Shown here in pieces: positions 1 through 64,000 of a stretch of 64,000 nucleotides of DNA (its first letter is position 1; every line of letters starts with the position of its first letter). Where the stretch lies: the NCBI GenBank assembly GCA_002478265.1, contig DLNC01000012.1, positions 114,074-178,073 of the forward strand, in the 5' to 3' direction. Below the pieces are notes generated by a model. The model saw only the letters and a program-made list of their open reading frames with translations, searched no databases and had not been told where the DNA came from. Both the position numbers and the translations under genes were made by a program. The stretch comes from Syntrophaceae bacterium UBA7520. Lineage in GTDB: Bacteria > Desulfobacterota > Syntrophia > Syntrophales > Smithellaceae.

Positions 1-159
1 CGGAAAATGGCCGGGGTAAAAGAATTCATCTTCCTTAAACCGGTAAGCTCCGATTATATTTTCCTCATCGAGGCTCATGATTTCATCGATAAAACGAAAC
101 GGCGCCTGCTGCGGCACCATGCTGATAATTTCCTGTTTCAGTCCTTCATCAACCTCCAT
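1..159 (-). CDS. FabZ/FabA-like 3-hydroxyacyl-ACP dehydratase, N-terminal part only (gene runs off the window)
   Basis: My translation of the minus strand from ATG at 159 gives MEVDEGLKQEIISMVPQQAPFRFIDEIMSLDEENIIGAYRFKEDEFFYPGHFP. The PFRFID...GHFP pattern is typical of hot-dog dehydratase N-termini. It overlaps the fabG stop by 11 nt. It is absent from the ORF track because it is under 60 aa in the window. Confidence 0.5.
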   Translation of the reverse strand, partial: MEVDEGLKQEIISMVPQQAPFRFIDEIMSLDEENIIGAYRFKEDEFFYPGHFP

Positions 160-877
160 AGATACCCCCGTTAACATGAATGACCGTTCCGGTAATGTAG
201 CTGGCTCTTGTCGCCAAAAACGCCACTACATCGGCTATTTCTTCCGGCTGGCCTAGCCTGGCCAAAGGAATGTTGGCCATCATTTTTTCCCTCACATGAT
301 CAGGAAGTTCTCTGGTCATGGCCGTGTCGATGAATCCGGGAGCGACGGAATTAACCAAAATGTTTCTCCCCCATAATTCTTTCGCCAACGACTTGGTAAA
401 AGCATCCAGCGCCGCTTTCTCCATCGTGTATGGAATCTGCCCGGGATTGCCCGTATGGCCGACTACGCTGGAAATATTAATAATCCGCCCCGCATTCTGC
501 CGGAGCATGAACTGACGAAGAATTTTTTTCGTCAAATACCACGCGCCGCGCACCAACTCGCGCTGGCGGTCGAATTCCTCGATTTTCATCGCGTTAATAT
601 CGCTGTTTATCGAGATGCCCGCGCTGTTGACCAGAACATCAACACGCCCTGCCGCTTCTTTAATCTCGCTGACCATTTTGTCAATCTGGGCCGGATCACT
701 CAAATCGGCTTCGACCAGAAATCCTTCCTTTATCTCGGCCAGAACCGCTTTTGACGGCTCTTCCATCACGGGTATATAATTAATACCCACCCGGAATCCC
801 TCCGCGGCTAAAGCGCGGCTGCAGGCCGCTCCAATACCCGTGCCACCGCCGGTGACAATTGCCACTGGTTTATCCAT
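149..877 (-). CDS. fabG: 3-oxoacyl-ACP reductase (short-chain dehydrogenase/reductase)
   Basis: 242 aa. TGGGTGIG Rossmann motif, NSAG, and a Y..K catalytic region (PYTMEKAAL). Its start overlaps the KAS III stop by 1 nt (TAATG). Confidence 0.85.
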   Translation of the reverse strand: MDKPVAIVTGGGTGIGAACSRALAAEGFRVGINYIPVMEEPSKAVLAEIKEGFLVEADLSDPAQIDKMVSEIKEAAGRVDVLVNSAGISINSDINAMKIEEFDRQRELVRGAWYLTKKILRQFMLRQNAGRIINISSVVGHTGNPGQIPYTMEKAALDAFTKSLAKELWGRNILVNSVAPGFIDTAMTRELPDHVREKMMANIPLARLGQPEEIADVVAFLATRASYITGTVIHVNGGIYGG

Positions 878-1869
878 TATTTATCCCCCTCCACCTTCAA
901 CATTGTGTGTGTCCAGGAAAGGCCCGCGCCGACAATAACCATCGCGATGCGATCACCGCGGCGCAGCTCATCCCAGTGACGGCTGAGCACGGTAGGCGCG
1001 CTGCAACATCCGGTATTGCCGAACTGATCAACGTTATACCAGTGATGACCGGGGTCTATTCCTGTACGTTCGCTCACGTTTTTCAACATCATTAAATTGG
1101 CCTGATGGCCGATGAAAATAAATCGTCCGGCTTCGGCGGCATATTTTTTTTGCAGCACTTTTAACGATTCCGTCGTCTGACGAATGGCAAATCCCTGCAC
1201 CGCGTTTCCATCCTGATTAAAATACCAATTATAGCCGATGCCTACTTTTTCCCACGCGGAAGGGCGCGAATCGAAAATACAATCCGTAAAAACGGCCCGC
1301 GACGGAATTTTCGTGGAAACTATCGCCGCGGCGCTGCCGTCGCCGAAAAGCACCGCCGTGCTGCGGTTGGTGTAGTCAACGCATTTGGTCAACGTTTCCG
1401 AATCAATAACCAGAATATAATCGGGAAGAGTTTCCGGCTGCATCCGGGAAAGAAAATTAATCTGCATGCCAAATGAAGAGCAGGCCGAATTCATATCCAG
1501 GCAAGGCACTTCAATGCCCAGCTCGGCGGCAATGGCCGACGCCTCTGCGGGCGTCACATTATCCGGCGTGGAAGAGCCGGCAACGACCATGCCGATATCT
1601 TCCAGCTTGAGCGCAGCTCTTTGCAGTGCGAGCTTTGCGGCCCGGGCGGCCATTTGCGCGTTTTTATAGAGTCTCGCCGCAAACGCGGCGCGCGGATCGC
1701 TGTTTTTCGTTGCCTTGATATAATCCAGCGGCAATACCGTGCGTCGGTTTTCAATGCCCACTCTTTCCATAATCCAATCGTTACTGGTGCCGATATCCAA
1801 ATCTTCCAGAAATTTGTTGGAAATAATGTTTTCCGGATTAAAATGTCCCATTCCATGTAAATAGAGCAT
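877..1869 (-). CDS. 3-oxoacyl-ACP synthase III (FabH-like KAS III)
   Basis: 330 aa. Active-site Cys context MNSACSSF, His in IGHQAN, Asn in FGNTGCCSAP. The length and order fit the FabH family. Confidence 0.8.
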   Translation of the reverse strand: MLYLHGMGHFNPENIISNKFLEDLDIGTSNDWIMERVGIENRRTVLPLDYIKATKNSDPRAAFAARLYKNAQMAARAAKLALQRAALKLEDIGMVVAGSSTPDNVTPAEASAIAAELGIEVPCLDMNSACSSFGMQINFLSRMQPETLPDYILVIDSETLTKCVDYTNRSTAVLFGDGSAAAIVSTKIPSRAVFTDCIFDSRPSAWEKVGIGYNWYFNQDGNAVQGFAIRQTTESLKVLQKKYAAEAGRFIFIGHQANLMMLKNVSERTGIDPGHHWYNVDQFGNTGCCSAPTVLSRHWDELRRGDRIAMVIVGAGLSWTHTMLKVEGDK

Positions 1870-1871
1870 GC

Positions 1872-3071
1872 CTACACAATCTCCCGCCCGATTATCATAT
1901 TCTGCACTTCTCTCACGCCTTCATAAATATCAATGATGTGCGCGTCACGCACGAGTTTGGAAATCTCGTATTCGGTGGTAAAACCGTAACCGCCGTGCAA
2001 ATGAAGACCTTCATTGGCGCAGAAGAGAGCCGCTTCTGCGCAAGTGTTTTTGGCCAGCGAGGCGTAAATGCCGGCATCAGGCGCTTTCTCCTCAATTTTC
2101 GCCACGGCTTTGAGCAGGGCCAATTCCGCCAGTTCCACTTTTTTCCACATGGTCGTGAGCAAATCCCTAGCGACGGGAAGATCGCAAAGCCGTTGGCCGA
2201 ACTGCACGCGTTCCTGCGTGTACTGCAAGGTTAAATCCAACGCCCTTTTGGCCAGCCCCAGACCGATCGCCGCCACCATCGGACGCGCGTAATCCAAAAC
2301 ATCAACGATATATTTGAAGCCGAAGCGCCTGTCCCCGATGATTTGTTTCGGGTGAATAACCACATCTTCAAAAGTGATGCTGGCCGTGTTGGAAAGACGC
2401 TGGCCGAGTTTGTCTTCCGGCTTTCCTATAGTTATCTTGCCTCCGGTGGGCAGATTTATTTCTCTGGTGGATTGACCGATATCCGGAAGCTCTTTGGAGG
2501 TAACCTGTTCCACAGGAATCACCACACAGGCCATAAAATTGCTCGTCGGCTTTCCCACTTTGCAGATGACCGTGTATTGCGACGCGTAAGACGCATTGGT
2601 AATAAAACATTTTGCGCCGTTCAAAAGGTAAGTGCCATCGTCGCGCTTAACCATGAAACTGGTCATCATGGAATTGTCCGAACCGGCATTGGGCTCGGTC
2701 AAGCAAAAAGATGCCAGAAGCGGTTTTTCCACAAAAGGTTTCAAAAACAATTCTTTTTGTTCATCAGTTCCGTGCTGGCTGATCACAACATTTGCCAGAT
2801 CGTTGCACATGGCGGACGTGGAAATACCCGTATCACCATAGGAAAGTTCTTTTATAATCAGCGAAGAAGAAACAACGTCAATTTCATAGCCCTTAACAGC
2901 TTCCGGAATGCATAAATTAACAATGCCCATTTCCCAGGCCTTGTTTATTATCTCCCAGGGAAACTTGTGCGATTTTTCCATTTCCAGAATATGCGGCGTT
3001 ATGTCGTTTTTCACCAGTTTGCGGACTGTTTCCAGATAATTAAGCTGATTTTCATTGAGACTAAAATCCAT
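1872..3071 (-). CDS. acyl-CoA (or acyl-ACP) dehydrogenase family flavoprotein
   Basis: 399 aa. ACAD hallmarks are present: LTEPNAGSD, the FITNA motif, and C-terminal YEGVREVQ. Confidence 0.85.
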   Translation of the reverse strand: MDFSLNENQLNYLETVRKLVKNDITPHILEMEKSHKFPWEIINKAWEMGIVNLCIPEAVKGYEIDVVSSSLIIKELSYGDTGISTSAMCNDLANVVISQHGTDEQKELFLKPFVEKPLLASFCLTEPNAGSDNSMMTSFMVKRDDGTYLLNGAKCFITNASYASQYTVICKVGKPTSNFMACVVIPVEQVTSKELPDIGQSTREINLPTGGKITIGKPEDKLGQRLSNTASITFEDVVIHPKQIIGDRRFGFKYIVDVLDYARPMVAAIGLGLAKRALDLTLQYTQERVQFGQRLCDLPVARDLLTTMWKKVELAELALLKAVAKIEEKAPDAGIYASLAKNTCAEAALFCANEGLHLHGGYGFTTEYEISKLVRDAHIIDIYEGVREVQNMIIGREIV

Positions 3072-3167
3072 AAATTAAAACCTTTCCTCTCTTTTTTTAT
3101 AAATTTTGCAAAAAAATACCCTCAGGGGTTTCTTTTTTTCAAAAAAACATCTTCAACAAACGCCATT

Positions 3168-4616
3168 TCAGGCGGCGGCTTTCTTGTCCGGGATATTTTT
3201 ACCTCCCACGCCTGGAGAAGAATCCTTGCCGTATTTGGCCTGCAGAAATTTCTCCATCGTCGCAGGATATAGAATGTACGCTAAAACATCTTCATCAGTG
3301 CGGCCCAGATCGCCTAACTGTTTTCTTGCCGCCTCTATTTCCGGCGCCAAATAATCGGCCGGCCTTCCTTTCAACGGCTCCTCGCCTTTCTTGTAATTTT
3401 TCAGAATTTTTCTGGCCAGTTCCGGATCGATTGGCACAGGGGTTCTTCCGTATAGGCCAAGCACTAAATCTTTGAGCTGATTGGACACGCGCGCGTAACG
3501 GCCGAAGAGCACGTTCAAGACGGCCTGCGCGCCCACAATCTGCGACACCGGCGTGACCAGCGGCGGATAGCCCATGTCTTTTCTTGTCTGCACCACTTCC
3601 TTGTATATATCGTCGAGCCTGTCGAGCGCGTTCATTTCCTTGAGCTGGCCGGTCAGATTGGAAATCATGCCGCCGGGTATCTGATGCGCCAGAACGCCGT
3701 TATCAATAATGGAGAGCTTCTGATTGGCCAGATAACTATTGTATTTCGGGGCGATATTTTCCAGATGCTCGCCCAGCACGAGTAAACGATTTAATTCGAT
3801 AAGCGGCTCCCTTTCTGTTCCCTGCAGGGCCGCGATAATCGGCTCGATAGCGGGCATCGATGTTCTCAGCGCGAAAGGAGCCAGGCATGTGTCCACAACG
3901 TCAACTCCCGCTTCAATCGCCTTGAGATAAGTCATGGAAGCCATGCCGCTGGTGTAATGACAATGCAGATGCAATGGCAATTTGACAGCTTTTTTGATGG
4001 CGGAAACCAGGTCATAAGCGTCATATGGCGAAAGCAGGCCGGCCATGTCCTTTATACAGACCGCGTCCGCGCCCATCGCTTCCAGCTCTTTGGCTTTGTT
4101 CACAAAAAATTCCAGGTTATAAACTTCGCCCCCCAAGCGAACATCCGTCAATGAATAACAAAGCGCGCCCTGAAATTCCTTGCCGTTTTCCTTAATCCGG
4201 CGGGCGCATGCTTCCATGTTGCGGAAATCGTTAAGCGCGTCAAAACAGCGGAAAACATCAATCCCGATTTCGCAGGCCTTATCCACAAAAGCGTTGACCA
4301 CATCATCGGCGTAATGGCGGTAGCCCACCAGGTTCTGGCCTCGGATAAGCATGGCAAAAGGCGTTTTCGTGATGTATTTTTTCAGAATGCGCGGGCGCAT
4401 CCAAGGATCTTCACCCAGGAACCTGTGCATGGTGTCGAATGTCGCGCCGCCCCAGACTTCCATCGCGTGAAAACCGCAATTATCCATTTCTTCCGCGATG
4501 GGCAGCATGTCCTCTGTTTTCATTCTGGTAGCGTATATGGATTGATGGCCGTCACGAAAAGTGTTGTCCTGAATCTTGATCGGATTTTTGGCAACTTTTT
4601 TACTTTTTTCGGTCAT
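3168..4616 (-). CDS. carboxyltransferase 5S-type subunit (oxaloacetate decarboxylase alpha / pyruvate carboxylase B-like) lacking a biotinyl domain
   Basis: IQDNTFRDGHQS and HLHCHYTSG motifs of the HMGL-like carboxyltransferase domain. The protein ends without an AMKM biotinyl domain. I moved the start to ATG 4616 (MTEKSKK), which is preceded by GGAGG. The upstream 36 codons of the track ORF overlap fabD. Confidence 0.8.
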   Translation of the reverse strand: MTEKSKKVAKNPIKIQDNTFRDGHQSIYATRMKTEDMLPIAEEMDNCGFHAMEVWGGATFDTMHRFLGEDPWMRPRILKKYITKTPFAMLIRGQNLVGYRHYADDVVNAFVDKACEIGIDVFRCFDALNDFRNMEACARRIKENGKEFQGALCYSLTDVRLGGEVYNLEFFVNKAKELEAMGADAVCIKDMAGLLSPYDAYDLVSAIKKAVKLPLHLHCHYTSGMASMTYLKAIEAGVDVVDTCLAPFALRTSMPAIEPIIAALQGTEREPLIELNRLLVLGEHLENIAPKYNSYLANQKLSIIDNGVLAHQIPGGMISNLTGQLKEMNALDRLDDIYKEVVQTRKDMGYPPLVTPVSQIVGAQAVLNVLFGRYARVSNQLKDLVLGLYGRTPVPIDPELARKILKNYKKGEEPLKGRPADYLAPEIEAARKQLGDLGRTDEDVLAYILYPATMEKFLQAKYGKDSSPGVGGKNIPDKKAAA

Positions 4617-4659
4617 TGTTCCTCCCCGCAACACGTGTGTTGCGTAATAATCTATGTAA

Positions 4660-5607
4660 TTAATCCCCCGCGGCGAATGTCTTCTGCGCCGCCGCCCAAC
4701 CGGTAATCGATTTGCAATTAACACCTATGGTCTTGAAAAAATCGCGCAGCGGCCGGCCCGGGCCTATTTCATAAATATTTTTGGTTTTATCGGCCAGCGC
4801 GCGCATATTGTCACACCACTTCACTGTATTGCTGAGCTGTTTAACCAGGTTTTCCCTGATCTGCGTCGCGCTAGTGGGATGGAAACCCCCGGAATAATTG
4901 GATGTCACCTGCGGCGCGGTTTCGGTTTTAATGTTTTTGGCTTTGTCTAACAATACCTTGGAAAAATGATCTTCAATCGACTGCATAAAACGACTGTGGA
5001 AAGGAGCGCTGACATTGAGCTGCACAAAACGGAAAGGCTTGCCTCCGGCCAGCGCCTCCGTCAAACGTTTTTCCGCTTCGGGAAGAGCGGAAATCTTGCC
5101 GCTGATTACCACCTGATTGACGGAATTGATATTGGCCACGTCTACCGGCAAATCAAAAATCAGCTGTTTCAGCTTATTGATGTCTATCTCTTCGGAAATA
5201 ACCGCGGCCATGCCGCCCACACCCACCGGCACGGCATCCTGCATTAACTTGCCGCGCGCCTGAACTATCTTTACCGTCTCGCTCAACTGAAAAACGCCCG
5301 CGGCAACCAACGCGCTGAATTCTCCCAGCGAATGTCCGCCGAAATACGACGGCGCAAAACCGAAACGTTCGGCCAATCCTCTGAGCATGGCGATTTCCGT
5401 TGTGACAATACAGGGCTGGGTGTATTCTGTTAGATTCAGCTTGGGATCGTCGCTGAAACACAGAGCGGCCACATCCCAACCCAGCGTGTCCGCCGCTTCT
5501 TCATATGTATGGCGGCTTACCGGAATCTCATCATAAAAATCTTTGCCCATACCGGCTCTCTGTGAGCCCTGTCCGGGAAAAACCACCGCTATTTTATCAG
5601 TATCCAT
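4660..5607 (-). CDS. fabD: malonyl-CoA:ACP transacylase
   Basis: FPGQGSQ and GHSLGEFSA motifs. I prefer the start at ATG 5607 (MDTDKIAVVFPGQGSQ), which is preceded by GAGG plus a 7-nt spacer. The track start at 5625 lies inside a hairpin. Confidence 0.85.
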   Translation of the reverse strand: MDTDKIAVVFPGQGSQRAGMGKDFYDEIPVSRHTYEEAADTLGWDVAALCFSDDPKLNLTEYTQPCIVTTEIAMLRGLAERFGFAPSYFGGHSLGEFSALVAAGVFQLSETVKIVQARGKLMQDAVPVGVGGMAAVISEEIDINKLKQLIFDLPVDVANINSVNQVVISGKISALPEAEKRLTEALAGGKPFRFVQLNVSAPFHSRFMQSIEDHFSKVLLDKAKNIKTETAPQVTSNYSGGFHPTSATQIRENLVKQLSNTVKWCDNMRALADKTKNIYEIGPGRPLRDFFKTIGVNCKSITGWAAAQKTFAAGD

Positions 5608-5691
5608 TTTTAACCTCGTCGTCATTTATTGTTTAATGACGACTTTTATCATAAGTTTAACTAAATACAAACCAAAGATATTTAGCTACTT

Positions 5692-5707
5692 AGCACGTTC
5701 TGTGCCA
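5692..5707 (-). promoter_or_regulatory. candidate sigma-54 (-24/-12) promoter of the fab-like operon
   Basis: The minus strand reads CTA-TGGCAC-AGAAC-GTGCT-AAG. The GG and GC dinucleotides are at canonical spacing, with one mismatch to TGGCAC-N5-TTGCW. It lies about 85-100 nt upstream of the fabD ATG. Confidence 0.55.
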
Positions 5708-5992
5708 TAGCTCTACACCGCACTTGATTAATAACTATCGCATTATCATTGCTCTTTTTTATGCAGTAAATTCTGCCAATTATGTTTTGGTGCGTAGCGC
5801 GCTTCGCGGTGCGAAATATCATTCACCGAACTACATGAATGCGAGAATAACCAAAGATGTTGTTATCATCGTATAAACAAAGAAATTTTATTGTTGTAGA
5901 ATTTGACAAAAAATACTGATAAATAGGCTGCAAACAATCAACCATTATGAATAATTTAGGGAAAAGCAACAAAAGTTTGCGCTGATTATTTT

Positions 5993-7519
5993 ATGGATAC
6001 ATTTACCCTGGCCGCGACCAGTTTTATTATCTGCCTGTCGTTAATCCTCACCGGCAAAAGGGATAAATTGCATATGTCCTTTGCCGGTCTTTGCGCGGCT
6101 GTTTTTATCTGGCAAAGCGCCGTTTTTCTAAGCGAATTTTTCGCCACCACCTTTTGGCCGATCATTGAAAATCTTGCGCTTTTGGCCATCGCGCCGCTGA
6201 CGCTCCGCCTGTTTCGCCATCTGACGCGCAACAAATCATTCATTTCGCAGGGCGTGGTGATTATTTTCTTTATGCTGAGCCTGGCGGGAATTCTCGCGCT
6301 TTTAACCAAGCTTGCTCAATGGCCGCATTTCCCCATACTGATAATTTCTTATGTAATCACCGTATTGATTTTTTGCTATCTATCTCTTTGGAATCACGCA
6401 AAAAGGTTGCCGCCCAGCATGGAAAAAAAACGCCTGGGTTATTTACTCATCGCCTGCCCCATTGCTTTGCTTTTAAGCAGTTTTGATTTTTTGACTTTCC
6501 CGGGTTATTCCTTTCCCTCAATATCCGGCCTGGTGATGGCCGCTCTTCTCTATCTAATGCTGCTGATTGTCGCCTACCCGCAGCTCAATGAACTGCACGA
6601 ATTTTTCGCCCGCGCTCTGGTTATTTTTATCAGCACCATGGCGGGAACGATAATTTTTTATTTTGTCGCTCTTTTTTTCAGCGCCAACACCCCTTCTTTC
6701 ACCAGCGTCATGATGGCCTCTTTTCTGATTGTTATTTCACTCACTCCGCTGAAAATGATTTTAAAAAAGGCGTTCAGCTTTTTTTATCCCGAAAGCAAGG
6801 ATGTTTTCACTTCTCTTTACGAATTCGATGAAAAACTGGAGAGCGAAAAAGCCTTCATGTTGGCGGAGATGGCGCCAGTGCTGGCGCACGAAATACGCAA
6901 TCCGCTGGGCTCGATCAAAGGCGCCGCCCAATATTTGAAATCGGAGGCCGTAACTGATGAACAAAAAAATCTTCTTGATATAATCATTGAAGAAGCAAAC
7001 AGACTCAATGCGGTCGTTCATCAGTTTATGGATTATGCTCGCCCCTATCAATATAAATTCAAGGCGCAGAGCATAAACGTAATCATTCAAAAGGCGATAT
7101 CCATTATCGCGGCAAACAAACTGGCGGAAAATATCAACATTGTCCGCGAACTTAATCATGACCTGCCGGAAGTAGAAACGGACGAACAGCAGTTAATGCA
7201 GGTGATTCTGAACATCGCCCTCAACGCGATCGAAGCGATGCCGCAAGGCGGCACGCTCACCTTCCGCACATTCAATATCGCCACGAGCGCCGAAGGTGGC
7301 ATAGGAGTTACCATCCGCGATACCGGCAGCGGCATTGGACGCGAAGAAATAAAAAATATTTTCAAACCTTTTTATACGACAAAAAAAAGAGGCGTCGGCC
7401 TGGGTCTGGCAATTTGCCAGAAAATCATCAAGGAACATGGCGGCCTGATTCGCGTGAAGTCCATCCCCGGCCAGGGAACCGTTTTCTTTATCAAGCTTCG
7501 CGCCGGATCTTTATTTTAA
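5993..7519 (+). CDS. membrane sensor histidine kinase (multi-TM N-terminus, HisKA + HATPase_c)
   Basis: 508 aa. About 8 hydrophobic helices are followed by the H-box LAHEIRNPLGSI, the N-box NIALNAIEAM, and the G-boxes DTGSGI and GVGLGLA. Confidence 0.85.
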   Translation: MDTFTLAATSFIICLSLILTGKRDKLHMSFAGLCAAVFIWQSAVFLSEFFATTFWPIIENLALLAIAPLTLRLFRHLTRNKSFISQGVVIIFFMLSLAGILALLTKLAQWPHFPILIISYVITVLIFCYLSLWNHAKRLPPSMEKKRLGYLLIACPIALLLSSFDFLTFPGYSFPSISGLVMAALLYLMLLIVAYPQLNELHEFFARALVIFISTMAGTIIFYFVALFFSANTPSFTSVMMASFLIVISLTPLKMILKKAFSFFYPESKDVFTSLYEFDEKLESEKAFMLAEMAPVLAHEIRNPLGSIKGAAQYLKSEAVTDEQKNLLDIIIEEANRLNAVVHQFMDYARPYQYKFKAQSINVIIQKAISIIAANKLAENINIVRELNHDLPEVETDEQQLMQVILNIALNAIEAMPQGGTLTFRTFNIATSAEGGIGVTIRDTGSGIGREEIKNIFKPFYTTKKRGVGLGLAICQKIIKEHGGLIRVKSIPGQGTVFFIKLRAGSLF

Positions 7520-7566
7520 TAACAATCCATCTTGATTTAAATGACAAAGAATAATAGTAACTTATC

Positions 7567-8940
7567 ATGAGCAAGATATTGATCGTTGACGATGAACTAA
7601 ACATGAGACTTGTTCTTTCCGCCCTGCTGAAAAAGGAAGGTTACGAGATTGCCTCCGCCGCGGACGGAAACGAGGCGATGGATGTTTTAAAATCAGACGG
7701 AATTGACGCCGTGATCACCGACCTGAAAATGCCCAACATGGATGGCATGGAACTGCTGCGCCGGATGAACAACAAATACCCCGATGTTCCGGTCATCATG
7801 ATTACAGCGCACGGCACCGTTGCGACCGCCGTGGAAGCACTGAAAAAAGGTGCGCTCGATTATATCACCAAACCGTTTGATCTGGACGAGTTGAAAAACG
7901 TCGTCTCGAAAGCCATTAAAACACGCGCGCTCAAGGAAAATGAAATTCGCGCGCCACAGGAAGATATTGAACGCGCGGGCATCATCGGCGCCAGCAAAAG
8001 CATGGAAAATATTTTTGAAGCCATCAGGCGCGTAGCCCCTACCACGACAACTATTCTGATTATCGGGGAAACAGGCACGGGAAAAGAGCTGGTGGCCGAC
8101 GCTATCCATTATAATTCGCCGCGCAAGAAAAATCCGCTTATTAAAATAAACTGCGCAGCTATCGCCAAAACCCTCATGGAGAGCGAACTTTTCGGCCATG
8201 AAAAAGGGGCATATACCGGTGCCGCCATCACCAAACCGGGAAAGTTCGAACTGGCGCACAAGGGAACCTTATTTCTTGACGAAGTGGGAGAAATTCCCCG
8301 TGATATGCAGGTCAAACTGCTGCGCGTATTGCAGGAACAGGAATTCGAGCGCGTTGGAGGGCTACGAACAATAAAGGTTGATGTGCGCATCATCGCGGCC
8401 ACCAATCAAAACCTCCTCCAACAGGTGAAGACAGGCAATTTCCGCGAGGATCTGTACTACCGTCTTAATGTTTTTCCGATAGAAGTGCCGCCGCTGAGAG
8501 AAAGAAAAGAAGATATTCTGCCGCTCACCGATTATTTTGTGGAAAAATTCAACAAAAAACTGGGAGCTTCCGTAAAGGTTGCCGAGAAAGCCAAAGAGAT
8601 ACTGCTTCGATATGATTGGCCGGGTAACATTCGCGAATTGGAAAACCTCATCGAAAGAATGATGCTTTTATCGAAAAATGGCACTATTACCCTAGATGAA
8701 ATTCCCGAAGAATTAAAAGCCGCGATAAATAAAACAACTCTCATGCCAGCGGATAAAAGCAAAAAGCCATTCAAAGATTACATGCGCGATCATGTCGAGA
8801 ACGTCGAAAAACAAATGATCATTAAAACACTGGAAGATGCGGGCGGCAATGTCACCAAAGCGGCCAAACAACTTGGCTTAAGCCGCAAAGGTCTTCAGCT
8901 TAAAATGATCAAATACAACCTGCGCAAAGAAGCAAAATAA
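7567..8940 (+). CDS. sigma-54-dependent response regulator (NtrC/AtoC family)
   Basis: 457 aa. Receiver domain (DDE...D...K), AAA+ Walker A GETGTGKE, a GAYTGA variant of the GAFTGA sigma-54 contact loop, and a C-terminal Fis-type HTH. Confidence 0.9.
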   Translation: MSKILIVDDELNMRLVLSALLKKEGYEIASAADGNEAMDVLKSDGIDAVITDLKMPNMDGMELLRRMNNKYPDVPVIMITAHGTVATAVEALKKGALDYITKPFDLDELKNVVSKAIKTRALKENEIRAPQEDIERAGIIGASKSMENIFEAIRRVAPTTTTILIIGETGTGKELVADAIHYNSPRKKNPLIKINCAAIAKTLMESELFGHEKGAYTGAAITKPGKFELAHKGTLFLDEVGEIPRDMQVKLLRVLQEQEFERVGGLRTIKVDVRIIAATNQNLLQQVKTGNFREDLYYRLNVFPIEVPPLRERKEDILPLTDYFVEKFNKKLGASVKVAEKAKEILLRYDWPGNIRELENLIERMMLLSKNGTITLDEIPEELKAAINKTTLMPADKSKKPFKDYMRDHVENVEKQMIIKTLEDAGGNVTKAAKQLGLSRKGLQLKMIKYNLRKEAK

Positions 8941-8981
8941 AAAAAGGCGCAATCCCAACCTAATATCAGGAGGATAAAATA

Positions 8982-9212
8982 ATGAACTTTAAAATTGCAT
9001 TGTTCGTCGCACTTGTTATCTTAGCGCTTATCTTTATCTTGCAGAATATTGTCGCTGTTTCCGTCAGCTTTCTTTTCTGGGATATTTACGTGTCACTTGC
9101 GGTGCTTATATTCTTTTGCTTGCTAATTGGTTTCGGAATCGGCTGGTTTCTGAACAGTTATTTTTCATATAAAAGAAACAAGAAAGAAGTGCAAAACATT
9201 ATCAATAAATAA
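8982..9212 (+). CDS. LapA-domain (DUF1049-like) small membrane protein
   Basis: 76 aa with two TM helices. Layout and size resemble LapA-family proteins. GGAGG lies 8 nt upstream of the ATG. Confidence 0.55.
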   Translation: MNFKIALFVALVILALIFILQNIVAVSVSFLFWDIYVSLAVLIFFCLLIGFGIGWFLNSYFSYKRNKKEVQNIINK

Positions 9213-9232
9213 ACACGCGGCCCTAAATAATA

Positions 9233-9922
9233 ATGACCAGCAAGCGGTTTATAAAAAACTATCTGAATGTTTATTTTTTGCTGTTTATTATTCTCTATCC
9301 CACGATATTCTATTACCGAACAAATAATATCGAGGAAGTTACCAGGATAATAATACCGCTGTTTGTTTTTATAATTTTTATTTTTGTTTTGCTTGCGACG
9401 AACACAGATAAACGGCGCAATTTTCTTCTCTATTTTATTTTTCTCTTTATTTTTATTGGCGATTGCGTCATAAACTGGTCGCCGCGCAAGGAACTTTCCA
9501 TCATCCCCTTCAGCCTGACACATATCCTCTTGGGAACCTATTACCTGCTTGACACAAGGTTTAAAGGCAAAGATTTTCTTTTTTTCATACCCGTTGTTAT
9601 TTTTAGCGCGTTGTTATTTTTTACGACCTATAAAGATATTGAAGGCGCGCTTTTCTTGTCTGCATTTGCTATATACATAAATATTCTCAATTTCATGCTC
9701 TGGAGAGCTTTTTGTTATTTGCGCGTCGGACAAAATAATTTAAAAACTACACTGGTCATCATCGGGTCGTTATTTTTCTACGTCACCGATATTTTCGTTT
9801 CTTTATACGCGATTTATGATAATAAAATATTCATTACGCTGATCTGGATTATTTATCCACCGGCGTTGTTTTTTTTGAGCTTGATAAACATGCAGAATTC
9901 CAAATTTATTTTTTCGAGGTGA
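9233..9922 (+). CDS. YhhN-family (lysoplasmalogenase-like) membrane protein
   Basis: 229 aa, polytopic. It has two F..GD / ..TD motifs (FIFIGDCVINW and FFYVTDIFVSL) like the duplicated YhhN signature. The coding sequence is very AT-rich. Confidence 0.45.
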   Translation: MTSKRFIKNYLNVYFLLFIILYPTIFYYRTNNIEEVTRIIIPLFVFIIFIFVLLATNTDKRRNFLLYFIFLFIFIGDCVINWSPRKELSIIPFSLTHILLGTYYLLDTRFKGKDFLFFIPVVIFSALLFFTTYKDIEGALFLSAFAIYINILNFMLWRAFCYLRVGQNNLKTTLVIIGSLFFYVTDIFVSLYAIYDNKIFITLIWIIYPPALFFLSLINMQNSKFIFSR

Positions 9923-9926
9923 AAAC

Positions 9927-10544
9927 ATGATGGAAAATTCAAGATATCCGCTTTTGTTCAGCCTTTGCACCGCCATTATTCTTATCGGTTCTTTTCTTTT
10001 AACCAAAGACAGATTTACATGGGTCTTAGAAGTTTTTCCGATATTAATAGGATTTCCCATTTTGTTTTTTACTTACAAAAAGTTCCCACTAACAAAGCTT
10101 TTGTATGTTCTGCTGATAATCCACTTCACCATTCTCGCTGTGGGCGGTATTTACACTTACGCGGAAGTCCCGCTTGGTTTCTGGATGCAGGAATGGTTCA
10201 ATTTCAGCCGCAATCACTATGATCGTATCGGGCACTTCGCCCAAGGTTTTATTCCGGCGATTTTATCCCGCGAGATTCTGCTTCGGACATCGCCCCTGCG
10301 CCCGGGAAAATGGCTCTTTTTCCTGGTTGTCTGCGTTTGTCTGGCGATCAGCGCGTTTTATGAATTTATTGAATGGTGGACAGTTCTAATTAAAGGTTCG
10401 ACCGCGGAAGCGTTTTTGGGCACGCAGGGAGATGTTTGGGACGCGCACTGGGATATGCTCTTTGCCACCATCGGCGCGATTGTGGCCTTGCTGACATTAT
10501 CGAAACTGCACAACAGGTTTTTAAGAAAATATGTCAGCCTGTAA
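9927..10544 (+). CDS. DUF2238/YjdF-family inner membrane protein
   Basis: 205 aa. The block YTYAEVPLGFWMQEWFNFSRNHYDRIGHFAQGF resembles the YjdF family. Confidence 0.65.
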   Translation: MMENSRYPLLFSLCTAIILIGSFLLTKDRFTWVLEVFPILIGFPILFFTYKKFPLTKLLYVLLIIHFTILAVGGIYTYAEVPLGFWMQEWFNFSRNHYDRIGHFAQGFIPAILSREILLRTSPLRPGKWLFFLVVCVCLAISAFYEFIEWWTVLIKGSTAEAFLGTQGDVWDAHWDMLFATIGAIVALLTLSKLHNRFLRKYVSL

Positions 10545-10590
10545 CGTAAACCGTAAAAAAGACGCCGTTCATCAACTTTCAGCTACTGAT

Positions 10591-10628
10591 GATGAGGAGG
10601 GCTACAAACAACACCCTCCTCATCTTTT
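10591..10628 (+). terminator. rho-independent terminator
   Basis: Perfect 11-bp stem GATGAGGAGGG / CCCTCCTCATC with a 12-nt loop, followed by TTTT. Confidence 0.7.
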
Positions 10629-10636
10629 GAGGCAAG

Positions 10637-11002
10637 TCATCGTATAGACATCATTCTGGGCAATGCAAAAAGTTCTGAACAGCAGCCACGACAAACAAAG
10701 CAACCGCCTCTTCCACAATTATCATACCAGGTGCAAACACAGTCTCCCGCGCAATCTGTTCCGATTGACGCGCGCCTGGCCTTGGTTTGCGGCTTCATCT
10801 GCTCAACGTAGCTTTTACAATCTTTTCCTTGCAGCTTGTATGTTTCCTTGCCGTCTTTGCCCTTCTCTACGGCATAGGCGCAATCAATTGCTTTTTGTTG
10901 CACCTTTTGCGCGGCGGCCGTTAATGAAGGTGCGGCAAAAAACATGAGCAATGCCAGAATAAAAAAACAAAAAAACCATTTACGCTTTTGAAGATTTTTC
11001 AT
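10637..11002 (-). CDS. small secreted Cys-rich protein (paralogue of 53760..54101)
   Basis: Start moved to ATG 11002 (MKNLQKRKWFFCFFILALLMFFAAPSLTAAAQ, a signal peptide), preceded by GGGGGA. The mature part shares KDGKETYKLQGKDC and CVC...VCRGCC blocks with the ORF at 53760..54101. Confidence 0.6.
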   Translation of the reverse strand: MKNLQKRKWFFCFFILALLMFFAAPSLTAAAQKVQQKAIDCAYAVEKGKDGKETYKLQGKDCKSYVEQMKPQTKARRASIGTDCAGDCVCTWYDNCGRGGCFVCRGCCSELFALPRMMSIR

Positions 11003-11086
11003 TACCTTTTCCCCCTTTATTATTTTTTTGCCACAACTCATGAACCGACGTTGATTATCTACCGTATTCTGCCGATTCATTTATGA

Positions 11087-12448
11087 TTATTTAATAAAAG
11101 TATCATAAACTCCCGCGGCCATAATCAAGATAATCATCGCCGGAACAAAGTAACGAAGAAGAAAAACCCACCATTTGCCGATGGTGAAACCGGCGCAGCC
11201 TCTGTTGGCTTCACGAACCGCTTTTTTTGCACCCCACACATATCCCACGAAAATCGCCGAGAGCAGTCCACCGAGCGGCAAAAAGATGCTGTTGGCAAAC
11301 CAATCGTAAGTGTCGAGTAGATCCGTGCCAAGACCGGGAAAAGAAACTCCGCTCAACACGCTGTAACCTAAACTTGCCGGAATTCCCACGACAAATATAA
11401 TAAACCCCATAACAATGGCCGCCTGTTTTCTTTTCCACCCTTTCTCATCAATTAGCCAGGCTGAAACAACTTCCAAAAGAGAAATAGCCGAAGTTAAAGC
11501 GGCAATGCCCAAAAGCACAAAAAAGAGGACTCCAAAAATAATCCCAAAAGGCATCTGGGCAAAAACAGCGGGCAAAGTTATAAAAACCAGTCCCGGTCCC
11601 GCCCCCGGCGCAAACCCCAAGGCAAAAACCGCCGGGAAAATAGCAAAGCCAGCCAAAAGAGCCACTATTGTGTCCAGGCCCACAATGGAGGCGGAGCTTA
11701 CCGGAATTTCATCATTTTTCTTGAGATAGCTTCCGTAAGTGATAAAAACGCCCATCCCCAAACTCAAAGAAAAGAAAGCCTGCGAAATAGCGCCGAGTAA
11801 TGTTCTGCCGGTAACTTCGCTGAAATCCGGCTTCAGATAATAAGACAACCCCGCGCCGGCACCGGGCAGGGTGATAGCTCTTATAATCAGAACAATCAGC
11901 AACACAAAGAGAATGGGCATAAGAATGGTGGACCATCTTTGAATCCCGTTAATCACGCCGGAGGCAATAATACCGATAGTTAAAAGCATAAATACCGCCT
12001 GCCAGATAAGGGGCTCCCAAACACTTGCTATATGTTGCTTAAATACCTGCGCGTGGTCAATTCCCTGAGTCGTTGTAGCAACGATAACTTTATATATATA
12101 AGCAATAGACCAGCCGGCGACCACGATATAATAGGAAAGAATTACAAAGCCGGTGAAAACTCCCAGCGCCCCAACCAACCACCAGGGGCTTTGCGGCGCC
12201 AAAGATTTAAACGCCCCCACGGGGCTTTTCTGAGAAGCTCTGCCAAGAATTGTTTCATTAACAACCAGCGGATATCCGATTAGCAATATGGCAATAAGAT
12301 AAATGACTATGAAAGCCGCGCCTCCGTGTTCACCCGTCATATAAGGAAACCGCCAGATATTGCCCAAACCCACCGCCGAGCCAGCCGCGGCTAAAATAAA
12401 ACCGGCGCGGGTCGCCCAATGCTCCCGGCTTTTTTTCGGATTACTCAT
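11087..12448 (-). CDS. neurotransmitter:sodium symporter (NSS/SNF) family transporter
   Basis: 453 aa. The N-terminal signature WATRAGFILAAAGSAVGLGNIWRFPY is present, with about 11-12 TM helices. Confidence 0.9.
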   Translation of the reverse strand: MSNPKKSREHWATRAGFILAAAGSAVGLGNIWRFPYMTGEHGGAAFIVIYLIAILLIGYPLVVNETILGRASQKSPVGAFKSLAPQSPWWLVGALGVFTGFVILSYYIVVAGWSIAYIYKVIVATTTQGIDHAQVFKQHIASVWEPLIWQAVFMLLTIGIIASGVINGIQRWSTILMPILFVLLIVLIIRAITLPGAGAGLSYYLKPDFSEVTGRTLLGAISQAFFSLSLGMGVFITYGSYLKKNDEIPVSSASIVGLDTIVALLAGFAIFPAVFALGFAPGAGPGLVFITLPAVFAQMPFGIIFGVLFFVLLGIAALTSAISLLEVVSAWLIDEKGWKRKQAAIVMGFIIFVVGIPASLGYSVLSGVSFPGLGTDLLDTYDWFANSIFLPLGGLLSAIFVGYVWGAKKAVREANRGCAGFTIGKWWVFLLRYFVPAMIILIMAAGVYDTFIK

Positions 12449-12501
12449 CGGATTTTCTCCTCTCGATTATTGTAATTATAGAAGGACTAAACTTGCCCGG
12501 A

Positions 12502-12530
12502 AATATAGAAATTCCGCCTTGTTGTGTCAA
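12502..12530 (-). promoter_or_regulatory. sigma-70 promoter for the NSS transporter gene
   Basis: The minus strand reads TTGACA, a 17-nt spacer, then TATATT, about 55 nt upstream of the ATG. Confidence 0.6.
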
Positions 12531-12568
12531 GGCAAAACATGTATGACGGGTCTGTATCCTTAATTAAC

Positions 12569-12597
12569 TTGACACGGGATTTACGTCTTCATATACT
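12569..12597 (+). promoter_or_regulatory. sigma-70 promoter for the 3-hydroxyacyl-CoA dehydrogenase gene
   Basis: TTGACA (12569-12574), a 17-nt spacer, then TATACT (12592-12597). GGAGCA lies before ATG 12648. Confidence 0.6.
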
Positions 12598-12647
12598 CAC
12601 GGTCATTAAATCACCTCATCATAAAACTTGGAAAGGAGCATTTAATT

Positions 12648-13820
12648 ATGAAAGCTGAAGACATCAAAACCATCGCCATTGTCGGTGCGGGCGACATGGG
12701 CCACGGCATCGCCCAGCTGTGCGCCATGGCCGGCATGAAAATCAACCTCTACGACATCAAGCAGGAATTTGTGGACAAAGGCATGGCCAAAATGAAAGCC
12801 AGCTTCGAAAAGCAGGTGGCCAAGCAAAAAATGTCCGCAGACGATTTGAACAAAATGATGGGCAACATCAAGGGTTTCACTTCTTTGAAAGATGCCGTCG
12901 CTGACATCGATTATATGATTGAGGCAGCGCCGGAAATACTTGATCTCAAGATCAAAATTTTCAAAGAGATTGATGAAAACGCCCCGAAACACGCCATCCT
13001 CGCCTCCAATACATCCAATATGAGCATCACAGAGATGGGAGCCGCGACAAAAAGACCGGATAAAGTTCTGGGAATTCACTTTTTCAATCCGCCGGTCATG
13101 ATGGCGCTGGTCGAAGTTATCCGGGGCAAGCAGACTTCCGCAGAGACAATGAACGTCAGCTATGAATTATTCTCCAAAATGAAAAATTTCCGCGGTCCGA
13201 TGGTTCCGGTAAGGGTGGAAAAGGATTCGCCGGGCTTTATCTTCAACCGCATCAACGCGCCGGTAGGCCTTTATCTGGCGCAGATATACGAGCAGGGTTT
13301 GGTAAACCCGGAAGCGGTTGACGCCAAAATCAGATCAATCGGCTCACCGATGGGGCCTTACGAAACAATGGATTTCTCCGGACTGGATGTTTACATGCAC
13401 GGCACAGAATATTTTGCCAAAACCCTCTCCCCCGAATTCAAAGCCGCCAACTGGCTTAAGAAATTGAACGAAGCCGGAACACTGGGTAAAAAGAGCGGCA
13501 AGGGAATATTTGTCTGGCCGGACGGCAACAGGCCGCAAATTGATATGAGCAAGGCCGATCCCAATTTTGACCCGATGGATATCGTTTGTCTGCAGGTAAA
13601 CGAGGGAACAAGGCTTCTGGAAGAGGGCGTCACCAGCAGCGCGGCGGAAATAGACAAGGCCATGGTCAACGGCGGCGGCTCCCCCTTCGGGCCTTTTGCG
13701 CTGGCCAAAGGAATGGGCTGGCCCAAAGTTGCCGAACGCTGCGAAGCTGTCTCCAAAAAACTGGGCATTAAGTGGTTCCTTCCCACCGAAACACTAAAAA
13801 AAGGAAATATTCAGATTTAA
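12648..13820 (+). CDS. 3-hydroxyacyl-CoA dehydrogenase (NAD-binding, extended C-terminus)
   Basis: 390 aa. IAIVGAGDMGHGIA Rossmann motif, and the SNTS and HFFNP motifs of the 3HCDH family. Confidence 0.85.
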   Translation: MKAEDIKTIAIVGAGDMGHGIAQLCAMAGMKINLYDIKQEFVDKGMAKMKASFEKQVAKQKMSADDLNKMMGNIKGFTSLKDAVADIDYMIEAAPEILDLKIKIFKEIDENAPKHAILASNTSNMSITEMGAATKRPDKVLGIHFFNPPVMMALVEVIRGKQTSAETMNVSYELFSKMKNFRGPMVPVRVEKDSPGFIFNRINAPVGLYLAQIYEQGLVNPEAVDAKIRSIGSPMGPYETMDFSGLDVYMHGTEYFAKTLSPEFKAANWLKKLNEAGTLGKKSGKGIFVWPDGNRPQIDMSKADPNFDPMDIVCLQVNEGTRLLEEGVTSSAAEIDKAMVNGGGSPFGPFALAKGMGWPKVAERCEAVSKKLGIKWFLPTETLKKGNIQI

Positions 13821-13830
13821 AAAGATCGCG

Positions 13831-13866
13831 AAAGGGAGTTCATCAGGGATGAACTCCCTTTCTTGC
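13831..13866 (+). terminator. rho-independent terminator
   Basis: Perfect 13-bp stem AAGGGAGTTCATC / GATGAACTCCCTT with a 3-nt loop, followed by TTCTT. Confidence 0.75.
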
Positions 13867-13907
13867 CGGTCTGCACCCTGCGACATAACTTTCTTGTAAT
13901 CGCTTCT

Positions 13908-13937
13908 TTATTGCTATATAAATTATTGCTATATAAA
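13908..13937. repeat. perfect 15-bp tandem duplication (TTATTGCTATATAAA x2)
   Basis: Read directly from the sequence. Copy 1 supplies TTGCTA and copy 2 supplies TAAACT/TATAAA, spaced like -35/-10 boxes upstream of the ATPase gene. Confidence 0.8.
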
Positions 13938-13973
13938 CTCGCGCAGGCACAAGTTTTCCGTTCAGAGCGATAC

Positions 13974-14696
13974 ATGCATTTAAAAAGCGTCAAATTTCAC
14001 TCGGAAAAATATCCGACAAAAGAAATTTATCCCTTTTCTTTGCCGATCTTCCATAGAACGCAATCAATTAATTTTGATGCGCCGGTCACGCTTTTTGTCG
14101 GAGAAAACGGCACCGGCAAATCTACATTGCTGGAAGCCATTGCGCTGGCCTGCGGCATACACATCTGGCGTTATACGGAAAGGAGTCGTCCGCAGCACAA
14201 TCCATACGAGGATCAACTTTGCAAACATATCGCTGTGGAGTGGCAAGACAGTCGTGTTCCCGGTTCTTTTTTCAGCTCGAAAATATTCCAGTATTTTGCT
14301 GAAATGCTTGATGAGTGGGCGGCGGCGGACGCGGGACAGCTCAATTACTTCGGCGGAAAATCGCTAACCACGCAGTCCCACGGCCAATCACTGATGTCAT
14401 TTTTCCGCAGCCGGTATCAGGTAAAAGGAATTTATCTGCTCGATGAGCCGGAAACCGCCCTCTCTCCGAAAAGCCAGCTTCAGTTGCTTTCCCTGCTGCA
14501 GGAAATGGCACGAATGGGGCACGCGCAGTTCATCATCGCCACGCACTCTCCGATATTGTTGGCCTGCTCTCAGGCCAGATTGTATTCCTTCGACGGTTTT
14601 ACCGTACAAGCGACAACTTATGAAGAAACCGATCATTTCCGATTATACAAAGAATTTCTGGAAAGCAGAGATAATTTCATAAAAGTGAAAAAATAA
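13974..14696 (+). CDS. stand-alone ABC-type/AAA_21-like ATPase
   Basis: Start moved to ATG 13974 (MHLKSVKF). Walker A GENGTGKST, Q-loop/signature-like QSHGQS, Walker B IYLLDEPE, H-loop ATHSP. There is no fused transporter or nuclease domain. Confidence 0.75.
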   Translation: MHLKSVKFHSEKYPTKEIYPFSLPIFHRTQSINFDAPVTLFVGENGTGKSTLLEAIALACGIHIWRYTERSRPQHNPYEDQLCKHIAVEWQDSRVPGSFFSSKIFQYFAEMLDEWAAADAGQLNYFGGKSLTTQSHGQSLMSFFRSRYQVKGIYLLDEPETALSPKSQLQLLSLLQEMARMGHAQFIIATHSPILLACSQARLYSFDGFTVQATTYEETDHFRLYKEFLESRDNFIKVKK

Positions 14697-14824
14697 CGAA
14701 ACGGAAAAACTCATTTTATCCCCTGCCTTTATCTTCGCGTTTGTCCTTTCTCTCTAGACCTGGCACATTTTTGAACCAAATAAATTGAGAAAAAACAATT
14801 TTGTATTTGACAAAAAAGATTTTT

Positions 14825-14857
14825 CCGTATAGGCATACGGCAAACGATTGCCGTATG
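14825..14857 (+). promoter_or_regulatory. two overlapping perfect inverted repeats at the nrpR-like start codon (candidate operator or RNA switch)
   Basis: CCGTAT-AGGC-ATACGG (14825-14840) and CATACGGCAA-ACGA-TTGCCGTATG (14834-14857) share the middle arm. The second repeat contains ATG 14855. TTGACA lies at 14807-14812. Confidence 0.5.
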
Positions 14858-15856
14858 AAACAGCTTTTTGATCCCGAAGATATCGAGCGTAAAAACATTC
14901 TGATGCTGAAAATTCTTCACGAAAGTTCAGAGTCGCTGGGCGCGCGTCTTATCGCGCGCCGCATGCAGGAACACGGTGTCCGCCTTAGCGAAAGAACTGT
15001 CCGCTATCATCTTAAGCTCATGGATGAAAGAGGCCTAACCAAACTCATCGGCCGTCGCGACGGAAGAATAATTACCGACATGGGACTTGACGAAATTACC
15101 AATGCCCGCGTGCAGGATAAACTCAGTCTTTCCATTTCCCGCATTGATGTTTTATCATTTAGGACAACATTTGACCTGAAGAATAAAAGCGGCTTGGTAC
15201 CGGTCAACATTTCTTTTTTTCCCAAAGATAAGTTCAAGCGCGCTCTTTTTGCCATGAAACCGGTTTTTAAAAAAAAGCTGACGGTATCGAACCGCATCGC
15301 CACTGCCCGCGCGGGGCATAAATTAGGCGATATTGTGGTGCCGGAAGGAAAGATCGGCATAGCCACGCTTTGCAGCATTGTCATCAACGGCGTCCTGCTC
15401 AAGCACGGCATTCCCATTGATTCGAAATTCGGCGGAATTCTCCAACTAAGGAACGGCGATCCTCTGCGTTTTGTCGAGCTTATTCATTACGCCGGTTCCT
15501 CGCTGGATCCGTCAGAAATATTCATCCGCGGCAAAATGACCTCGGTAAATGAAGTCATCCGCAAAGGAGAGGGGAAAATTCTCGCCAACTTTCGTGAAAT
15601 CCCGGCGCTAAGCCGCTCACTGGTTGAAGAACTGCTCGCCGATTTTAAAAAAGCCGGCATCAACGGCGTTCTGGCTATGGGAGAAGTAGGCGACCCCCTG
15701 GCACAGACAAACGTGGATATTAATAAGGCCGGAATGATTCTGGTGGGAGGACTGAATCCCATCGCCGCGGCTCATGAAGAGGGCATTGAGGCGGAAAACA
15801 AGGCGATGTCCACCGTTATGGAATTTTCTGAAATGGTCGGCATCGAGGAAATTTGA
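14855..15856 (+). CDS. NrpR-like (DUF128) transcriptional regulator
   Basis: N-terminal wHTH LKILHESSESLGARLIARRMQEHGVRLSERTVRYHLKLMDERGL followed by a DUF128-type domain, as in the methanogen nitrogen repressor NrpR. The first ATG is at 14855; the track start at 14801 is TTG. Confidence 0.65.
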   Translation: MKQLFDPEDIERKNILMLKILHESSESLGARLIARRMQEHGVRLSERTVRYHLKLMDERGLTKLIGRRDGRIITDMGLDEITNARVQDKLSLSISRIDVLSFRTTFDLKNKSGLVPVNISFFPKDKFKRALFAMKPVFKKKLTVSNRIATARAGHKLGDIVVPEGKIGIATLCSIVINGVLLKHGIPIDSKFGGILQLRNGDPLRFVELIHYAGSSLDPSEIFIRGKMTSVNEVIRKGEGKILANFREIPALSRSLVEELLADFKKAGINGVLAMGEVGDPLAQTNVDINKAGMILVGGLNPIAAAHEEGIEAENKAMSTVMEFSEMVGIEEI

Positions 15857-15914
15857 GAAATTCACAGTACATGCGCGTACGTGAAAATAATAACAACTTT
15901 ATTGGGAGGATTAA

Positions 15915-17273
<1,359 letters not shown>

Positions 17274-17336
17274 TAGAAGATACGGAAACTTTTCTTAACT
17301 GTCAGACAGGCGACAAATCAGTATTACACAAGATAA

Positions 17337-17368
17337 AGCCGCGGCTTTTTTAGCCGCGGCTATTTTTT
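17337..17368 (+). terminator. rho-independent terminator
   Basis: AGCCGCGGCT - TTTTT - AGCCGCGGCT hairpin followed by ATTTTTT. Confidence 0.75.
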
Positions 17369-17369
17369 A

Positions 17370-17398
17370 TTGAGATTTTCTCCAATGTCGGTTAGATT
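17370..17398 (+). promoter_or_regulatory. sigma-70-like promoter
   Basis: TTGAGA, a 17-nt spacer, then TAGATT, about 30 nt upstream of ATG 17429. Confidence 0.45.
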
Positions 17399-17428
17399 AA
17401 GCGCAAATGATACCTGAGGAGATCTCTG

Positions 17429-18424
17429 ATGGATCATCGCCGTTCATCACAATACCAGCACATAAAGGATTTCATCAGAAAAAACTTCCGTCATTTCAAT
17501 GCCGCGGTTCTTGCTGATGCGGCTGAGGCTTACGCAGAACTTATGCGCCGGGGAGGGAAAATGCTGGTCGCCATGGGTGGGGCGATGAGCACGGCTGAAC
17601 TGGGAATCACTCTGGCCGAAATGATCCGGCAGGACAAGGTTCACGCGATATCCTGCACCGGGGCCAATTTGGAAGAGGATTTATTCAATCTTGTCGCCCA
17701 CAATTATTATGTGCGCCTGCCCAATTACCGGGATCTTAGTCCGGACGAAGAAGCAAAATTATTAGCCAGAAAACTCAACAGGGTCACCGACACGTGCATT
17801 CCCGAAGAAGAAGCCATGAGAAAAGTGGAAAGCAGGCTTCTCGAACTCTGGAAAGAAGCGCAGAACGAAAACAAAAGGTTTTTTCCCTATGAGTTTATTT
17901 TTCAGCTCATAAAAACCGGCGTTTTTAAAAAAGATTATCAGATTGATGAAAAGAATTCCTGGCTGGTTGCCGCTTGTGAAAAAAACATCCCTGTTTTTGT
18001 TCCCGGCTGGGAAGATTCCACACTGGGAAATTTTTTTATTTCCAATATCCGGAAAAACAAAATTAAAAACATATCCCTCGTCAAATCCGGGCTGGAAACA
18101 ATGGACACGCTTATCGCCTGGTATCTAAATGCTTCCCGTGAAAGCGACATCGGTTTTTTCCAGATCGGCGGCGGAATATCCGGAGATTTTGCCATCAGCG
18201 TTGTCCCTCTTATCAGGCAGGATCTTCAAGTTGAAACCTGCAAGCTCTGGGCCTATTTTTGCCAGATATCGGACAGCACCACCTCCTACGGATCATACAG
18301 CGGCGCCATCCCCAACGAAAAAATAACATGGGAAAAACTTGCGGTAGACACGCCGAAATTTATAATTGAAAGTGACGCGACCATCGTCGTCCCGCTGATA
18401 TTTGCCTACGTGCTGGCCGGATGA
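17429..18424 (+). CDS. deoxyhypusine synthase-like / homospermidine synthase-like protein
   Basis: 331 aa. The block MGGAMSTAELG...ISCTGANLEEDLFNLV and the C-terminal GGGISGDF are typical of the DHS family. Confidence 0.8.
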   Translation: MDHRRSSQYQHIKDFIRKNFRHFNAAVLADAAEAYAELMRRGGKMLVAMGGAMSTAELGITLAEMIRQDKVHAISCTGANLEEDLFNLVAHNYYVRLPNYRDLSPDEEAKLLARKLNRVTDTCIPEEEAMRKVESRLLELWKEAQNENKRFFPYEFIFQLIKTGVFKKDYQIDEKNSWLVAACEKNIPVFVPGWEDSTLGNFFISNIRKNKIKNISLVKSGLETMDTLIAWYLNASRESDIGFFQIGGGISGDFAISVVPLIRQDLQVETCKLWAYFCQISDSTTSYGSYSGAIPNEKITWEKLAVDTPKFIIESDATIVVPLIFAYVLAG

Positions 18425-18460
18425 CAAAATGTGACGTTTTGATTACTGACGCACAATTTA

Positions 18461-21052
18461 TCATTTGCCAAAAAAGCAGACCATTTTCTGCGTAACAATA
18501 TCCGACAACAGGCGCAAATCCTTGTCCCGCGCATCATAGACCTTCACCACGTCGGAAAAACGGGTATCATCCGGCATTAAATCCGCAAGGATATTTGCCT
18601 GCTTCTTCATCCAGGCGCTGTTAAAAATCACGCCTTCTTTTTCCGGATATATCGCCATATAGAAAATATCCATTTCCACCATGTCCTGGAAAAAATGAGT
18701 GCCGAAAGAAAGGTCGGGTATCAAGGAGCCATCCTGATAAGATATCTCCCCGATAGCCGTGATATTGTTGATTTCGGAAAAACGCACGGGAACGCCCATC
18801 GCCGGAGTGGTGGTGCCCCAGCGTCCCGGGCCCAGCAGAATCGTCGGCATCTTTTCCCTCTTGCCTATTTGTTTATTGAGCTTGCCCACCAGTCTGGCAA
18901 CTTCATGCTTGTCGGATAAATTTAATTTCGCGTAACCCTGCGGATCAATATAAATAATTCTTGATATTCCCAGGTATACGCTGCCGCCCATAAAATTCGC
19001 TTCCTGCTGCAGCAGAATTTTACTTTTAGCGATTTTTTCCGGAATTTCCACGCGGCTGTAGTGGCCCTTCGTCTGAAAAGGCCGACACTGCAGCAGATTT
19101 ATTTTAAGATTTCCTTCCGCGTTAAAGTTGGCCGTAAATTCAATGTCCACGGGATAGCGGTAAATCCGCTCCAGCGTCTTGAGCATTTTGGACATCACCT
19201 GCGAAAAGGGAGTGTTGGAAAGAAGCTCGTCAAAAGTCAAAAGCCAGGTGTCACGCGCCTCTCTGCCTAGTGATTTCATGTATTCGGCGGCGGCATTGTC
19301 TTTGATCGCCATCAGTTCAATATGCGTCGCATATGTGGGATTAAGAACATCCGCCGTGGAGACCGATTCGAATTTATTTTCATTCAGGTTGAGCACATCA
19401 ACTTCATGCTGAGAAAAACGGCGCATATCTTCCTGATTCGCGTAAGGCTTCACCAGCGGCACGTCCAGGGCGACAATCCGCGGATAATCATTTTCCACGC
19501 GGTTAACAGCGCGCGTGCCGAGCCCAAATACTATGCGCAGCATGCCCGCCTGCGGCTCCATCCCTTTTTGCCAGACAAAAGTGTTGTAGGAAAGACCGAC
19601 GCCGGCAAGATCAGGAAAAAAATAGTGTTTACGATGCGCGCCGGAAACCCGCTGTACCAGAAGAGCCATTTGTTCGTCAAGCTGGGCCAGCCCGCGCTGC
19701 AGACGATAGGTCAGAGCGTCCGCATTCATGGTGCTGGCAAATATTTTGCGGACGGCCTCTTCGAAATTGTTGTAGCGCTGCTCGGGCGTTCCCTGATTAG
19801 GGCAAAAATAACTCTCATATTTTCCCGCGAATGCGTTGCCGAAAGCGTCTTCCAGCAAGGAACTGGAACGCACAATAATCGGCGCCTGCCCGAAATATTC
19901 CAGCATCAATTGAAACTGTTCCTTGATTTCATCCGGGAAAACGCCGTGCAGCATCTTTTCCCTCAATTCCCTGGCTACTTCAAAATATCCCTCTTCGGTC
20001 TTTTGCGCCATCAGCAGTTTCCACCATCCGTTTTGCACCATGTAAGAATAGAAAATATCCGAGCCGATATAAAACGAATCATGCAGCTCCAGGTGCTTTT
20101 CCCAATCCAGAGAAATATCCTTGCGCAAAATATTGCGTGACAGGAGCATGCCCACGGATTTACCTCCGATAAAGCCCGTGCCGATCAGCCGCTTTTTGAT
20201 TTCCACCAGGTCTTCCAGCGTGAAATATTCTTTTACCAGCGCCAGCATGCGTTTTTCCCTGCCGATCAGCACGCGGGAAAGCGTTTCGACCATTTCCTGC
20301 TTTTCCTGAACCGCAGAGGGGTCTTTTAAAATATCATCGGCCTGGAGGAAAATTCTGTCCCAGTAATCAAGATTCCTTTCGCCGCTGGTCGCGTTTTTAT
20401 CGGATAAATAGGAAAAAAAGCTGGCCGCGTCCGCGCTGTTGAGAATCGGAACAAATTTGCCGTTTTGCATGATGTGCGGCAAAAACATTGTGGGCGTGTA
20501 ACGTTTCCAAGCTTTTAAAGGATGGACACAGAGTTTACCCTGGTGGTTGTAAACATCAAGCAGAACCTGTGTTGTTTCACGGATACGCGCCACAGTTTTA
20601 AATGAATGGCTGCTGCGCAAAATAGCGAAATAAGCGACGGTATTCAATTCAAACAGATAGGGACAGGTGATGACAAAGAAATTGCCGATCATCAGGTCGG
20701 TTGCCCAAGCCATAAGCAAATCGGAAAGGCAGTCGAAAACATAGAAGACATCACGTCCTTCGTCGCGGACAATGTTGTGCACCTGCGTGGAGAAAGATTC
20801 AAAACCGCTATTGGCGTTTAACGTGTAAATTTGGACAGAATCATTCTTTTCCATAAGCGGCGGGTGCGAGGCAAAACGCATGTAAACAAGCCGCCTTTTT
20901 TCCCGCAGCGCGGTTTTCACGTATGGATCAACAAATTTCTTATAGTCAGCGATATCGTCGACCTGTAAAACTACATTATCCCCCATTTGCAGATAATTAA
21001 TAATTTCATCCAAACCGCTGATACCGGTGCTTACTTGCTGTATTGGCGTCAT
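18461..21052 (-). CDS. PEP/pyruvate-binding (PPDK_N ATP-grasp) protein with an N-terminal degenerate KaiC/RecA-like domain
   Basis: 863 aa. The N-terminus TGISGLDEIINYLQMGDNVVLQV resembles KaiC/RadA, but I see no GxxxxGK[ST] motif. The central RSSSLLEDAFGNAFAGKYESY and VDIEF...LLQCRP motifs belong to the PPDK_N family. Confidence 0.75.
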   Translation of the reverse strand: MTPIQQVSTGISGLDEIINYLQMGDNVVLQVDDIADYKKFVDPYVKTALREKRRLVYMRFASHPPLMEKNDSVQIYTLNANSGFESFSTQVHNIVRDEGRDVFYVFDCLSDLLMAWATDLMIGNFFVITCPYLFELNTVAYFAILRSSHSFKTVARIRETTQVLLDVYNHQGKLCVHPLKAWKRYTPTMFLPHIMQNGKFVPILNSADAASFFSYLSDKNATSGERNLDYWDRIFLQADDILKDPSAVQEKQEMVETLSRVLIGREKRMLALVKEYFTLEDLVEIKKRLIGTGFIGGKSVGMLLSRNILRKDISLDWEKHLELHDSFYIGSDIFYSYMVQNGWWKLLMAQKTEEGYFEVARELREKMLHGVFPDEIKEQFQLMLEYFGQAPIIVRSSSLLEDAFGNAFAGKYESYFCPNQGTPEQRYNNFEEAVRKIFASTMNADALTYRLQRGLAQLDEQMALLVQRVSGAHRKHYFFPDLAGVGLSYNTFVWQKGMEPQAGMLRIVFGLGTRAVNRVENDYPRIVALDVPLVKPYANQEDMRRFSQHEVDVLNLNENKFESVSTADVLNPTYATHIELMAIKDNAAAEYMKSLGREARDTWLLTFDELLSNTPFSQVMSKMLKTLERIYRYPVDIEFTANFNAEGNLKINLLQCRPFQTKGHYSRVEIPEKIAKSKILLQQEANFMGGSVYLGISRIIYIDPQGYAKLNLSDKHEVARLVGKLNKQIGKREKMPTILLGPGRWGTTTPAMGVPVRFSEINNITAIGEISYQDGSLIPDLSFGTHFFQDMVEMDIFYMAIYPEKEGVIFNSAWMKKQANILADLMPDDTRFSDVVKVYDARDKDLRLLSDIVTQKMVCFFGK

Positions 21053-21085
21053 GATATTTTCCCTTTTTGTTTAACTTCTATTCCT

Positions 21086-21101
21086 GGAACAATTTTGTTC
21101 C
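21086..21101. promoter_or_regulatory. perfect 16-bp palindrome GGAACAATTTTGTTCC upstream of the 863-aa gene
   Basis: 7-bp arms with a 2-nt centre, 34 nt upstream of ATG 21052, in an AT-rich 310-bp intergenic region. Confidence 0.4.
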
Positions 21102-21364
21102 ATTCTTAAGAGACATTTATGTTGCGCAGCCACGAATGTCTTTAGTCCAAAATAACTTACGAAGCTATAAGGCATTGAATTTAAATATATTATATTCATT
21201 CTATACTTTCAAAATGACTCTTGCGCCAAATTCGGGAATATATCCACGTTTTAGTTTTATCAAATAACGTGCCAACCAAAATAACTTTGTAACATTTATC
21301 AAATCTTTCACCTTGACTTTAATATAGCTTAATTTCTAAATGAACACAGCAGGAGTTTGCAATC

Positions 21365-22084
21365 ATGAAAGATTTTAGCAATGTCATAAAGGATGTTATC
21401 CCTAAAGAAAGGAATTACTCCTTTGGTTATGCCGATCTACAGGGGCTTCTGCCGGATAAATATCTCGGTTTTGAATATGCCATAGTGCTTGCCCGCCGAC
21501 TTGATGACGCCATCATAAACTCAATAGTCAATGGCCCGAACATCGAATACTACAACCACTACAATGAAGTTAACAAGGAGCTTTCCGAAGCGGCTAATCT
21601 CTTAGGCGAAAAAATCCGTCGCTTTGACGCTCAGGCCATGGTCATTGAACCCACAATAACGGATAAAGACCTGGATGACAATTTTATCAAAACTCTGCGT
21701 TTTGATTTTTCCCATAAAATGGCGGCAACACGCGCGGGGCTGGGCTGGATCGGGAAAACCGCTTTATTCATTTCCAAAGAATACGGCCCGCGTGTGCGAC
21801 TGGCAACGGTGCTTACCGATTATCCTGTTCCTGTCTGCACCCGTCCTATTGAAGAAAGTAAATGCGGAACTTGTGATCTGTGCGTCCGGATCTGTCCGGC
21901 GCACGCGGCAAATGGCCGGCCCTGGAACATTAATGTTGACCGTAATGATTTTTTTGACCCGTTTGCCTGCCTGAAAAAAGCGCGCGAATTATCTTTTAAT
22001 AACTTTGGCAAGAAAACCAGCATTTGCGGCAAATGCATCGCTGTTTGCCCGATTGGCAAGAAGAAGAAAATGGCCAAGCGCTGA
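21365..22084 (+). CDS. 4Fe-4S protein related to epoxyqueuosine reductase / reductive-dehalogenase-like Fe-S domains
   Basis: 239 aa. AATRAGLGWIGK block, then CGTCDLCVRICP and CGKCIAVCP cluster motifs. Confidence 0.55.
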   Translation: MKDFSNVIKDVIPKERNYSFGYADLQGLLPDKYLGFEYAIVLARRLDDAIINSIVNGPNIEYYNHYNEVNKELSEAANLLGEKIRRFDAQAMVIEPTITDKDLDDNFIKTLRFDFSHKMAATRAGLGWIGKTALFISKEYGPRVRLATVLTDYPVPVCTRPIEESKCGTCDLCVRICPAHAANGRPWNINVDRNDFFDPFACLKKARELSFNNFGKKTSICGKCIAVCPIGKKKKMAKR

Positions 22085-22178
22085 ACTAATAAATATGCCT
22101 GGCATAGGCGGGCTTCTCTTGTGCAAACAACAAAAGGACTTCACCCACCTTAACTATATTCGCCAGAGAAACCTGCAA

Positions 22179-22634
22179 TCAATATATTCGCATCTGACAA
22201 CCGCCGGCCAATGTTCCTCCCAGTTCGCGGCATTGTTCTAATATCTCTTGCGTAATCTTGCCTTTGGCAATAACCGGCTCAAAAACTTTTTTGAATTTGT
22301 AACCCAGTGCAATGCGCTCGATGGCCTTAAGCGCACCGCTGCCGTCGTTGCCGGCGCTGATAAAAACAACGAAGGGCTTGCGAAAAACCTTATCCTGGGC
22401 TTCAGAATAAGTGCGGTCGAAAAAATCCTTGAGCATCCCGGACATATAGCCGAAATTCTCCGGCGTGCCTACCGCCAGGCCGTCCGCCGCTAATAAATCT
22501 TCCAGCGTGGCATCAGCGGCCTTTTTAAAAATTACCTCCACGCCTTCCACCGCTCGCGCCCCTTCGGCCACGGCTTCGGCCATCATCTGGGTATTGCCTG
22601 TCTGCGAATGATAAATAATTAATATTCTGGTCAT
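22179..22634 (-). CDS. flavodoxin-fold NAD(P)H-dependent FMN protein (WrbA/flavodoxin-like)
   Basis: Start moved to ATG 22634 (MTRILIIYHSQTGNT, the flavodoxin signature), preceded by AGGAAAAA. Confidence 0.8.
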   Translation of the reverse strand: MTRILIIYHSQTGNTQMMAEAVAEGARAVEGVEVIFKKAADATLEDLLAADGLAVGTPENFGYMSGMLKDFFDRTYSEAQDKVFRKPFVVFISAGNDGSGALKAIERIALGYKFKKVFEPVIAKGKITQEILEQCRELGGTLAGGCQMRIY

Positions 22635-22750
22635 TTTTTCCTGTAGTCTTTTTTTCAATACTATAATGAAACGCGATTGATGGTAAAGAAATTTTTCTGC
22701 GCAACCTTCCCGAGCTCGGTCAAAAGCCGGAAGTGCCTGGCAAAAAACAT

Positions 22751-22790
22751 TTGACATCCATGTCTATTTGGCTATATTGCCAAATAGACA
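22751..22790 (+). promoter_or_regulatory. promoter plus 12-6-12 perfect palindromic operator of the arsR operon
   Basis: TTGACA (22751-56), a 16-nt spacer, then TATATT (22773-78). The -10 box is the exact centre of TGTCTATTTGGC-TATATT-GCCAAATAGACA (22761-22790). Confidence 0.6.
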
Positions 22791-22805
22791 CACAGGCATT
22801 GCGCA

Positions 22806-23138
22806 ATGAAAAAAAGAGAAAAGACCGTATATGAAGCACGGGCGAAAGTAATCAAGGCCATCGCCCACCCCAGCCGCCTGCTGATCATCGAGGAGCTGCA
22901 GCGTCAGGAGAGGTGCGTAAACGAACTTACCGAAATGATCGGCGCGGACACTTCCACCGTCTCCAAGCATTTAAGCGTGCTTAAAAATGCCGGGCTGGTG
23001 GCTGATGAAAAAAGAGGCAATTCCATTTTCTATAGCCTGCGCTGTCCCTGTATTATGGGGTTCATGGGCTGTGTAGAAGAGGTGCTTTCCGCTAATGCTG
23101 AAGCTCAAAAAAACATTATGAAGTTATGCAAGAGATAG
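22806..23138 (+). CDS. arsR: ArsR/SmtB family metalloregulator
   Basis: 110 aa. wHTH HPSRLLIIEELQRQERCVNELTEMIGADTSTVSKHLSVLKNAGLV. Confidence 0.85.
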   Translation: MKKREKTVYEARAKVIKAIAHPSRLLIIEELQRQERCVNELTEMIGADTSTVSKHLSVLKNAGLVADEKRGNSIFYSLRCPCIMGFMGCVEEVLSANAEAQKNIMKLCKR

Positions 23139-23148
23139 GAGAAGAAAC

Positions 23149-23388
23149 ATGAAAAAGATAGAAATACTGGGCACGGGCTGCGCGAAATGCCACAAGCTTG
23201 AAGAAATGGTGCGCGACATAGTAACAAAAGAAGATATAAACGCCGAAATATCAAAGATAAATGATTTAAAAAAAATTATGAGTTACGGCGTGATGACCAC
23301 GCCCGCGCTCGTTATTGACGGCGAAGTAAAAGCCGCAGGCAAACTCCCCTCTACTGAAGAAATAAAGAAAATGATCATACAAAAATGA
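23149..23388 (+). CDS. thioredoxin-fold redox-active disulfide protein (TM0996/MTH895 type)
   Basis: 79 aa. IEILGTGCAKCHKL CxxC motif and TPALVIDGEV. Confidence 0.8.
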   Translation: MKKIEILGTGCAKCHKLEEMVRDIVTKEDINAEISKINDLKKIMSYGVMTTPALVIDGEVKAAGKLPSTEEIKKMIIQK

Positions 23389-23444
23389 CTTCTTGTTTGT
23401 CGTAAAAGCGGCAAACGACATAATTATTATCAGGAGGTGTTTCT

Positions 23445-24221
23445 ATGATGTTCATAATTTATCTCATAACGGGTCTCTTGGCTGGTGTTGTAGGCGGTTT
23501 ATTGGGCACAGGCGGCTGCGCGCTCATTATGCCGGTAATTCGTTTTGGTTTTAATTTTGATCCGGCAATAGCTGTAGGCACTACTCTGACCGCAGTGGTC
23601 TTTACCGCCGGTTCCGGCGCCATACAACATCTACGCATGAAAAACGTGGACAAGACAACCGCACTTCAAGTTGGCGTCAGCGGCGTAGCCGGAGTCATTA
23701 TCGGCTCTATTATCTTTGCATATATTAAGGATTACGGAGATGTAATTGACCTCATCGTCGGAATTGCTTTTATCCTTGTTTCCTTGCGTATGCTTTATGA
23801 GGGCCTCTTAGGAAAAACTCCTCCCGCGCCTGCCGGAACCACGATGCCCGGAACCCCGATTGCTAAATCTGCTTTGGGAACATCAATCGGCACACTCACC
23901 GGTATTATCGGTTTGGGTGGAGGATACGCCCTGGTTCCTTCTTTTCTTTATTTTCTGAAAGCTCCCATGAAACTTGCCATAGGAACATCTATGGCATCTT
24001 TTGTGTGGATTGCTCTTGTGGGATCAATTTTCAAAATTTATCAAGGAGTGGTTAATATTCCCGTCGCTGTCACGCTGGGCGTGGGAGCATTAATCGGCGC
24101 TATTTTCGGAGCAAAACTTGTTGCCAAATTCAAACCAAACGTTCTGAAAGCGCTCTTTGGATTTTTGTTCCTCTATGTGTCACTAAAATATATTTTGCTT
24201 TATTTTGGGATACATATTTAA
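23445..24221 (+). CDS. TauE/SafE family anion exporter
   Basis: 258 aa. 7-8 TM helices with duplicated G-rich LLGTGG / GLGGG motifs. Confidence 0.75.
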   Translation: MMFIIYLITGLLAGVVGGLLGTGGCALIMPVIRFGFNFDPAIAVGTTLTAVVFTAGSGAIQHLRMKNVDKTTALQVGVSGVAGVIIGSIIFAYIKDYGDVIDLIVGIAFILVSLRMLYEGLLGKTPPAPAGTTMPGTPIAKSALGTSIGTLTGIIGLGGGYALVPSFLYFLKAPMKLAIGTSMASFVWIALVGSIFKIYQGVVNIPVAVTLGVGALIGAIFGAKLVAKFKPNVLKALFGFLFLYVSLKYILLYFGIHI

Positions 24222-24295
24222 AAAGGAACATAATTATTTCTGATTGTTATGAAGGCGGCACTAAATTAATTTATTACTGCACCGGATCGGCGGAT

Positions 24296-25090
24296 GTGGG
24301 TGAAATTGCAGATCGCATGGCGCGCCGTCTGCGCGATGAAGGTTATGCGCTTATGACCTGTCTGGCCGGTGTGGGCGCGGGACTTTCCGCTTTTGTCCAG
24401 TCGGCCATAGGCGCGGACGAAAACATTACGATTGACGGATGTGCTACTGCCTGCGCCAGAAAGTCACTGGAGCGTATTGGTGTTAGCCCAAAATCTTATA
24501 TGTTAACCAATCTTGGACTGGAAAAACATGAAACGTCCGTTACGGAAAAGGTTATAGATGAAATTTATAAAAAAATAATAAATGGCGGCAGCTTCTTGGC
24601 AACAACAATCCCAGAAACTATTGATAGCTGCTGTGGAATGAAAATATTAAAAAATAAAGGAGAGCAAATGTCTTTAAGAGTAAAACGAATCGGTTCCTTA
24701 GCCCTTTTGATGTTTTTTATTCTCATCTTACTTTTAGCAAACTATCATTGCGCCGTTGCCCAGGAAAAAGACAACAAAACAACGCCAAAACCGGAAAAAG
24801 CTGTTATGCCTCTGGTGACTTTTGTGGAAATCGGCTCCGTTAATTGCATCCCCTGTCGCGCTATGCAGCCGATCATGAAAGCGGTGGAAGAAGAATTCGG
24901 CAAGCAGGTCAAGGTCGTGTTTCATGACGTATGGACGCCGAAAGGGAAAATGGACGCGGCAAAATATAATATCCGCGTAATTCCCACGCAGGTTTTTCTG
25001 GACAAGGACGGCAAAGAATATTTTCGTCACGAAGGCTATTATCCTAAGGCGGATGTCGTAAGAGTTCTGAAAATACAGGGGGTCAAATAA
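24296..25090 (+). CDS. DGC-domain protein fused in frame to a signal-anchored thioredoxin-like domain
   Basis: The N-terminal part (ITIDGCATACARK) is DGC-like, and homology continues upstream of GTG 24296 (LIYYCTGSADVGE). No stop codon precedes an internal RBS (AAAGGAGAG) plus ATG 24668, which begins MSLRVKRIGSLALLMFF... with a CIPC thioredoxin motif. Confidence 0.6.
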   Translation: MGEIADRMARRLRDEGYALMTCLAGVGAGLSAFVQSAIGADENITIDGCATACARKSLERIGVSPKSYMLTNLGLEKHETSVTEKVIDEIYKKIINGGSFLATTIPETIDSCCGMKILKNKGEQMSLRVKRIGSLALLMFFILILLLANYHCAVAQEKDNKTTPKPEKAVMPLVTFVEIGSVNCIPCRAMQPIMKAVEEEFGKQVKVVFHDVWTPKGKMDAAKYNIRVIPTQVFLDKDGKEYFRHEGYYPKADVVRVLKIQGVK

Positions 25091-25804
25091 GTGCTCGTTG
25101 ACCTCTTTACCTGGCTGGCGAACGCGCTGACCCAGTCTCCGGAAATTGCCATCGGCGCGGCGTTTGTTTGGGGTATACTATCGGTAATACTTTCGCCCTG
25201 CCACATTGCCTGTATCCCCTTGATCGTCGGCTTCATCGATGGCCAGGGAAATATAAGCACAGGAAGGGCTTTTCTTCTTTCGTTGCTTTTTGGATTAGGC
25301 ATCCTCATTACGATTGGTCTGATCGGTATAATCACGGGGCTGGCCGGACGGACAATGGGGGACATAGGTGGCTATGGTAATTATTTTGTCGCGGTTGTTT
25401 TTTTCGCCGTTGGATTGAACTTGCTCGGAATTTTGCCTTTACCTTTCATGGAAGGCGGGGCAAACCCGAATTACAAGAGAAAAGGATTTCTTGCAGCTTT
25501 TATTTTGGGCCTTCTGTTTGGTGTAGCATTAGGACCTTGCACATTTGCCTATATGGCAACTATGCTGGGCGTAGTCTTTAGCATGGCATCAACGCAAATG
25601 ATGCTGGCAATGGCACTTCTCGCGGCTTTTGCCATCGGCCACTGCGCTGTATTGGTTTTCGCGGGAACATTTACGGAAGTTGTGCAGCATTACCTGAGTT
25701 GGAGTGAAAAGTCCAAAGGCGCAGAGATTCTCAAAAAGACCTGCGGAGTATTGGTAATGCTGGGCGGCGTTTATCTTGTCGCCCTTAATTTAATGCAAGG
25801 ATAA
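25091..25804 (+). CDS. ccdA: CcdA/DsbD-family transmembrane thiol-disulfide electron transporter
   Basis: 237 aa. The two conserved Cys contexts are LSPCHIACIP and LGPCTFAYM. GTG start directly after the preceding stop. Confidence 0.8.
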   Translation: MLVDLFTWLANALTQSPEIAIGAAFVWGILSVILSPCHIACIPLIVGFIDGQGNISTGRAFLLSLLFGLGILITIGLIGIITGLAGRTMGDIGGYGNYFVAVVFFAVGLNLLGILPLPFMEGGANPNYKRKGFLAAFILGLLFGVALGPCTFAYMATMLGVVFSMASTQMMLAMALLAAFAIGHCAVLVFAGTFTEVVQHYLSWSEKSKGAEILKKTCGVLVMLGGVYLVALNLMQG

Positions 25805-25807
25805 CGA

Positions 25808-26233
25808 ATGAAAAAAAGAGTTTTATTTTTGTGTACGGCTAATTCCTGCCGGTCGCAGATGGCGGAAGGCATCACGAATCACTTTTGGAACGACCAATTT
25901 GAAGCCTATTCCGCCGGAACCCAAGCTTCTTATGTTAACCCCACGGCTATCAGTGTGATGAAAGAAATCGGGATTGATATTTCCAAACACCGATCAAAGA
26001 ATCTTTCAGAATTCGACGGGCAGAGCTTTGATTATGTAATCACGCTTTGTGGTGACGCCAATGAAACGTGCCCTTTGTATATCGGCGGAACTAAAAAAAC
26101 GCATATCGGCTTTGATGACCCGGCACAAGCGGCAGGCACAAAAGATGAAATATTGCGGGAGTTCCGGCGCGTGCGCGATGAAATTAAAGAAAAATTAACT
26201 GCTTTTTTTCGCAGCGAAAAAATAATTAATTAA
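25808..26233 (+). CDS. arsC: arsenate reductase, LMW-PTPase (thioredoxin-coupled) type
   Basis: 141 aa. [18 protein letters not shown]-loop plus downstream Cys residues ([11 protein letters not shown]). Confidence 0.9.
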
Positions 26234-26243
26234 GGAGAAATCA

Positions 26244-27296
26244 ATGTCAGAAAATATCGTAAAAAAATTGTCATTTCTGGATAGGTTTTTAACGCTGTGG
26301 ATTTTTATCGCCATCGGCGTGGGCATCGCCCTGGGTTACCTGCTGCCGCAGGTTTCAGAGTTTATCACCGGATTACAGGTAGGCACAACTTCCATCCCTA
26401 TCGCCGTCGGCCTGATTCTCATGATGTATCCGCCGCTGGCCCGCGTCAAATACGAGGAGATGGGCAAGGTATTTAAAAACAAGAAGCTACTGGGCATTTC
26501 CCTTCTGCAGAACTGGGTAATCGGCCCGATTGTCATGTTTATTCTCGCCGTTATTTTTCTGCATAATTATCCTGAATACATGATCGGTGTCATTCTGGTG
26601 GGTCTGGCTCGTTGCATCGCCATGGTCATTGTTTGGAATGAACTGGCCTGTGGTGACAGGGAATTGGCCGTAGGACTTGTCGCTTTTAACGCTGTGGCGC
26701 AGGTGCTCTTCTACGCTTTTTATATTTATTTCTTCATTACGGTCATGCTCAACTGGCTGGGTCTGGCCCAGTCGGTTAACATCGATATTTCCATGGCGGA
26801 GGCGGCAAAAACCGTTTTCATTTACCTGGGCATTCCTTTTCTTGCCGGCATGATTACCCGCTATTCTGTTATCTATCTGAAAGGCGAAGATTGGTTTAGC
26901 AATGTTTTTATGCCCAAACTCTCGCCGCTTACTCTGGTTGCGCTGCTCTTTACAATTGTGGTAATGTTTTCCACGCAGGGCAATAAAATAATTGAATCGC
27001 CTTTTGATGTTTTTATTGTGACGATTCCATTGACAATATATTTTGTGATCATGTGGTTTGTAACTTTCTTTATCATCCGAAAAATCAGCGGCAATTATGA
27101 GCAGACCTGCGCCGTTTCCTTTACCGCAGGAAGCAACGATTTCGAGCTGGCCATCGCCGTGGCTATTGCCATCTGGGGCATCGGCTCCGGACAGGCATTT
27201 GCCACAGTTATCGGTCCGCTCATCGAAGTACCGGTGCTCATCATCCTGGTAAATGTGGCGCTAAGATTTAAGAATAAATTCTTCACCGGCAGATAA
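26244..27296 (+). CDS. acr3: ACR3-family arsenite efflux transporter
   Basis: 350 aa. [14 protein letters not shown]-terminus, [11 protein letters not shown] (conserved Cys), and 10 TM helices. Confidence 0.9.
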
Positions 27297-27320
27297 TTTT
27301 TTAAGGAGGTGCCAGTTAGC

Positions 27321-28349
27321 ATGAAGTTAAGCGAATACATAAAAAAATACCGCCTACCGGTCACCATTGTTCTGGCGTTGACGGGCATTGGCCTAATGCT
27401 CTACTATGATTACTGCGATACCGTCTGCAGTTTCCTGCGGGGCGATATTTTCGGCATTGATCTTAAATGGATCGGGATTGCCTATATGGCGATCATTATA
27501 ATTTTTACGGCTTTTCAGCAATTTGATTTTGTGCGCGCGCTGCTCGCGGCCGGCCTGGGTGTAGAGATTTATCTTTACAGTTTTCAGATTCAAAACAGCG
27601 TCTATTGCCCTTTCTGCCTGGCTTTTTCCGTTGTGGTGATTTTGTCATTCATCATCAATTATGAAGCATCGCCCGCGTGGCGGGAAAACCAGCGCAAGAT
27701 GTGGCTATATTTCTTAGGGGAGGTAAATTTTCCGATGTTTAAAATAAAAAAATTGCCGTTGGCCATGGTTGCTCTGATCGGGTATTTTTTTGTTTTTTTA
27801 ACCTTTACCGGTTCGGTTACGCCTGTCTATGGACAGGATAAGATAACGGGCATTCCTTCACTCGGCAAAGGCCCGTACGAAGTTATGATGTTTTCCAATT
27901 ACTTTTGCCCACCCTGCCGCAAAATAGATACCAAAGCCGAACCCTTATTCAAAGAATTGCTGGGAACCGGCAAAGTTAAGATAATATTTATTGATGTGCC
28001 TTTCTCGAGTCCGGCTGCTATTTATGCTAAATATTACTTGTATGCCGCCAATATTGATCCCAGCGCAGAGAATATCCTTCATGTGCGAAATATACTTTTT
28101 GAAGCAGCACAGGGCATGCGCATTAAGGATGAAAACGCATTAGCAACCTATTTGAAGGAAAAGAAAGTATCCTGGAAGACAATGGATGAAAAATCAGTTT
28201 TCCCACTAATGAGCGTGGTTATTAAAGAAAATCAAATCAATGCCACGCCCACCTGTGTCATAAAATATTCGGAAAAAGACATAAAGAAATATGTTGGCGA
28301 CGATGAAATTTGGAGAGGGCTGACAGAGCTTAAAAAACAACTAAAATAA
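27321..28349 (+). CDS. VKOR-like membrane thiol oxidoreductase fused to a periplasmic DsbA/thioredoxin-like domain
   Basis: Start placed at ATG 27321, after AAGGAGG. A loop Cys pair (YCDTVC) follows TM1, a CxxC (YCPFCL) sits at the start of TM4, a fifth TM follows, then FCPPCRK in a Trx-fold domain. Confidence 0.55.
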   Translation: MKLSEYIKKYRLPVTIVLALTGIGLMLYYDYCDTVCSFLRGDIFGIDLKWIGIAYMAIIIIFTAFQQFDFVRALLAAGLGVEIYLYSFQIQNSVYCPFCLAFSVVVILSFIINYEASPAWRENQRKMWLYFLGEVNFPMFKIKKLPLAMVALIGYFFVFLTFTGSVTPVYGQDKITGIPSLGKGPYEVMMFSNYFCPPCRKIDTKAEPLFKELLGTGKVKIIFIDVPFSSPAAIYAKYYLYAANIDPSAENILHVRNILFEAAQGMRIKDENALATYLKEKKVSWKTMDEKSVFPLMSVVIKENQINATPTCVIKYSEKDIKKYVGDDEIWRGLTELKKQLK

Positions 28350-28372
28350 TCAAATTAACGGAAAGTATTTTT

Positions 28373-29542
28373 ATGAAAGAATGGCAAAAACTTTTCTGGA
28401 TCGTCGCGATCTTTCTGGGCGCTTACTATATTCCTTGGGAAGCAGCAATAATCCGTCAATCCGGCCTGGAAGCATTTATGATGCTTCAGGAATACGCCCG
28501 CCAGCACGTGCTCACCTGTCTCATTCCCGCTTTTTTTATCGCGGGGGCGATAGCGGTATTTGTCTCGCAGGCGGCGGTGCTCAAATATTTCGGCGCGAAA
28601 GCCAATAAATTTTTATCTTATTCCGTGGCTTCTGTTTCCGGATCAGTTCTGGCGGTTTGTTCCTGCACTGTTTTGCCGCTCTTCGCGGGAATATACACGC
28701 GCGGCGCGGGTATCGGCCCGGCAACCGCTTTCTTATATTCTGGTCCGGCCATAAACGTCCTGGCAATAATTTTAACCGCTAAAGTCCTGGGCTGGCAACT
28801 AGGTCTGGCGCGCGCCATCGGCGCCATTCTTTTCGCCATTGTCGCGGGGCTTTTGATGGCTTATATCTTCCGCAAGGACGACGCCAACAGAGATAAAGGC
28901 GAAATCTTTTTGCCGGACGAAGAAAAAACAAGGCCGCTTTGGCAGAACGCTGTGTATATGCTGACGATGGTATTGATTTTAATTTTTGCTTCGTTTGCGA
29001 GGCCTTCGGAAAGTGATTCTCAAATTTGGCAGACAATTTATTCCGTTAAGTGGTACCTGACCGCATTCCTGCTGATTGTTCTGGCCGTGATTCTTAAAGC
29101 CTGGTTCATTAAACAGGAACTTAAAGAATGGGTGAAATCTTCCTGGGATTTTGCGCTGCAGATTCTGCCGCTGCTTTTGGCGGGAGTTTTAGTAGCGGGA
29201 TTTTTACTGGGACGCCCCGGGCACCCGGCGCTGATTCCCGAACAATACATTCAGACGCTTGTCGGCGGAAATTCTTTCTTCGCAAATTTTTTCGCGTCCC
29301 TTGTCGGCGCTTTAATGTATTTTGCCACACTTACCGAAGTGCCGATTTTGCAGGGATTAATCGGCTCTGGAATGGGACAAGGTCCCGCACTCGCGCTGCT
29401 TTTAGCAGGACCTGCTTTATCATTACCGAACATGATTGCCATTGCCAGTATCATGGGCATCAAAAAAACGGCTGTTTACAGCATCATTGTCGTGATTCTT
29501 TCGACGTTTGCCGGCATGAGTTACGGCTGGTTCATGTCTTAA
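28373..29542 (+). CDS. DUF318/ArsP-like permease (putative organoarsenical efflux)
   Basis: 389 aa, polytopic. It has AVCSCTVLPLF and FLYSGPAINVLAI motifs like the ArsP/UPF0718 permeases found in ars operons. Confidence 0.65.
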   Translation: MKEWQKLFWIVAIFLGAYYIPWEAAIIRQSGLEAFMMLQEYARQHVLTCLIPAFFIAGAIAVFVSQAAVLKYFGAKANKFLSYSVASVSGSVLAVCSCTVLPLFAGIYTRGAGIGPATAFLYSGPAINVLAIILTAKVLGWQLGLARAIGAILFAIVAGLLMAYIFRKDDANRDKGEIFLPDEEKTRPLWQNAVYMLTMVLILIFASFARPSESDSQIWQTIYSVKWYLTAFLLIVLAVILKAWFIKQELKEWVKSSWDFALQILPLLLAGVLVAGFLLGRPGHPALIPEQYIQTLVGGNSFFANFFASLVGALMYFATLTEVPILQGLIGSGMGQGPALALLLAGPALSLPNMIAIASIMGIKKTAVYSIIVVILSTFAGMSYGWFMS

Positions 29543-29570
29543 ATATAATATAAACAATGAACCGGCAAAG

Positions 29571-30674
29571 ATGGATGAATTAAATAAAATATATATTGAG
29601 CCGACCAACCGCTGCAACCTGAACTGTCTTATATGTATCCGCAATTCTTGGAACGAAACATACGGGGAAATGGCTTGGCCGGTATACCGAAAATTAATCA
29701 ATGATCTCAAAGACTTTCCTGAAGCGAAAACAATAGCTTTTGCCGGCCTGGGCGAACCGCTGCTTCACCCCAAGCTGCCGGAAATGATTAGTCTTGCCCA
29801 CGAACGAGGATTAAGAACGGAAATAACAAGCAACGCGCTTCTGCTGACTCCGGCAATGGCGCGCCAGCTTATTGACGCCGGACTGAATCAGTTTACTGTT
29901 TCCATTGACGGTGCTTCAGAAGATGTTTATGAAAACATCCGTCCCGGCTCCTCGCTCGAACAAATTGTAAAAAACGTCACGTATCTGCGCCGGCTGACCG
30001 AGGCAGATGCCAAGCCTATCAGAATCGGCGTCGTTTTTGTCGCGATGAGGCGCAACATACAAGAGCTTCCTTATCTCAAAAAAATTGCGCGCAGAATAAA
30101 AGCTTCCTTCATCCTCTTAACCAACATTCTGCCCTATACGGCGGAACTGCAGGATGAAATTCTCTATCGGCTTGGGCCGAGAACAAACAGAATAAGCGGA
30201 GTGCCGTCTTCTCCCCTCTGGATACTGCCGGACATGGATTTCACTGAAGAAACGATGAAACCGCTGGCTTCAATATTTCGCAGTCCTTCAAGCTTGGCAT
30301 TTCTTGATTTTCCCTTAAACAGGAGAAACAATTATTGCCCTTTTATCAGCGCCGGCAGTGTTTCCATAGGATGGCACGGCGGCGTTAGTCCGTGCCTGCC
30401 TCTTTTGCATTCCTATACTTGCTTTATCAGGAACAGGGAAAAGAGATTTTTGCGCTGCGAATTTGGAAATCTGGCAGAGCGTCGGTTGAAGGAAATTTGG
30501 GCAGAACCGGGATTTTCATCATTACGCGAGCGTGTGCGCGCGTTTGATTTTCCGCCCTGCACCGATTGCGGCGGATGCGAACTGGCCGAAACAAACGAGG
30601 AAGATTGCTTCGGCAACAAATTTCCGGTTTGCGGCGATTGCCTTTGGGCGCGCGGTGTCTTACGCTGTCCCTGA
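29571..30674 (+). CDS. radical SAM enzyme with C-terminal SPASM/twitch domain
   Basis: 367 aa. CNLNCLIC (Cx3Cx2C) motif, GGEPLL-like GLGEPLL, and a C-terminal Cys cluster (CPFISAG...C, CTDCGGC, CGDCLWARGVLRCP). Confidence 0.8.
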   Translation: MDELNKIYIEPTNRCNLNCLICIRNSWNETYGEMAWPVYRKLINDLKDFPEAKTIAFAGLGEPLLHPKLPEMISLAHERGLRTEITSNALLLTPAMARQLIDAGLNQFTVSIDGASEDVYENIRPGSSLEQIVKNVTYLRRLTEADAKPIRIGVVFVAMRRNIQELPYLKKIARRIKASFILLTNILPYTAELQDEILYRLGPRTNRISGVPSSPLWILPDMDFTEETMKPLASIFRSPSSLAFLDFPLNRRNNYCPFISAGSVSIGWHGGVSPCLPLLHSYTCFIRNREKRFLRCEFGNLAERRLKEIWAEPGFSSLRERVRAFDFPPCTDCGGCELAETNEEDCFGNKFPVCGDCLWARGVLRCP

Positions 30675-30762
30675 CGAAAATTATGCATCAGATGCTTGTT
30701 TTTTCTTCTTCATTAAAATATTAATATTTGCTACATATTAAAGCTATCTTAGGGGAAAAACG

Positions 30763-31356
30763 ATGAGATCGTTTTGGCTTTGCTTTGTACCGCTCTTTGT
30801 GGCTGTGGATGCCATAGGTCTTTTACCCATTTTTATCGGGTTTACCGAAGGAATTCAGAAACAACTGGTGAGAAAAATTATTTATCAATCAATGTTTACC
30901 GCGCTGGTTGTGGCTATCGCTTTTATTGCGCTGGGCACGGCTATCTTTCGTTTTCTTAACATCAGCATTGCCGACTTTATGGTTGCGGGCGGGACGTTGC
31001 TATTTATTATTTCCATTCGTGACATTCTTTCTTCCGGAGAAAAGGCAACGGCCGTCGACCCGGAGAGTATCGGCGTTGTACCAATCGGCGTGCCGCTGAT
31101 TACCGGCCCGGCGGTGCTGACAACTTCGCTTCTTTTAATTGCGGAACACAACGCCCTGGTCACCTCGCTGGCCATTGCGGCAAACATCATCATCGCCGGC
31201 ATCGTCTTTTTCACTGCGCCATTGATTAACCGCGCACTCGGCAAAACCGGAGCGCGCGCGATCTCTAAAATCACGAGCTTGCTGCTGGCCGCCATCGGCG
31301 TAATGATTGTCCGGCGCGGCATCCTGATGATCATTGCAGAAAGAGCCAGCGCGTAA
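30763..31356 (+). CDS. MarC-family (UPF0056) membrane protein
   Basis: 197 aa with 6 TM helices. VAVDAIGLLPIF and PLITGPA motifs. Confidence 0.75.
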   Translation: MRSFWLCFVPLFVAVDAIGLLPIFIGFTEGIQKQLVRKIIYQSMFTALVVAIAFIALGTAIFRFLNISIADFMVAGGTLLFIISIRDILSSGEKATAVDPESIGVVPIGVPLITGPAVLTTSLLLIAEHNALVTSLAIAANIIIAGIVFFTAPLINRALGKTGARAISKITSLLLAAIGVMIVRRGILMIIAERASA

Positions 31357-31358
31357 AA

Positions 31359-31387
31359 AAATCCGGCTGCTGGAGGCAGCCGGATTT
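31359..31387. terminator. bidirectional hairpin terminator between convergent genes
   Basis: AAATCCGGCTGC - TGGAG - GCAGCCGGATTT, a perfect 12-bp stem flanked by an A-run on one side and a T-rich tract on the other. Confidence 0.7.
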
Positions 31388-31447
31388 CCTTTGCTTTCGC
31401 TTAAGCAGCGATTTTATCTTCTGACCGCAGCGCAGCCAACGTCTTTT

Positions 31448-34171
31448 TTAACGCGCTTTTTTTAAAACATGCAGCCGTAACCATTTCTCCGCCCCCACCA
31501 CAGCGTAAATTGCAATGGAAACCGCGATAATCATAAGCCAATCACTGACAGAAATGGGTTGGCTTCCGAAAATTCTGTTCATCACCGGAGAATATGTATA
31601 AAACAACTGCAGGATGATCATTGCCGCAGAGCCAAACAGTACCCACGGGTTGGTAAATATACCTATCTTAAACATCGATTTGGTTAGCGAGCGACAGTTA
31701 AACAAATAGGTCAGTTCGATCATCACAAACAGGTTCACCGCCACAGTGCGCGCTTCCGCCAGCGGGTATCCCTGATATTTTTGCCAGGTAAAAATGGTGA
31801 AAACAGCCGCCAGCATTAAAAATGACACCATCAGGATTCTGGCGATAAGAATTCCCGTAAGTATCGGGCTGTTCGGTTCACGTGGCGGATAATCCATTAT
31901 ATCCGGCTCACCCGGCTCGAACGCCAGCATCAGGCCCAGAAGAATCGCCGTGGTCATATTAACCCAGAGAATCTGCACCGGCAGGATGGGCAGTGTTACC
32001 CCGGAAAAAATCGCGGCCAGAATAACCAGACCTTCGCCACCGTTGGTAGGCAGCGTCCAGGTAATGAATTTCACCAGATTATCGAAGATGCGTCGGCCTT
32101 CTTCCACCGCGCGCGTGATCGAGGCGAAATTGTCATCGGTCAGTACCATATCCGCCGCTTCCTTGGAAACATCCGTGCCGGTAATCCCCATGGCGATGCC
32201 GATATCCGCCTGCTTGAGCGCGGGCGCGTCATTGACGCCGTCACCGGTCATCGCCACAACATGATGGCGCGCCTGCAGCGCTTCCACCAGGCGCAGTTTC
32301 TGTTCCGGGGCGACACGGGCAAAAACCGAAGTTTTTTCCGCCGCAGCAATCAGTTCTTCGTCGGTCAGCTTTTCTAGTTCTTTTCCGGTAAGCGTGACCG
32401 GATTGGTTTCGCTTGCGCCTTTTTCCTGGCCGATATTCAATTGGCGGGCAATCTCCGTGGCGGTAATCGCGTGATCACCGGTAATCATCTTGACCATTAT
32501 GCCCGCTTTATGGCAGGAACGAACAGCCGCGATGGCTTCCGTCCGCGGCGGATCAATCATGCCCTGCAGTCCTAAAAAAGTAAGGCCGGATAGACAATCT
32601 TCTACTTCCAGATTTTTCTTGGCGGTAATTTTGCGCGCCAGGGCGAGCACGCGCAGTCCTTCACTCGCCATTTGCTCCACTTTGGAGAGCAAATCGTCCT
32701 TATTTAAAGAAGCCCCACCGCCGCCGACGCCAAGACTGTCCGAACAGGCATCCAGTATTTTTTCCACCGCTCCTTTAACATAGATAATATTTTCACCTTC
32801 AGTTTTTGTGCTGTGCAAGCTGGCCATGAATTGACGCTCGGATTCGAATGGAATCTCATCAAGGCGCGGCATTTCCGCTTTGGCGTTGTCCGGCGTGAGA
32901 CCGGCTTTTCCGGCTACCGTAATCAACGCGCCTTCGGTCGGGTCTCCCTCAATGCGCCAGAGATCCTCCTCCTGCACCAGACGCGAATCATTGCACAACA
33001 GCCCGGCCAATAAAGTTTCTTTAAGCGTTAGGGGCAATACTTCGCCAAGACGTTTGCCTTCATCAAGCAATTGCCCTTCCGGCGCGTAGCCGTTTCCTTC
33101 GACATCATACATCTTATCCGCCGTGAAGATTTTCTTGACCGTCATTTGATTTTCCGTCAGCGTTCCTGTTTTATCCGAACAGATAACGGTGGTGCTCCCC
33201 AGCGTCTCCACTGCGGGCAGTTTCCGGATAATGGCTTTTTTCTTCGCCATACGGTTGACGCCGATAGCTAATGTAATGGTTACCGCCGCGGGCAGTCCTT
33301 CCGGAATGGCGCCTACCGCCAATGCCACAGCCGCCATGAACATATAAACGGCGTTTTCTCCGCGCCACAGACCTACGGCAAATGTTACCGCCGCCAGAAC
33401 AAGAATCACGATCAGCAAAACTTTACTGAAAGCGGCAATTTTTTTGGTCAGGGGCGTGGAAAGATCCGCCGCCGTGGCAATCAACTCCGAGATGCGCCCT
33501 GTTTCTGTATTATCGCCCGTCGCCACAACAACGGCTCGCGCCTGCCCGTAGGTAACCAGCGTGCCCGCATAGGCCATATTACGGCGGTCAGCCAGAATCG
33601 TCTCAGGATCGAGCACTTCCTCTTTTTTGATCACCGGCACGGATTCACCCGTCAGCGCGGACTCATCGACCTGCAGATCGCGGCAGCGCAGCAGACGGAC
33701 ATCGGCGGGAACTTTATCGCCGGACTGCAGCTGAATAATATCTCCGACAACAAGCCCCACGGCATCTATGGACTGCCATTTGCCGTCTCGCAATACGTTT
33801 GTCTGCGTCGTCATCATCTTTTTCAGCGACTCGATCGCACTCTCCGCCTTGGACTCCTGGACAAAACCGATAATCGCGTTGACAATCACCACGCCGAATA
33901 TTACCGAAGAATCAACCCATTCCTGCAAAAGTAGAGTGACTGTGCCGGCGGCAATAAGTATATAGACCAGCGGCTGATGAAACTGCAGAAGAAACCTCAA
34001 AAGCGGGCCCCTTTTCTTTTGCGCGGTTACAGTATTAGGACCAAATTTTTCCAGCCGATGCTTTGCTTCAAACATCGCCAGGCCTTTATCCGGATCCGTG
34101 TTCAGAAAAGTGGTAACCTCAGATGAAGGGCAGTGATGCCAGTGCTTGCAGACAATAGATTCCATAATCAA
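31448..34171 (-). CDS. P-type ATPase, type II cation (Ca2+/Mg2+-like) transporter
   Basis: 907 aa. [17 protein letters not shown] and [11 protein letters not shown] motifs. AAGGAG RBS. Confidence 0.9.
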
Positions 34172-34417
34172 TCTCCTTTTTGCGCTATTCGCCCCTTCGC
34201 TGTGGGGCAGTTATTATAAATAAAACCGGCCGTTGATGTATCCCCTGATTAAATAAAAAGACATTCAACAAGTTTTTTAAGTTTAGCCCAATAAAACCTT
34301 TATTGTCAATAAAAACCGGCTCAGGCGTAATTCCCTGTCAGAAAAATAATCTGATCTGATTGCGCCGAAAGGCGAATTATTCACCTGGCGAAGCAAAATA
34401 TTTTTAATACCGATTGA

Positions 34418-35293
34418 TTACGGCCGCAATTTTTCCGGATACATTTTCTGCATGCATTCCGGGCAGAGCGCATGGCTGAACTCCAGATCCGCGTGCTTGC
34501 TCAAATATGCTTCCAACTGACTCCATGAACCTTGATAGTCTCTGATTTTCTTGCAGGCGGCACAGATAGGAATAAGACCGGCAATTGTTTTAATTTCGTC
34601 TTTTGCGGTAAGCATTTCCTGCTCCACCCGTTGGGCATTAATGATGATCAGGGCAATGATGAGAATAATATAAGCGGCAATGCTGCCCAAAAAAGTGAAC
34701 TGATGAGAAAGACCCGCTTGCATCAAATCAGCCATATGCTCTTTCTCGAAGAAGCAGGAAACCGCCCTGAAGAGCGGCCATGCTGCACACAACACTAAAA
34801 ACCAGTATAACGCATAATTCCTTTTTCGTAATACCCTCGGCAGATCACGCCGCGCGATTATAATCATCATGATACAAAGCATGGCCTGAAAAAAGGAAAA
34901 GACAATAAAACGATAAGCCAGACTCGGCATGCTATAAGTTAAATACAGATAAAGCGCGACAAATATAATCATGGATCCGGCGTAAAAATTATAAGCCGGC
35001 CGCGTGCCGGAAAAACGGCTCAAGCCCGCGTTTATAAGAACGATGGAAAACAGAAGCAGTGCGTTGCTCGCGATAACAGTGAAAAAATCCGGTAAAATAT
35101 TGCGCTGACTCAAAAGCAGCATTCCCAAGGCGTTGCTCAGCGCGGCAAAAACCCAATACAAAAATCCTTCATACGTCTTTTGCTTTCGCCGAATATAAAA
35201 CATGCACGCGAAGAGAATCAGCGAGGTGATTCCGGAAACAAAAATGAGCGTGCGCATGTCCAGAAAATGTTGCATCTTGCACCACTGCAGCAC
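34418..35293 (-). CDS. 7-TM receptor-like membrane protein with C-terminal CxxC...CxxC (zinc-ribbon-like) tail
   Basis: 291 aa. Seven hydrophobic helices and a short coiled segment are followed by IPICAACKKIRDYQGSWSQLEAYLSKHADLEFSHALCPEC. The exact start is uncertain (several Met near the N-terminus). Confidence 0.55.
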   Translation of the reverse strand: MLQWCKMQHFLDMRTLIFVSGITSLILFACMFYIRRKQKTYEGFLYWVFAALSNALGMLLLSQRNILPDFFTVIASNALLLFSIVLINAGLSRFSGTRPAYNFYAGSMIIFVALYLYLTYSMPSLAYRFIVFSFFQAMLCIMMIIIARRDLPRVLRKRNYALYWFLVLCAAWPLFRAVSCFFEKEHMADLMQAGLSHQFTFLGSIAAYIILIIALIIINAQRVEQEMLTAKDEIKTIAGLIPICAACKKIRDYQGSWSQLEAYLSKHADLEFSHALCPECMQKMYPEKLRP

Positions 35294-35329
35294 AACGGCT
35301 GCTGCCGCGTTACATTTTGGATAACCGCT

Positions 35330-35578
35330 TTAATGACCGCAGGTTGAGCAGTTTGACGACGAACAGGATGAACAACTCGAGGAGGAAGAAGTCGAAGAAC
35401 TTGCTGACGAACCTTTACCCAACGATCCATACTTGCCCTTCCCGACTTTTGAGATAAGTTTGCGGGTTTTTTTTGATTTACACTTGGGGCACACGGCATT
35501 GGGTTTTTCGCTCATGCTCATGGTCAAAACTTCAAATTGTTTTTTACAATTATCACACTGAAATTCGTAAATTGGCAT
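35330..35578 (-). CDS. FmdB-family zinc-ribbon protein (CxxC_CxxC_SSSS type)
   Basis: Start at ATG 35578 (MPIYEFQCDNCKKQFEV...CPKC). The tail is Ser/Cys-rich: SSSTSSSSSCSSCSSSNCSTCGH. Confidence 0.8.
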   Translation of the reverse strand: MPIYEFQCDNCKKQFEVLTMSMSEKPNAVCPKCKSKKTRKLISKVGKGKYGSLGKGSSASSSTSSSSSCSSCSSSNCSTCGH

Positions 35579-35701
35579 ACCTGTTTTATCCTGCAACTTT
35601 TAACTAAGATTAGTGCTCATAATGGAAAAAGTCAATATTATCAAGGTAAAATATTGAGCGGAAATATCAACGATATCAATGCGTTTTTATCTAAAAAAAT
35701 A

Positions 35702-36832
35702 TTATAGGGGCCTCCCCATCAGCAGGCGAAGCATATTGATAATCATCTTTTTGCGTCCCGCTTTTTCAGCCAGGATGCTTAAATAGAGAAGTTCCGTGTT
35801 CAAAGGCGGTACGGTAAGCTTGTCTTTTTTAAACAGCTTTGCCGCGCCGGGCTTGCATTTGGTCACGCACAATCCACAACCTATACATCTTTCCGGATCA
35901 ACACGATAAAAGCCGTTGTCCGAGAGAATTGCTCCCATCTGGCAGCGCTCAAGGCATATGCCGCATGCTTTGCACAAATACATATCTATGCACGCGTAGT
36001 AGTTTGAAGCGAAATACCGGGCGGGATGTTCGTGTTTTTTGGCGGTAGTCAAAATACCGCAACAGCAGCCGCAGCAGATGCAGATACAGTTCGGTTTCCG
36101 CGAATTGCCCGGCTGCAAGACCATGCCCTTTTCTTCGGCCATATCCAGAATTTCCAGACATTCCTCTTTGGATATCCGCCGGGCGCGGTTTCTGGCCGCG
36201 TGGCTGCTTCTTCCGATCAGGAGGCATACCTCTATATTATCTGTTCGCAGGCAGGGTTTTCCCAAAATGGCTTCGCCCTGCTTGCAGACACAGTTGGCTA
36301 CATGTATCGCTTCCCGAGTGCGCGCGATGTAGCGGCGTATGTTGTCATAGGTATCGACGATATATTCGGGAACAATCGCCTTCAGATGCGGGCTTGTCCG
36401 AAGCTGGGGCAACGACGAGCGGAAAAATTCTTTGTCGAAAGCTTCGTCAAAATATTGATGAATCATATCCACCAATTCCCGCGTCAGACTATCCACCTGA
36501 TATTCAAACATCCCGATAGCCAGCATGGCCATGCTGTAGCGCGGTTTTCCCGGGCGGCTGGAACGGCTGATTACCCCCTTGATAAACATTTCCTCCAGCA
36601 GCACCGATAAATCTTCCTGCGACATCTCTGCGCCGAAAGATTTGGTGAATCTTTTGTGAATTGCGGATACGGGCAGCGAACGCAGCGTGAGACACAGGGC
36701 GATTTTTGCCTGCAGCGGCGTGAAAAAATATTTGAGTATATCGATTTCCACACCGCTGGGCGCGGCGGGATACCCTATCGGATATTTATCCAGTTGCATC
36801 TGCAACCGGCGGTAAATTTGCTCTTCGGTCAC
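35702..36832 (-). CDS. Cys-rich Fe-S protein, paralogue 1 (wHTH-like N-terminus + CxC..C..C + CxCCxCCC + 2x[4Fe-4S] ferredoxin motifs)
   Basis: 376 aa, GTG start after GGAG. Motifs CVCKQGEAILGKPC..EVC, CICICCGCCC, CKACGICLERC and CIGCGLCVTKC. Collinear with the ORFs at 41555 and 42825. Confidence 0.7.
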   Translation of the reverse strand: MTEEQIYRRLQMQLDKYPIGYPAAPSGVEIDILKYFFTPLQAKIALCLTLRSLPVSAIHKRFTKSFGAEMSQEDLSVLLEEMFIKGVISRSSRPGKPRYSMAMLAIGMFEYQVDSLTRELVDMIHQYFDEAFDKEFFRSSLPQLRTSPHLKAIVPEYIVDTYDNIRRYIARTREAIHVANCVCKQGEAILGKPCLRTDNIEVCLLIGRSSHAARNRARRISKEECLEILDMAEEKGMVLQPGNSRKPNCICICCGCCCGILTTAKKHEHPARYFASNYYACIDMYLCKACGICLERCQMGAILSDNGFYRVDPERCIGCGLCVTKCKPGAAKLFKKDKLTVPPLNTELLYLSILAEKAGRKKMIINMLRLLMGRPL

Positions 36833-36850
36833 CGGATATCTCCGCGGAAA

Positions 36851-37561
36851 CTATAATCCGAGAAACTGTATTGCCGCCCCGCAAAGAAATATCGCCATGC
36901 CGGCCAGCGCATGCGTGTAACGTTCCAGCCTGGCTGCGGGAACCAGGTTTAAACCGGCCACGGAACCAAGCACAACAACAAGCATTGTGCCGATTGTCGC
37001 GGCGCTGAAAACCAGGCTGACCGCAACCACATGGAACATATTCCCCTGCGCGGCGGGATACATAAGGATAGGAATCAACGGCTCACAAGGCCCCAAAACA
37101 AAAATGACGAATAAAACCCAAGGGGTGATACTGCGCGCGCTTTCCTCATGGACATGAACGTGCTCTTGCGCATGCACATGCTTATGCTCATGCATTGTGC
37201 CGTCGCTATGCGGATGCCGGTGTGTATGCGGCTGATTGCGATAAGCACGGCGCATCCCCCAGATAAAATATATAAGACCAAAGGCGATCAGCGCCCAGCC
37301 GGCAATACTGCCGCGCATGGATTCCAGCGGTTCCAACTGCGCGATAGCTAAACCAAAAGCAATGCCGACAAAACCAAGAATTATGGAACTGACGACGTGA
37401 CCCAAGCCGCACAAAACAGTGATCCATGATGTTTTCCAGAATGACCATTTCCGGGCTTTGGCCATGACAATAAAAGGCACATAATGATCCGGACCGAACA
37501 GTGTGTGAAAAAAACCGATGGAGACGGCGGTAATTAAAAGAATTCCCAGTTCGTTGGTCAC
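36851..37561 (-). CDS. putative nickel/cobalt transporter (HupE/UreJ- or NicO/RcnA-like) with His-rich loop
   Basis: 236 aa with 6 TM helices. FFHTLFGPDHYVPF motif and central loop HTHRHPHSDGTMHEHKHVHAQEHVHVHEE. The GTG start overlaps the hypB stop (GTGA). Confidence 0.6.
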   Translation of the reverse strand: MTNELGILLITAVSIGFFHTLFGPDHYVPFIVMAKARKWSFWKTSWITVLCGLGHVVSSIILGFVGIAFGLAIAQLEPLESMRGSIAGWALIAFGLIYFIWGMRRAYRNQPHTHRHPHSDGTMHEHKHVHAQEHVHVHEESARSITPWVLFVIFVLGPCEPLIPILMYPAAQGNMFHVVAVSLVFSAATIGTMLVVVLGSVAGLNLVPAARLERYTHALAGMAIFLCGAAIQFLGL

Positions 37562-38226
37562 TTCTTAAAATCCTCAATTTCTTTTTTCAGCCAGTCAATC
37601 CAGTCGTCGATTCCCGCGCCAGTTTTGCAGGAAATTTCCAGAATGACTATCTTCGGGTTCAAAACCAGAACTCTTTTGCGCAAGGCATTGATGTCAAAAT
37701 CACTCAGCGCCAAGTAATCAGTTTTATTGATCAGCAGCAAATCACAGACAGAAAACATCAATGGATATTTAAGTGGCTTGTCGTCCCCTTCCGGAACGCT
37801 TAAGATCATGACATTCTTGTGCGCGCCGGTGTCAAATTCCGCGGGGCATACCAGATTGCCGACATTTTCGATGATGATCAAATCGAAATTTTTTTCCGTC
37901 AAAGCGTCTAGGCCCTGTCTGACCATGGTCGCGTCCAAATGACAAAACCCCCCTGTTTTCAGCTGCACCGCCGGCGCGCCGGCAGCCACAACCTTTTCCG
38001 CGTCAACGGTGGAATCGATATCCGCCTCAATTACGCCAAGATTAAAACTCCCCTTGAGACCATCCATAGTGCGAAGAATCAGGCTGGTTTTACCCGAACC
38101 CGGAGAAGACATCAGATTCAGCAGCATTGTTTTTTTCCCGTGCAGCTCTCCGCGAATGGTTTCGGCTTGCTTCGCATTGTCAGCCATTATTTCTTCTTTC
38201 ACTTCAATTAATTTGACACCCGCCAT
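37558..38226 (-). CDS. hypB: hydrogenase/urease-type nickel-insertion GTPase HypB
   Basis: Start moved to ATG 38226 (ATGA overlap with the hypA stop). SSPGSGKTS P-loop, ENVGNLVCPAEFD and NKTD motifs. Confidence 0.9.
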   Translation of the reverse strand: MAGVKLIEVKEEIMADNAKQAETIRGELHGKKTMLLNLMSSPGSGKTSLILRTMDGLKGSFNLGVIEADIDSTVDAEKVVAAGAPAVQLKTGGFCHLDATMVRQGLDALTEKNFDLIIIENVGNLVCPAEFDTGAHKNVMILSVPEGDDKPLKYPLMFSVCDLLLINKTDYLALSDFDINALRKRVLVLNPKIVILEISCKTGAGIDDWIDWLKKEIEDFKK

Positions 38227-38576
38227 CACTGCACCTCCATGGACTTTATATAATACTCCCTGCCGGAAACAAGCGTGCCGCTTTCCGCCCCGCAAGAAGG
38301 ACAAACAAGATTCCCAATTTTATCCACTTGGGTCTCGTAAGAGGTCGAGCACGCGTCGCAACGCACCACAATAGGCATCCTTTCGATCTCTAGCTTTGCC
38401 CCTTCGGCAATTGTGCCTTTGCTTAAATAATCAAAATACCGCTGCAGCCATTCGTCTTCCAGGTCGCTTAGCCTGCCGATCTGCAGATGAACAGCCATAA
38501 CCTTGCTCGCTTTATTCATCACAGCATGTTTCAAAACAATATTTAAAATGCTTTCCGTTATCGGCATTTCATGCAT
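38226..38576 (-). CDS. hypA: nickel metallochaperone HypA
   Basis: 116 aa. MHE N-terminal Ni site, with CDAC...CPSC zinc-site motifs. Confidence 0.9.
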   Translation of the reverse strand: MHEMPITESILNIVLKHAVMNKASKVMAVHLQIGRLSDLEDEWLQRYFDYLSKGTIAEGAKLEIERMPIVVRCDACSTSYETQVDKIGNLVCPSCGAESGTLVSGREYYIKSMEVQ

Positions 38577-38677
38577 CGGAAACTTACTTCCTCAAAATTG
38601 AATAATGCTTTTTGATTTTAATTCTTACCGGCGGCATAATGTTATCATTTGTGAGCGCAAAAATCTATATTGCGACA

Positions 38678-40912
38678 TTAAACCGCCTCCACGCGGCAGG
38701 GGACATAGCGGTGCAAGGGCGTCCCGAACTGGTCCCGATGCGTGTTTTTTGTCAGACGATTTACATTAGCGCCGTATTTTACACCATTGTAAACCAAACC
38801 GAAGCCGTGCGGAATAACCACATGGCCGGGGCGCGCCGTGTCGGTGATTTCCAGTTCAATCTCTTCGCTGCCTGCTTCCGTAGTCACTTTCACTTGCTGA
38901 CCGTCCTTTAAATTTAAAGCGGCGGCATCATCAGGATGCATGGCCAGGGTGCAGGCGCGTTTGCCTTCGTTCCAGGCGGGATCGCGCATATTGGTATTCG
39001 CGTTCATGGAACTGTGTCTGCCGGCCATGAGAATCAGCGGAAATTCAGAAGACATAGTCAGTGCCTCCTCTTCGTTTGCCACATCCAATTTTTTTAGTTC
39101 GCCGATAAGCTCCGGGATATAGAGATTTATTTTTCCATCACCGGTTTTCAATTCGGTGAAATTGTTTTCCGGATCGAGTTTTCCCACCCAGACACCTTCG
39201 GGATGGTCTAGAATTTGCTGGAATATTTCTTCGCCAAGCACAGGGCCCGGCTTGAAACCAACTCTTACGGCGTTTTCCTGAAAAGATTTTGGAGCTACCT
39301 GCAATATTCCCCAAAGCGCCGCCAGATGCACCGATCCCAACGCTTTCCCGAGCGTCTTTCCCAGAATAAACGGCATATTGCTTAACGCTTTCGGTTCGGT
39401 CACGGCATATTCCATCAACGCCTGGGCAAAAACAAGACGATCTTTAAATGCTGCCTGATAAAGTTTATCGGGAATCGGCGGGATTAAACCTATCTTATCG
39501 GCAATTCTCAGATGTATTTCGCCCAGTTCCAGCGGCTCTCCTTCCGCCTCGAGAATTGGCCGGCGCATTTGAAAGTAGATGCCCGGATAGGTCAAGGGGA
39601 AGAATGTGCTGTCCCAGGATTCATAGCCGGAACGAGACGGCAAAACGTAATGAGAAAGAGCGGCTGTTTCCGTCATGGCTATTTCCGCGGTAACAAGCAG
39701 GTCAAGGCGGCTAAAAGCTTTTTCGTAAGCGGTCGTGTCAGCATAGGAACGCAGGGGGTTGCTCCCTGAAACGATAACGGCGCGCAGTCTTTCGGGGTGA
39801 TCGGAAAGGATTTCTTCCGGCATAACGTTCGGAGGAAAAACACCGCAAACGGGGAAAGAGTTCGTCTGCCGCGTGCGCCATATTTTCGGGTCTCTCTCGT
39901 CGGTATTTGACCCGATCGGCATCAAATGACCGTGAATGACATTGCCGCCAGGCACGCAGAGCCTCCCGCAAATCGCCTGCAAAATCACAATCAGATAAGA
40001 ATTAAGTGCGCTATGGCGCCCCATGAAAATGCCCAGGTCATAGCGCAGCGATGATTTGCGCGTGGCAAACAAACGGGTTACTTCCCGCACCCGGTCATAA
40101 TCAAGTTCACAGGTTTTTATCGCGGCGCGCGCGTCAAAATTTGTAAAATAAGACTTTACCTGATCAAAACCTGATGTATGCCCGGCAAGATAACCTTTAT
40201 TATCCAAGCCTTCCCGCAGAATAATGGAAATCATCGCTTTAAGCAGCAGGGCATCCGTTCCGGGACGAACCGGCAGATGGATGTCGGCAATCTTTGCTGT
40301 TTCGGAAAGACGTGGATCGACCACAATTAATTTTTTGTCCGGATCTTTGGAAAGACGCTGTAGCTGGCGCGGTGCCTGCGGAATCTGATGGCTCTGCATG
40401 CCATTCCATCCGATTATCAACAGTACATCCGTGTTGGCAACATCAGGCTGATCGTGAAGATACTGACGCCCGTGCGTGCGCCCGCACACCCAGAAAGCGC
40501 CGGCGAATTCCTGCGCCAAGGCGCCGTAATGATATTGAGAGCCCAGCCCCCTCATGAGACGTATACCGAAAGCCGCTTCAAAATGACAACCTTGCGTACT
40601 GGCTCCCATGTACGCAAAAGAACGTGGCCCGTACTGCTCCACTATGCTTTTTAATTTAGCGGCTATTTCATCAATGGCCTGCTCCCAGGAAATGCGTTCA
40701 AATTTATCTCCCACCTTTTTCAGCGGATACTTCAGCCGATCGGCGTTATGCTGATGATAGGCAATGTTCACGCCTTTGCGGCAGACATAGCCTTCGCTTT
40801 TGACGTTGGCTTTATCTCCCTTAACTTTGATAATGCGGTTATTCTCCACCTCGATTTCCAGACCGCAGTTCTGCGCGCAAAGAACGCAGCCGGTTTTATG
40901 CCATTGCCCCAT
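38678..40912 (-). CDS. cytoplasmic molybdopterin (Mo/W-bisPGD) oxidoreductase catalytic subunit
   Basis: 744 aa. N-terminal CVLCAQNCGLEI...C 4Fe-4S motif and MopB-type domains. No twin-arginine signal and no in-frame TGA. GGGAGG RBS. Confidence 0.85.
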   Translation of the reverse strand: MGQWHKTGCVLCAQNCGLEIEVENNRIIKVKGDKANVKSEGYVCRKGVNIAYHQHNADRLKYPLKKVGDKFERISWEQAIDEIAAKLKSIVEQYGPRSFAYMGASTQGCHFEAAFGIRLMRGLGSQYHYGALAQEFAGAFWVCGRTHGRQYLHDQPDVANTDVLLIIGWNGMQSHQIPQAPRQLQRLSKDPDKKLIVVDPRLSETAKIADIHLPVRPGTDALLLKAMISIILREGLDNKGYLAGHTSGFDQVKSYFTNFDARAAIKTCELDYDRVREVTRLFATRKSSLRYDLGIFMGRHSALNSYLIVILQAICGRLCVPGGNVIHGHLMPIGSNTDERDPKIWRTRQTNSFPVCGVFPPNVMPEEILSDHPERLRAVIVSGSNPLRSYADTTAYEKAFSRLDLLVTAEIAMTETAALSHYVLPSRSGYESWDSTFFPLTYPGIYFQMRRPILEAEGEPLELGEIHLRIADKIGLIPPIPDKLYQAAFKDRLVFAQALMEYAVTEPKALSNMPFILGKTLGKALGSVHLAALWGILQVAPKSFQENAVRVGFKPGPVLGEEIFQQILDHPEGVWVGKLDPENNFTELKTGDGKINLYIPELIGELKKLDVANEEEALTMSSEFPLILMAGRHSSMNANTNMRDPAWNEGKRACTLAMHPDDAAALNLKDGQQVKVTTEAGSEEIELEITDTARPGHVVIPHGFGLVYNGVKYGANVNRLTKNTHRDQFGTPLHRYVPCRVEAV

Positions 40913-40937
40913 ATCGTATACCTCCCTTATTTCAAAA

Positions 40938-41531
40938 CTAATCTCGCCTTATTTGAAGGATGCGCTCAAAAACCATTTTTTTGAAAACAGTCAACGGCCT
41001 TGTGTCTTTGACCAGTTTCATGTGCATAATCGCTCCTTCCCACGCGTCGATAATAAATTGCGCTGTCTGCAGCGTGTCCATATCGGCGTTGATGTCTCCT
41101 CTGCTGCGGGCTTCCTCCAGCAACTGCCGTATGCCTTTTTGCATTTCAAAATAAACTTCACGTATCTTTTCCCGGAAGGTCGCGTTCTGGTCACTCATTT
41201 CCTGCATGAGGTTGCCGATAGGGCAACCGCGGCACAAATCCATTTTCGTGAACAGATCAGTGTAAGCGTCAAAAAAACGCGAAAGCTTTTCCACGGGGGG
41301 CAAGCCGTCTGTTGTCAAATATTTGTCCGCCATAGCCCGGCTGAAGTCGCGAAAATAGTCAATGACCGCGAGCCCGAAGTCTTCCTTGCTTTTGAAATAA
41401 AAATAAAAAGAACCTTTCGGTACGCCCGCCGCGTCCAACACCTGCTTAATACCGGTGGCATTGAAGCCCTGGGCGTGAATAAGCGCGGCTCCCCTACGGA
41501 TGATTTCTTCGCGCGTGCTGTTTTGCGCCAT
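40938..41531 (-). CDS. TetR/AcrR family transcriptional regulator
   Basis: Start moved to ATG 41531 (MAQNSTREEIIRRGAALIHAQGFNATGIKQVLDAAGVPKGSFYFYF), preceded by AAGGAG. Confidence 0.85.
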   Translation of the reverse strand: MAQNSTREEIIRRGAALIHAQGFNATGIKQVLDAAGVPKGSFYFYFKSKEDFGLAVIDYFRDFSRAMADKYLTTDGLPPVEKLSRFFDAYTDLFTKMDLCRGCPIGNLMQEMSDQNATFREKIREVYFEMQKGIRQLLEEARSRGDINADMDTLQTAQFIIDAWEGAIMHMKLVKDTRPLTVFKKMVFERILQIRRD

Positions 41532-41554
41532 TCTATATCTCCTTGATGGAAATA

Positions 41555-42637
41555 TTAATCCTGCATGACTTTCAAAAAAGCTTCCAGCCTGCCTTTTTCC
41601 TGCAGAATTTTCGTGCCCATTTCTGAAACAGTTGCCGGAGTGCAAGGCAACTGTTTTCTCTCCTCAAGAACAATGGCAGCGGTGGGACATCCGGTAACGC
41701 AAAGCCCGCAGCCGATGCATTCCTCGGCGTTGACCACCGCCACATCATCGACCATCACTATGGCCTTCATGGGGCAACGCTCATCGGCGCAAATACCGCA
41801 GCCCGTGCATTCATCGGCATTTACGAAAGCTTCAAAGCGGCTCGGCTCAAAAGCGTGCGGGTGTTTAAGCTGAGTTCTCCCGCGCAGCACAGTGCAGCAG
41901 CACGGACAGCAGTTGCAAATAAGATTAGCCCGGTCCGCGCTGTTGTTGCTGGTGTGCACTAGTCCCGCTTCTTCAGCCGTATCCAGTACTTTAAAACCCT
42001 CTTCCTTGCTTATCCGGCGGGCAAAACCGTATTCAACCAGAAATTGCGCGGCCGCGTCAAAAATCAGGCACACTTCTTTCGGTTTATCGCAGGCGGCAAC
42101 GCTTATCCGGCAGGCGCAATTGGTCAGCGCGATAAAAGAGGCGTTATTGATGAAATTTTTGACTTCTTCATAAGGATGAATGCGGTCGCGCACGGCAATG
42201 GATTTATCCACGGCCACGACGCGCATCAGTGGCGTCGGATTTCCCGCGAAGGAAGCGCCGAGCGCTTCATGATGATACTCTTCCCAGAGTTTACCCAGTC
42301 GCTCATGCATGGGCGTGCCGCCGCCTTTCATGAATGGAAATTCAAAAACACCAGGAATGAGCGGCACGAGAGCGTAACTTTTTTCTCCATCCTTTACCCG
42401 TGCCGCGATAATCCCTTTTTTTGCCATCGTTTCCAGACGCTGCAGAGCTTCGCCTTCGGAGATTCCCGTTTTTTGCGCGATAACGGCAGGCGTTTTCATT
42501 TTATAACTCATCTGTACAGCCACAGCCGCTTCCTGCGGCGTGAAAAGCATTTTGAGTATTTCGTTGATGGCTTTCGCCTTTGGCGCGGTGGTGGGATGCG
42601 CGTCCAGTATCTCTCTCAATCGTTCATAAATATCCAT
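41555..42637 (-). CDS. Cys-rich Fe-S protein, paralogue 2
   Basis: Start at ATG 42637 after GAGGAGGG. Motifs CACRISVAACDKPKEVC, CNCCPCCC, CTGCGICADERC and CIGCGLCVTGC. N-terminal wHTH-like segment. Confidence 0.7.
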   Translation of the reverse strand: MDIYERLREILDAHPTTAPKAKAINEILKMLFTPQEAAVAVQMSYKMKTPAVIAQKTGISEGEALQRLETMAKKGIIAARVKDGEKSYALVPLIPGVFEFPFMKGGGTPMHERLGKLWEEYHHEALGASFAGNPTPLMRVVAVDKSIAVRDRIHPYEEVKNFINNASFIALTNCACRISVAACDKPKEVCLIFDAAAQFLVEYGFARRISKEEGFKVLDTAEEAGLVHTSNNSADRANLICNCCPCCCTVLRGRTQLKHPHAFEPSRFEAFVNADECTGCGICADERCPMKAIVMVDDVAVVNAEECIGCGLCVTGCPTAAIVLEERKQLPCTPATVSEMGTKILQEKGRLEAFLKVMQD

Positions 42638-42765
42638 AACTTCCCTCCTCAACTTTGTCTGGAAACACCGTAATAGACCGGTCGTCTACTAGTCAAGCAA
42701 TATTTGGGGCGCTTTCGTAAATCATTATTTTATTTATGTTATTAATTTAACGCCTCTTATTATTC

Positions 42766-42806
42766 TTGACACAAAAAAATAAATTTCTGATACTCATTGT
42801 CAGAAA
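42766..42806 (+). promoter_or_regulatory. sigma-70 promoter with overlapping inverted repeat (candidate TetR-type operator)
   Basis: TTGACA (42766-71), a 17-nt spacer, then GATACT (42789-94). TTTCTGA-N9-TCAGAAA (42784-42806) overlaps the -10 box. Confidence 0.5.
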
Positions 42807-42824
42807 AAACAGGAGGTCGTAAGA

Positions 42825-43817
42825 ATGACGGATATCAATTTGTGCCGGCAATTGGCTGAAGGAATCGGCGCGGGAGAATCCGCACTTATACCAAAAATAT
42901 TTGAAGCGTTAATAAATGATGACGAAGCAAAAGTCTTGCTGGCGGCATCGCCTCCGGCAACGGTAAGCGAGCTGGCGCAAAAAACAGGATTTTCCGAAGA
43001 GACAATCAGAAAAATGATGGAGTCCTTATTCAACAGGGGGCTAATTTTCAAAGCGCGGAAAGGTGACGAGCTGAAATTCTATCGCGTGAAAAGCGTACCC
43101 CAGATGCATGATTCCACCAGCCTCACGCCCGGCTTGTCCCGAAAAGTGCTGGATTTGTGGAAAATGTACATGCAGAAGGAGTGGCCCACCTACGGTCAGG
43201 CGATAACCAACTTCCTTCCCGGTTCCGTCATGCGCGTTGTTCCCGTGAATGAACGCATCGATCCGCAATCGCGCATTCTCGCCTATGACGACGTTCTGAA
43301 AATTATTGAAGGTGCAAAAACGCTTTCCGTCACCAAATGTTCCTGCCGGGTCATTGACGGCTCCTGCGGCAAGCCCTTGGAGGTTTGCATGCAGGTTGAT
43401 CGCGCGGCAGAATATAACATCGAAAGAGGAACAGGCCGCGCTTTGTCCAAAAGCGAAGCGATGAAGATCATTCAGCTATGCGAAGAAGAGGGGCTTGTCC
43501 ACGTGGTTGATAACCGTCAGACCGTGGGACATGTTATCTGCAACTGCTGTAAGGATTGCTGCCTGAACTGGCCGATAATGAACGGCCCGAAAAAATGGGT
43601 CGCGCCTAGCCGGTTTGAAGCGGTGGTCGATCCTGACTTATGCACGGGCTGTGAGACCTGCCTGGACAGATGCTTTTTCGACGCGATTGTGATGGAAAAT
43701 GACCTGGCTGTTATTAAGGCGGAAAACTGCCTCGGCTGCGGAGCCTGCACCGTCACGTGCCCCACCGAAGCAATAAAACTTAAGGAAGTCCGGCCGGCCG
43801 ATTTTGTTCCGGTTTAG
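42825..43817 (+). CDS. Cys-rich Fe-S protein, paralogue 3 (divergently transcribed)
   Basis: 330 aa, AGGAGG RBS. Motifs CSCRVIDGSCGKPLEVC, CNCCKDCC, CTGCETCLDRC and CLGCGACTVTC. Confidence 0.7.
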   Translation: MTDINLCRQLAEGIGAGESALIPKIFEALINDDEAKVLLAASPPATVSELAQKTGFSEETIRKMMESLFNRGLIFKARKGDELKFYRVKSVPQMHDSTSLTPGLSRKVLDLWKMYMQKEWPTYGQAITNFLPGSVMRVVPVNERIDPQSRILAYDDVLKIIEGAKTLSVTKCSCRVIDGSCGKPLEVCMQVDRAAEYNIERGTGRALSKSEAMKIIQLCEEEGLVHVVDNRQTVGHVICNCCKDCCLNWPIMNGPKKWVAPSRFEAVVDPDLCTGCETCLDRCFFDAIVMENDLAVIKAENCLGCGACTVTCPTEAIKLKEVRPADFVPV

Positions 43818-43878
43818 TTAAATACATTAAGCAAACAATATCAGAGGATTTTTTTACAGAATAATATTTGCGCATAAA

Positions 43879-44685
43879 ATGATTGATTTCCATGTTCACT
43901 TGTTTCCCGACAATATGTTTGATGCCCTCTGGAAAACTTTTTACAAGTTATACGGCATTACCATTTTATACAAATATTATTACCGGCAATGCATAGAATA
44001 CCTGCAGGCTCATAACGTCCATCATATTGTCTATTCAAATTATGCCCACAAGAAAGGCATAGCGCAATGGCTTAACTTCTGGAACAGGCAAATTCTTGAT
44101 GAATTTGACAACCTCTATTGTTTTGCCGCCTATCATCCCGATGACGAAAACTCGCTTGTCCACGCGGAAGAAATTATATCCCACCAAAAGATTCTCGGAA
44201 TAAAGATTCATTGCCTGGTACAGGAAATTGCGCCGGATGACGAGAGGCTTTTCCCGCTATACGAAATGTTGATGGACAAGAAAAAACGTCTGCTGATGCA
44301 TGCGGGAACCGGCCCCGTCGGCAATGAGTTTGTCGGCATTAAACGCTTCAGGTCACTAATGGATCGCTACCCGAACCTCCCTGTTAACATCGCTCACCTC
44401 GGCGGCCTGGAATATGCGGAATTTATCCGCCTTCTGGATGAATACCCCAATCTCTATATGGATACGGCTTTTTGCTTTTGGCCTCAGACGCCCTGGTGTT
44501 ACAACCTGGATATTAATATTCTGGAGAGATACAAAGACAGAATTATCTACGGATCGGATTTTCCGAATATTTTTTTGCCCCGCGAAGATGAGATCAACTA
44601 TCTGCGCGAGCTGAATCTCTCGGATGATTTTTATAATAAAGTTTTCCGGGAAAACGGAATAAAACTTCTGGCCGGTTCATTCTGA
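43879..44685 (+). CDS. amidohydrolase-2 type metal-dependent TIM-barrel hydrolase
   Basis: 268 aa. MIDFHVHLFP metal-binding start, later HAG..., and an IIYGSDFP motif. Confidence 0.75.
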   Translation: MIDFHVHLFPDNMFDALWKTFYKLYGITILYKYYYRQCIEYLQAHNVHHIVYSNYAHKKGIAQWLNFWNRQILDEFDNLYCFAAYHPDDENSLVHAEEIISHQKILGIKIHCLVQEIAPDDERLFPLYEMLMDKKKRLLMHAGTGPVGNEFVGIKRFRSLMDRYPNLPVNIAHLGGLEYAEFIRLLDEYPNLYMDTAFCFWPQTPWCYNLDINILERYKDRIIYGSDFPNIFLPREDEINYLRELNLSDDFYNKVFRENGIKLLAGSF

Positions 44686-44785
44686 GCCGTAGCGTTGAAT
44701 ACGACGGCCATACCTGAAAAAGCAGACGGAGAGCACGCTGAAGCGATCAGTAATTTCATTGGAAACCGTCTTATCACTGCCTTAC

Positions 44786-45778
44786 TTAATGAGCAGGCAA
44801 AAGATGCTTCCTTAAAAATTCAGCTTCCAGCCTAACCGTTTTTTCAAAGATATCTCCCACATAAATATCAAAATGTTTGATGGGTAGGCCGATTACTGTT
44901 GCCTGGGGAATTTTTTTTGCTGTTTTTTTTACATCTTTAGCCGGTATGAGGGTGTCTTGCTGGGCATATATGATCAGGACGGGGCAAGATACGTCCGGGG
45001 CATGTTTAATGGGCCGATAAAAAAACGCGGTCAGGGCGATGTTCGCGGGACATTTTCTATCGGAAGAGACACCCGGAGGCCTGCTTTTTTTCCAGCCTTC
45101 GAGTGCGTCGGGGGTGTTGAGCATGCCAAAAGTATCAGGCGCGGCTACTATGGGCACATAATGCCGCTTGTTAAATAAAGCCGCGCTTATTGTGTCACGC
45201 AGGCCATGATACAGAGCCTGAAGCTTATAGCCAACGCTCCTGCCGGATGACCGCCCATCCACGAAAGGAACCTGGGCGACAATAGCGGCTATTTCCGGAT
45301 CACGGGAAGCCGTGACAATCACATGACCACCGCTGAAAGATGTCCCCCAAAGCGCGATACGTTTGTTATCCACTGAATCAAGCGACCGCGCAAAGGCTAT
45401 GGCGGATTGCCAATCCTCCAGATGCCTCCTGGGGTTTACGTAATTGCGCGGCTCTCCTTCGCTGTCGCCGAAACCCCGATAGTCAAAGACGAGACAGGCC
45501 AGTCCCTCACTGACAAAACGCTTTGCATATTCATCCAGAAGGAATGTTTTTTCCGCGCCAAAACCATGAGCCATAATGACAAGCGGCGGCCTGGAAACGG
45601 TCTTGGGCAAATAAAGCCACGCCGCGCAGTTTTCACCACGACTTTTAAATACAGTGTCGATTCTGGTAAACGTCTGGAAATGTTTTTTCTGTTGCAGATT
45701 GTTCTGTTCGCCGCCATGTATAGGCTGAGCCGCCAGTACAACAATTAAAATAATGCCAAAGAGTTTTGCTTTATTCAT
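44786..45778 (-). CDS. secreted alpha/beta hydrolase
   Basis: 330 aa. Signal peptide, HGFG oxyanion motif, and GTSFSGG nucleophile elbow. Confidence 0.8.
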   Translation of the reverse strand: MNKAKLFGIILIVVLAAQPIHGGEQNNLQQKKHFQTFTRIDTVFKSRGENCAAWLYLPKTVSRPPLVIMAHGFGAEKTFLLDEYAKRFVSEGLACLVFDYRGFGDSEGEPRNYVNPRRHLEDWQSAIAFARSLDSVDNKRIALWGTSFSGGHVIVTASRDPEIAAIVAQVPFVDGRSSGRSVGYKLQALYHGLRDTISAALFNKRHYVPIVAAPDTFGMLNTPDALEGWKKSRPPGVSSDRKCPANIALTAFFYRPIKHAPDVSCPVLIIYAQQDTLIPAKDVKKTAKKIPQATVIGLPIKHFDIYVGDIFEKTVRLEAEFLRKHLLPAH

Positions 45779-45941
45779 GAATCTGCTCCTTTTATTCCCC
45801 GTCGATTATATCTTGAGTCACCTATATGCGATTCTGCAAAAGCGTGGTTTAAATAAAAACATCCACGGAAAGGCGTAACACCGAACTTACAAAAACATCA
45901 ATAATCTTTCTGGCTAGCGGCACTCCTGGTAGAAAGTTATT

Positions 45942-46898
45942 TTATTTTTTCCCGGGTGAAAAATATTTTCGGAAAAATCCGGTAATCAGTTGCCCCGGCG
46001 AAGGAACAGCCCGGTCTTCGCGCAGCGCTGTTTTTATGCTTTTAACATATTCCCGACAAGCGTTTTCCCCTTTTTTGACCAGATCACCGCTGCGCGCGAA
46101 GTCGGCCCAGTGAAGATCGCCCACCTCAGGCCGGATTACAATATCCGCGCCCGCCAGCTCCGCCTCCTCCAATCTGTTGGAAGTAATTTCACCCGCGCGA
46201 TAAATTATTTCCGTTGCCGTATCCACATCCGCGTCTGTCGCCTTAGGCAACGAGCGGCCGACCATCACGGCAATAACGATATCCGCGCCCAGTTCACGCG
46301 CCGCCCTGACAGGGACACTGCTGGTAATACCGCCGTCCGCCAGAAGCTTGTCGCCCTTGCGCACCGGTTCCACCGCTCCGGGGACGGAAGAGCTGGCCAG
46401 CACCGCTTCGCGCAGCGAGCCTTCGGAAAGAATAACCTCCTTGCCGGTAATCAAATCCGTGGCCACGGCGTAAAAAGGAACACGCGTGTCGCGTATATCG
46501 ATATCGGGCAGCAGATAATTTATCAGTGATTTAAAATCCTCGCCAGGAAGCAACGAGGGCCGGAAAAAAGCACGCATCAGATAATAGCGATTCAAAAGAT
46601 AGGACTGAGCTTTCTGCAGGGAAGATTTTGGCGCGGGTGAAAACGAAAGACCAATAGCCTTAAGTGAAGATTTGTCAAATTCCGGGCTTTGCAGATAGAT
46701 ATCGATCTTTGTCTTTATTTCTTTCGGCGACTGACCGCTCGCGTAGGCACCGCCGATTAGCGAACCGGCGCTTGTTCCCACAATCAGGTCTACCCTGACG
46801 CCTTCCTGCTCCAGAATATCCAACACGCCGATATGGGAAAGACCGCGCACACCGCCACCGCCCAACGCCAGACCGACTTTTTTACCCGTCCATTTCAT
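45942..46898 (-). CDS. patatin-like phospholipase
   Basis: 318 aa. GGGGVRG, GTSAGS (GxSxG) and DGG motifs. Confidence 0.85.
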   Translation of the reverse strand: MKWTGKKVGLALGGGGVRGLSHIGVLDILEQEGVRVDLIVGTSAGSLIGGAYASGQSPKEIKTKIDIYLQSPEFDKSSLKAIGLSFSPAPKSSLQKAQSYLLNRYYLMRAFFRPSLLPGEDFKSLINYLLPDIDIRDTRVPFYAVATDLITGKEVILSEGSLREAVLASSSVPGAVEPVRKGDKLLADGGITSSVPVRAARELGADIVIAVMVGRSLPKATDADVDTATEIIYRAGEITSNRLEEAELAGADIVIRPEVGDLHWADFARSGDLVKKGENACREYVKSIKTALREDRAVPSPGQLITGFFRKYFSPGKK

Positions 46899-46965
46899 TA
46901 TCTCTTGCCGTTATTACAAATTAAGCGATAACCGTGACATAAATATTCGCGGCTATGCTTTACTT

Positions 46966-47601
46966 TTATGTGTCTTCCCTCGGAGAAATCTTTTTGCCGA
47001 ATTTTTCAATCTCTTTGCCCGCGTCCTGTATGCCTCTGCCCACTTCCTCGGTAATCAGCCGGCCTTTTCTTTTCAGTTTCAGGACAATCTCCTCGGACTT
47101 TTGCATGACCTTTTTCGTGCTTTCTTCCGCTTTTTGACCCGCCCAAGCCAACCCTCTTTCCAGATTCTTGTTGGCCGCGTCAAGCGCCTCGCCTGCCGTT
47201 GCCCTTTCCCGTTTCGCCCAGGATTCCGTCGATTTGATATGCGACTCCAAAGCCAGCGCGTGATAGACGCGCGCGAAGGTGTCTTCAATTCTCTTTACCG
47301 ATTTTACCGTGCCCTTTTTCACGTCATCCGCCAGTTTATCCAGTTCCCGCGCCGAGTCCTCCAGCTCCCCCTTGCCCCGGGAAGAGGCTTTAGCCGCTTT
47401 TTCTTTTATGTATATCGCGCCTCTTTTGATTTGCTCAGAGGCGGAATTAATATTATTGTCGAGATAATCTTTTTTTGCTTTCTGAAAAGTCTGTTCAATA
47501 AGCGAAGGGGTTTCATCAACGGAGACGGAAACATGCGGAATAATCATTATCGTAAAAAAAGCAAAAACAAAAACCGGAAAAACACGACTCAAGCGACTCA
47601 T
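46966..47601 (-). CDS. secreted helical-repeat protein, unknown function
   Basis: 211 aa. Signal peptide, then Lys/Glu/Ala-rich predicted helices. No recognisable catalytic motif. Confidence 0.45.
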   Translation of the reverse strand: MSRLSRVFPVFVFAFFTIMIIPHVSVSVDETPSLIEQTFQKAKKDYLDNNINSASEQIKRGAIYIKEKAAKASSRGKGELEDSARELDKLADDVKKGTVKSVKRIEDTFARVYHALALESHIKSTESWAKRERATAGEALDAANKNLERGLAWAGQKAEESTKKVMQKSEEIVLKLKRKGRLITEEVGRGIQDAGKEIEKFGKKISPREDT

Positions 47602-47666
47602 TATTTCCTCCTTTCCTTAAATTTTGTTTATGTTCTTACTATGTTTTACCGACATTTTTTCAGCCG

Positions 47667-49448
47667 CTATATCAGCGGGCCTGGATTTTCATTGAGAAGA
47701 ATCTTTTTAATGCGATACAGGCACGGAGCGTCTTTTTTGAAGATTATTTTTACCGCTTCGTCGATTCTCTGTTTGCTGATATCCGAAATGCGCAGATTGG
47801 TTTCGATGCGGTTTAATCCCTGGCGCAGCGTTCTTGCCTCCAGCGGGTTATCATCGTAACTCAGCGGCGTGACGTCAACTATGCTTTCATCCACTTTGTC
47901 GAAGGTTATGTGCCAGAAAGTCAATTTATCTTTGATATCTATATTGTCCTTCAGAAATTCACTGATGCCGATTTGTCGGTTGCTCTTCAATAAGGCGTCA
48001 AAACTGTCCATAAAGTTCATATCGAGATAATGACTGAAGGTGCTCCGGGGCTCAGGATTTTTGCTGCTCTTGCCGGCGGGCTCGACAAAGGCGTCCACGA
48101 GAATGACGATAACATGCTTATATTTGCCGCGGTTTTCTTTCAGCACACGGGACAAACTGCGCAGACCAAGATTGTCGGCGTTGCCGCCATCGAATACATG
48201 GCGGTATCTCTCATCATTTTCATCAGAAAAATCACGCAACGTAACATAACTAAACACCGCCGGAAAAGCCGCGGAAGCCATAACGCCCCGCGCCACATGA
48301 AACTGATAAATGTCGGAATTCAGATGTTCGGTAAAATCTTCATCCGTAAAGGTAAAAACGGAACCGAACTGCATTTTCGGCGCTCCTTCCTTTGCTTCCC
48401 TGTTGGGATTTTCATAGTATTCCGTGCCGTCTGTGGCGTTGATAATCAGGTACGGGCGTTCAGGATTCAGATCGCCGAATTTCAGCGGAACGCCCAGGTT
48501 TTTTGTGTCAAAAAGATTATCCTCCAGGGTCTGCGCCATAATGTCGGTACGGTCATAGGCGGTCAGCCAGTAACGTGCGATATTGCCCGGCCAGAACCAG
48601 CTGGCAAACCATCTGTTCAAATAATTACGCGACATTAAATCTTCGACGTGCGCGCGGCGAAATTGGAGATTCAGGTCAAACAGACCCCTTGTCCGTCTTT
48701 CATGCCACTCCTGCCGACTTATCCAAATGCGGTTGGAGCTTACCTTGGCCTGAGAAAGATGAAAAAGTTTTTCCATATAGGCGTATTCTTTGGCGGAACA
48801 GTCGCTTATCGCTCTGCGCAGCGCCTTATGCGCCATTCTTTTTTCTTCTTCCGTCATCTTGCCGACAACGATTTGCTGCCTTTTCCCTTTTTTATAGCAG
48901 GTTATATTGTACTGGTCATTGAACGCGGCGCAGTCCAGTTTGCAGCGGGGAACGGGTATCACAAATTCCGGATCTTCGGTAACGGCGTAATAGGCGCCCG
49001 CGAGCGAGCCGCCGGAGACGGAAGAAATGACATCAACTTCCTTAAGAATATCCAGGTCAGGATCATGCTGCAGTGTGGTCATGACCCGCGCGGCTAAATA
49101 AGCCGCACGGCTGCCGCCGCCGGATAAGGCCAGCATAACCAGCACATCCTGGTTGCCGCGGTCATCATCTATTTTAAAAGAGGCGTGGCGCGCCGGGCCG
49201 AAAGCGCCGGGTGATTGCATCATCACCAATGCCGTTTTCGGATGATTCCAGTAGGCATACTGCGTGGAGCAGCCGGAAACTATTATCAGCAGACAAAAAA
49301 CAAGGAGAAAAATAACCACACCCTGATGGCTGATCTGCGCAGTCCGATTATTATTTTTTAAAATTATAAATAGGTCTTTGACTATTTCTCTTTCCAGCGC
49401 TTTCCTCATGCGACGGCCTCTTTGCTTGCAAGTTTGCGTATTATACAC
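47667..49448 (-). CDS. patatin-like phospholipase, probable lipoprotein/membrane-anchored
   Basis: 593 aa. Hydrophobic N-terminus ending in the lipobox-like IVSGC, then SGGGSRAA, SSVSGGS (GxSxG) and DGG motifs. The exact start is uncertain. Confidence 0.75.
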   Translation of the reverse strand: MYNTQTCKQRGRRMRKALEREIVKDLFIILKNNNRTAQISHQGVVIFLLVFCLLIIVSGCSTQYAYWNHPKTALVMMQSPGAFGPARHASFKIDDDRGNQDVLVMLALSGGGSRAAYLAARVMTTLQHDPDLDILKEVDVISSVSGGSLAGAYYAVTEDPEFVIPVPRCKLDCAAFNDQYNITCYKKGKRQQIVVGKMTEEEKRMAHKALRRAISDCSAKEYAYMEKLFHLSQAKVSSNRIWISRQEWHERRTRGLFDLNLQFRRAHVEDLMSRNYLNRWFASWFWPGNIARYWLTAYDRTDIMAQTLEDNLFDTKNLGVPLKFGDLNPERPYLIINATDGTEYYENPNREAKEGAPKMQFGSVFTFTDEDFTEHLNSDIYQFHVARGVMASAAFPAVFSYVTLRDFSDENDERYRHVFDGGNADNLGLRSLSRVLKENRGKYKHVIVILVDAFVEPAGKSSKNPEPRSTFSHYLDMNFMDSFDALLKSNRQIGISEFLKDNIDIKDKLTFWHITFDKVDESIVDVTPLSYDDNPLEARTLRQGLNRIETNLRISDISKQRIDEAVKIIFKKDAPCLYRIKKILLNENPGPLI

Positions 49449-49461
49449 TTTGATAATTATT

Positions 49462-50211
49462 TCAGCGAGTTTGTTTTACCGGCGCGCCACTTTTTTCTTC
49501 GCGCCGCAGCCACTTTTGGGCCGGCTCGTAATTCTGCCGAGCGGCCTCGGCCATCCACTTCCTGCCCTGGATATTGTCCTTGGCGACGCCACGCCCGGTG
49601 AAATACATTTCCGCCAGCCAGTACTGTCCTTCGGCATCGCCAGATTCCGCGGCTCTTTTATACCATTGAAACGCCTGCGCGTTATCCTGCGCCACACCCA
49701 CGCCCAGCGCGTAGTGATTGCCCAGCAGTGTCATCGCGTTGGCGACATTTCGTTTAGTGGCGATCTGCGCCCAATTGAACGAACGGTAATAATCTTTCTT
49801 TTCAAAAAACATTCGGGCGATGGTGATCTGCGCCTGCGGGTAACCGTTTTCCGCGGAAGTCTGCAGCCAGTCAAACGCTTTATCTTCGTCCTTGGTCAAA
49901 CCTCCCTTGCCGTATTGATACGCGTCATAGAGGATGAATTGCGCAACCGCGTGATCTCTTTTGGCCGTGCGCTGCGCCAGAGCCACAGCCTTCTTTTCAT
50001 CCTTAGGCACACCCAAGCCGTCGTAATACATCGCCGCCAGACCGGTTTGCGCGGCGGCGTCATTCTTGGCGGCCAACGGCTCAAAAATCATCAATGCGGT
50101 TTTATAATCCCCGTTTCTCAGGGCATGATATCCTTCATCCACATTTTGCGCCCACAGATTTACCGCAAAAACTAAAATAACAGTGCTGGATAGAATAAAG
50201 CGTTTTAACAT
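49462..50211 (-). CDS. secreted Sel1-like repeat (SLR/TPR-like) protein
   Basis: Start set at ATG 50211 (MLKRFILSSTVILVFAVNLWAQ, a signal peptide). About 5 repeats of A...G...A...Y..G.GV..D...A..W. It ends 13 nt before the patatin gene. Confidence 0.85.
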   Translation of the reverse strand: MLKRFILSSTVILVFAVNLWAQNVDEGYHALRNGDYKTALMIFEPLAAKNDAAAQTGLAAMYYDGLGVPKDEKKAVALAQRTAKRDHAVAQFILYDAYQYGKGGLTKDEDKAFDWLQTSAENGYPQAQITIARMFFEKKDYYRSFNWAQIATKRNVANAMTLLGNHYALGVGVAQDNAQAFQWYKRAAESGDAEGQYWLAEMYFTGRGVAKDNIQGRKWMAEAARQNYEPAQKWLRREEKSGAPVKQTR

Positions 50212-50216
50212 AGCCG

Positions 50217-50621
50217 TCACCTCTTTTTTAATTTAGCAATTTCAGCGAGAAGTTTTGTGCGGTCAAAGTAAACTTCGTTGCGGCGGATTTTCCCCGCGTC
50301 ATCCAGTTGCACCAGACACACGCCGACGATTTCCAACATGACCGAACCGACAGGAATTTCCGCGCGCCATTTATTAAGAAATCCGTCCTCCAGAGGAATG
50401 CCTTCTATCTGCGACCAGATCCAGTCAGGGTTGTTCGCCAGAAGCTTGCGGAAATATGCCAGCAGATTTGCTTTCCCTTTAACGCCGTCAGGAATGCCGG
50501 GGTCAAGATAAAAGGCGTCTTCCGCGTAGAAGCTTGCCAGCAATTCCGGATTGTTTCCCGTCCAAGCCGTCAGCCACTTTTCGGCAAATTGTCTGGCTTG
50601 GATTGTCGTATAATATTTCAT
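50217..50621 (-). CDS. SnoaL/NTF2-like fold protein
   Basis: Start at ATG 50621 (MKYYTTIQARQFAEKWLTAWTGNNPELLASFYAEDAFYLDP). About 134 aa, typical SnoaL-like length and N-terminus. Confidence 0.55.
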   Translation of the reverse strand: MKYYTTIQARQFAEKWLTAWTGNNPELLASFYAEDAFYLDPGIPDGVKGKANLLAYFRKLLANNPDWIWSQIEGIPLEDGFLNKWRAEIPVGSVMLEIVGVCLVQLDDAGKIRRNEVYFDRTKLLAEIAKLKKR

Positions 50622-50679
50622 TTCTATCTGCCTCTTTTTCCTTCCAAACAATCAATCTGAGAGTTGCCTCAACGGCACT

Positions 50680-51009
50680 TTAGAAGCTTGATGCCGACAC
50701 AGCGACAACGTAAACCGTCCCGCACGCGCCGGGAACACCAGCGGGGCAGGCCTTTGGCGTATAACCAATACCGAGGTTGGCTTTTTTAAAAAAGGCGTGC
50801 ACTAAAACGTCCCGATATTCTCCCGTGGCGTAGAGTCTCAGATCTTTAGATTTGATAAAAAAATAAAAGTCGTTGCCTCTAACTTGAACAGAATCAAGTT
50901 TCCCCTGGTATGAATCTGCGCTTACCGGTATGGTAACTACTGCGTTGAGGCTTAACGCTACGACTGCCATAAGGAATATTTTCTTCGCCCTTGTTGACAT
51001 TGTGCCCAC
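50680..51009 (-). CDS. small secreted protein, unknown function
   Basis: 109 aa. Signal peptide (KKIFLMAVVALSLNAVVTIPVSA). No recognisable domain. Confidence 0.45.
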   Translation of the reverse strand: MGTMSTRAKKIFLMAVVALSLNAVVTIPVSADSYQGKLDSVQVRGNDFYFFIKSKDLRLYATGEYRDVLVHAFFKKANLGIGYTPKACPAGVPGACGTVYVVAVSASSF

Positions 51010-51069
51010 CTCCTCAGATTATTTTTGACTTTCCTTTTCTTTCTGCTTTGTTATTTACGAGTTCTGCTT

Positions 51070-51522
51070 TTACTGTTTTCGTTTATGCGCGGCGCGGTAC
51101 TGAAGAAATCCCCTATGCGGCGGTTCTACATCCATCTGCCACAGAAGCGCCAGAAGCTCGCCACGATGATGCGTTTCTTCCTGAAAAAAATCCAGGAGCA
51201 ATGTTTCGCTCTTTTCCAGTTGTTCCGGTGTCATCTTTGCCAGATTGGCACCGGCGCGGATCTCCACATCGTCCATATACCTTTTGATTTTTTCGATACT
51301 GTCGTATTCTTCTAGTTTTACCTCAGGATAATTTTTATTTCCCTGCAGGGCGTAATTTATATAGGCGTCCGTCACAAAAATCATGTGCAGAAAAATGTCT
51401 TTGAGTGATGGAAAGCTCGCGCCGCGGCCTTTGATAACTTCCGTCCACGGCAGTCTGCTTAAAGTTTGGAAATATCTATGCCTTAAATCTTGACTGTAAT
51501 CCAATAGCTGCAAAATTTTCAT
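51070..51522 (-). CDS. DinB-family metal-binding four-helix protein
   Basis: 150 aa. His triad context (FLHM..., ETHHRGEL) typical of DinB_2. Confidence 0.7.
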   Translation of the reverse strand: MKILQLLDYSQDLRHRYFQTLSRLPWTEVIKGRGASFPSLKDIFLHMIFVTDAYINYALQGNKNYPEVKLEEYDSIEKIKRYMDDVEIRAGANLAKMTPEQLEKSETLLLDFFQEETHHRGELLALLWQMDVEPPHRGFLQYRAAHKRKQ

Positions 51523-51825
51523 CTTGTTCTCCCCCTCTTGAAATTCGGCTTATTAAATCAAACAAATCAATGCCCGCGGCTACTTTTACGGTTTAAAGCA
51601 AATATTTCAGGCTTGACTCAACCGCTTCCGATAAAAATTTCCTTACCTTATGAGAATAGCATATTTTCAATACCACATTGTTTGTTAATATGACAAACAC
51701 TTCCCATACCTTAAAGAAACTTAAAAATACTCCTTAACCTTAAAAGTATGCCCTTCTTTTTTTACCCGCCCAGGAAATATGGTTGGTCGTCCTTATCATG
51801 ACTGATTCTTTTTGCTTGAATTTTC

Positions 51826-51854
51826 TTGACTTACAATCTTGATTTTCTTATAGT
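51826..51854 (+). promoter_or_regulatory. sigma-70 promoter of the diguanylate cyclase gene
   Basis: TTGACT, a 17-nt spacer, then TATAGT. Confidence 0.6.
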
Positions 51855-51896
51855 TTAACTTATAAGCAAATAAAAGCAATAAGCGGACGCAGGAAC

Positions 51897-53603
51897 ATGT
51901 GGATTACGGCACGTAGGTTTATTTTTTTACAACTGTTCTTTCTCGTCCTTTCTTTCAATACCGCGCACGCGGCAAGCCCCCCGCCTCTTATCCTAAAAGA
52001 CAAATCCTCCTATGACTTATCCGGCCATCTGGAAAAGCTCATCGATCCAACCCATAAGCTTTCGGTGGAACAAGCCGCCGGGCACAGTGACTGGTCCGGG
52101 CCGCTTCATGGAAGAGTTCTCAATTTCGGATTGATGAAAGATTCTTTATGGCTGCGTTTTTCCCTGGAGAACAGGGACGATAGACCGCGAAAATTCTTTG
52201 TTTCCTTCGAATACCCCGTGATAAATGCCATCACCTTCTACTCAAAAAAGCACGGCGGCGACTTTCAGGAAGACCGCACGGGAAGCATTGTTCCGGCATC
52301 AGAGCGCGTGGTGCCTGACCGGCACTTTCTCTTTCCCCTTTCCCTGGAATCAGGTGAAACCGCCGCGGTTTATATGCGCTTACGTTCTTCATCGGGGATG
52401 ACTATTCCCATCCGGATTTTATCGGAGCAGGCAGTAACCCAAAAAGCAATCCGCGACTACACAATATACGGAGCCCTCTTCGGATTTCTGGCACTAATTC
52501 TGGTGTATTTCATAACCGCGGGATCCCTTATCCGCCAAGGAATCAGCCTTTGGCTGGCGCTGTACAGCACTTTTTTCGGTCTACACACCGCCATGCGGGC
52601 CGGCTTCATCCGTCTTTACATGCCTGACGAGTTTCTGGCTTTCATTCCCCTGCTGCAAGTATTGTTTATCGGCGGACTTTTTTTCACGGGAGCCAAATTC
52701 TTCCGCCTGTTTCTTTCCCTCAAGGAACACGCTAAGGTTTTAGATAAAATCATGGCCGGCTTTCAGTACCTGAGCCTTCTTTTTGTCGCGCTTGTTTTGC
52801 TTCCCAACCCGCTTTTAACTTTTGTTTCCCTGGTGCTGTTTGTCATCAATCCATTTTTTTCCATCTGTCTTGCCTTTTACTTCTGGCACAAGGGAATAGC
52901 GAATTCCGGCTATTTCGCCATGGGATGGTTTACCGCGCACGCTGTTTCCGTTTACGACTTTTTCCGTATTAACGGAATAATTTCATATCCCTTCTACAAT
53001 GAATGGCTGATTCCCCTTTCCCTGTTCTTTACTCTTGCCTTTTTATCCATCGCGCTTATCAAACAAAATGCCGCCTACCATGTCATGGCGGGAACCGACC
53101 CCCTAACAGGTTTGGCCAACAGGAGAAGGTTTGATGAAATTCTCCATACCGAATGGAACCGCTGCCTCAGGTATGGCAGGCCCCTCTCTCTGATTTTGGC
53201 CGATGTGGATCGCTTTAAAAAATACAATGATACATTTGGCCATCGAGCGGGCGACGCGTTGCTTTGCCGTATTGCCGAAATTTTAAAAAATTACACGCGT
53301 CGTCCCGGCGAGCTGGCGGTGCGCTACGGTGGAGAAGAATTTATTCTGATTCTCCCCAACATTGATTCTGAGCACGCCTTCCACGTGGCCGAGGCAATCA
53401 GAGAATCCGTGGCCGCTTTTTCTCAGGAGGAAAATGGTCAGCAGACAAACTGGCATGTAACCATCAGCATGGGAGTTTCTACCGCAATACCGCAAAAAGA
53501 AGAAAACCCGGAGAAGCTTGTCCTGGAAGCGGACAAGGCTCTTTACGAGGCAAAACACGCCGGCAGAAATCGGACTATAGTTGGCTCTACACCCAAGGCC
53601 TGA
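51897..53603 (+). CDS. 7TMR-DISM receptor diguanylate cyclase (GGDEF)
   Basis: 568 aa. Signal peptide plus an extracellular DISMED2-like domain, 7 TM helices, then a GGDEF domain with RYGGEEF and DPLTGLANRR. Confidence 0.9.
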   Translation: MWITARRFIFLQLFFLVLSFNTAHAASPPPLILKDKSSYDLSGHLEKLIDPTHKLSVEQAAGHSDWSGPLHGRVLNFGLMKDSLWLRFSLENRDDRPRKFFVSFEYPVINAITFYSKKHGGDFQEDRTGSIVPASERVVPDRHFLFPLSLESGETAAVYMRLRSSSGMTIPIRILSEQAVTQKAIRDYTIYGALFGFLALILVYFITAGSLIRQGISLWLALYSTFFGLHTAMRAGFIRLYMPDEFLAFIPLLQVLFIGGLFFTGAKFFRLFLSLKEHAKVLDKIMAGFQYLSLLFVALVLLPNPLLTFVSLVLFVINPFFSICLAFYFWHKGIANSGYFAMGWFTAHAVSVYDFFRINGIISYPFYNEWLIPLSLFFTLAFLSIALIKQNAAYHVMAGTDPLTGLANRRRFDEILHTEWNRCLRYGRPLSLILADVDRFKKYNDTFGHRAGDALLCRIAEILKNYTRRPGELAVRYGGEEFILILPNIDSEHAFHVAEAIRESVAAFSQEENGQQTNWHVTISMGVSTAIPQKEENPEKLVLEADKALYEAKHAGRNRTIVGSTPKA

Positions 53604-53644
53604 CTCGCCAGACGCTGAAGGAGAGAGTTTCCAGCTCTCCGCTC

Positions 53645-53676
53645 TTCATATCAGCGCTTCCTGCCATTGGGCGGAG
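53645..53676. repeat. left copy of a perfect 32-nt direct repeat (TTCATATCAGCGCTTCCTGCCATTGGGCGGAG)
   Basis: Identical letter for letter to 56204..56235. On the minus strand it encodes SAQWQEALI-stop, a detached copy of the 3' end of the lipoprotein gene at 56205..56657. Confidence 0.9.
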
Positions 53677-53709
53677 ATACTTATTTAGGCGATTTATTAT
53701 TGGGATTAA

Positions 53710-53740
53710 AAGCCCGATGATGAATTTCATCATCGGGCTT
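53710..53740 (-). terminator. hairpin terminator downstream of the Cys-rich protein gene
   Basis: AAGCCCGATGATGA - ATT - TCATCATCGGGCTT, a perfect 14-bp stem. On the minus strand it is followed by TTAATC, a modest T tract. Confidence 0.55.
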
Positions 53741-53759
53741 ATGCAAATCTTAACACAAA

Positions 53760-54101
53760 TTACCGAAAAGCGGATGAAACTTTTGCAAGGCAGCAATTAC
53801 CGCGACAGACAATCACTCCATAAGAAGTCCTTTCACAAACACAGCAAGTCGCTTTTTGCCCCTGTTCCGAATTTACCTGATTTGCGACCTTATCGCAATC
53901 CTTACCTGTCAGCTTATAAACAGTTTTCCCCTCTTTATCCTTTTCTTCGGTCATTTTGCAATCTAGCTTTGATTTTACTTGACCTGCCGTAGTTTGTTTG
54001 TTTAATTTATTTTCCGACGCGGCAGTTACCAATACGCCGGAAAAATAAACTGAAGCCAACAAAATAACCATGCCCATTAATAAAACCTTTAAAATTTTCA
54101 T
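53760..54101 (-). CDS. small secreted Cys-rich protein (paralogue of 10637..11002)
   Basis: 113 aa. Signal peptide, then KEGKTVYKLTGKDC and CCVC...VCRGNCC blocks shared with the 10.6-kb copy. Confidence 0.6.
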   Translation of the reverse strand: MKILKVLLMGMVILLASVYFSGVLVTAASENKLNKQTTAGQVKSKLDCKMTEEKDKEGKTVYKLTGKDCDKVANQVNSEQGQKATCCVCERTSYGVIVCRGNCCLAKVSSAFR

Positions 54102-54222
54102 ACTCCTTCTCCTTTCCTTTTTATTTGCTGCTTTTTCTCCGCAAAGCGTTTACCTTTGCAAAGAAATTAATTGAATATCTACATTCTGATATTAATATTT
54201 CCTCTTTGCATTAATCCGGCTT

Positions 54223-55152
54223 TCATAAATTGCTGACGTTTCTGGAATTTTCTGTTTGCCGATTGTTTAAATCCTTTAGCGCGTCCATGGCTTTTTTCCA
54301 TAGGTCTTCTGCATCAGCATGTTGGCTGCAAAATTCTGCAAGGGTATCGCACTGGATCTGGCACAAGTACAAACGCCTTTTTTGATTCGCATTCTCTATG
54401 GTCCCTTCAGCCGCCGTGACCAAGTTTACTCTCTGGCAACATTCAGCGCATTTTTTATAATCACACGACCCACAGGCAACGCTTACTGAAAAATTTGTAT
54501 TGCGCGCGCCTTGCTGCGCTTTAAGTGCTTCATTCATCCCCCCAAAGCGGGAAATTTCATTATCAAGTTCTGAGCTCGCTCTCTTCAAACACTGCTTACT
54601 TTCAGCCGGAATAAGCCCCTGGGCAGACAGTTTACGGATATCAGCGCCCACTGCGGCAATTGACTGCCTCAAACTCTCCAGATCCTTGAAAATATTATCT
54701 TTAAGCCGACGTGAAGCGCTTACACTTTTTTGCAAACGCCGAACTTCAGGACTTTGGTCTTGCACTTGTTCGCGGGTAATCCGCCCTTCGATTTGATTTT
54801 GCGATGTCTTTGACGCAGTGCCCGCAATAGCGCCACGCGTGGAAAGCTGTTCCGATTGAATCTGTTTAAACTGATGTTGCGTTTTTAGGAACACTTCATT
54901 TATCTCATTATCCATTTTAAGATATTCGCTGAAAGATCGGTTAAGCGAAGCCATTTTCCCTTTAAGACCATTGTAATCTTCACAAATATGCACGGACAAC
55001 GAGGAAACATTTGCCTGTTGCTTTTTCACAGTCGATGCCTCGGTAAAGTTTGGCTGAATTTTTTGCGCCTCCCGGAACTCCTGTGCCGGAGAATAATGAG
55101 GGCTAAATAAAAACCCGACAAAGCAGATAAAAATGATAATATATTTTTTCAT
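54223..55152 (-). CDS. secreted coiled-coil protein with Cys-rich C-terminal region
   Basis: 309 aa. Signal peptide, long Q/E/K/S-rich helical region, then CGSCDYKKCAECC...LCQIQCDTLAEFC. Confidence 0.5.
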   Translation of the reverse strand: MKKYIIIFICFVGFLFSPHYSPAQEFREAQKIQPNFTEASTVKKQQANVSSLSVHICEDYNGLKGKMASLNRSFSEYLKMDNEINEVFLKTQHQFKQIQSEQLSTRGAIAGTASKTSQNQIEGRITREQVQDQSPEVRRLQKSVSASRRLKDNIFKDLESLRQSIAAVGADIRKLSAQGLIPAESKQCLKRASSELDNEISRFGGMNEALKAQQGARNTNFSVSVACGSCDYKKCAECCQRVNLVTAAEGTIENANQKRRLYLCQIQCDTLAEFCSQHADAEDLWKKAMDALKDLNNRQTENSRNVSNL

Positions 55153-55196
55153 AATACCCCCTAATATAAATGTCGGTTGATTCTTAAAGTTTTAAA

Positions 55197-56048
55197 CTAC
55201 TGCTTTACCAGTTCAACCCGCCGGTTTTTAGCTTTTCCCTCCTCTGTTTCATTTGCGGCAATGGGGGCCAGCGGACCTACGCCGGCAGACTTAAGGCGGT
55301 CTGATGCGATATTATATTTTGAAACCAGTTCTTTAACCACAACATCTGCTCTTTGCTGGGAGAGCTTCATGTTATAATCAAGTCCGCCTATGTTATCGGT
55401 ATGACCAACGACATATATATTCAATTGCGGATTATGTTGAAGAAGCTTTGTTATCTCTTTCAGGGCGTTTTCCGATTCGGGTTTGATATTCGCTTTGTTG
55501 AAATCAAAATAGATTCCATAGATCGCGACGTGGCCAGACGTATTTATCCCCTCGGCCATGAATTTAGCGTCGGCGACAATTTCCTGTATCATGGCCTGTT
55601 TTTCGACAATACACAATCTTCCGGCCAGGCCGGCATATCCTTGCCAGAACACCGCCCAGATCTCTTTTCCGTCTACGACAACCTTCATGTAAGTGCTGTC
55701 AGGCCATTTGGGATCATTCTCGAACGCCATACCCCCTATCTTGGTAATGGCGTTTATATAATTCCTTGAAATTTGCAATCTGCTATACCTATTTTTGTAA
55801 TCCGTCTTAAGGCCATAATCTATCGAGTATTTTCTCCCTTCAACGCTTATCTTCTTTTTTGTTTCAGGATCAATGAACGTCTCAGTATCGAAATCTTTTT
55901 GTTCGCACTTAGTTATATAGAAACCTTCCATTCTGGAAAAAAGCAGATGGTCCTTGCATCCTTTTTTATCCTCTTGGGCTAAGGCGTGACCGGATACCAG
56001 CAAAAATACAATCAGCAAAAATAACGAAAACAAACCTGATTTTCTCAT
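55197..56048 (-). CDS. OmpA-family peptidoglycan-binding protein (DUF4892-like N-domain + OmpA_C)
   Basis: 283 aa. Signal peptide and a C-terminal FDFNKANIKPES...VVGHTDNIG...NMKLSQQRA...NRRVELV region. Confidence 0.85.
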   Translation of the reverse strand: MRKSGLFSLFLLIVFLLVSGHALAQEDKKGCKDHLLFSRMEGFYITKCEQKDFDTETFIDPETKKKISVEGRKYSIDYGLKTDYKNRYSRLQISRNYINAITKIGGMAFENDPKWPDSTYMKVVVDGKEIWAVFWQGYAGLAGRLCIVEKQAMIQEIVADAKFMAEGINTSGHVAIYGIYFDFNKANIKPESENALKEITKLLQHNPQLNIYVVGHTDNIGGLDYNMKLSQQRADVVVKELVSKYNIASDRLKSAGVGPLAPIAANETEEGKAKNRRVELVKQ

Positions 56049-56203
56049 AAATCATAGCCTCCTTAAGATAAAAGTTGTTTTTTATAAAAAATAGGAATTC
56101 TTTTTAACTCCCGACTATTCGGGAAAAATTAAACAAAAATGAAAATGGTTTTAGTGGTTTGCGTCCTATTTTGTTTTAACAATCCTATGGTTTAATAATT
56201 GTT

Positions 56204-56235
56204 TTCATATCAGCGCTTCCTGCCATTGGGCGGAG
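56204..56235. repeat. right copy of the 32-nt direct repeat
   Basis: Identical to 53645..53676. It covers the last 9 codons plus the stop of the lipoprotein gene. Confidence 0.9.
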
Positions 56236-56657
56236 GTGACTTTCCATGCGCCTGATTCTTTCTTCAGCGTCACGTCAAAATTCCACACGCCGAGCGATTC
56301 CGGGATGACATCGCTTATGGACCCTGTCTGGACGCCGCTGGTGAGCACTACTTCGAACCCGGCTTTTGCCGCCGCTCCTTCCACGGAAATATCAAGATTG
56401 CTGATGTAGACCGCTATCTTCGGATAGCGAAAAAAGTAACCAATCAGCAAGCCCCTGATGTCTTCGTAATTATTTCCCTGGGGATCGGAATAATTTTTGG
56501 AGACGTGCTCCATAACCCTTTTGACTTCCTTTTCTTCGCTTGCCGCCTGAATAGCCGTGATAATCTTTTTAATCTTGGTCTGCTCGTCTTCTCTGGCACA
56601 GCCGCTGAAGGAAGCGGCAAAAATAAAAATAAGAAAAAACGTTGTAACGCGTTTCAT
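56205..56657 (-). CDS. lipoprotein, NTF2-like/unknown function
   Basis: 150 aa. Lipobox FSGC after a hydrophobic signal peptide. Confidence 0.6.
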   Translation of the reverse strand: MKRVTTFFLIFIFAASFSGCAREDEQTKIKKIITAIQAASEEKEVKRVMEHVSKNYSDPQGNNYEDIRGLLIGYFFRYPKIAVYISNLDISVEGAAAKAGFEVVLTSGVQTGSISDVIPESLGVWNFDVTLKKESGAWKVTSAQWQEALI

Positions 56658-56673
56658 TCGATATCCTTGCTAA

Positions 56674-56916
56674 TTACAATAATTTTTCGTCGATATTGCC
56701 CGGGCCGCCGCATTCCGGTGTGTAGCAGGTAACGTTTCTGAATTCGCATTTGCGGAAACAGGATGGGCATTGTTCCGGAATGTTTTGCGCCTTGAGGATG
56801 AACCCGCATTCGCGGCATTTCCAGTAAGTCATACCGCAGTCAGGGCACTTGTCGTCATCAAACGGCTTGTCGGATCGGTAGCCGCAAATAGCACATTCTT
56901 TAACCGCCATCTCCAT
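56674..56916 (-). CDS. rubredoxin-like double zinc-ribbon protein
   Basis: 80 aa. CAICG...CPDCG and a rubrerythrin-type WKCRECG...CPSC, plus extra Cys residues. Confidence 0.6.
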   Translation of the reverse strand: MEMAVKECAICGYRSDKPFDDDKCPDCGMTYWKCRECGFILKAQNIPEQCPSCFRKCEFRNVTCYTPECGGPGNIDEKLL

Positions 56917-56972
56917 ACCTCCTTTACGCGAAGTTGTTTCTGACTTAAAGATGCCGCTTTTTTCGCTTTATA

Positions 56973-57524
56973 CTACAATCCCAAATCCTGCGCCACGCCT
57001 TTCATCGCGTCCAGACCCAGCGCAATAAACTCATCCAGTTCCAGGCCGATTGCACTACATTGGGCAATCTGCGCGCGGTTCGCGCCCGCGGCAAAGCGCT
57101 CTTCCTTGAAGCGCTTTTTGATTGATTTGGCTTCCACTTGTGCCAGTTTTTTATCCGGGCGCACCAGGGCCGCGGCGGTAATTAATCCGGTCAAAGGATC
57201 CGTGCAAAAAAGAGCTTTATCCAGAAGTGACACGCAGGGCTCGCCCAGCATCTGGTTGTGGACTAAAATGGCGTGAGTCACGGCATCGCTCGCACCCAGC
57301 TCTTTGGCCATCTCTGCGCCGGGTTTGCCGTGAATTTTCATATCCGCGTTGGTCAGGTCAATGTCGATATCGTGCAAAAGCCCCGCCAGCCCCCATTCCT
57401 CTTCGTTTTCATTGAAGCGCCGGGCCAGCGCGCGCATGATTGCTTCCGTAGCCAGCATATGCTTGATAAGGTTTTCGGTCTTCACGTTTTCCTGAACGGC
57501 TTTGAGCGCCACTTCTCGTTCCAT
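56973..57524 (-). CDS. HD-domain (HDIG-like) phosphohydrolase
   Basis: 183 aa. H...LAGLLHDIDI motif. Confidence 0.8.
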   Translation of the reverse strand: MEREVALKAVQENVKTENLIKHMLATEAIMRALARRFNENEEEWGLAGLLHDIDIDLTNADMKIHGKPGAEMAKELGASDAVTHAILVHNQMLGEPCVSLLDKALFCTDPLTGLITAAALVRPDKKLAQVEAKSIKKRFKEERFAAGANRAQIAQCSAIGLELDEFIALGLDAMKGVAQDLGL

Positions 57525-57735
57525 AAAAAGCTTCTCCTGATGACTAAAGTTAAGTCATTAATTACTGATAAGAATACTTACATCTTGCGTGGCATTTGTT
57601 CAACAAAAATAGAAAACCGTTATCAGCCGGGGTATCAGTCGCGCCGTTTCCCCATCCTCATTTTCCTGTCGCGCCGAACTCTCATGCACAAAAATAACCT
57701 TTAGGGAGCGGCCTGAATATAAAAAGAATATTGTC

Positions 57736-57764
57736 TTGACAGGATAGGCGCGCGTCTTTATATT
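57736..57764 (+). promoter_or_regulatory. sigma-70 promoter with flanking GC-rich inverted repeat
   Basis: TTGACA, a 17-nt spacer, then TATATT. AGGCGCG...CGCGCCT arms bracket the -10 box. Confidence 0.6.
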
Positions 57765-57808
57765 GCACGCGCCTTGTATATGGAGCAAAAGCATAAAAGA
57801 GCATTGCA

Positions 57809-59233
57809 GTGAATCTTGATTCTTTATTTTATCCAAAAAACATCGCCGTTATTGGCGCTTCCGACAATCTGGGCGGAGGGAAAATGCCCTATTTTCAGAT
57901 TATACGGGCTAACGGCTTTAAAGGTTCTATTTATCCGGTAAATCCCAGGCGGGGCACAGTGGACGGGGTCAAGGCCTACGCCTCCATCGACGAGCTTCCC
58001 GAACCGGTTGATTTTGCGATTGTCGCCGCTCCGGTCGAGCAGTCCATGGATATTGTTAAAGCGGCGGTGCGCAAGCACATTAAATTCATCCATTTTTTCA
58101 CCTCCGGTTTCGGAGAAACGGGAAACCGGCAACTGGAAGAGGATCTGGTCAGGGAAGCGCGTAAAGGGCATCTGCGGATTGTCGGCCCGAACTGCATCGG
58201 AATTCACTGTTCTGAATCGAAAATTTCTTTTACGTTCGCTCCTGAACAGGAGTTGCCCGGCACCGTCGCCTTTCTGGGGCAGTCGGGCGGGATTACGGGT
58301 AATTTTCTGGCGCTGGCCTCCACAAGAAAAATCCCGCTCAATAAAGTCGTCTCCTATGGAAACCAGATCGATCTGCGGCTTGAAGAATATCTGGATTATC
58401 TGGCCGATGATAAAAAAATACGCATCATCGCCTGCTACGTTGAAGATATCAAAGACCCGGATCATTTCCTGCAGTCCCTGAAAAAAACAACGGCTAAAAA
58501 ACCGGTTATTATTCTCAAGGGGGGAAAAACGGAGACGGGCTCAAAGGCGGCGGCAAGCCACACGGGCGCCATGGCCAGTGATTACACTATCTGGGCCGCG
58601 GTCATCAGGCAGCATGGCGGCCTTCTGGTGGACAACTTTGACCAGATGATGCACTTGGTGATGTTGGGTACAGCCAAAAAACCCCTGCGGGGAAAGCGCG
58701 TGGGATTCCTGGGAGCTGGAGGTGGCGTTTCGGTCCTCTTCAGCGATCTCGCGGTGCAGGCAGGCCTTGTTCTTCCCGAATTGAGCGCCCGCGCCCAACA
58801 GAAGATCAGCGAAAAAATCATGGGGGTCAATACCTCGACGGTGAACCCGGTTGACCTGGGCGCCTTCGGTTTCGACCTCAACGTCATGCTGCACACCATG
58901 AAAGCCATCGATGAGGACGAGGGAATCGATGTCATTGTTCCCTACTTTTCCGTCGAATATATTATGCGGTCGGAAACTATTCTTCAGGTAAAAAATAACG
59001 CCGATACCATCATGGAAATGGCCCATCAAATCAAGAAACCCGTCATTCCCATATTATCGAGCTTTGTGGAAGACAATCTTGATGTTGAGCGCACCAGAAT
59101 TACAACTTTTGCCGCTCTGCGCAACGCGGGATTTCCTGTTTATATAAAAATGCAGGACGCTATCTATTCCATCGGAACCTACTTTGAATGGGTCGCGAAA
59201 CACCCCCTCGGAAAAACCAGGGTTACATCATAA
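57809..59233 (+). CDS. ADP-forming acetyl-/acyl-CoA synthetase, alpha-type portion (CoA-binding + ligase-CoA domains)
   Basis: 474 aa, GTG start. FYPKNIAVIGAS, GPNCIGI and SHTGAMAS (phosphohistidine loop) motifs. No ATP-grasp beta part in this ORF or next to it. Confidence 0.8.
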   Translation: MNLDSLFYPKNIAVIGASDNLGGGKMPYFQIIRANGFKGSIYPVNPRRGTVDGVKAYASIDELPEPVDFAIVAAPVEQSMDIVKAAVRKHIKFIHFFTSGFGETGNRQLEEDLVREARKGHLRIVGPNCIGIHCSESKISFTFAPEQELPGTVAFLGQSGGITGNFLALASTRKIPLNKVVSYGNQIDLRLEEYLDYLADDKKIRIIACYVEDIKDPDHFLQSLKKTTAKKPVIILKGGKTETGSKAAASHTGAMASDYTIWAAVIRQHGGLLVDNFDQMMHLVMLGTAKKPLRGKRVGFLGAGGGVSVLFSDLAVQAGLVLPELSARAQQKISEKIMGVNTSTVNPVDLGAFGFDLNVMLHTMKAIDEDEGIDVIVPYFSVEYIMRSETILQVKNNADTIMEMAHQIKKPVIPILSSFVEDNLDVERTRITTFAALRNAGFPVYIKMQDAIYSIGTYFEWVAKHPLGKTRVTS

Positions 59234-59252
59234 AAACGCTTGCTGATTTTTA

Positions 59253-60794
59253 TCACCAGTTTTTCATCTTCGTGACAGAATCAAATTCTTCCGTGATTTC
59301 CCTGGCGGGAGCTTTCGTGATTAAGCTCACCGCTACAATGGCCACGCACGCGAAAAGAAAAGCCGGCAAAAGTTCGTAAATGTTCCACGCGCCGCCGAAC
59401 GGTCGCACCAGATACTTCCAGACAAACACCATCGCGCCGCCCGCGATCATTCCGGCTACCGCGCCGTAAAGATTGGAACGCTTCCAGAAAAGAGCAAAGA
59501 GCATCACGGGGCCGAAGGCCGCGCCGAATCCCGCCCAGGCGAACGACACGATAAGAAAAATCGAGCTTTCCGGATTTCTGGCGATGAACGCGGCGATGAC
59601 GGCGATCAATATAACCGTGGCTCTGGCAATCAGCATTGTCTTTTTTGCGGGCAGCTTTATGCCAAAGCATTCCCCGATCAGATTTTCCGTAACGCCGGAG
59701 GAAGCAACCAGAAGCTGAGAGTCGGAGGTGGACATGGTGGCGGCAAGAACTCCGGATAGAAAAATTCCGGCGGCCAAAGCGCAAAGCACGCCCTGGCGGC
59801 TTATAAGCTCCGCTATCCGCAGGAGAACCGTTTCAGAGGAAGAACCCTGCAGCGTGGCAATTGTCCCGTTCGCGGAAAGCGTCTGGCCGACGATGCCGAT
59901 CAAAACCGCCACGCCCAGCGAAATCACCACCCACGTAACCGCGATGCGGCGGGAAAAGACAAGCTTCTTTTCGTCTCTGATTGCCATAAAGCGCAGGAGG
60001 ATATGCGGCATGCCGAAGTAACCCAGCCCCCAGGCCATGGTGGAGATGATGGTAATTAATCCATAGCTTTCTGCCTGCCCGGAAGCACCGTTGTGCGATA
60101 GCGTCATGCTCAGATAGCCCGGCAATGTTTGGGCGTTTCCCAGCACCGCGTCAATGCCGCCGGCAACCAGAACGCCAAAAATCAGGATTCCCAGAAGCGA
60201 CACGCTCATGATGATGCCCTGTATCAAATCCGTCGTGCTCGCGGCCAAGAACCCACCGATGGTCGTGTAGGAAACCACCACAACCGCGCCGATGAGCATG
60301 GCTGTTGTATAGTCGATGCCGAACACGCTGTTAAAAAGCTTGCCGCAGGCGGCAAAACCCGCCGCCGTGTACGGGATAAAGAAAATCAGGATGACGATGG
60401 CGGCAATCCAGGTGAGAAGTTTTTTTTCATCGCGGTAACGGTTGGAAAAAAACTCCGGCAGCGTGATGGCGTTTCCCGCCGCCTGTGAATAACGGCGCAG
60501 GCGCCGGGCGACCAATAGCCAGTTTAAATATGTTCCGATAGCCAGGCCGATTGCCGTCCAGCCCGCGTCCGCGAATCCGGAAAGATACGCAACGCCGGGC
60601 AGTCCCATCAAAAGCCAGCTGCTCATGTCGGATGCTTCCGCGCTCATGGCCGTGACGACGGCGCCCAGCTTTCTGCCGCCGAGATAAAAATCGCCCACCT
60701 GGGCGTTGCGGCGGGCGTAAATGAAACCAATGACAATCAGCATCACCATGTAGGCAATAATGGCGATAATCATAAAACCGTTGGAAGCGATCAT
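59253..60794 (-). CDS. putP: sodium:solute symporter family, proline permease-like
   Basis: 513 aa. Typical SSS/PutP N-terminus (DFYLGGRKLG), about 13 TM helices. Confidence 0.85.
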   Translation of the reverse strand: MIASNGFMIIAIIAYMVMLIVIGFIYARRNAQVGDFYLGGRKLGAVVTAMSAEASDMSSWLLMGLPGVAYLSGFADAGWTAIGLAIGTYLNWLLVARRLRRYSQAAGNAITLPEFFSNRYRDEKKLLTWIAAIVILIFFIPYTAAGFAACGKLFNSVFGIDYTTAMLIGAVVVVSYTTIGGFLAASTTDLIQGIIMSVSLLGILIFGVLVAGGIDAVLGNAQTLPGYLSMTLSHNGASGQAESYGLITIISTMAWGLGYFGMPHILLRFMAIRDEKKLVFSRRIAVTWVVISLGVAVLIGIVGQTLSANGTIATLQGSSSETVLLRIAELISRQGVLCALAAGIFLSGVLAATMSTSDSQLLVASSGVTENLIGECFGIKLPAKKTMLIARATVILIAVIAAFIARNPESSIFLIVSFAWAGFGAAFGPVMLFALFWKRSNLYGAVAGMIAGGAMVFVWKYLVRPFGGAWNIYELLPAFLFACVAIVAVSLITKAPAREITEEFDSVTKMKNW

Positions 60795-60816
60795 AAAATA
60801 TTTTCCGGTAAAATCA

Positions 60817-61353
60817 TTATTTTTTGATAAATTTCGGCGGCAGTTTTTCCGCGCCCATGGCTTCCACCGCCTTCGCGATGGTCTGCAGTTTGGGGATAAT
60901 CATCTGCTTGGATGTGCCGTGCGCCAGCCATTTTCCCGCGCTGTCGATAACCGCGGCTTCGGCAATGCAGATGCTTTTACCGGCCTTGATTCTTTTGCCC
61001 TCAATCACCAGATGCCCCTCAGACACCGGCGCCAGATTGTCAACTTTTACATCAAGAGAAATCAGGCCATCGGTTTCTTCAACATCGCAATAAACCGCCC
61101 AGTAAGCGGCCGTGTCGATCAGCGATGAATAGACGCCGCCGTGGACGCCGCCGAAGGGATTCAGATGCTTTTCCACGATATCTGTCTCCACCGTCGCGAA
61201 GCCCGCGCCCAGCGCGGTAACCTTCATGGAGAGCAGGCGGAAGTAGGGACTTTTATTGATGATGCGCAAAACTGCTTCGATATGGTCGGGGTTCAGATTC
61301 TTCATGATTTCAGCTCCGGATTCGGGCATCATTTTAAAAAACTTACCTTTCAT
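60817..61353 (-). CDS. PaaI/hot-dog fold thioesterase
   Basis: FGGVHGGVYSSLIDTA motif. The start is ambiguous: TTG 61371, ATG 61353, 61332 or 61305. The last is preceded by GGAG and would give about 162 aa. Confidence 0.7.
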   Translation of the reverse strand: MKGKFFKMMPESGAEIMKNLNPDHIEAVLRIINKSPYFRLLSMKVTALGAGFATVETDIVEKHLNPFGGVHGGVYSSLIDTAAYWAVYCDVEETDGLISLDVKVDNLAPVSEGHLVIEGKRIKAGKSICIAEAAVIDSAGKWLAHGTSKQMIIPKLQTIAKAVEAMGAEKLPPKFIKK

Positions 61354-61502
61354 GCCGCTTTTATTCAACAAAAAATTTTTCTTACATTATCGCTTCACGT
61401 TCAAGATTATACATAACTTTAAATTCGGGCATTGTAATTGCGCCGCTCCCATCAATATGCTATTGTCTGCCTCGTTAAGAATACAGGAAAAGGAGTCACG
61501 CC

Positions 61503-62021
61503 ATGAAAGAAAAACCCGATTACGAAAAATATCCGGTAAGTGAAGAGGAAATGGGCAAACGCTACAAAAACTGGACGGAATCCCTCGCGCGGCAGATGGT
61601 CACCTTATTCCGCGTCGGCAAGGAAGTCGGCGGAGAAAAATTTATCGAGCGGCTCAAAGAAGAATATTTCAAAGACGGTCAGAAAGGCGCCAAGTTATGG
61701 ATGAGTCTGACCGGGACGACGCTGGAAGATTTTAAGGATTGCTCGAACCTGCACAAAGTTCACGACCTCATTGATGATACCTTCGCCAATTTCTGGGATG
61801 GCTATGTCGAAAACTCTCCTAAAGGATTTGAAAAAGAGCTCAAGACCTGCCCGGTGACCAAAATGTGGTCGAAGGAGCCGGACTTATGCGAGGTCCTGCT
61901 GGGCGAATCCCTGCGGGGCATGGCGACATCGCTGAATCCTAATTTTACAACCACAGGTTTCACCAAACTGCTCACCAAGGGCGATTCCTGCTGCCGTTTC
62001 CGCGTGGAGCTGAAAAAATAA
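61503..62021 (+). CDS. ATC-hydrolase-like (L-2-amino-thiazoline-4-carboxylate hydrolase family) protein
   Basis: 172 aa. The C-terminal CP...C...GDSCCRFRV pattern resembles that family. Assigned from memory of the motif only. Confidence 0.4.
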   Translation: MKEKPDYEKYPVSEEEMGKRYKNWTESLARQMVTLFRVGKEVGGEKFIERLKEEYFKDGQKGAKLWMSLTGTTLEDFKDCSNLHKVHDLIDDTFANFWDGYVENSPKGFEKELKTCPVTKMWSKEPDLCEVLLGESLRGMATSLNPNFTTTGFTKLLTKGDSCCRFRVELKK

Positions 62022-62034
62022 AAAGGAAATCACC

Positions 62035-63012
62035 ATGGCAAAGATCAATACCGTTTTGGGCCCCATCGCGCCGGAAAATTTAGGGCTTACTCTTCCCCAC
62101 GAGCACATCATCGCCGCCTATCCCGGCTGGGAATGCGACCCGCTAACCAGGCCTTATAATCAGGAAAAGATTGTAAGCGCCTGCCTGAAAAATCTTGAGC
62201 CGGTGAAACAATTCGGCGTTCGGGCGATAATCGATGCCACACCCGTGGATTTATCCAGAAACGTTGCCGTCATGAAAGGCGTTTCGGAAAAACTACAAAT
62301 CAACATTGTCTGCGCCACCGGCAGGTATACGGAAGCAGAAGGCAAATGGATTTATTTTCAGCGCCGAGAAAATGTCAAAATCGGCAACATGCAGACGGAA
62401 ATCTATGAAGGCATAATGCAAGAAATAAATTACGGCATCGGCCAGACCGGCATCAAACCGGGTGTGATAAAAGTCGCGACGGGATTAAACAAAATTGCTC
62501 CCTGTGAAGAGGCAACGCTAAAAGCGGCGGCACAGGCCAGCCGTGAAACAGGAGTACCCATCACAACGCATACGGAAGATGGCACCATGGGACCCGAACA
62601 GGCAGATATCCTAATCTCAGAGGGAGCGGCGCCGGAAAAAATCACCATCGGCCACATGTGCGGCAATGCTTCACTGGATTATCACCTAGATGTTTTGAAG
62701 CGCGGAGTTTACATAGCCTTTGACCGCTTCGGGATTGAAATGAAGATAAAAGATCAGACGCGCGTTGCCACACTTATTGGCCTTCTGGAAAAGGGCTACG
62801 CCAACCGCATTTTGCTTTCCCATGATTGCATGGCCGCTGTTTACGGCAGAGGCGGCCGCATGCCCATGGAAGAGGCCATCAAGTTTAAGAACTGGTCATT
62901 TACGAATATTTTTACCAATATTCTGCCGGCGCTGAAAAACGCCGGCATCAGCGATGAACAGATTAAAACCATGATGGTAGACAATCCCCGGCACTTCCTG
63001 TCGGGTGATTAG
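62035..63012 (+). CDS. phosphotriesterase-family (PTE/PHP-like) metal hydrolase
   Basis: 325 aa. LPHEHI metal-binding start, a TTHTE-like ITTHTEDG, and GHMCG and SHD motifs. Confidence 0.85.
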   Translation: MAKINTVLGPIAPENLGLTLPHEHIIAAYPGWECDPLTRPYNQEKIVSACLKNLEPVKQFGVRAIIDATPVDLSRNVAVMKGVSEKLQINIVCATGRYTEAEGKWIYFQRRENVKIGNMQTEIYEGIMQEINYGIGQTGIKPGVIKVATGLNKIAPCEEATLKAAAQASRETGVPITTHTEDGTMGPEQADILISEGAAPEKITIGHMCGNASLDYHLDVLKRGVYIAFDRFGIEMKIKDQTRVATLIGLLEKGYANRILLSHDCMAAVYGRGGRMPMEEAIKFKNWSFTNIFTNILPALKNAGISDEQIKTMMVDNPRHFLSGD

Positions 63013-63020
63013 CGCTGTCT

Positions 63021-63350
63021 GTCCTTGCGAGGAGTGAAACGACGAAGCAATCTCTTACCCTGTCATTGCGAGCGAATGCAATGAGCGAAGCAATCTTTTT
63101 TCGTTAGAGATCGCTTCAGATTGCCGCGGCACAAAAAAACGTGCCTCGCAATGACACACCCTTTTCTTGTCATTGCGAGAAGTGAAACGACGAAGCAATC
63201 CCTCACCCTGTCATTGCGAGCGAAGTCACGAAGCGTCAGCCCTGCGCATGCTGGGCAATCTCTAAACGTGCCTCGCAATGACACACCATTTTTTTGTCAT
63301 TGCAACGAACGAAGCGCCGAAGCGTAAGCCCGGCGAATGCCGGGCAATCT
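63021..63350. repeat. array of about 7 palindromic repeat units (GTCATTGCGAG...GAAGCAATC family) in both orientations
   Basis: Forward units start near 63021, 63062, 63169, 63210 and 63296. Inverted CGTGCCTCGCAATGAC copies are at 63140-63155 and 63267-63282, within 24 nt identical stretches. The array fills the whole convergent intergenic gap. Confidence 0.85.
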
Positions 63351-64000
63351 TACTTTTTCACCGTGGGCGGAAAGCTCTGATACGATGTATCCACCGGCGG
63401 CAGTTTCACACTTTCCTCCACGCGGGGCAGTTTGCCGTAAACAGGATTATCCTGCCAGCCATCCATGTGCGCGGCGCGTTTTGCCGCCGCCTGATACTTC
63501 TTCCAGTCGGCGCTGCCGTATAAAAACATCTCCTGCGCGGCCATAGAGCCCTCGCCGTGAATCGTATCCACCTGCCAGTGATTGCTGGTAACATCTTTAA
63601 TCAGGCGCAAAATACGCAATCTATCTTCCGTCGGTACGCCGTCTTTGGCCGCCAGATATTTTTCGATAAACGGCTGAATCTCCGGATTTTTCCAATCGCG
63701 GAAAGCGGGCACGGTAGTAGTTAAGCCGCCGCCAATATCCTGCATGTGCTGGCACATCGTGTGGAAGTTGCTCGCGTAAGTCCATTTCGAGGCGTTAATC
63801 GCCATCCGGTTGGGCATCATCACATCCATGCCGAATTCCGTTTGCGGATCAAGGCAGGCCTGCTTGGCCAGCATCTGCACCGTCTCCGTGATGTAGGCCA
63901 TCCAGGAAAGTTTTTTGCGCACATGCGGAACATTCTGCACGCCGTTGTATTCGGCAATCAGGCTCGCCGCACCTGTCATCATCTCCAACGTATGCGTCAT
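63350..64000 (-). CDS. 4-hydroxybutyryl-CoA dehydratase/vinylacetyl-CoA isomerase (AbfD) or HpaB-family flavoprotein, C-terminal part
   Basis: The 216 aa in the window match the C-terminal half of the AbfD/HpaB family by general pattern (IGGGLTTTVP, HGEGS). The gene continues beyond 64000. Confidence 0.75.
   Translation of the reverse strand: MTHTLEMMTGAASLIAEYNGVQNVPHVRKKLSWMAYITETVQMLAKQACLDPQTEFGMDVMMPNRMAINASKWTYASNFHTMCQHMQDIGGGLTTTVPAFRDWKNPEIQPFIEKYLAAKDGVPTEDRLRILRLIKDVTSNHWQVDTIHGEGSMAAQEMFLYGSADWKKYQAAAKRAAHMDGWQDNPVYGKLPRVEESVKLPPVDTSYQSFPPTVKK

Follow-up and report, generated by a model that had tools for sequence, protein, structure and literature searches.

Bacteria export a range of small disulfide-rich proteins that carry a Sec signal peptide, have a mature chain of fewer than 100 residues and an even number of conserved cysteines, and gain or lose these cysteines in pairs. 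Small partners of membrane carriers are a second described system of interest here; MetS, of the MetPS carrier of Corynebacterium glutamicum, is a short and hydrophobic peptide of the membrane that is not known to carry a cysteine-rich periplasmic domain. The syntrophic Desulfobacterota degrade hydrocarbons and fatty acids and are hard to culture. In a 64,000-nt stretch of DNA from a member of this group (the window hereafter), an earlier note made from the sequence alone had pointed to two open reading frames, referred to below as A and B, for small exported cysteine-rich proteins. Both resemble the generic disulfide-rich proteins in all the traits just listed, but differ from them in having no sequence or fold match to a curated family or structure, and in belonging to a strict anaerobe whose exported proteins, as called heuristically, show no bias towards even cysteine numbers. 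A and B belong, as diverged members, to an undescribed, lineage-restricted family of Sec-exported mini-proteins, which counts as new in that it is DUF-like and without a structural match. Our best guess for its function is that of a periplasmic accessory mini-protein.

Both genes were found on the minus strand at the positions that the earlier note had assigned to them (Table 1). The mature part of A is 90 residues long (10.0 kDa; pI 8.85) and contains 10 cysteines, eight of which form the family core while the other two make up an extra pair in the loop of the second hairpin; one further cysteine lies in the signal peptide. Mature B (about 85-86 residues, 9.3 kDa, pI 8.95) has the minimal 8-Cys core. 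The lengths of 85-90 residues and the 8-11 cysteines initially proposed for the two proteins were thus accurate. The start codon of A is the ATG at 11002, 7 nt after the Shine-Dalgarno sequence GGGGGA. A longer frame extending up to 11080 was rejected on the grounds that the extra N-terminus is not conserved among orthologues; what conservation there seems to be in this extension comes from translating the Shine-Dalgarno region. The start of B is preceded by the ribosome-binding site GGAGAAGGAG, and the site is strong in both genes. Full-length A and B align by BLASTP with an E-value of 4e-11 and 32% identity. The mature parts alone still match with an E-value of 2e-9 and 38% identity, indicating that the similarity is independent of the signal peptides. 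Six-frame translation of the 2.34-Mb genome yielded exactly two occurrences of the pattern C-x-C-x(5,12)-[VI]-C-[RK]-G-x(0,1)-C-C, and a family HMM run with its filters off likewise returned A and B as the sole copies. The paralogy suggested earlier is therefore upheld, with two copies only. A possible third and very distant copy on contig C2 (65151-65507; ..ICRGNGSAC..) scored -0.5 bits against the family HMM and was left uncounted.

Table 1 Features of the A and B loci and of related loci. Positions are those of the window; a dot marks features to which no strand is assigned.
Feature	Position	Strand	Description
Hairpin, 11 bp, GC-rich	10591..10624	.	Between the convergent A and DUF2238 genes; T-run on the plus-strand side
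Copy A gene	10637..11002	-	121-aa precursor; predicted signal peptide ~residues 1-31 (..TAAA/QK)
NSS (SNF, PF00209) transporter gene	11087..12448	-	85 nt upstream of A; PF00209 E 1.6e-62
Candidate disulfide-forming enzyme	27309..28349	+	VKOR-like membrane part (CPFC) fused to DsbA-like thioredoxin domain (CPPC)
Radical-SAM/SPASM gene	29571..30674		19 kb from A; part of an ars-type cluster
Left copy of perfect 32-nt direct repeat	53645..53676	.	Orphan duplicate of the 3' end of the lipoprotein gene, just past the B terminator
Intrinsic terminator hairpin after B	53708..53740	-	AAGCCCGATGATGAAATTCATCATCGGGCTTTT; homology with L031 stops there
Copy B gene	53760..54101	-	113-aa precursor; predicted signal peptide ~residues 1-28
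Coiled-coil protein gene	54223..55152	-	Exported, 309 aa; Cys-rich C-terminal part (10 Cys); in the inserted block
OmpA-like protein gene	55197..56048	-	Exported, 283 aa; conserved ~170-aa N-domain and OmpA peptidoglycan-binding domain; heads the cassette
Right copy of perfect 32-nt direct repeat	56204..56235	.	Within the 3' end of the lipoprotein gene
Lipoprotein gene	56205..56657	-	150 aa, lipobox FSGC; its final 32 nt form the right-hand repeat copy
L041 (Syntrophorhabdus) cluster			OmpA-like, 482 aa, 140 aa, 221 aa, B
L032 cluster			OmpA-like, 464 aa, 146 aa, 135-aa Cys-rich protein, B
L010 cluster			OmpA-like C-terminus, 140 aa, 133-aa Cys-rich protein, B

Word-based searches returned seven relatives of A (59-68% identity) and four of B (52-78% identity). 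A family profile built from 13 sequences was scored exhaustively against 1.84 billion cluster representatives, and only 26 matches were obtained at a cut-off of E <= 1e-3, of which 24 are proteins of 93-227 residues sharing the same architecture. Homologues are thus present in about 24 clusters. Two long repeat proteins (P0032 and P0035) match profile positions 24-74 only, several times over and with no cysteine framework, and were discarded as spurious or as alike in the hairpin alone. The named source records of the family are Syntrophaceae, Syntrophales, 'Deltaproteobacteria' and Syntrophorhabdus MAGs, and at least three short A-type contigs from metagenomes are among the matches listed. 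Members occur in 5 of the 15 genomes of the genus, none was found in the other six genera of the taxonomic family, and a phylum-wide sample contained the family in 4 of 401 genomes. No model of Pfam-A, NCBIfam, PADLOC or PHROGs reached its threshold with A or B, nor with any of the 33 members scanned; the best scores of A and B in curated libraries were 11.1 bits for DUF5633 (cut-off, 23.6), 14 for AvrL567-A (cut-off, 27) and 12.9 for ComGC (cut-off, 75). The best match of the family profile among PDB sequences had an E-value of 0.14 (cut-off, E < 1e-3), and literature searches turned up no relevant work on cysteine-rich proteins of Smithella or on small secreted cysteine-rich proteins in the periplasm of anaerobes. 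The earlier view of an unrecognised family thus held, with no named domain, curated family or solved structure matching it. The A/B family is under strong purifying selection: Nei-Gojobori dN/dS values, far from 1, range from 0.08 to 0.26 in all pairs short of saturation, among A orthologues as well as among B orthologues, and values this low indicate that the A and B genes encode functional proteins.

Alignments of the family show a common order of elements consisting of a Sec signal peptide, a DC motif with a first hairpin, a helix, a cysteine cluster, a second hairpin and a tail, with 8 conserved cysteines. The first hairpin carries D-C followed by E-K-x-K-x-G-K-x-x-Y-x-L-x-G-K-D-C; the cluster reads C-(x0-3)-C-x-C, and the second hairpin terminates in [IV]-C-[RK]-G-(x0-1)-C-C. 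The C-terminal tail is amphipathic and basic, ending in Arg or Lys in 27 of the 33 members. The blocks that the earlier note had quoted as shared by A and B are correct and coincide with the best-conserved columns of both the 13- and the 33-sequence alignment. In the B type, the mature chain opens with a conserved acidic EENxLxAQ segment that leads into a disordered linker. Signal peptides across the family have a positive n-region, an h-region of 16-20 residues and small residues at -3/-1 (IGA/E, TAA/A, VSA/E, the slash marking the cleavage site), and a heuristic predictor picks up those of both A and B, which are accordingly described here as predicted cleavable Sec signal peptides. Three other possibilities raised by the N-terminal half of the protein were considered and dismissed. 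Twin-arginine export would call for an RR pair; a few A-type orthologues have one (RRKWFF), but it is not kept in the others, and A of the window reads KRK instead. A calcium-binding DxDxDG at the hairpin tip (EKDKDGK) is not conserved either, the equivalent being EKGKDGK in A and EKGSNGQ or ETKVDNE elsewhere. A RiPP precursor is at odds with the classical signal peptide at the N-terminus, and no maturase is adjacent, the radical-SAM/SPASM gene lying 19 kb away in another cluster (Table 1).

An AlphaFold2 model of B based on the 33-sequence alignment gave block-mean pLDDT values of 81-90 over residues 51-110, and 76 for residues 111-113. Its topology is beta1(49-54), beta2(60-65), alpha1(69-79), beta3(88-91), beta4(97-100) and alpha2(104-112). 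A separate model of A, built on an overlapping 13-sequence alignment, was of lower confidence and followed the order of B through beta4, without the final helix. The family is thus predicted to form a compact alpha/beta domain of the type beta1-beta2-alpha1-beta3-beta4-alpha2. Foldseek searches of the PDB returned no significant match to either model, the best E-values being 0.09 for A and 0.26 for B, and the best E-value of model B against BFVD, 9.4e-3, fell short of E < 1e-3.

The number of cysteines in the mature chain is even in 29 of 33 members (8 in 21 members, 10 in eight), and the extra ones come in pairs at three places: a 'WKC' in beta2 with a 'KDCxxC' in alpha1 in five members; two in the loop joining beta3 to beta4, shared by A and four other A-type members; and, in P0028 and P0033, two at the equivalents of B positions 52 and 62, which pair across the strands of the predicted beta1-beta2 hairpin. 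Conversely, the variant G437 has lost the first cysteine of the cluster together with one of the terminal cysteines. A-type proteins have 2 residues between C6 and C7, B-type proteins have 3 and P0023 has 6; between C3 and C4 the number is 0, 1 or 3 across the family. Paired gain and loss together with variable spacing favor four disulfides over a metal site. Weighing the two options, we consider disulfides moderately probable and a metal or free-thiol function improbable, if well short of negligible.

What tempers this preference is the host. Neither DsbB nor MauE was found in the genome; MauE has recently been shown to take the place of DsbB in the phylum to which the host belongs (bioRxiv 10.64898/2026.03.05.709764). 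The sole candidate quinone-linked oxidase found in the genome is the fusion protein listed in Table 1, the VKOR-like part of which scores 17-19 bits, below the Pfam cut-off, while its DsbA-like part matches PF13462 with an E-value of 5.6e-12; its gene sits in an arsenic-type cluster. The CPFC and CPPC motifs of this fusion nevertheless count in favor of disulfides. One DSBA-family match was found in the genome. The exported proteome of the host shows no even-cysteine bias, with 58 even against 80 odd counts among predicted exported proteins, as judged from heuristic calls of reading frames and signal peptides without a positive-control genome; in the same genome, equally heuristic and uncalibrated counts gave 14 even against 23 odd numbers among lipoproteins and, among cytoplasmic proteins, 583 against 637. 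With no DsbB or MauE, and a sub-threshold VKOR encoded in an arsenic-type cluster, a generally oxidising periplasm is doubtful in this strict anaerobe, and the family raises the question of how, or whether, such an organism makes a four-disulfide protein.

These same features of the host speak for another reading, according to which the cysteines would stay reduced in an anoxic periplasm and bind either a metal (Zn, Fe, Cu(I) or Ni) or a thiophilic metalloid such as As(III), or else carry sulfur, making the protein a periplasmic metal buffer, metallochaperone or sensor. The CC, CxC and CxxC motifs of the family are typical of metal-thiolate sites, four members weakly match a PHD-type zinc finger (best E-value, 1.2e-4), the family profile weakly touches a metal-binding domain of ATP7B in the PDB (E-value, 0.14), and a subgroup carries G-K-D-C-x-x-C at the junction of strand and helix, reminiscent of the GMxCxxC of HMA domains. 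The PHD-type and ATP7B matches all lie below significance, however, and none of the 33 members matches PF00403, the HMA domain. The corresponding loops of the window proteins, GKDCKSY and GKDCDKV, have one cysteine each, and GKDCxxC is found in five of the 33 members, so that a CxxC at this junction is missing from A, B and most of the family. Nor did the family alignments reveal the fixed CxxC knuckle spacing and the eight zinc ligands including His that a zinc finger of this type would show. Fixed metal knuckles do not tolerate changes in ligand spacing of the kind seen here between C6 and C7 and between C3 and C4, and the pairwise gain and loss of cysteines, in one case across two strands, likewise speaks against a metal site, as do the missing twin-arginine signal for the export of a cofactor-loaded protein and the lack of metal-related genes among the neighbours. 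We hold this reading to be fairly unlikely.

The gene immediately upstream of A encodes an NSS transporter, as the earlier note had indicated (Table 1), and no terminator was found between the two. The order is kept at the orthologous loci of relatives, A lying 18-85 nt downstream of the NSS gene; some of these loci include an additional gene for a 417-aa lipoprotein, which the window lacks. Six genomes of the genus have an NSS orthologue of at least 89% identity, each with A behind it (in one of the six, G062, the A-type gene is cut by the contig end after its start, 'MMKD'); both genes are missing from seven others, and no genome of the genus has A by itself. This co-occurrence and the short, terminator-free distance suggest that A and its orthologues might be a dedicated small subunit or regulator of the NSS amino-acid transporter, B being a paralogue recruited to another envelope module. 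Yet two genomes of the genus with an NSS orthologue of 77-81% identity are devoid of A, the more distant A-like members P0014 and P0016 have no transporter next to them, and co-inheritance within a single genus may be plain synteny. Moreover, cleavage of the signal peptide would leave a protein without a membrane segment. Adjacency to the NSS gene is kept within the genus and is not a trait of distant members or of the B type. We regard a role restricted to the transporter as unlikely. Through this link, the idea of an accessory protein for a bacterial NSS carrier can be put to the test.

B closes a run of genes in the order lipoprotein, OmpA-like protein, 309-aa coiled-coil protein, B and terminator. 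Consistent with the repeat-flanked cassette described earlier, B has the OmpA-like and coiled-coil genes upstream of it, and the cassette is bracketed by a perfect 32-nt direct repeat. The 2.56-kb block between the repeats has a GC content of 0.406 against 0.477 for the genome, which places it in the 4th percentile of 2.5-kb windows. In the relative L031, B directly follows the lipoprotein gene and there is no OmpA-like gene; positions 54141..56216 of the window are an insertion relative to L031. The site downstream of the lipoprotein gene harbors differing cargo in other members of the genus, and the 309-aa coiled-coil gene is almost unique to the window genome. The B cassette looks horizontally acquired.

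The possibility that the protein is a secreted toxin, bacteriocin or intercellular signal acting outside the cell would fit an apparently acquired cassette, the patchy accessory distribution of the family in the genus and in the phylum sample, and a product that is small, basic, rich in cysteines and exported. Neither an immunity gene nor a dedicated exporter or outer-membrane secretion system was found nearby, though, and Sec export alone stops at the periplasm of a diderm. In addition, the defence (PADLOC) and phage (PHROGs) libraries gave no matches, and the low dN/dS values lack the diversifying signature common in antagonistic effectors. We consider this option very unlikely.

Comparison of B-type loci points instead to the cell envelope. 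B-type genes end clusters headed by an OmpA-like gene in four lineages, namely the window, Syntrophorhabdus (L041), L032 and L010 (Table 1), and P0019 adjoins a member of the 140-aa family. In the phylum sample, the N-domain of the OmpA-like protein occurs in three of the four genomes that have the cysteine-rich family and in 28 of the 397 others. Altogether, the OmpA-like family is present in 31 of 401 genomes, against four of 401 for the cysteine-rich family, and is followed by variable exported proteins. Since the OmpA-like family is by far the more widespread of the two, the cysteine-rich protein is an occasional accessory of this module and not part of its core. P0014, P0016, P0023 and P0027 have unrelated neighbours, and the context is thus not kept family-wide. 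Two of the B-type clusters (L041 and L032) encode, between the OmpA-like and B-type genes, an exported protein of 464-482 residues with an H-E-K-x-H motif, and a small, rigid and basic cysteine-rich protein could conceivably serve as an inhibitor or chaperone of such a co-encoded exported HExxH enzyme, much like small disulfide-rich periplasmic protease inhibitors. The HExxH protein is, however, missing from the window and L010 clusters and from all A-type loci, the two HExxH proteins have no detectable mutual similarity by BLASTP, and neither matches a peptidase family. The chances of this explanation appear slim.

Putting these observations together, we tentatively propose that A and B are periplasmic, disulfide-stapled accessory or adaptor mini-proteins for the envelope proteins encoded upstream of them. 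Upon cleavage by signal peptidase I, the domain would fold in the periplasm and be stapled by four disulfides, with a likely bond between the leading cysteine of the C..CxC cluster and either residue of the terminal CC pair. A binding surface may be formed jointly by the invariant tip of the first hairpin (E-K-x-K-x-G-K..Y-x-L-x-G-K-D-C), the turn at C-R-G and the C-terminal helix, which is basic and amphipathic; through this surface the mini-protein would act as a small accessory or adaptor subunit for envelope proteins of the same transcription unit. A would have the NSS transporter as its putative partner, and B would serve the OmpA-like protein, anchored to peptidoglycan, and the variable exported proteins that go with it. 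The list of functions entertained in the earlier note, which ranged from disulfide-knotted to metal-binding proteins and from toxins to structural adaptors, is narrowed in part by this analysis: disulfides are favored over metal by the behavior of the cysteines, and gene context makes an accessory role in the envelope more likely than that of a toxin or bacteriocin.

A bolder version of this accessory proposal would see in the family a new class of periplasmic mini-protein at the level of the fold, with a disulfide-stapled, circularly permuted ferredoxin-like beta-beta-alpha-beta-beta-alpha domain whose gene, placed last in envelope cassettes, passes horizontally between syntrophic Desulfobacterota, and which acts as a plug-in subunit modulating membrane or envelope machines, in one case an NSS amino-acid transporter and in the other a peptidoglycan-anchored OmpA-like scaffold. 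We deem it quite unlikely that all of this applies. Should the simpler proposal be confirmed, an unnamed and structurally unmatched family, and a candidate Pfam entry, would join the envelope biology of the syntrophic Desulfobacterota. With about 24 clusters in 1.84 billion and no phenotype attached to it, the family is rare and its wider impact limited for now.

Among described proteins, the closest in predicted topology are those of the eIF1/SUI1-type fold, the best Foldseek hit in this respect, which also pack two beta-hairpins on helices in the order beta-beta-alpha-beta-beta-alpha. The match to the A and B models is non-significant (E-values, 0.09-0.9; TM, 0.33-0.38) and the likeness one of topology only; eIF1 is a cytoplasmic, ribosome-binding protein without a cysteine framework, whereas the A/B family is exported and has 8 cysteines. 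The first hairpin of the family resembles DUF5633, a repeat of ~40 residues in Gram-positive surface proteins (x-Y-x-V-x-K-G-x-D-G-K-x-x-Y-x-L), and it was through this segment that P0035 was drawn into the searches. DUF5633 differs in forming tandem repeats, in having no cysteines and in lacking the second half of the domain, and its match to the family, at 11 bits against 23.6 and a best E-value of 0.016, stays far under the threshold. The arrangement C-x-C..G..[IV]-x-C-x-G-x-C around a beta-hairpin of the family recalls the first half of a PHD finger (PHD and zinc-knuckle models PF23011 and PF13771). The four members that match these models do not include A or B, and the family departs from the nuclear or cytoplasmic PHD finger in having no conserved His ligand, in its variable ligand spacing and in being exported. 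With regard to gene arrangement, the parallel is with MetS: A, too, is encoded by a small gene directly downstream of, and co-inherited with, an NSS gene, although its adjacency holds within one genus only. By analogy, a subunit role for A at the transporter would be comparable to that of the small partner peptides of some bacterial NSS carriers and of the single-pass partners of eukaryotic SLC6 carriers. If the plug-in subunit described above were real, the family would provide a bacterial counterpart of the latter.

Cysteine usage was considered across the predicted exported proteins of the whole genome, relying on heuristic calls and without a control genome. An even number of Cys residues was counted in 42% of these proteins, which amounts to no even-Cys bias, and 26% of them lacked Cys altogether versus 10% of the cytoplasmic proteins (likewise from heuristic calls without a control genome), indicating that the exported set is Cys-depleted. 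Both parity and depletion are what one would expect of an organism in which disulfide formation in the periplasm is not routine. As its sole candidate disulfide oxidase, the genome encodes a VKOR-like/DsbA-like fusion, and the arsenic-type cluster in which it resides is an unusual location for such a gene [Table].

Besides A and B, the paralogous small exported Cys-rich proteins of the window, further proteins of this kind were found outside the window, on other contigs of the genome (C36:38679-42846, C2:65151-65507 and C27:52404-52769). The C36 locus encodes five of them consecutively (mature forms of 66-200 aa with 6-15 Cys), two of which are paralogues starting with DKCIDDCV. The 118-aa C2 protein, which ends ..CVEICRGNGSAC.., is vaguely reminiscent of the A/B family; its match to the family HMM was not significant.

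Loci harboring relatives of A (A-type) vary in turn. In some relatives, an additional 417-aa lipoprotein-like gene, with no Pfam match on record, separates the A-type gene from the convergent DUF2238 gene (L004:8565-9818; syntenic in L005-L009); it is missing from the window and from L016. In one member of the genus (L016:5950-6564; L021, G068:C3), the A-type frame extends to 204 aa (..ELFSLALANVV..), and P0007, a close metagenomic relative, terminates ..ELFSLAPR. The 204-aa frame is probably the product of a stop loss, a frameshift or an assembly error.

The site downstream of the lipoprotein gene near B looks like an insertion hot spot. A 2.56-kb low-GC block holding the OmpA-like gene, the gene for a 309-aa coiled-coil protein and B lies there between direct repeats [Table], and the cargo at this position is different in other genomes of the genus (L031, L077-L080), where the site is either empty or occupied by B only, by 3.8 kb encoding enzymes or by a dihydrouridine-synthase-like gene. 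No integrase was visible at the site. The neighboring 80-aa rubredoxin-like ORF is kept in the relative L031, for whose copy PF21349 RUBY_RBDX is on record.

Table. Window positions of the repeats, the rubredoxin-like ORF and the arsenic-type cluster
Feature	Position	Strand	Remarks
Direct repeat, perfect, 32 nt	53645-53676 and 56204-56235		3′ end of lipoprotein gene
Rubredoxin-like ORF, 80 aa, four CxxC pairs	56674-56916	-	between HD-domain gene and lipoprotein gene
Arsenic-type cluster	25808-30674		LMW phosphatase/ArsC-like, SBF/Acr3-like and ArsP permease genes
VKOR-like/DsbA-like fusion, CPFC + CPPC	27309..28349		inside arsenic-type cluster
Radical-SAM/SPASM gene	29571..30674		inside arsenic-type cluster

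Across Desulfobacterota, a conserved exported OmpA-like protein of ~280 aa, the N-domain of which begins QEDxKGCKDHPLF, was present in 31 of the 401 genomes sampled over the phylum. Lineage-specific exported proteins regularly come next after its gene, several of them Cys-rich (L041, L065-L074), with examples including proteins of 136 aa with 4 Cys, 190 aa with 8 Cys and 464-634 aa.
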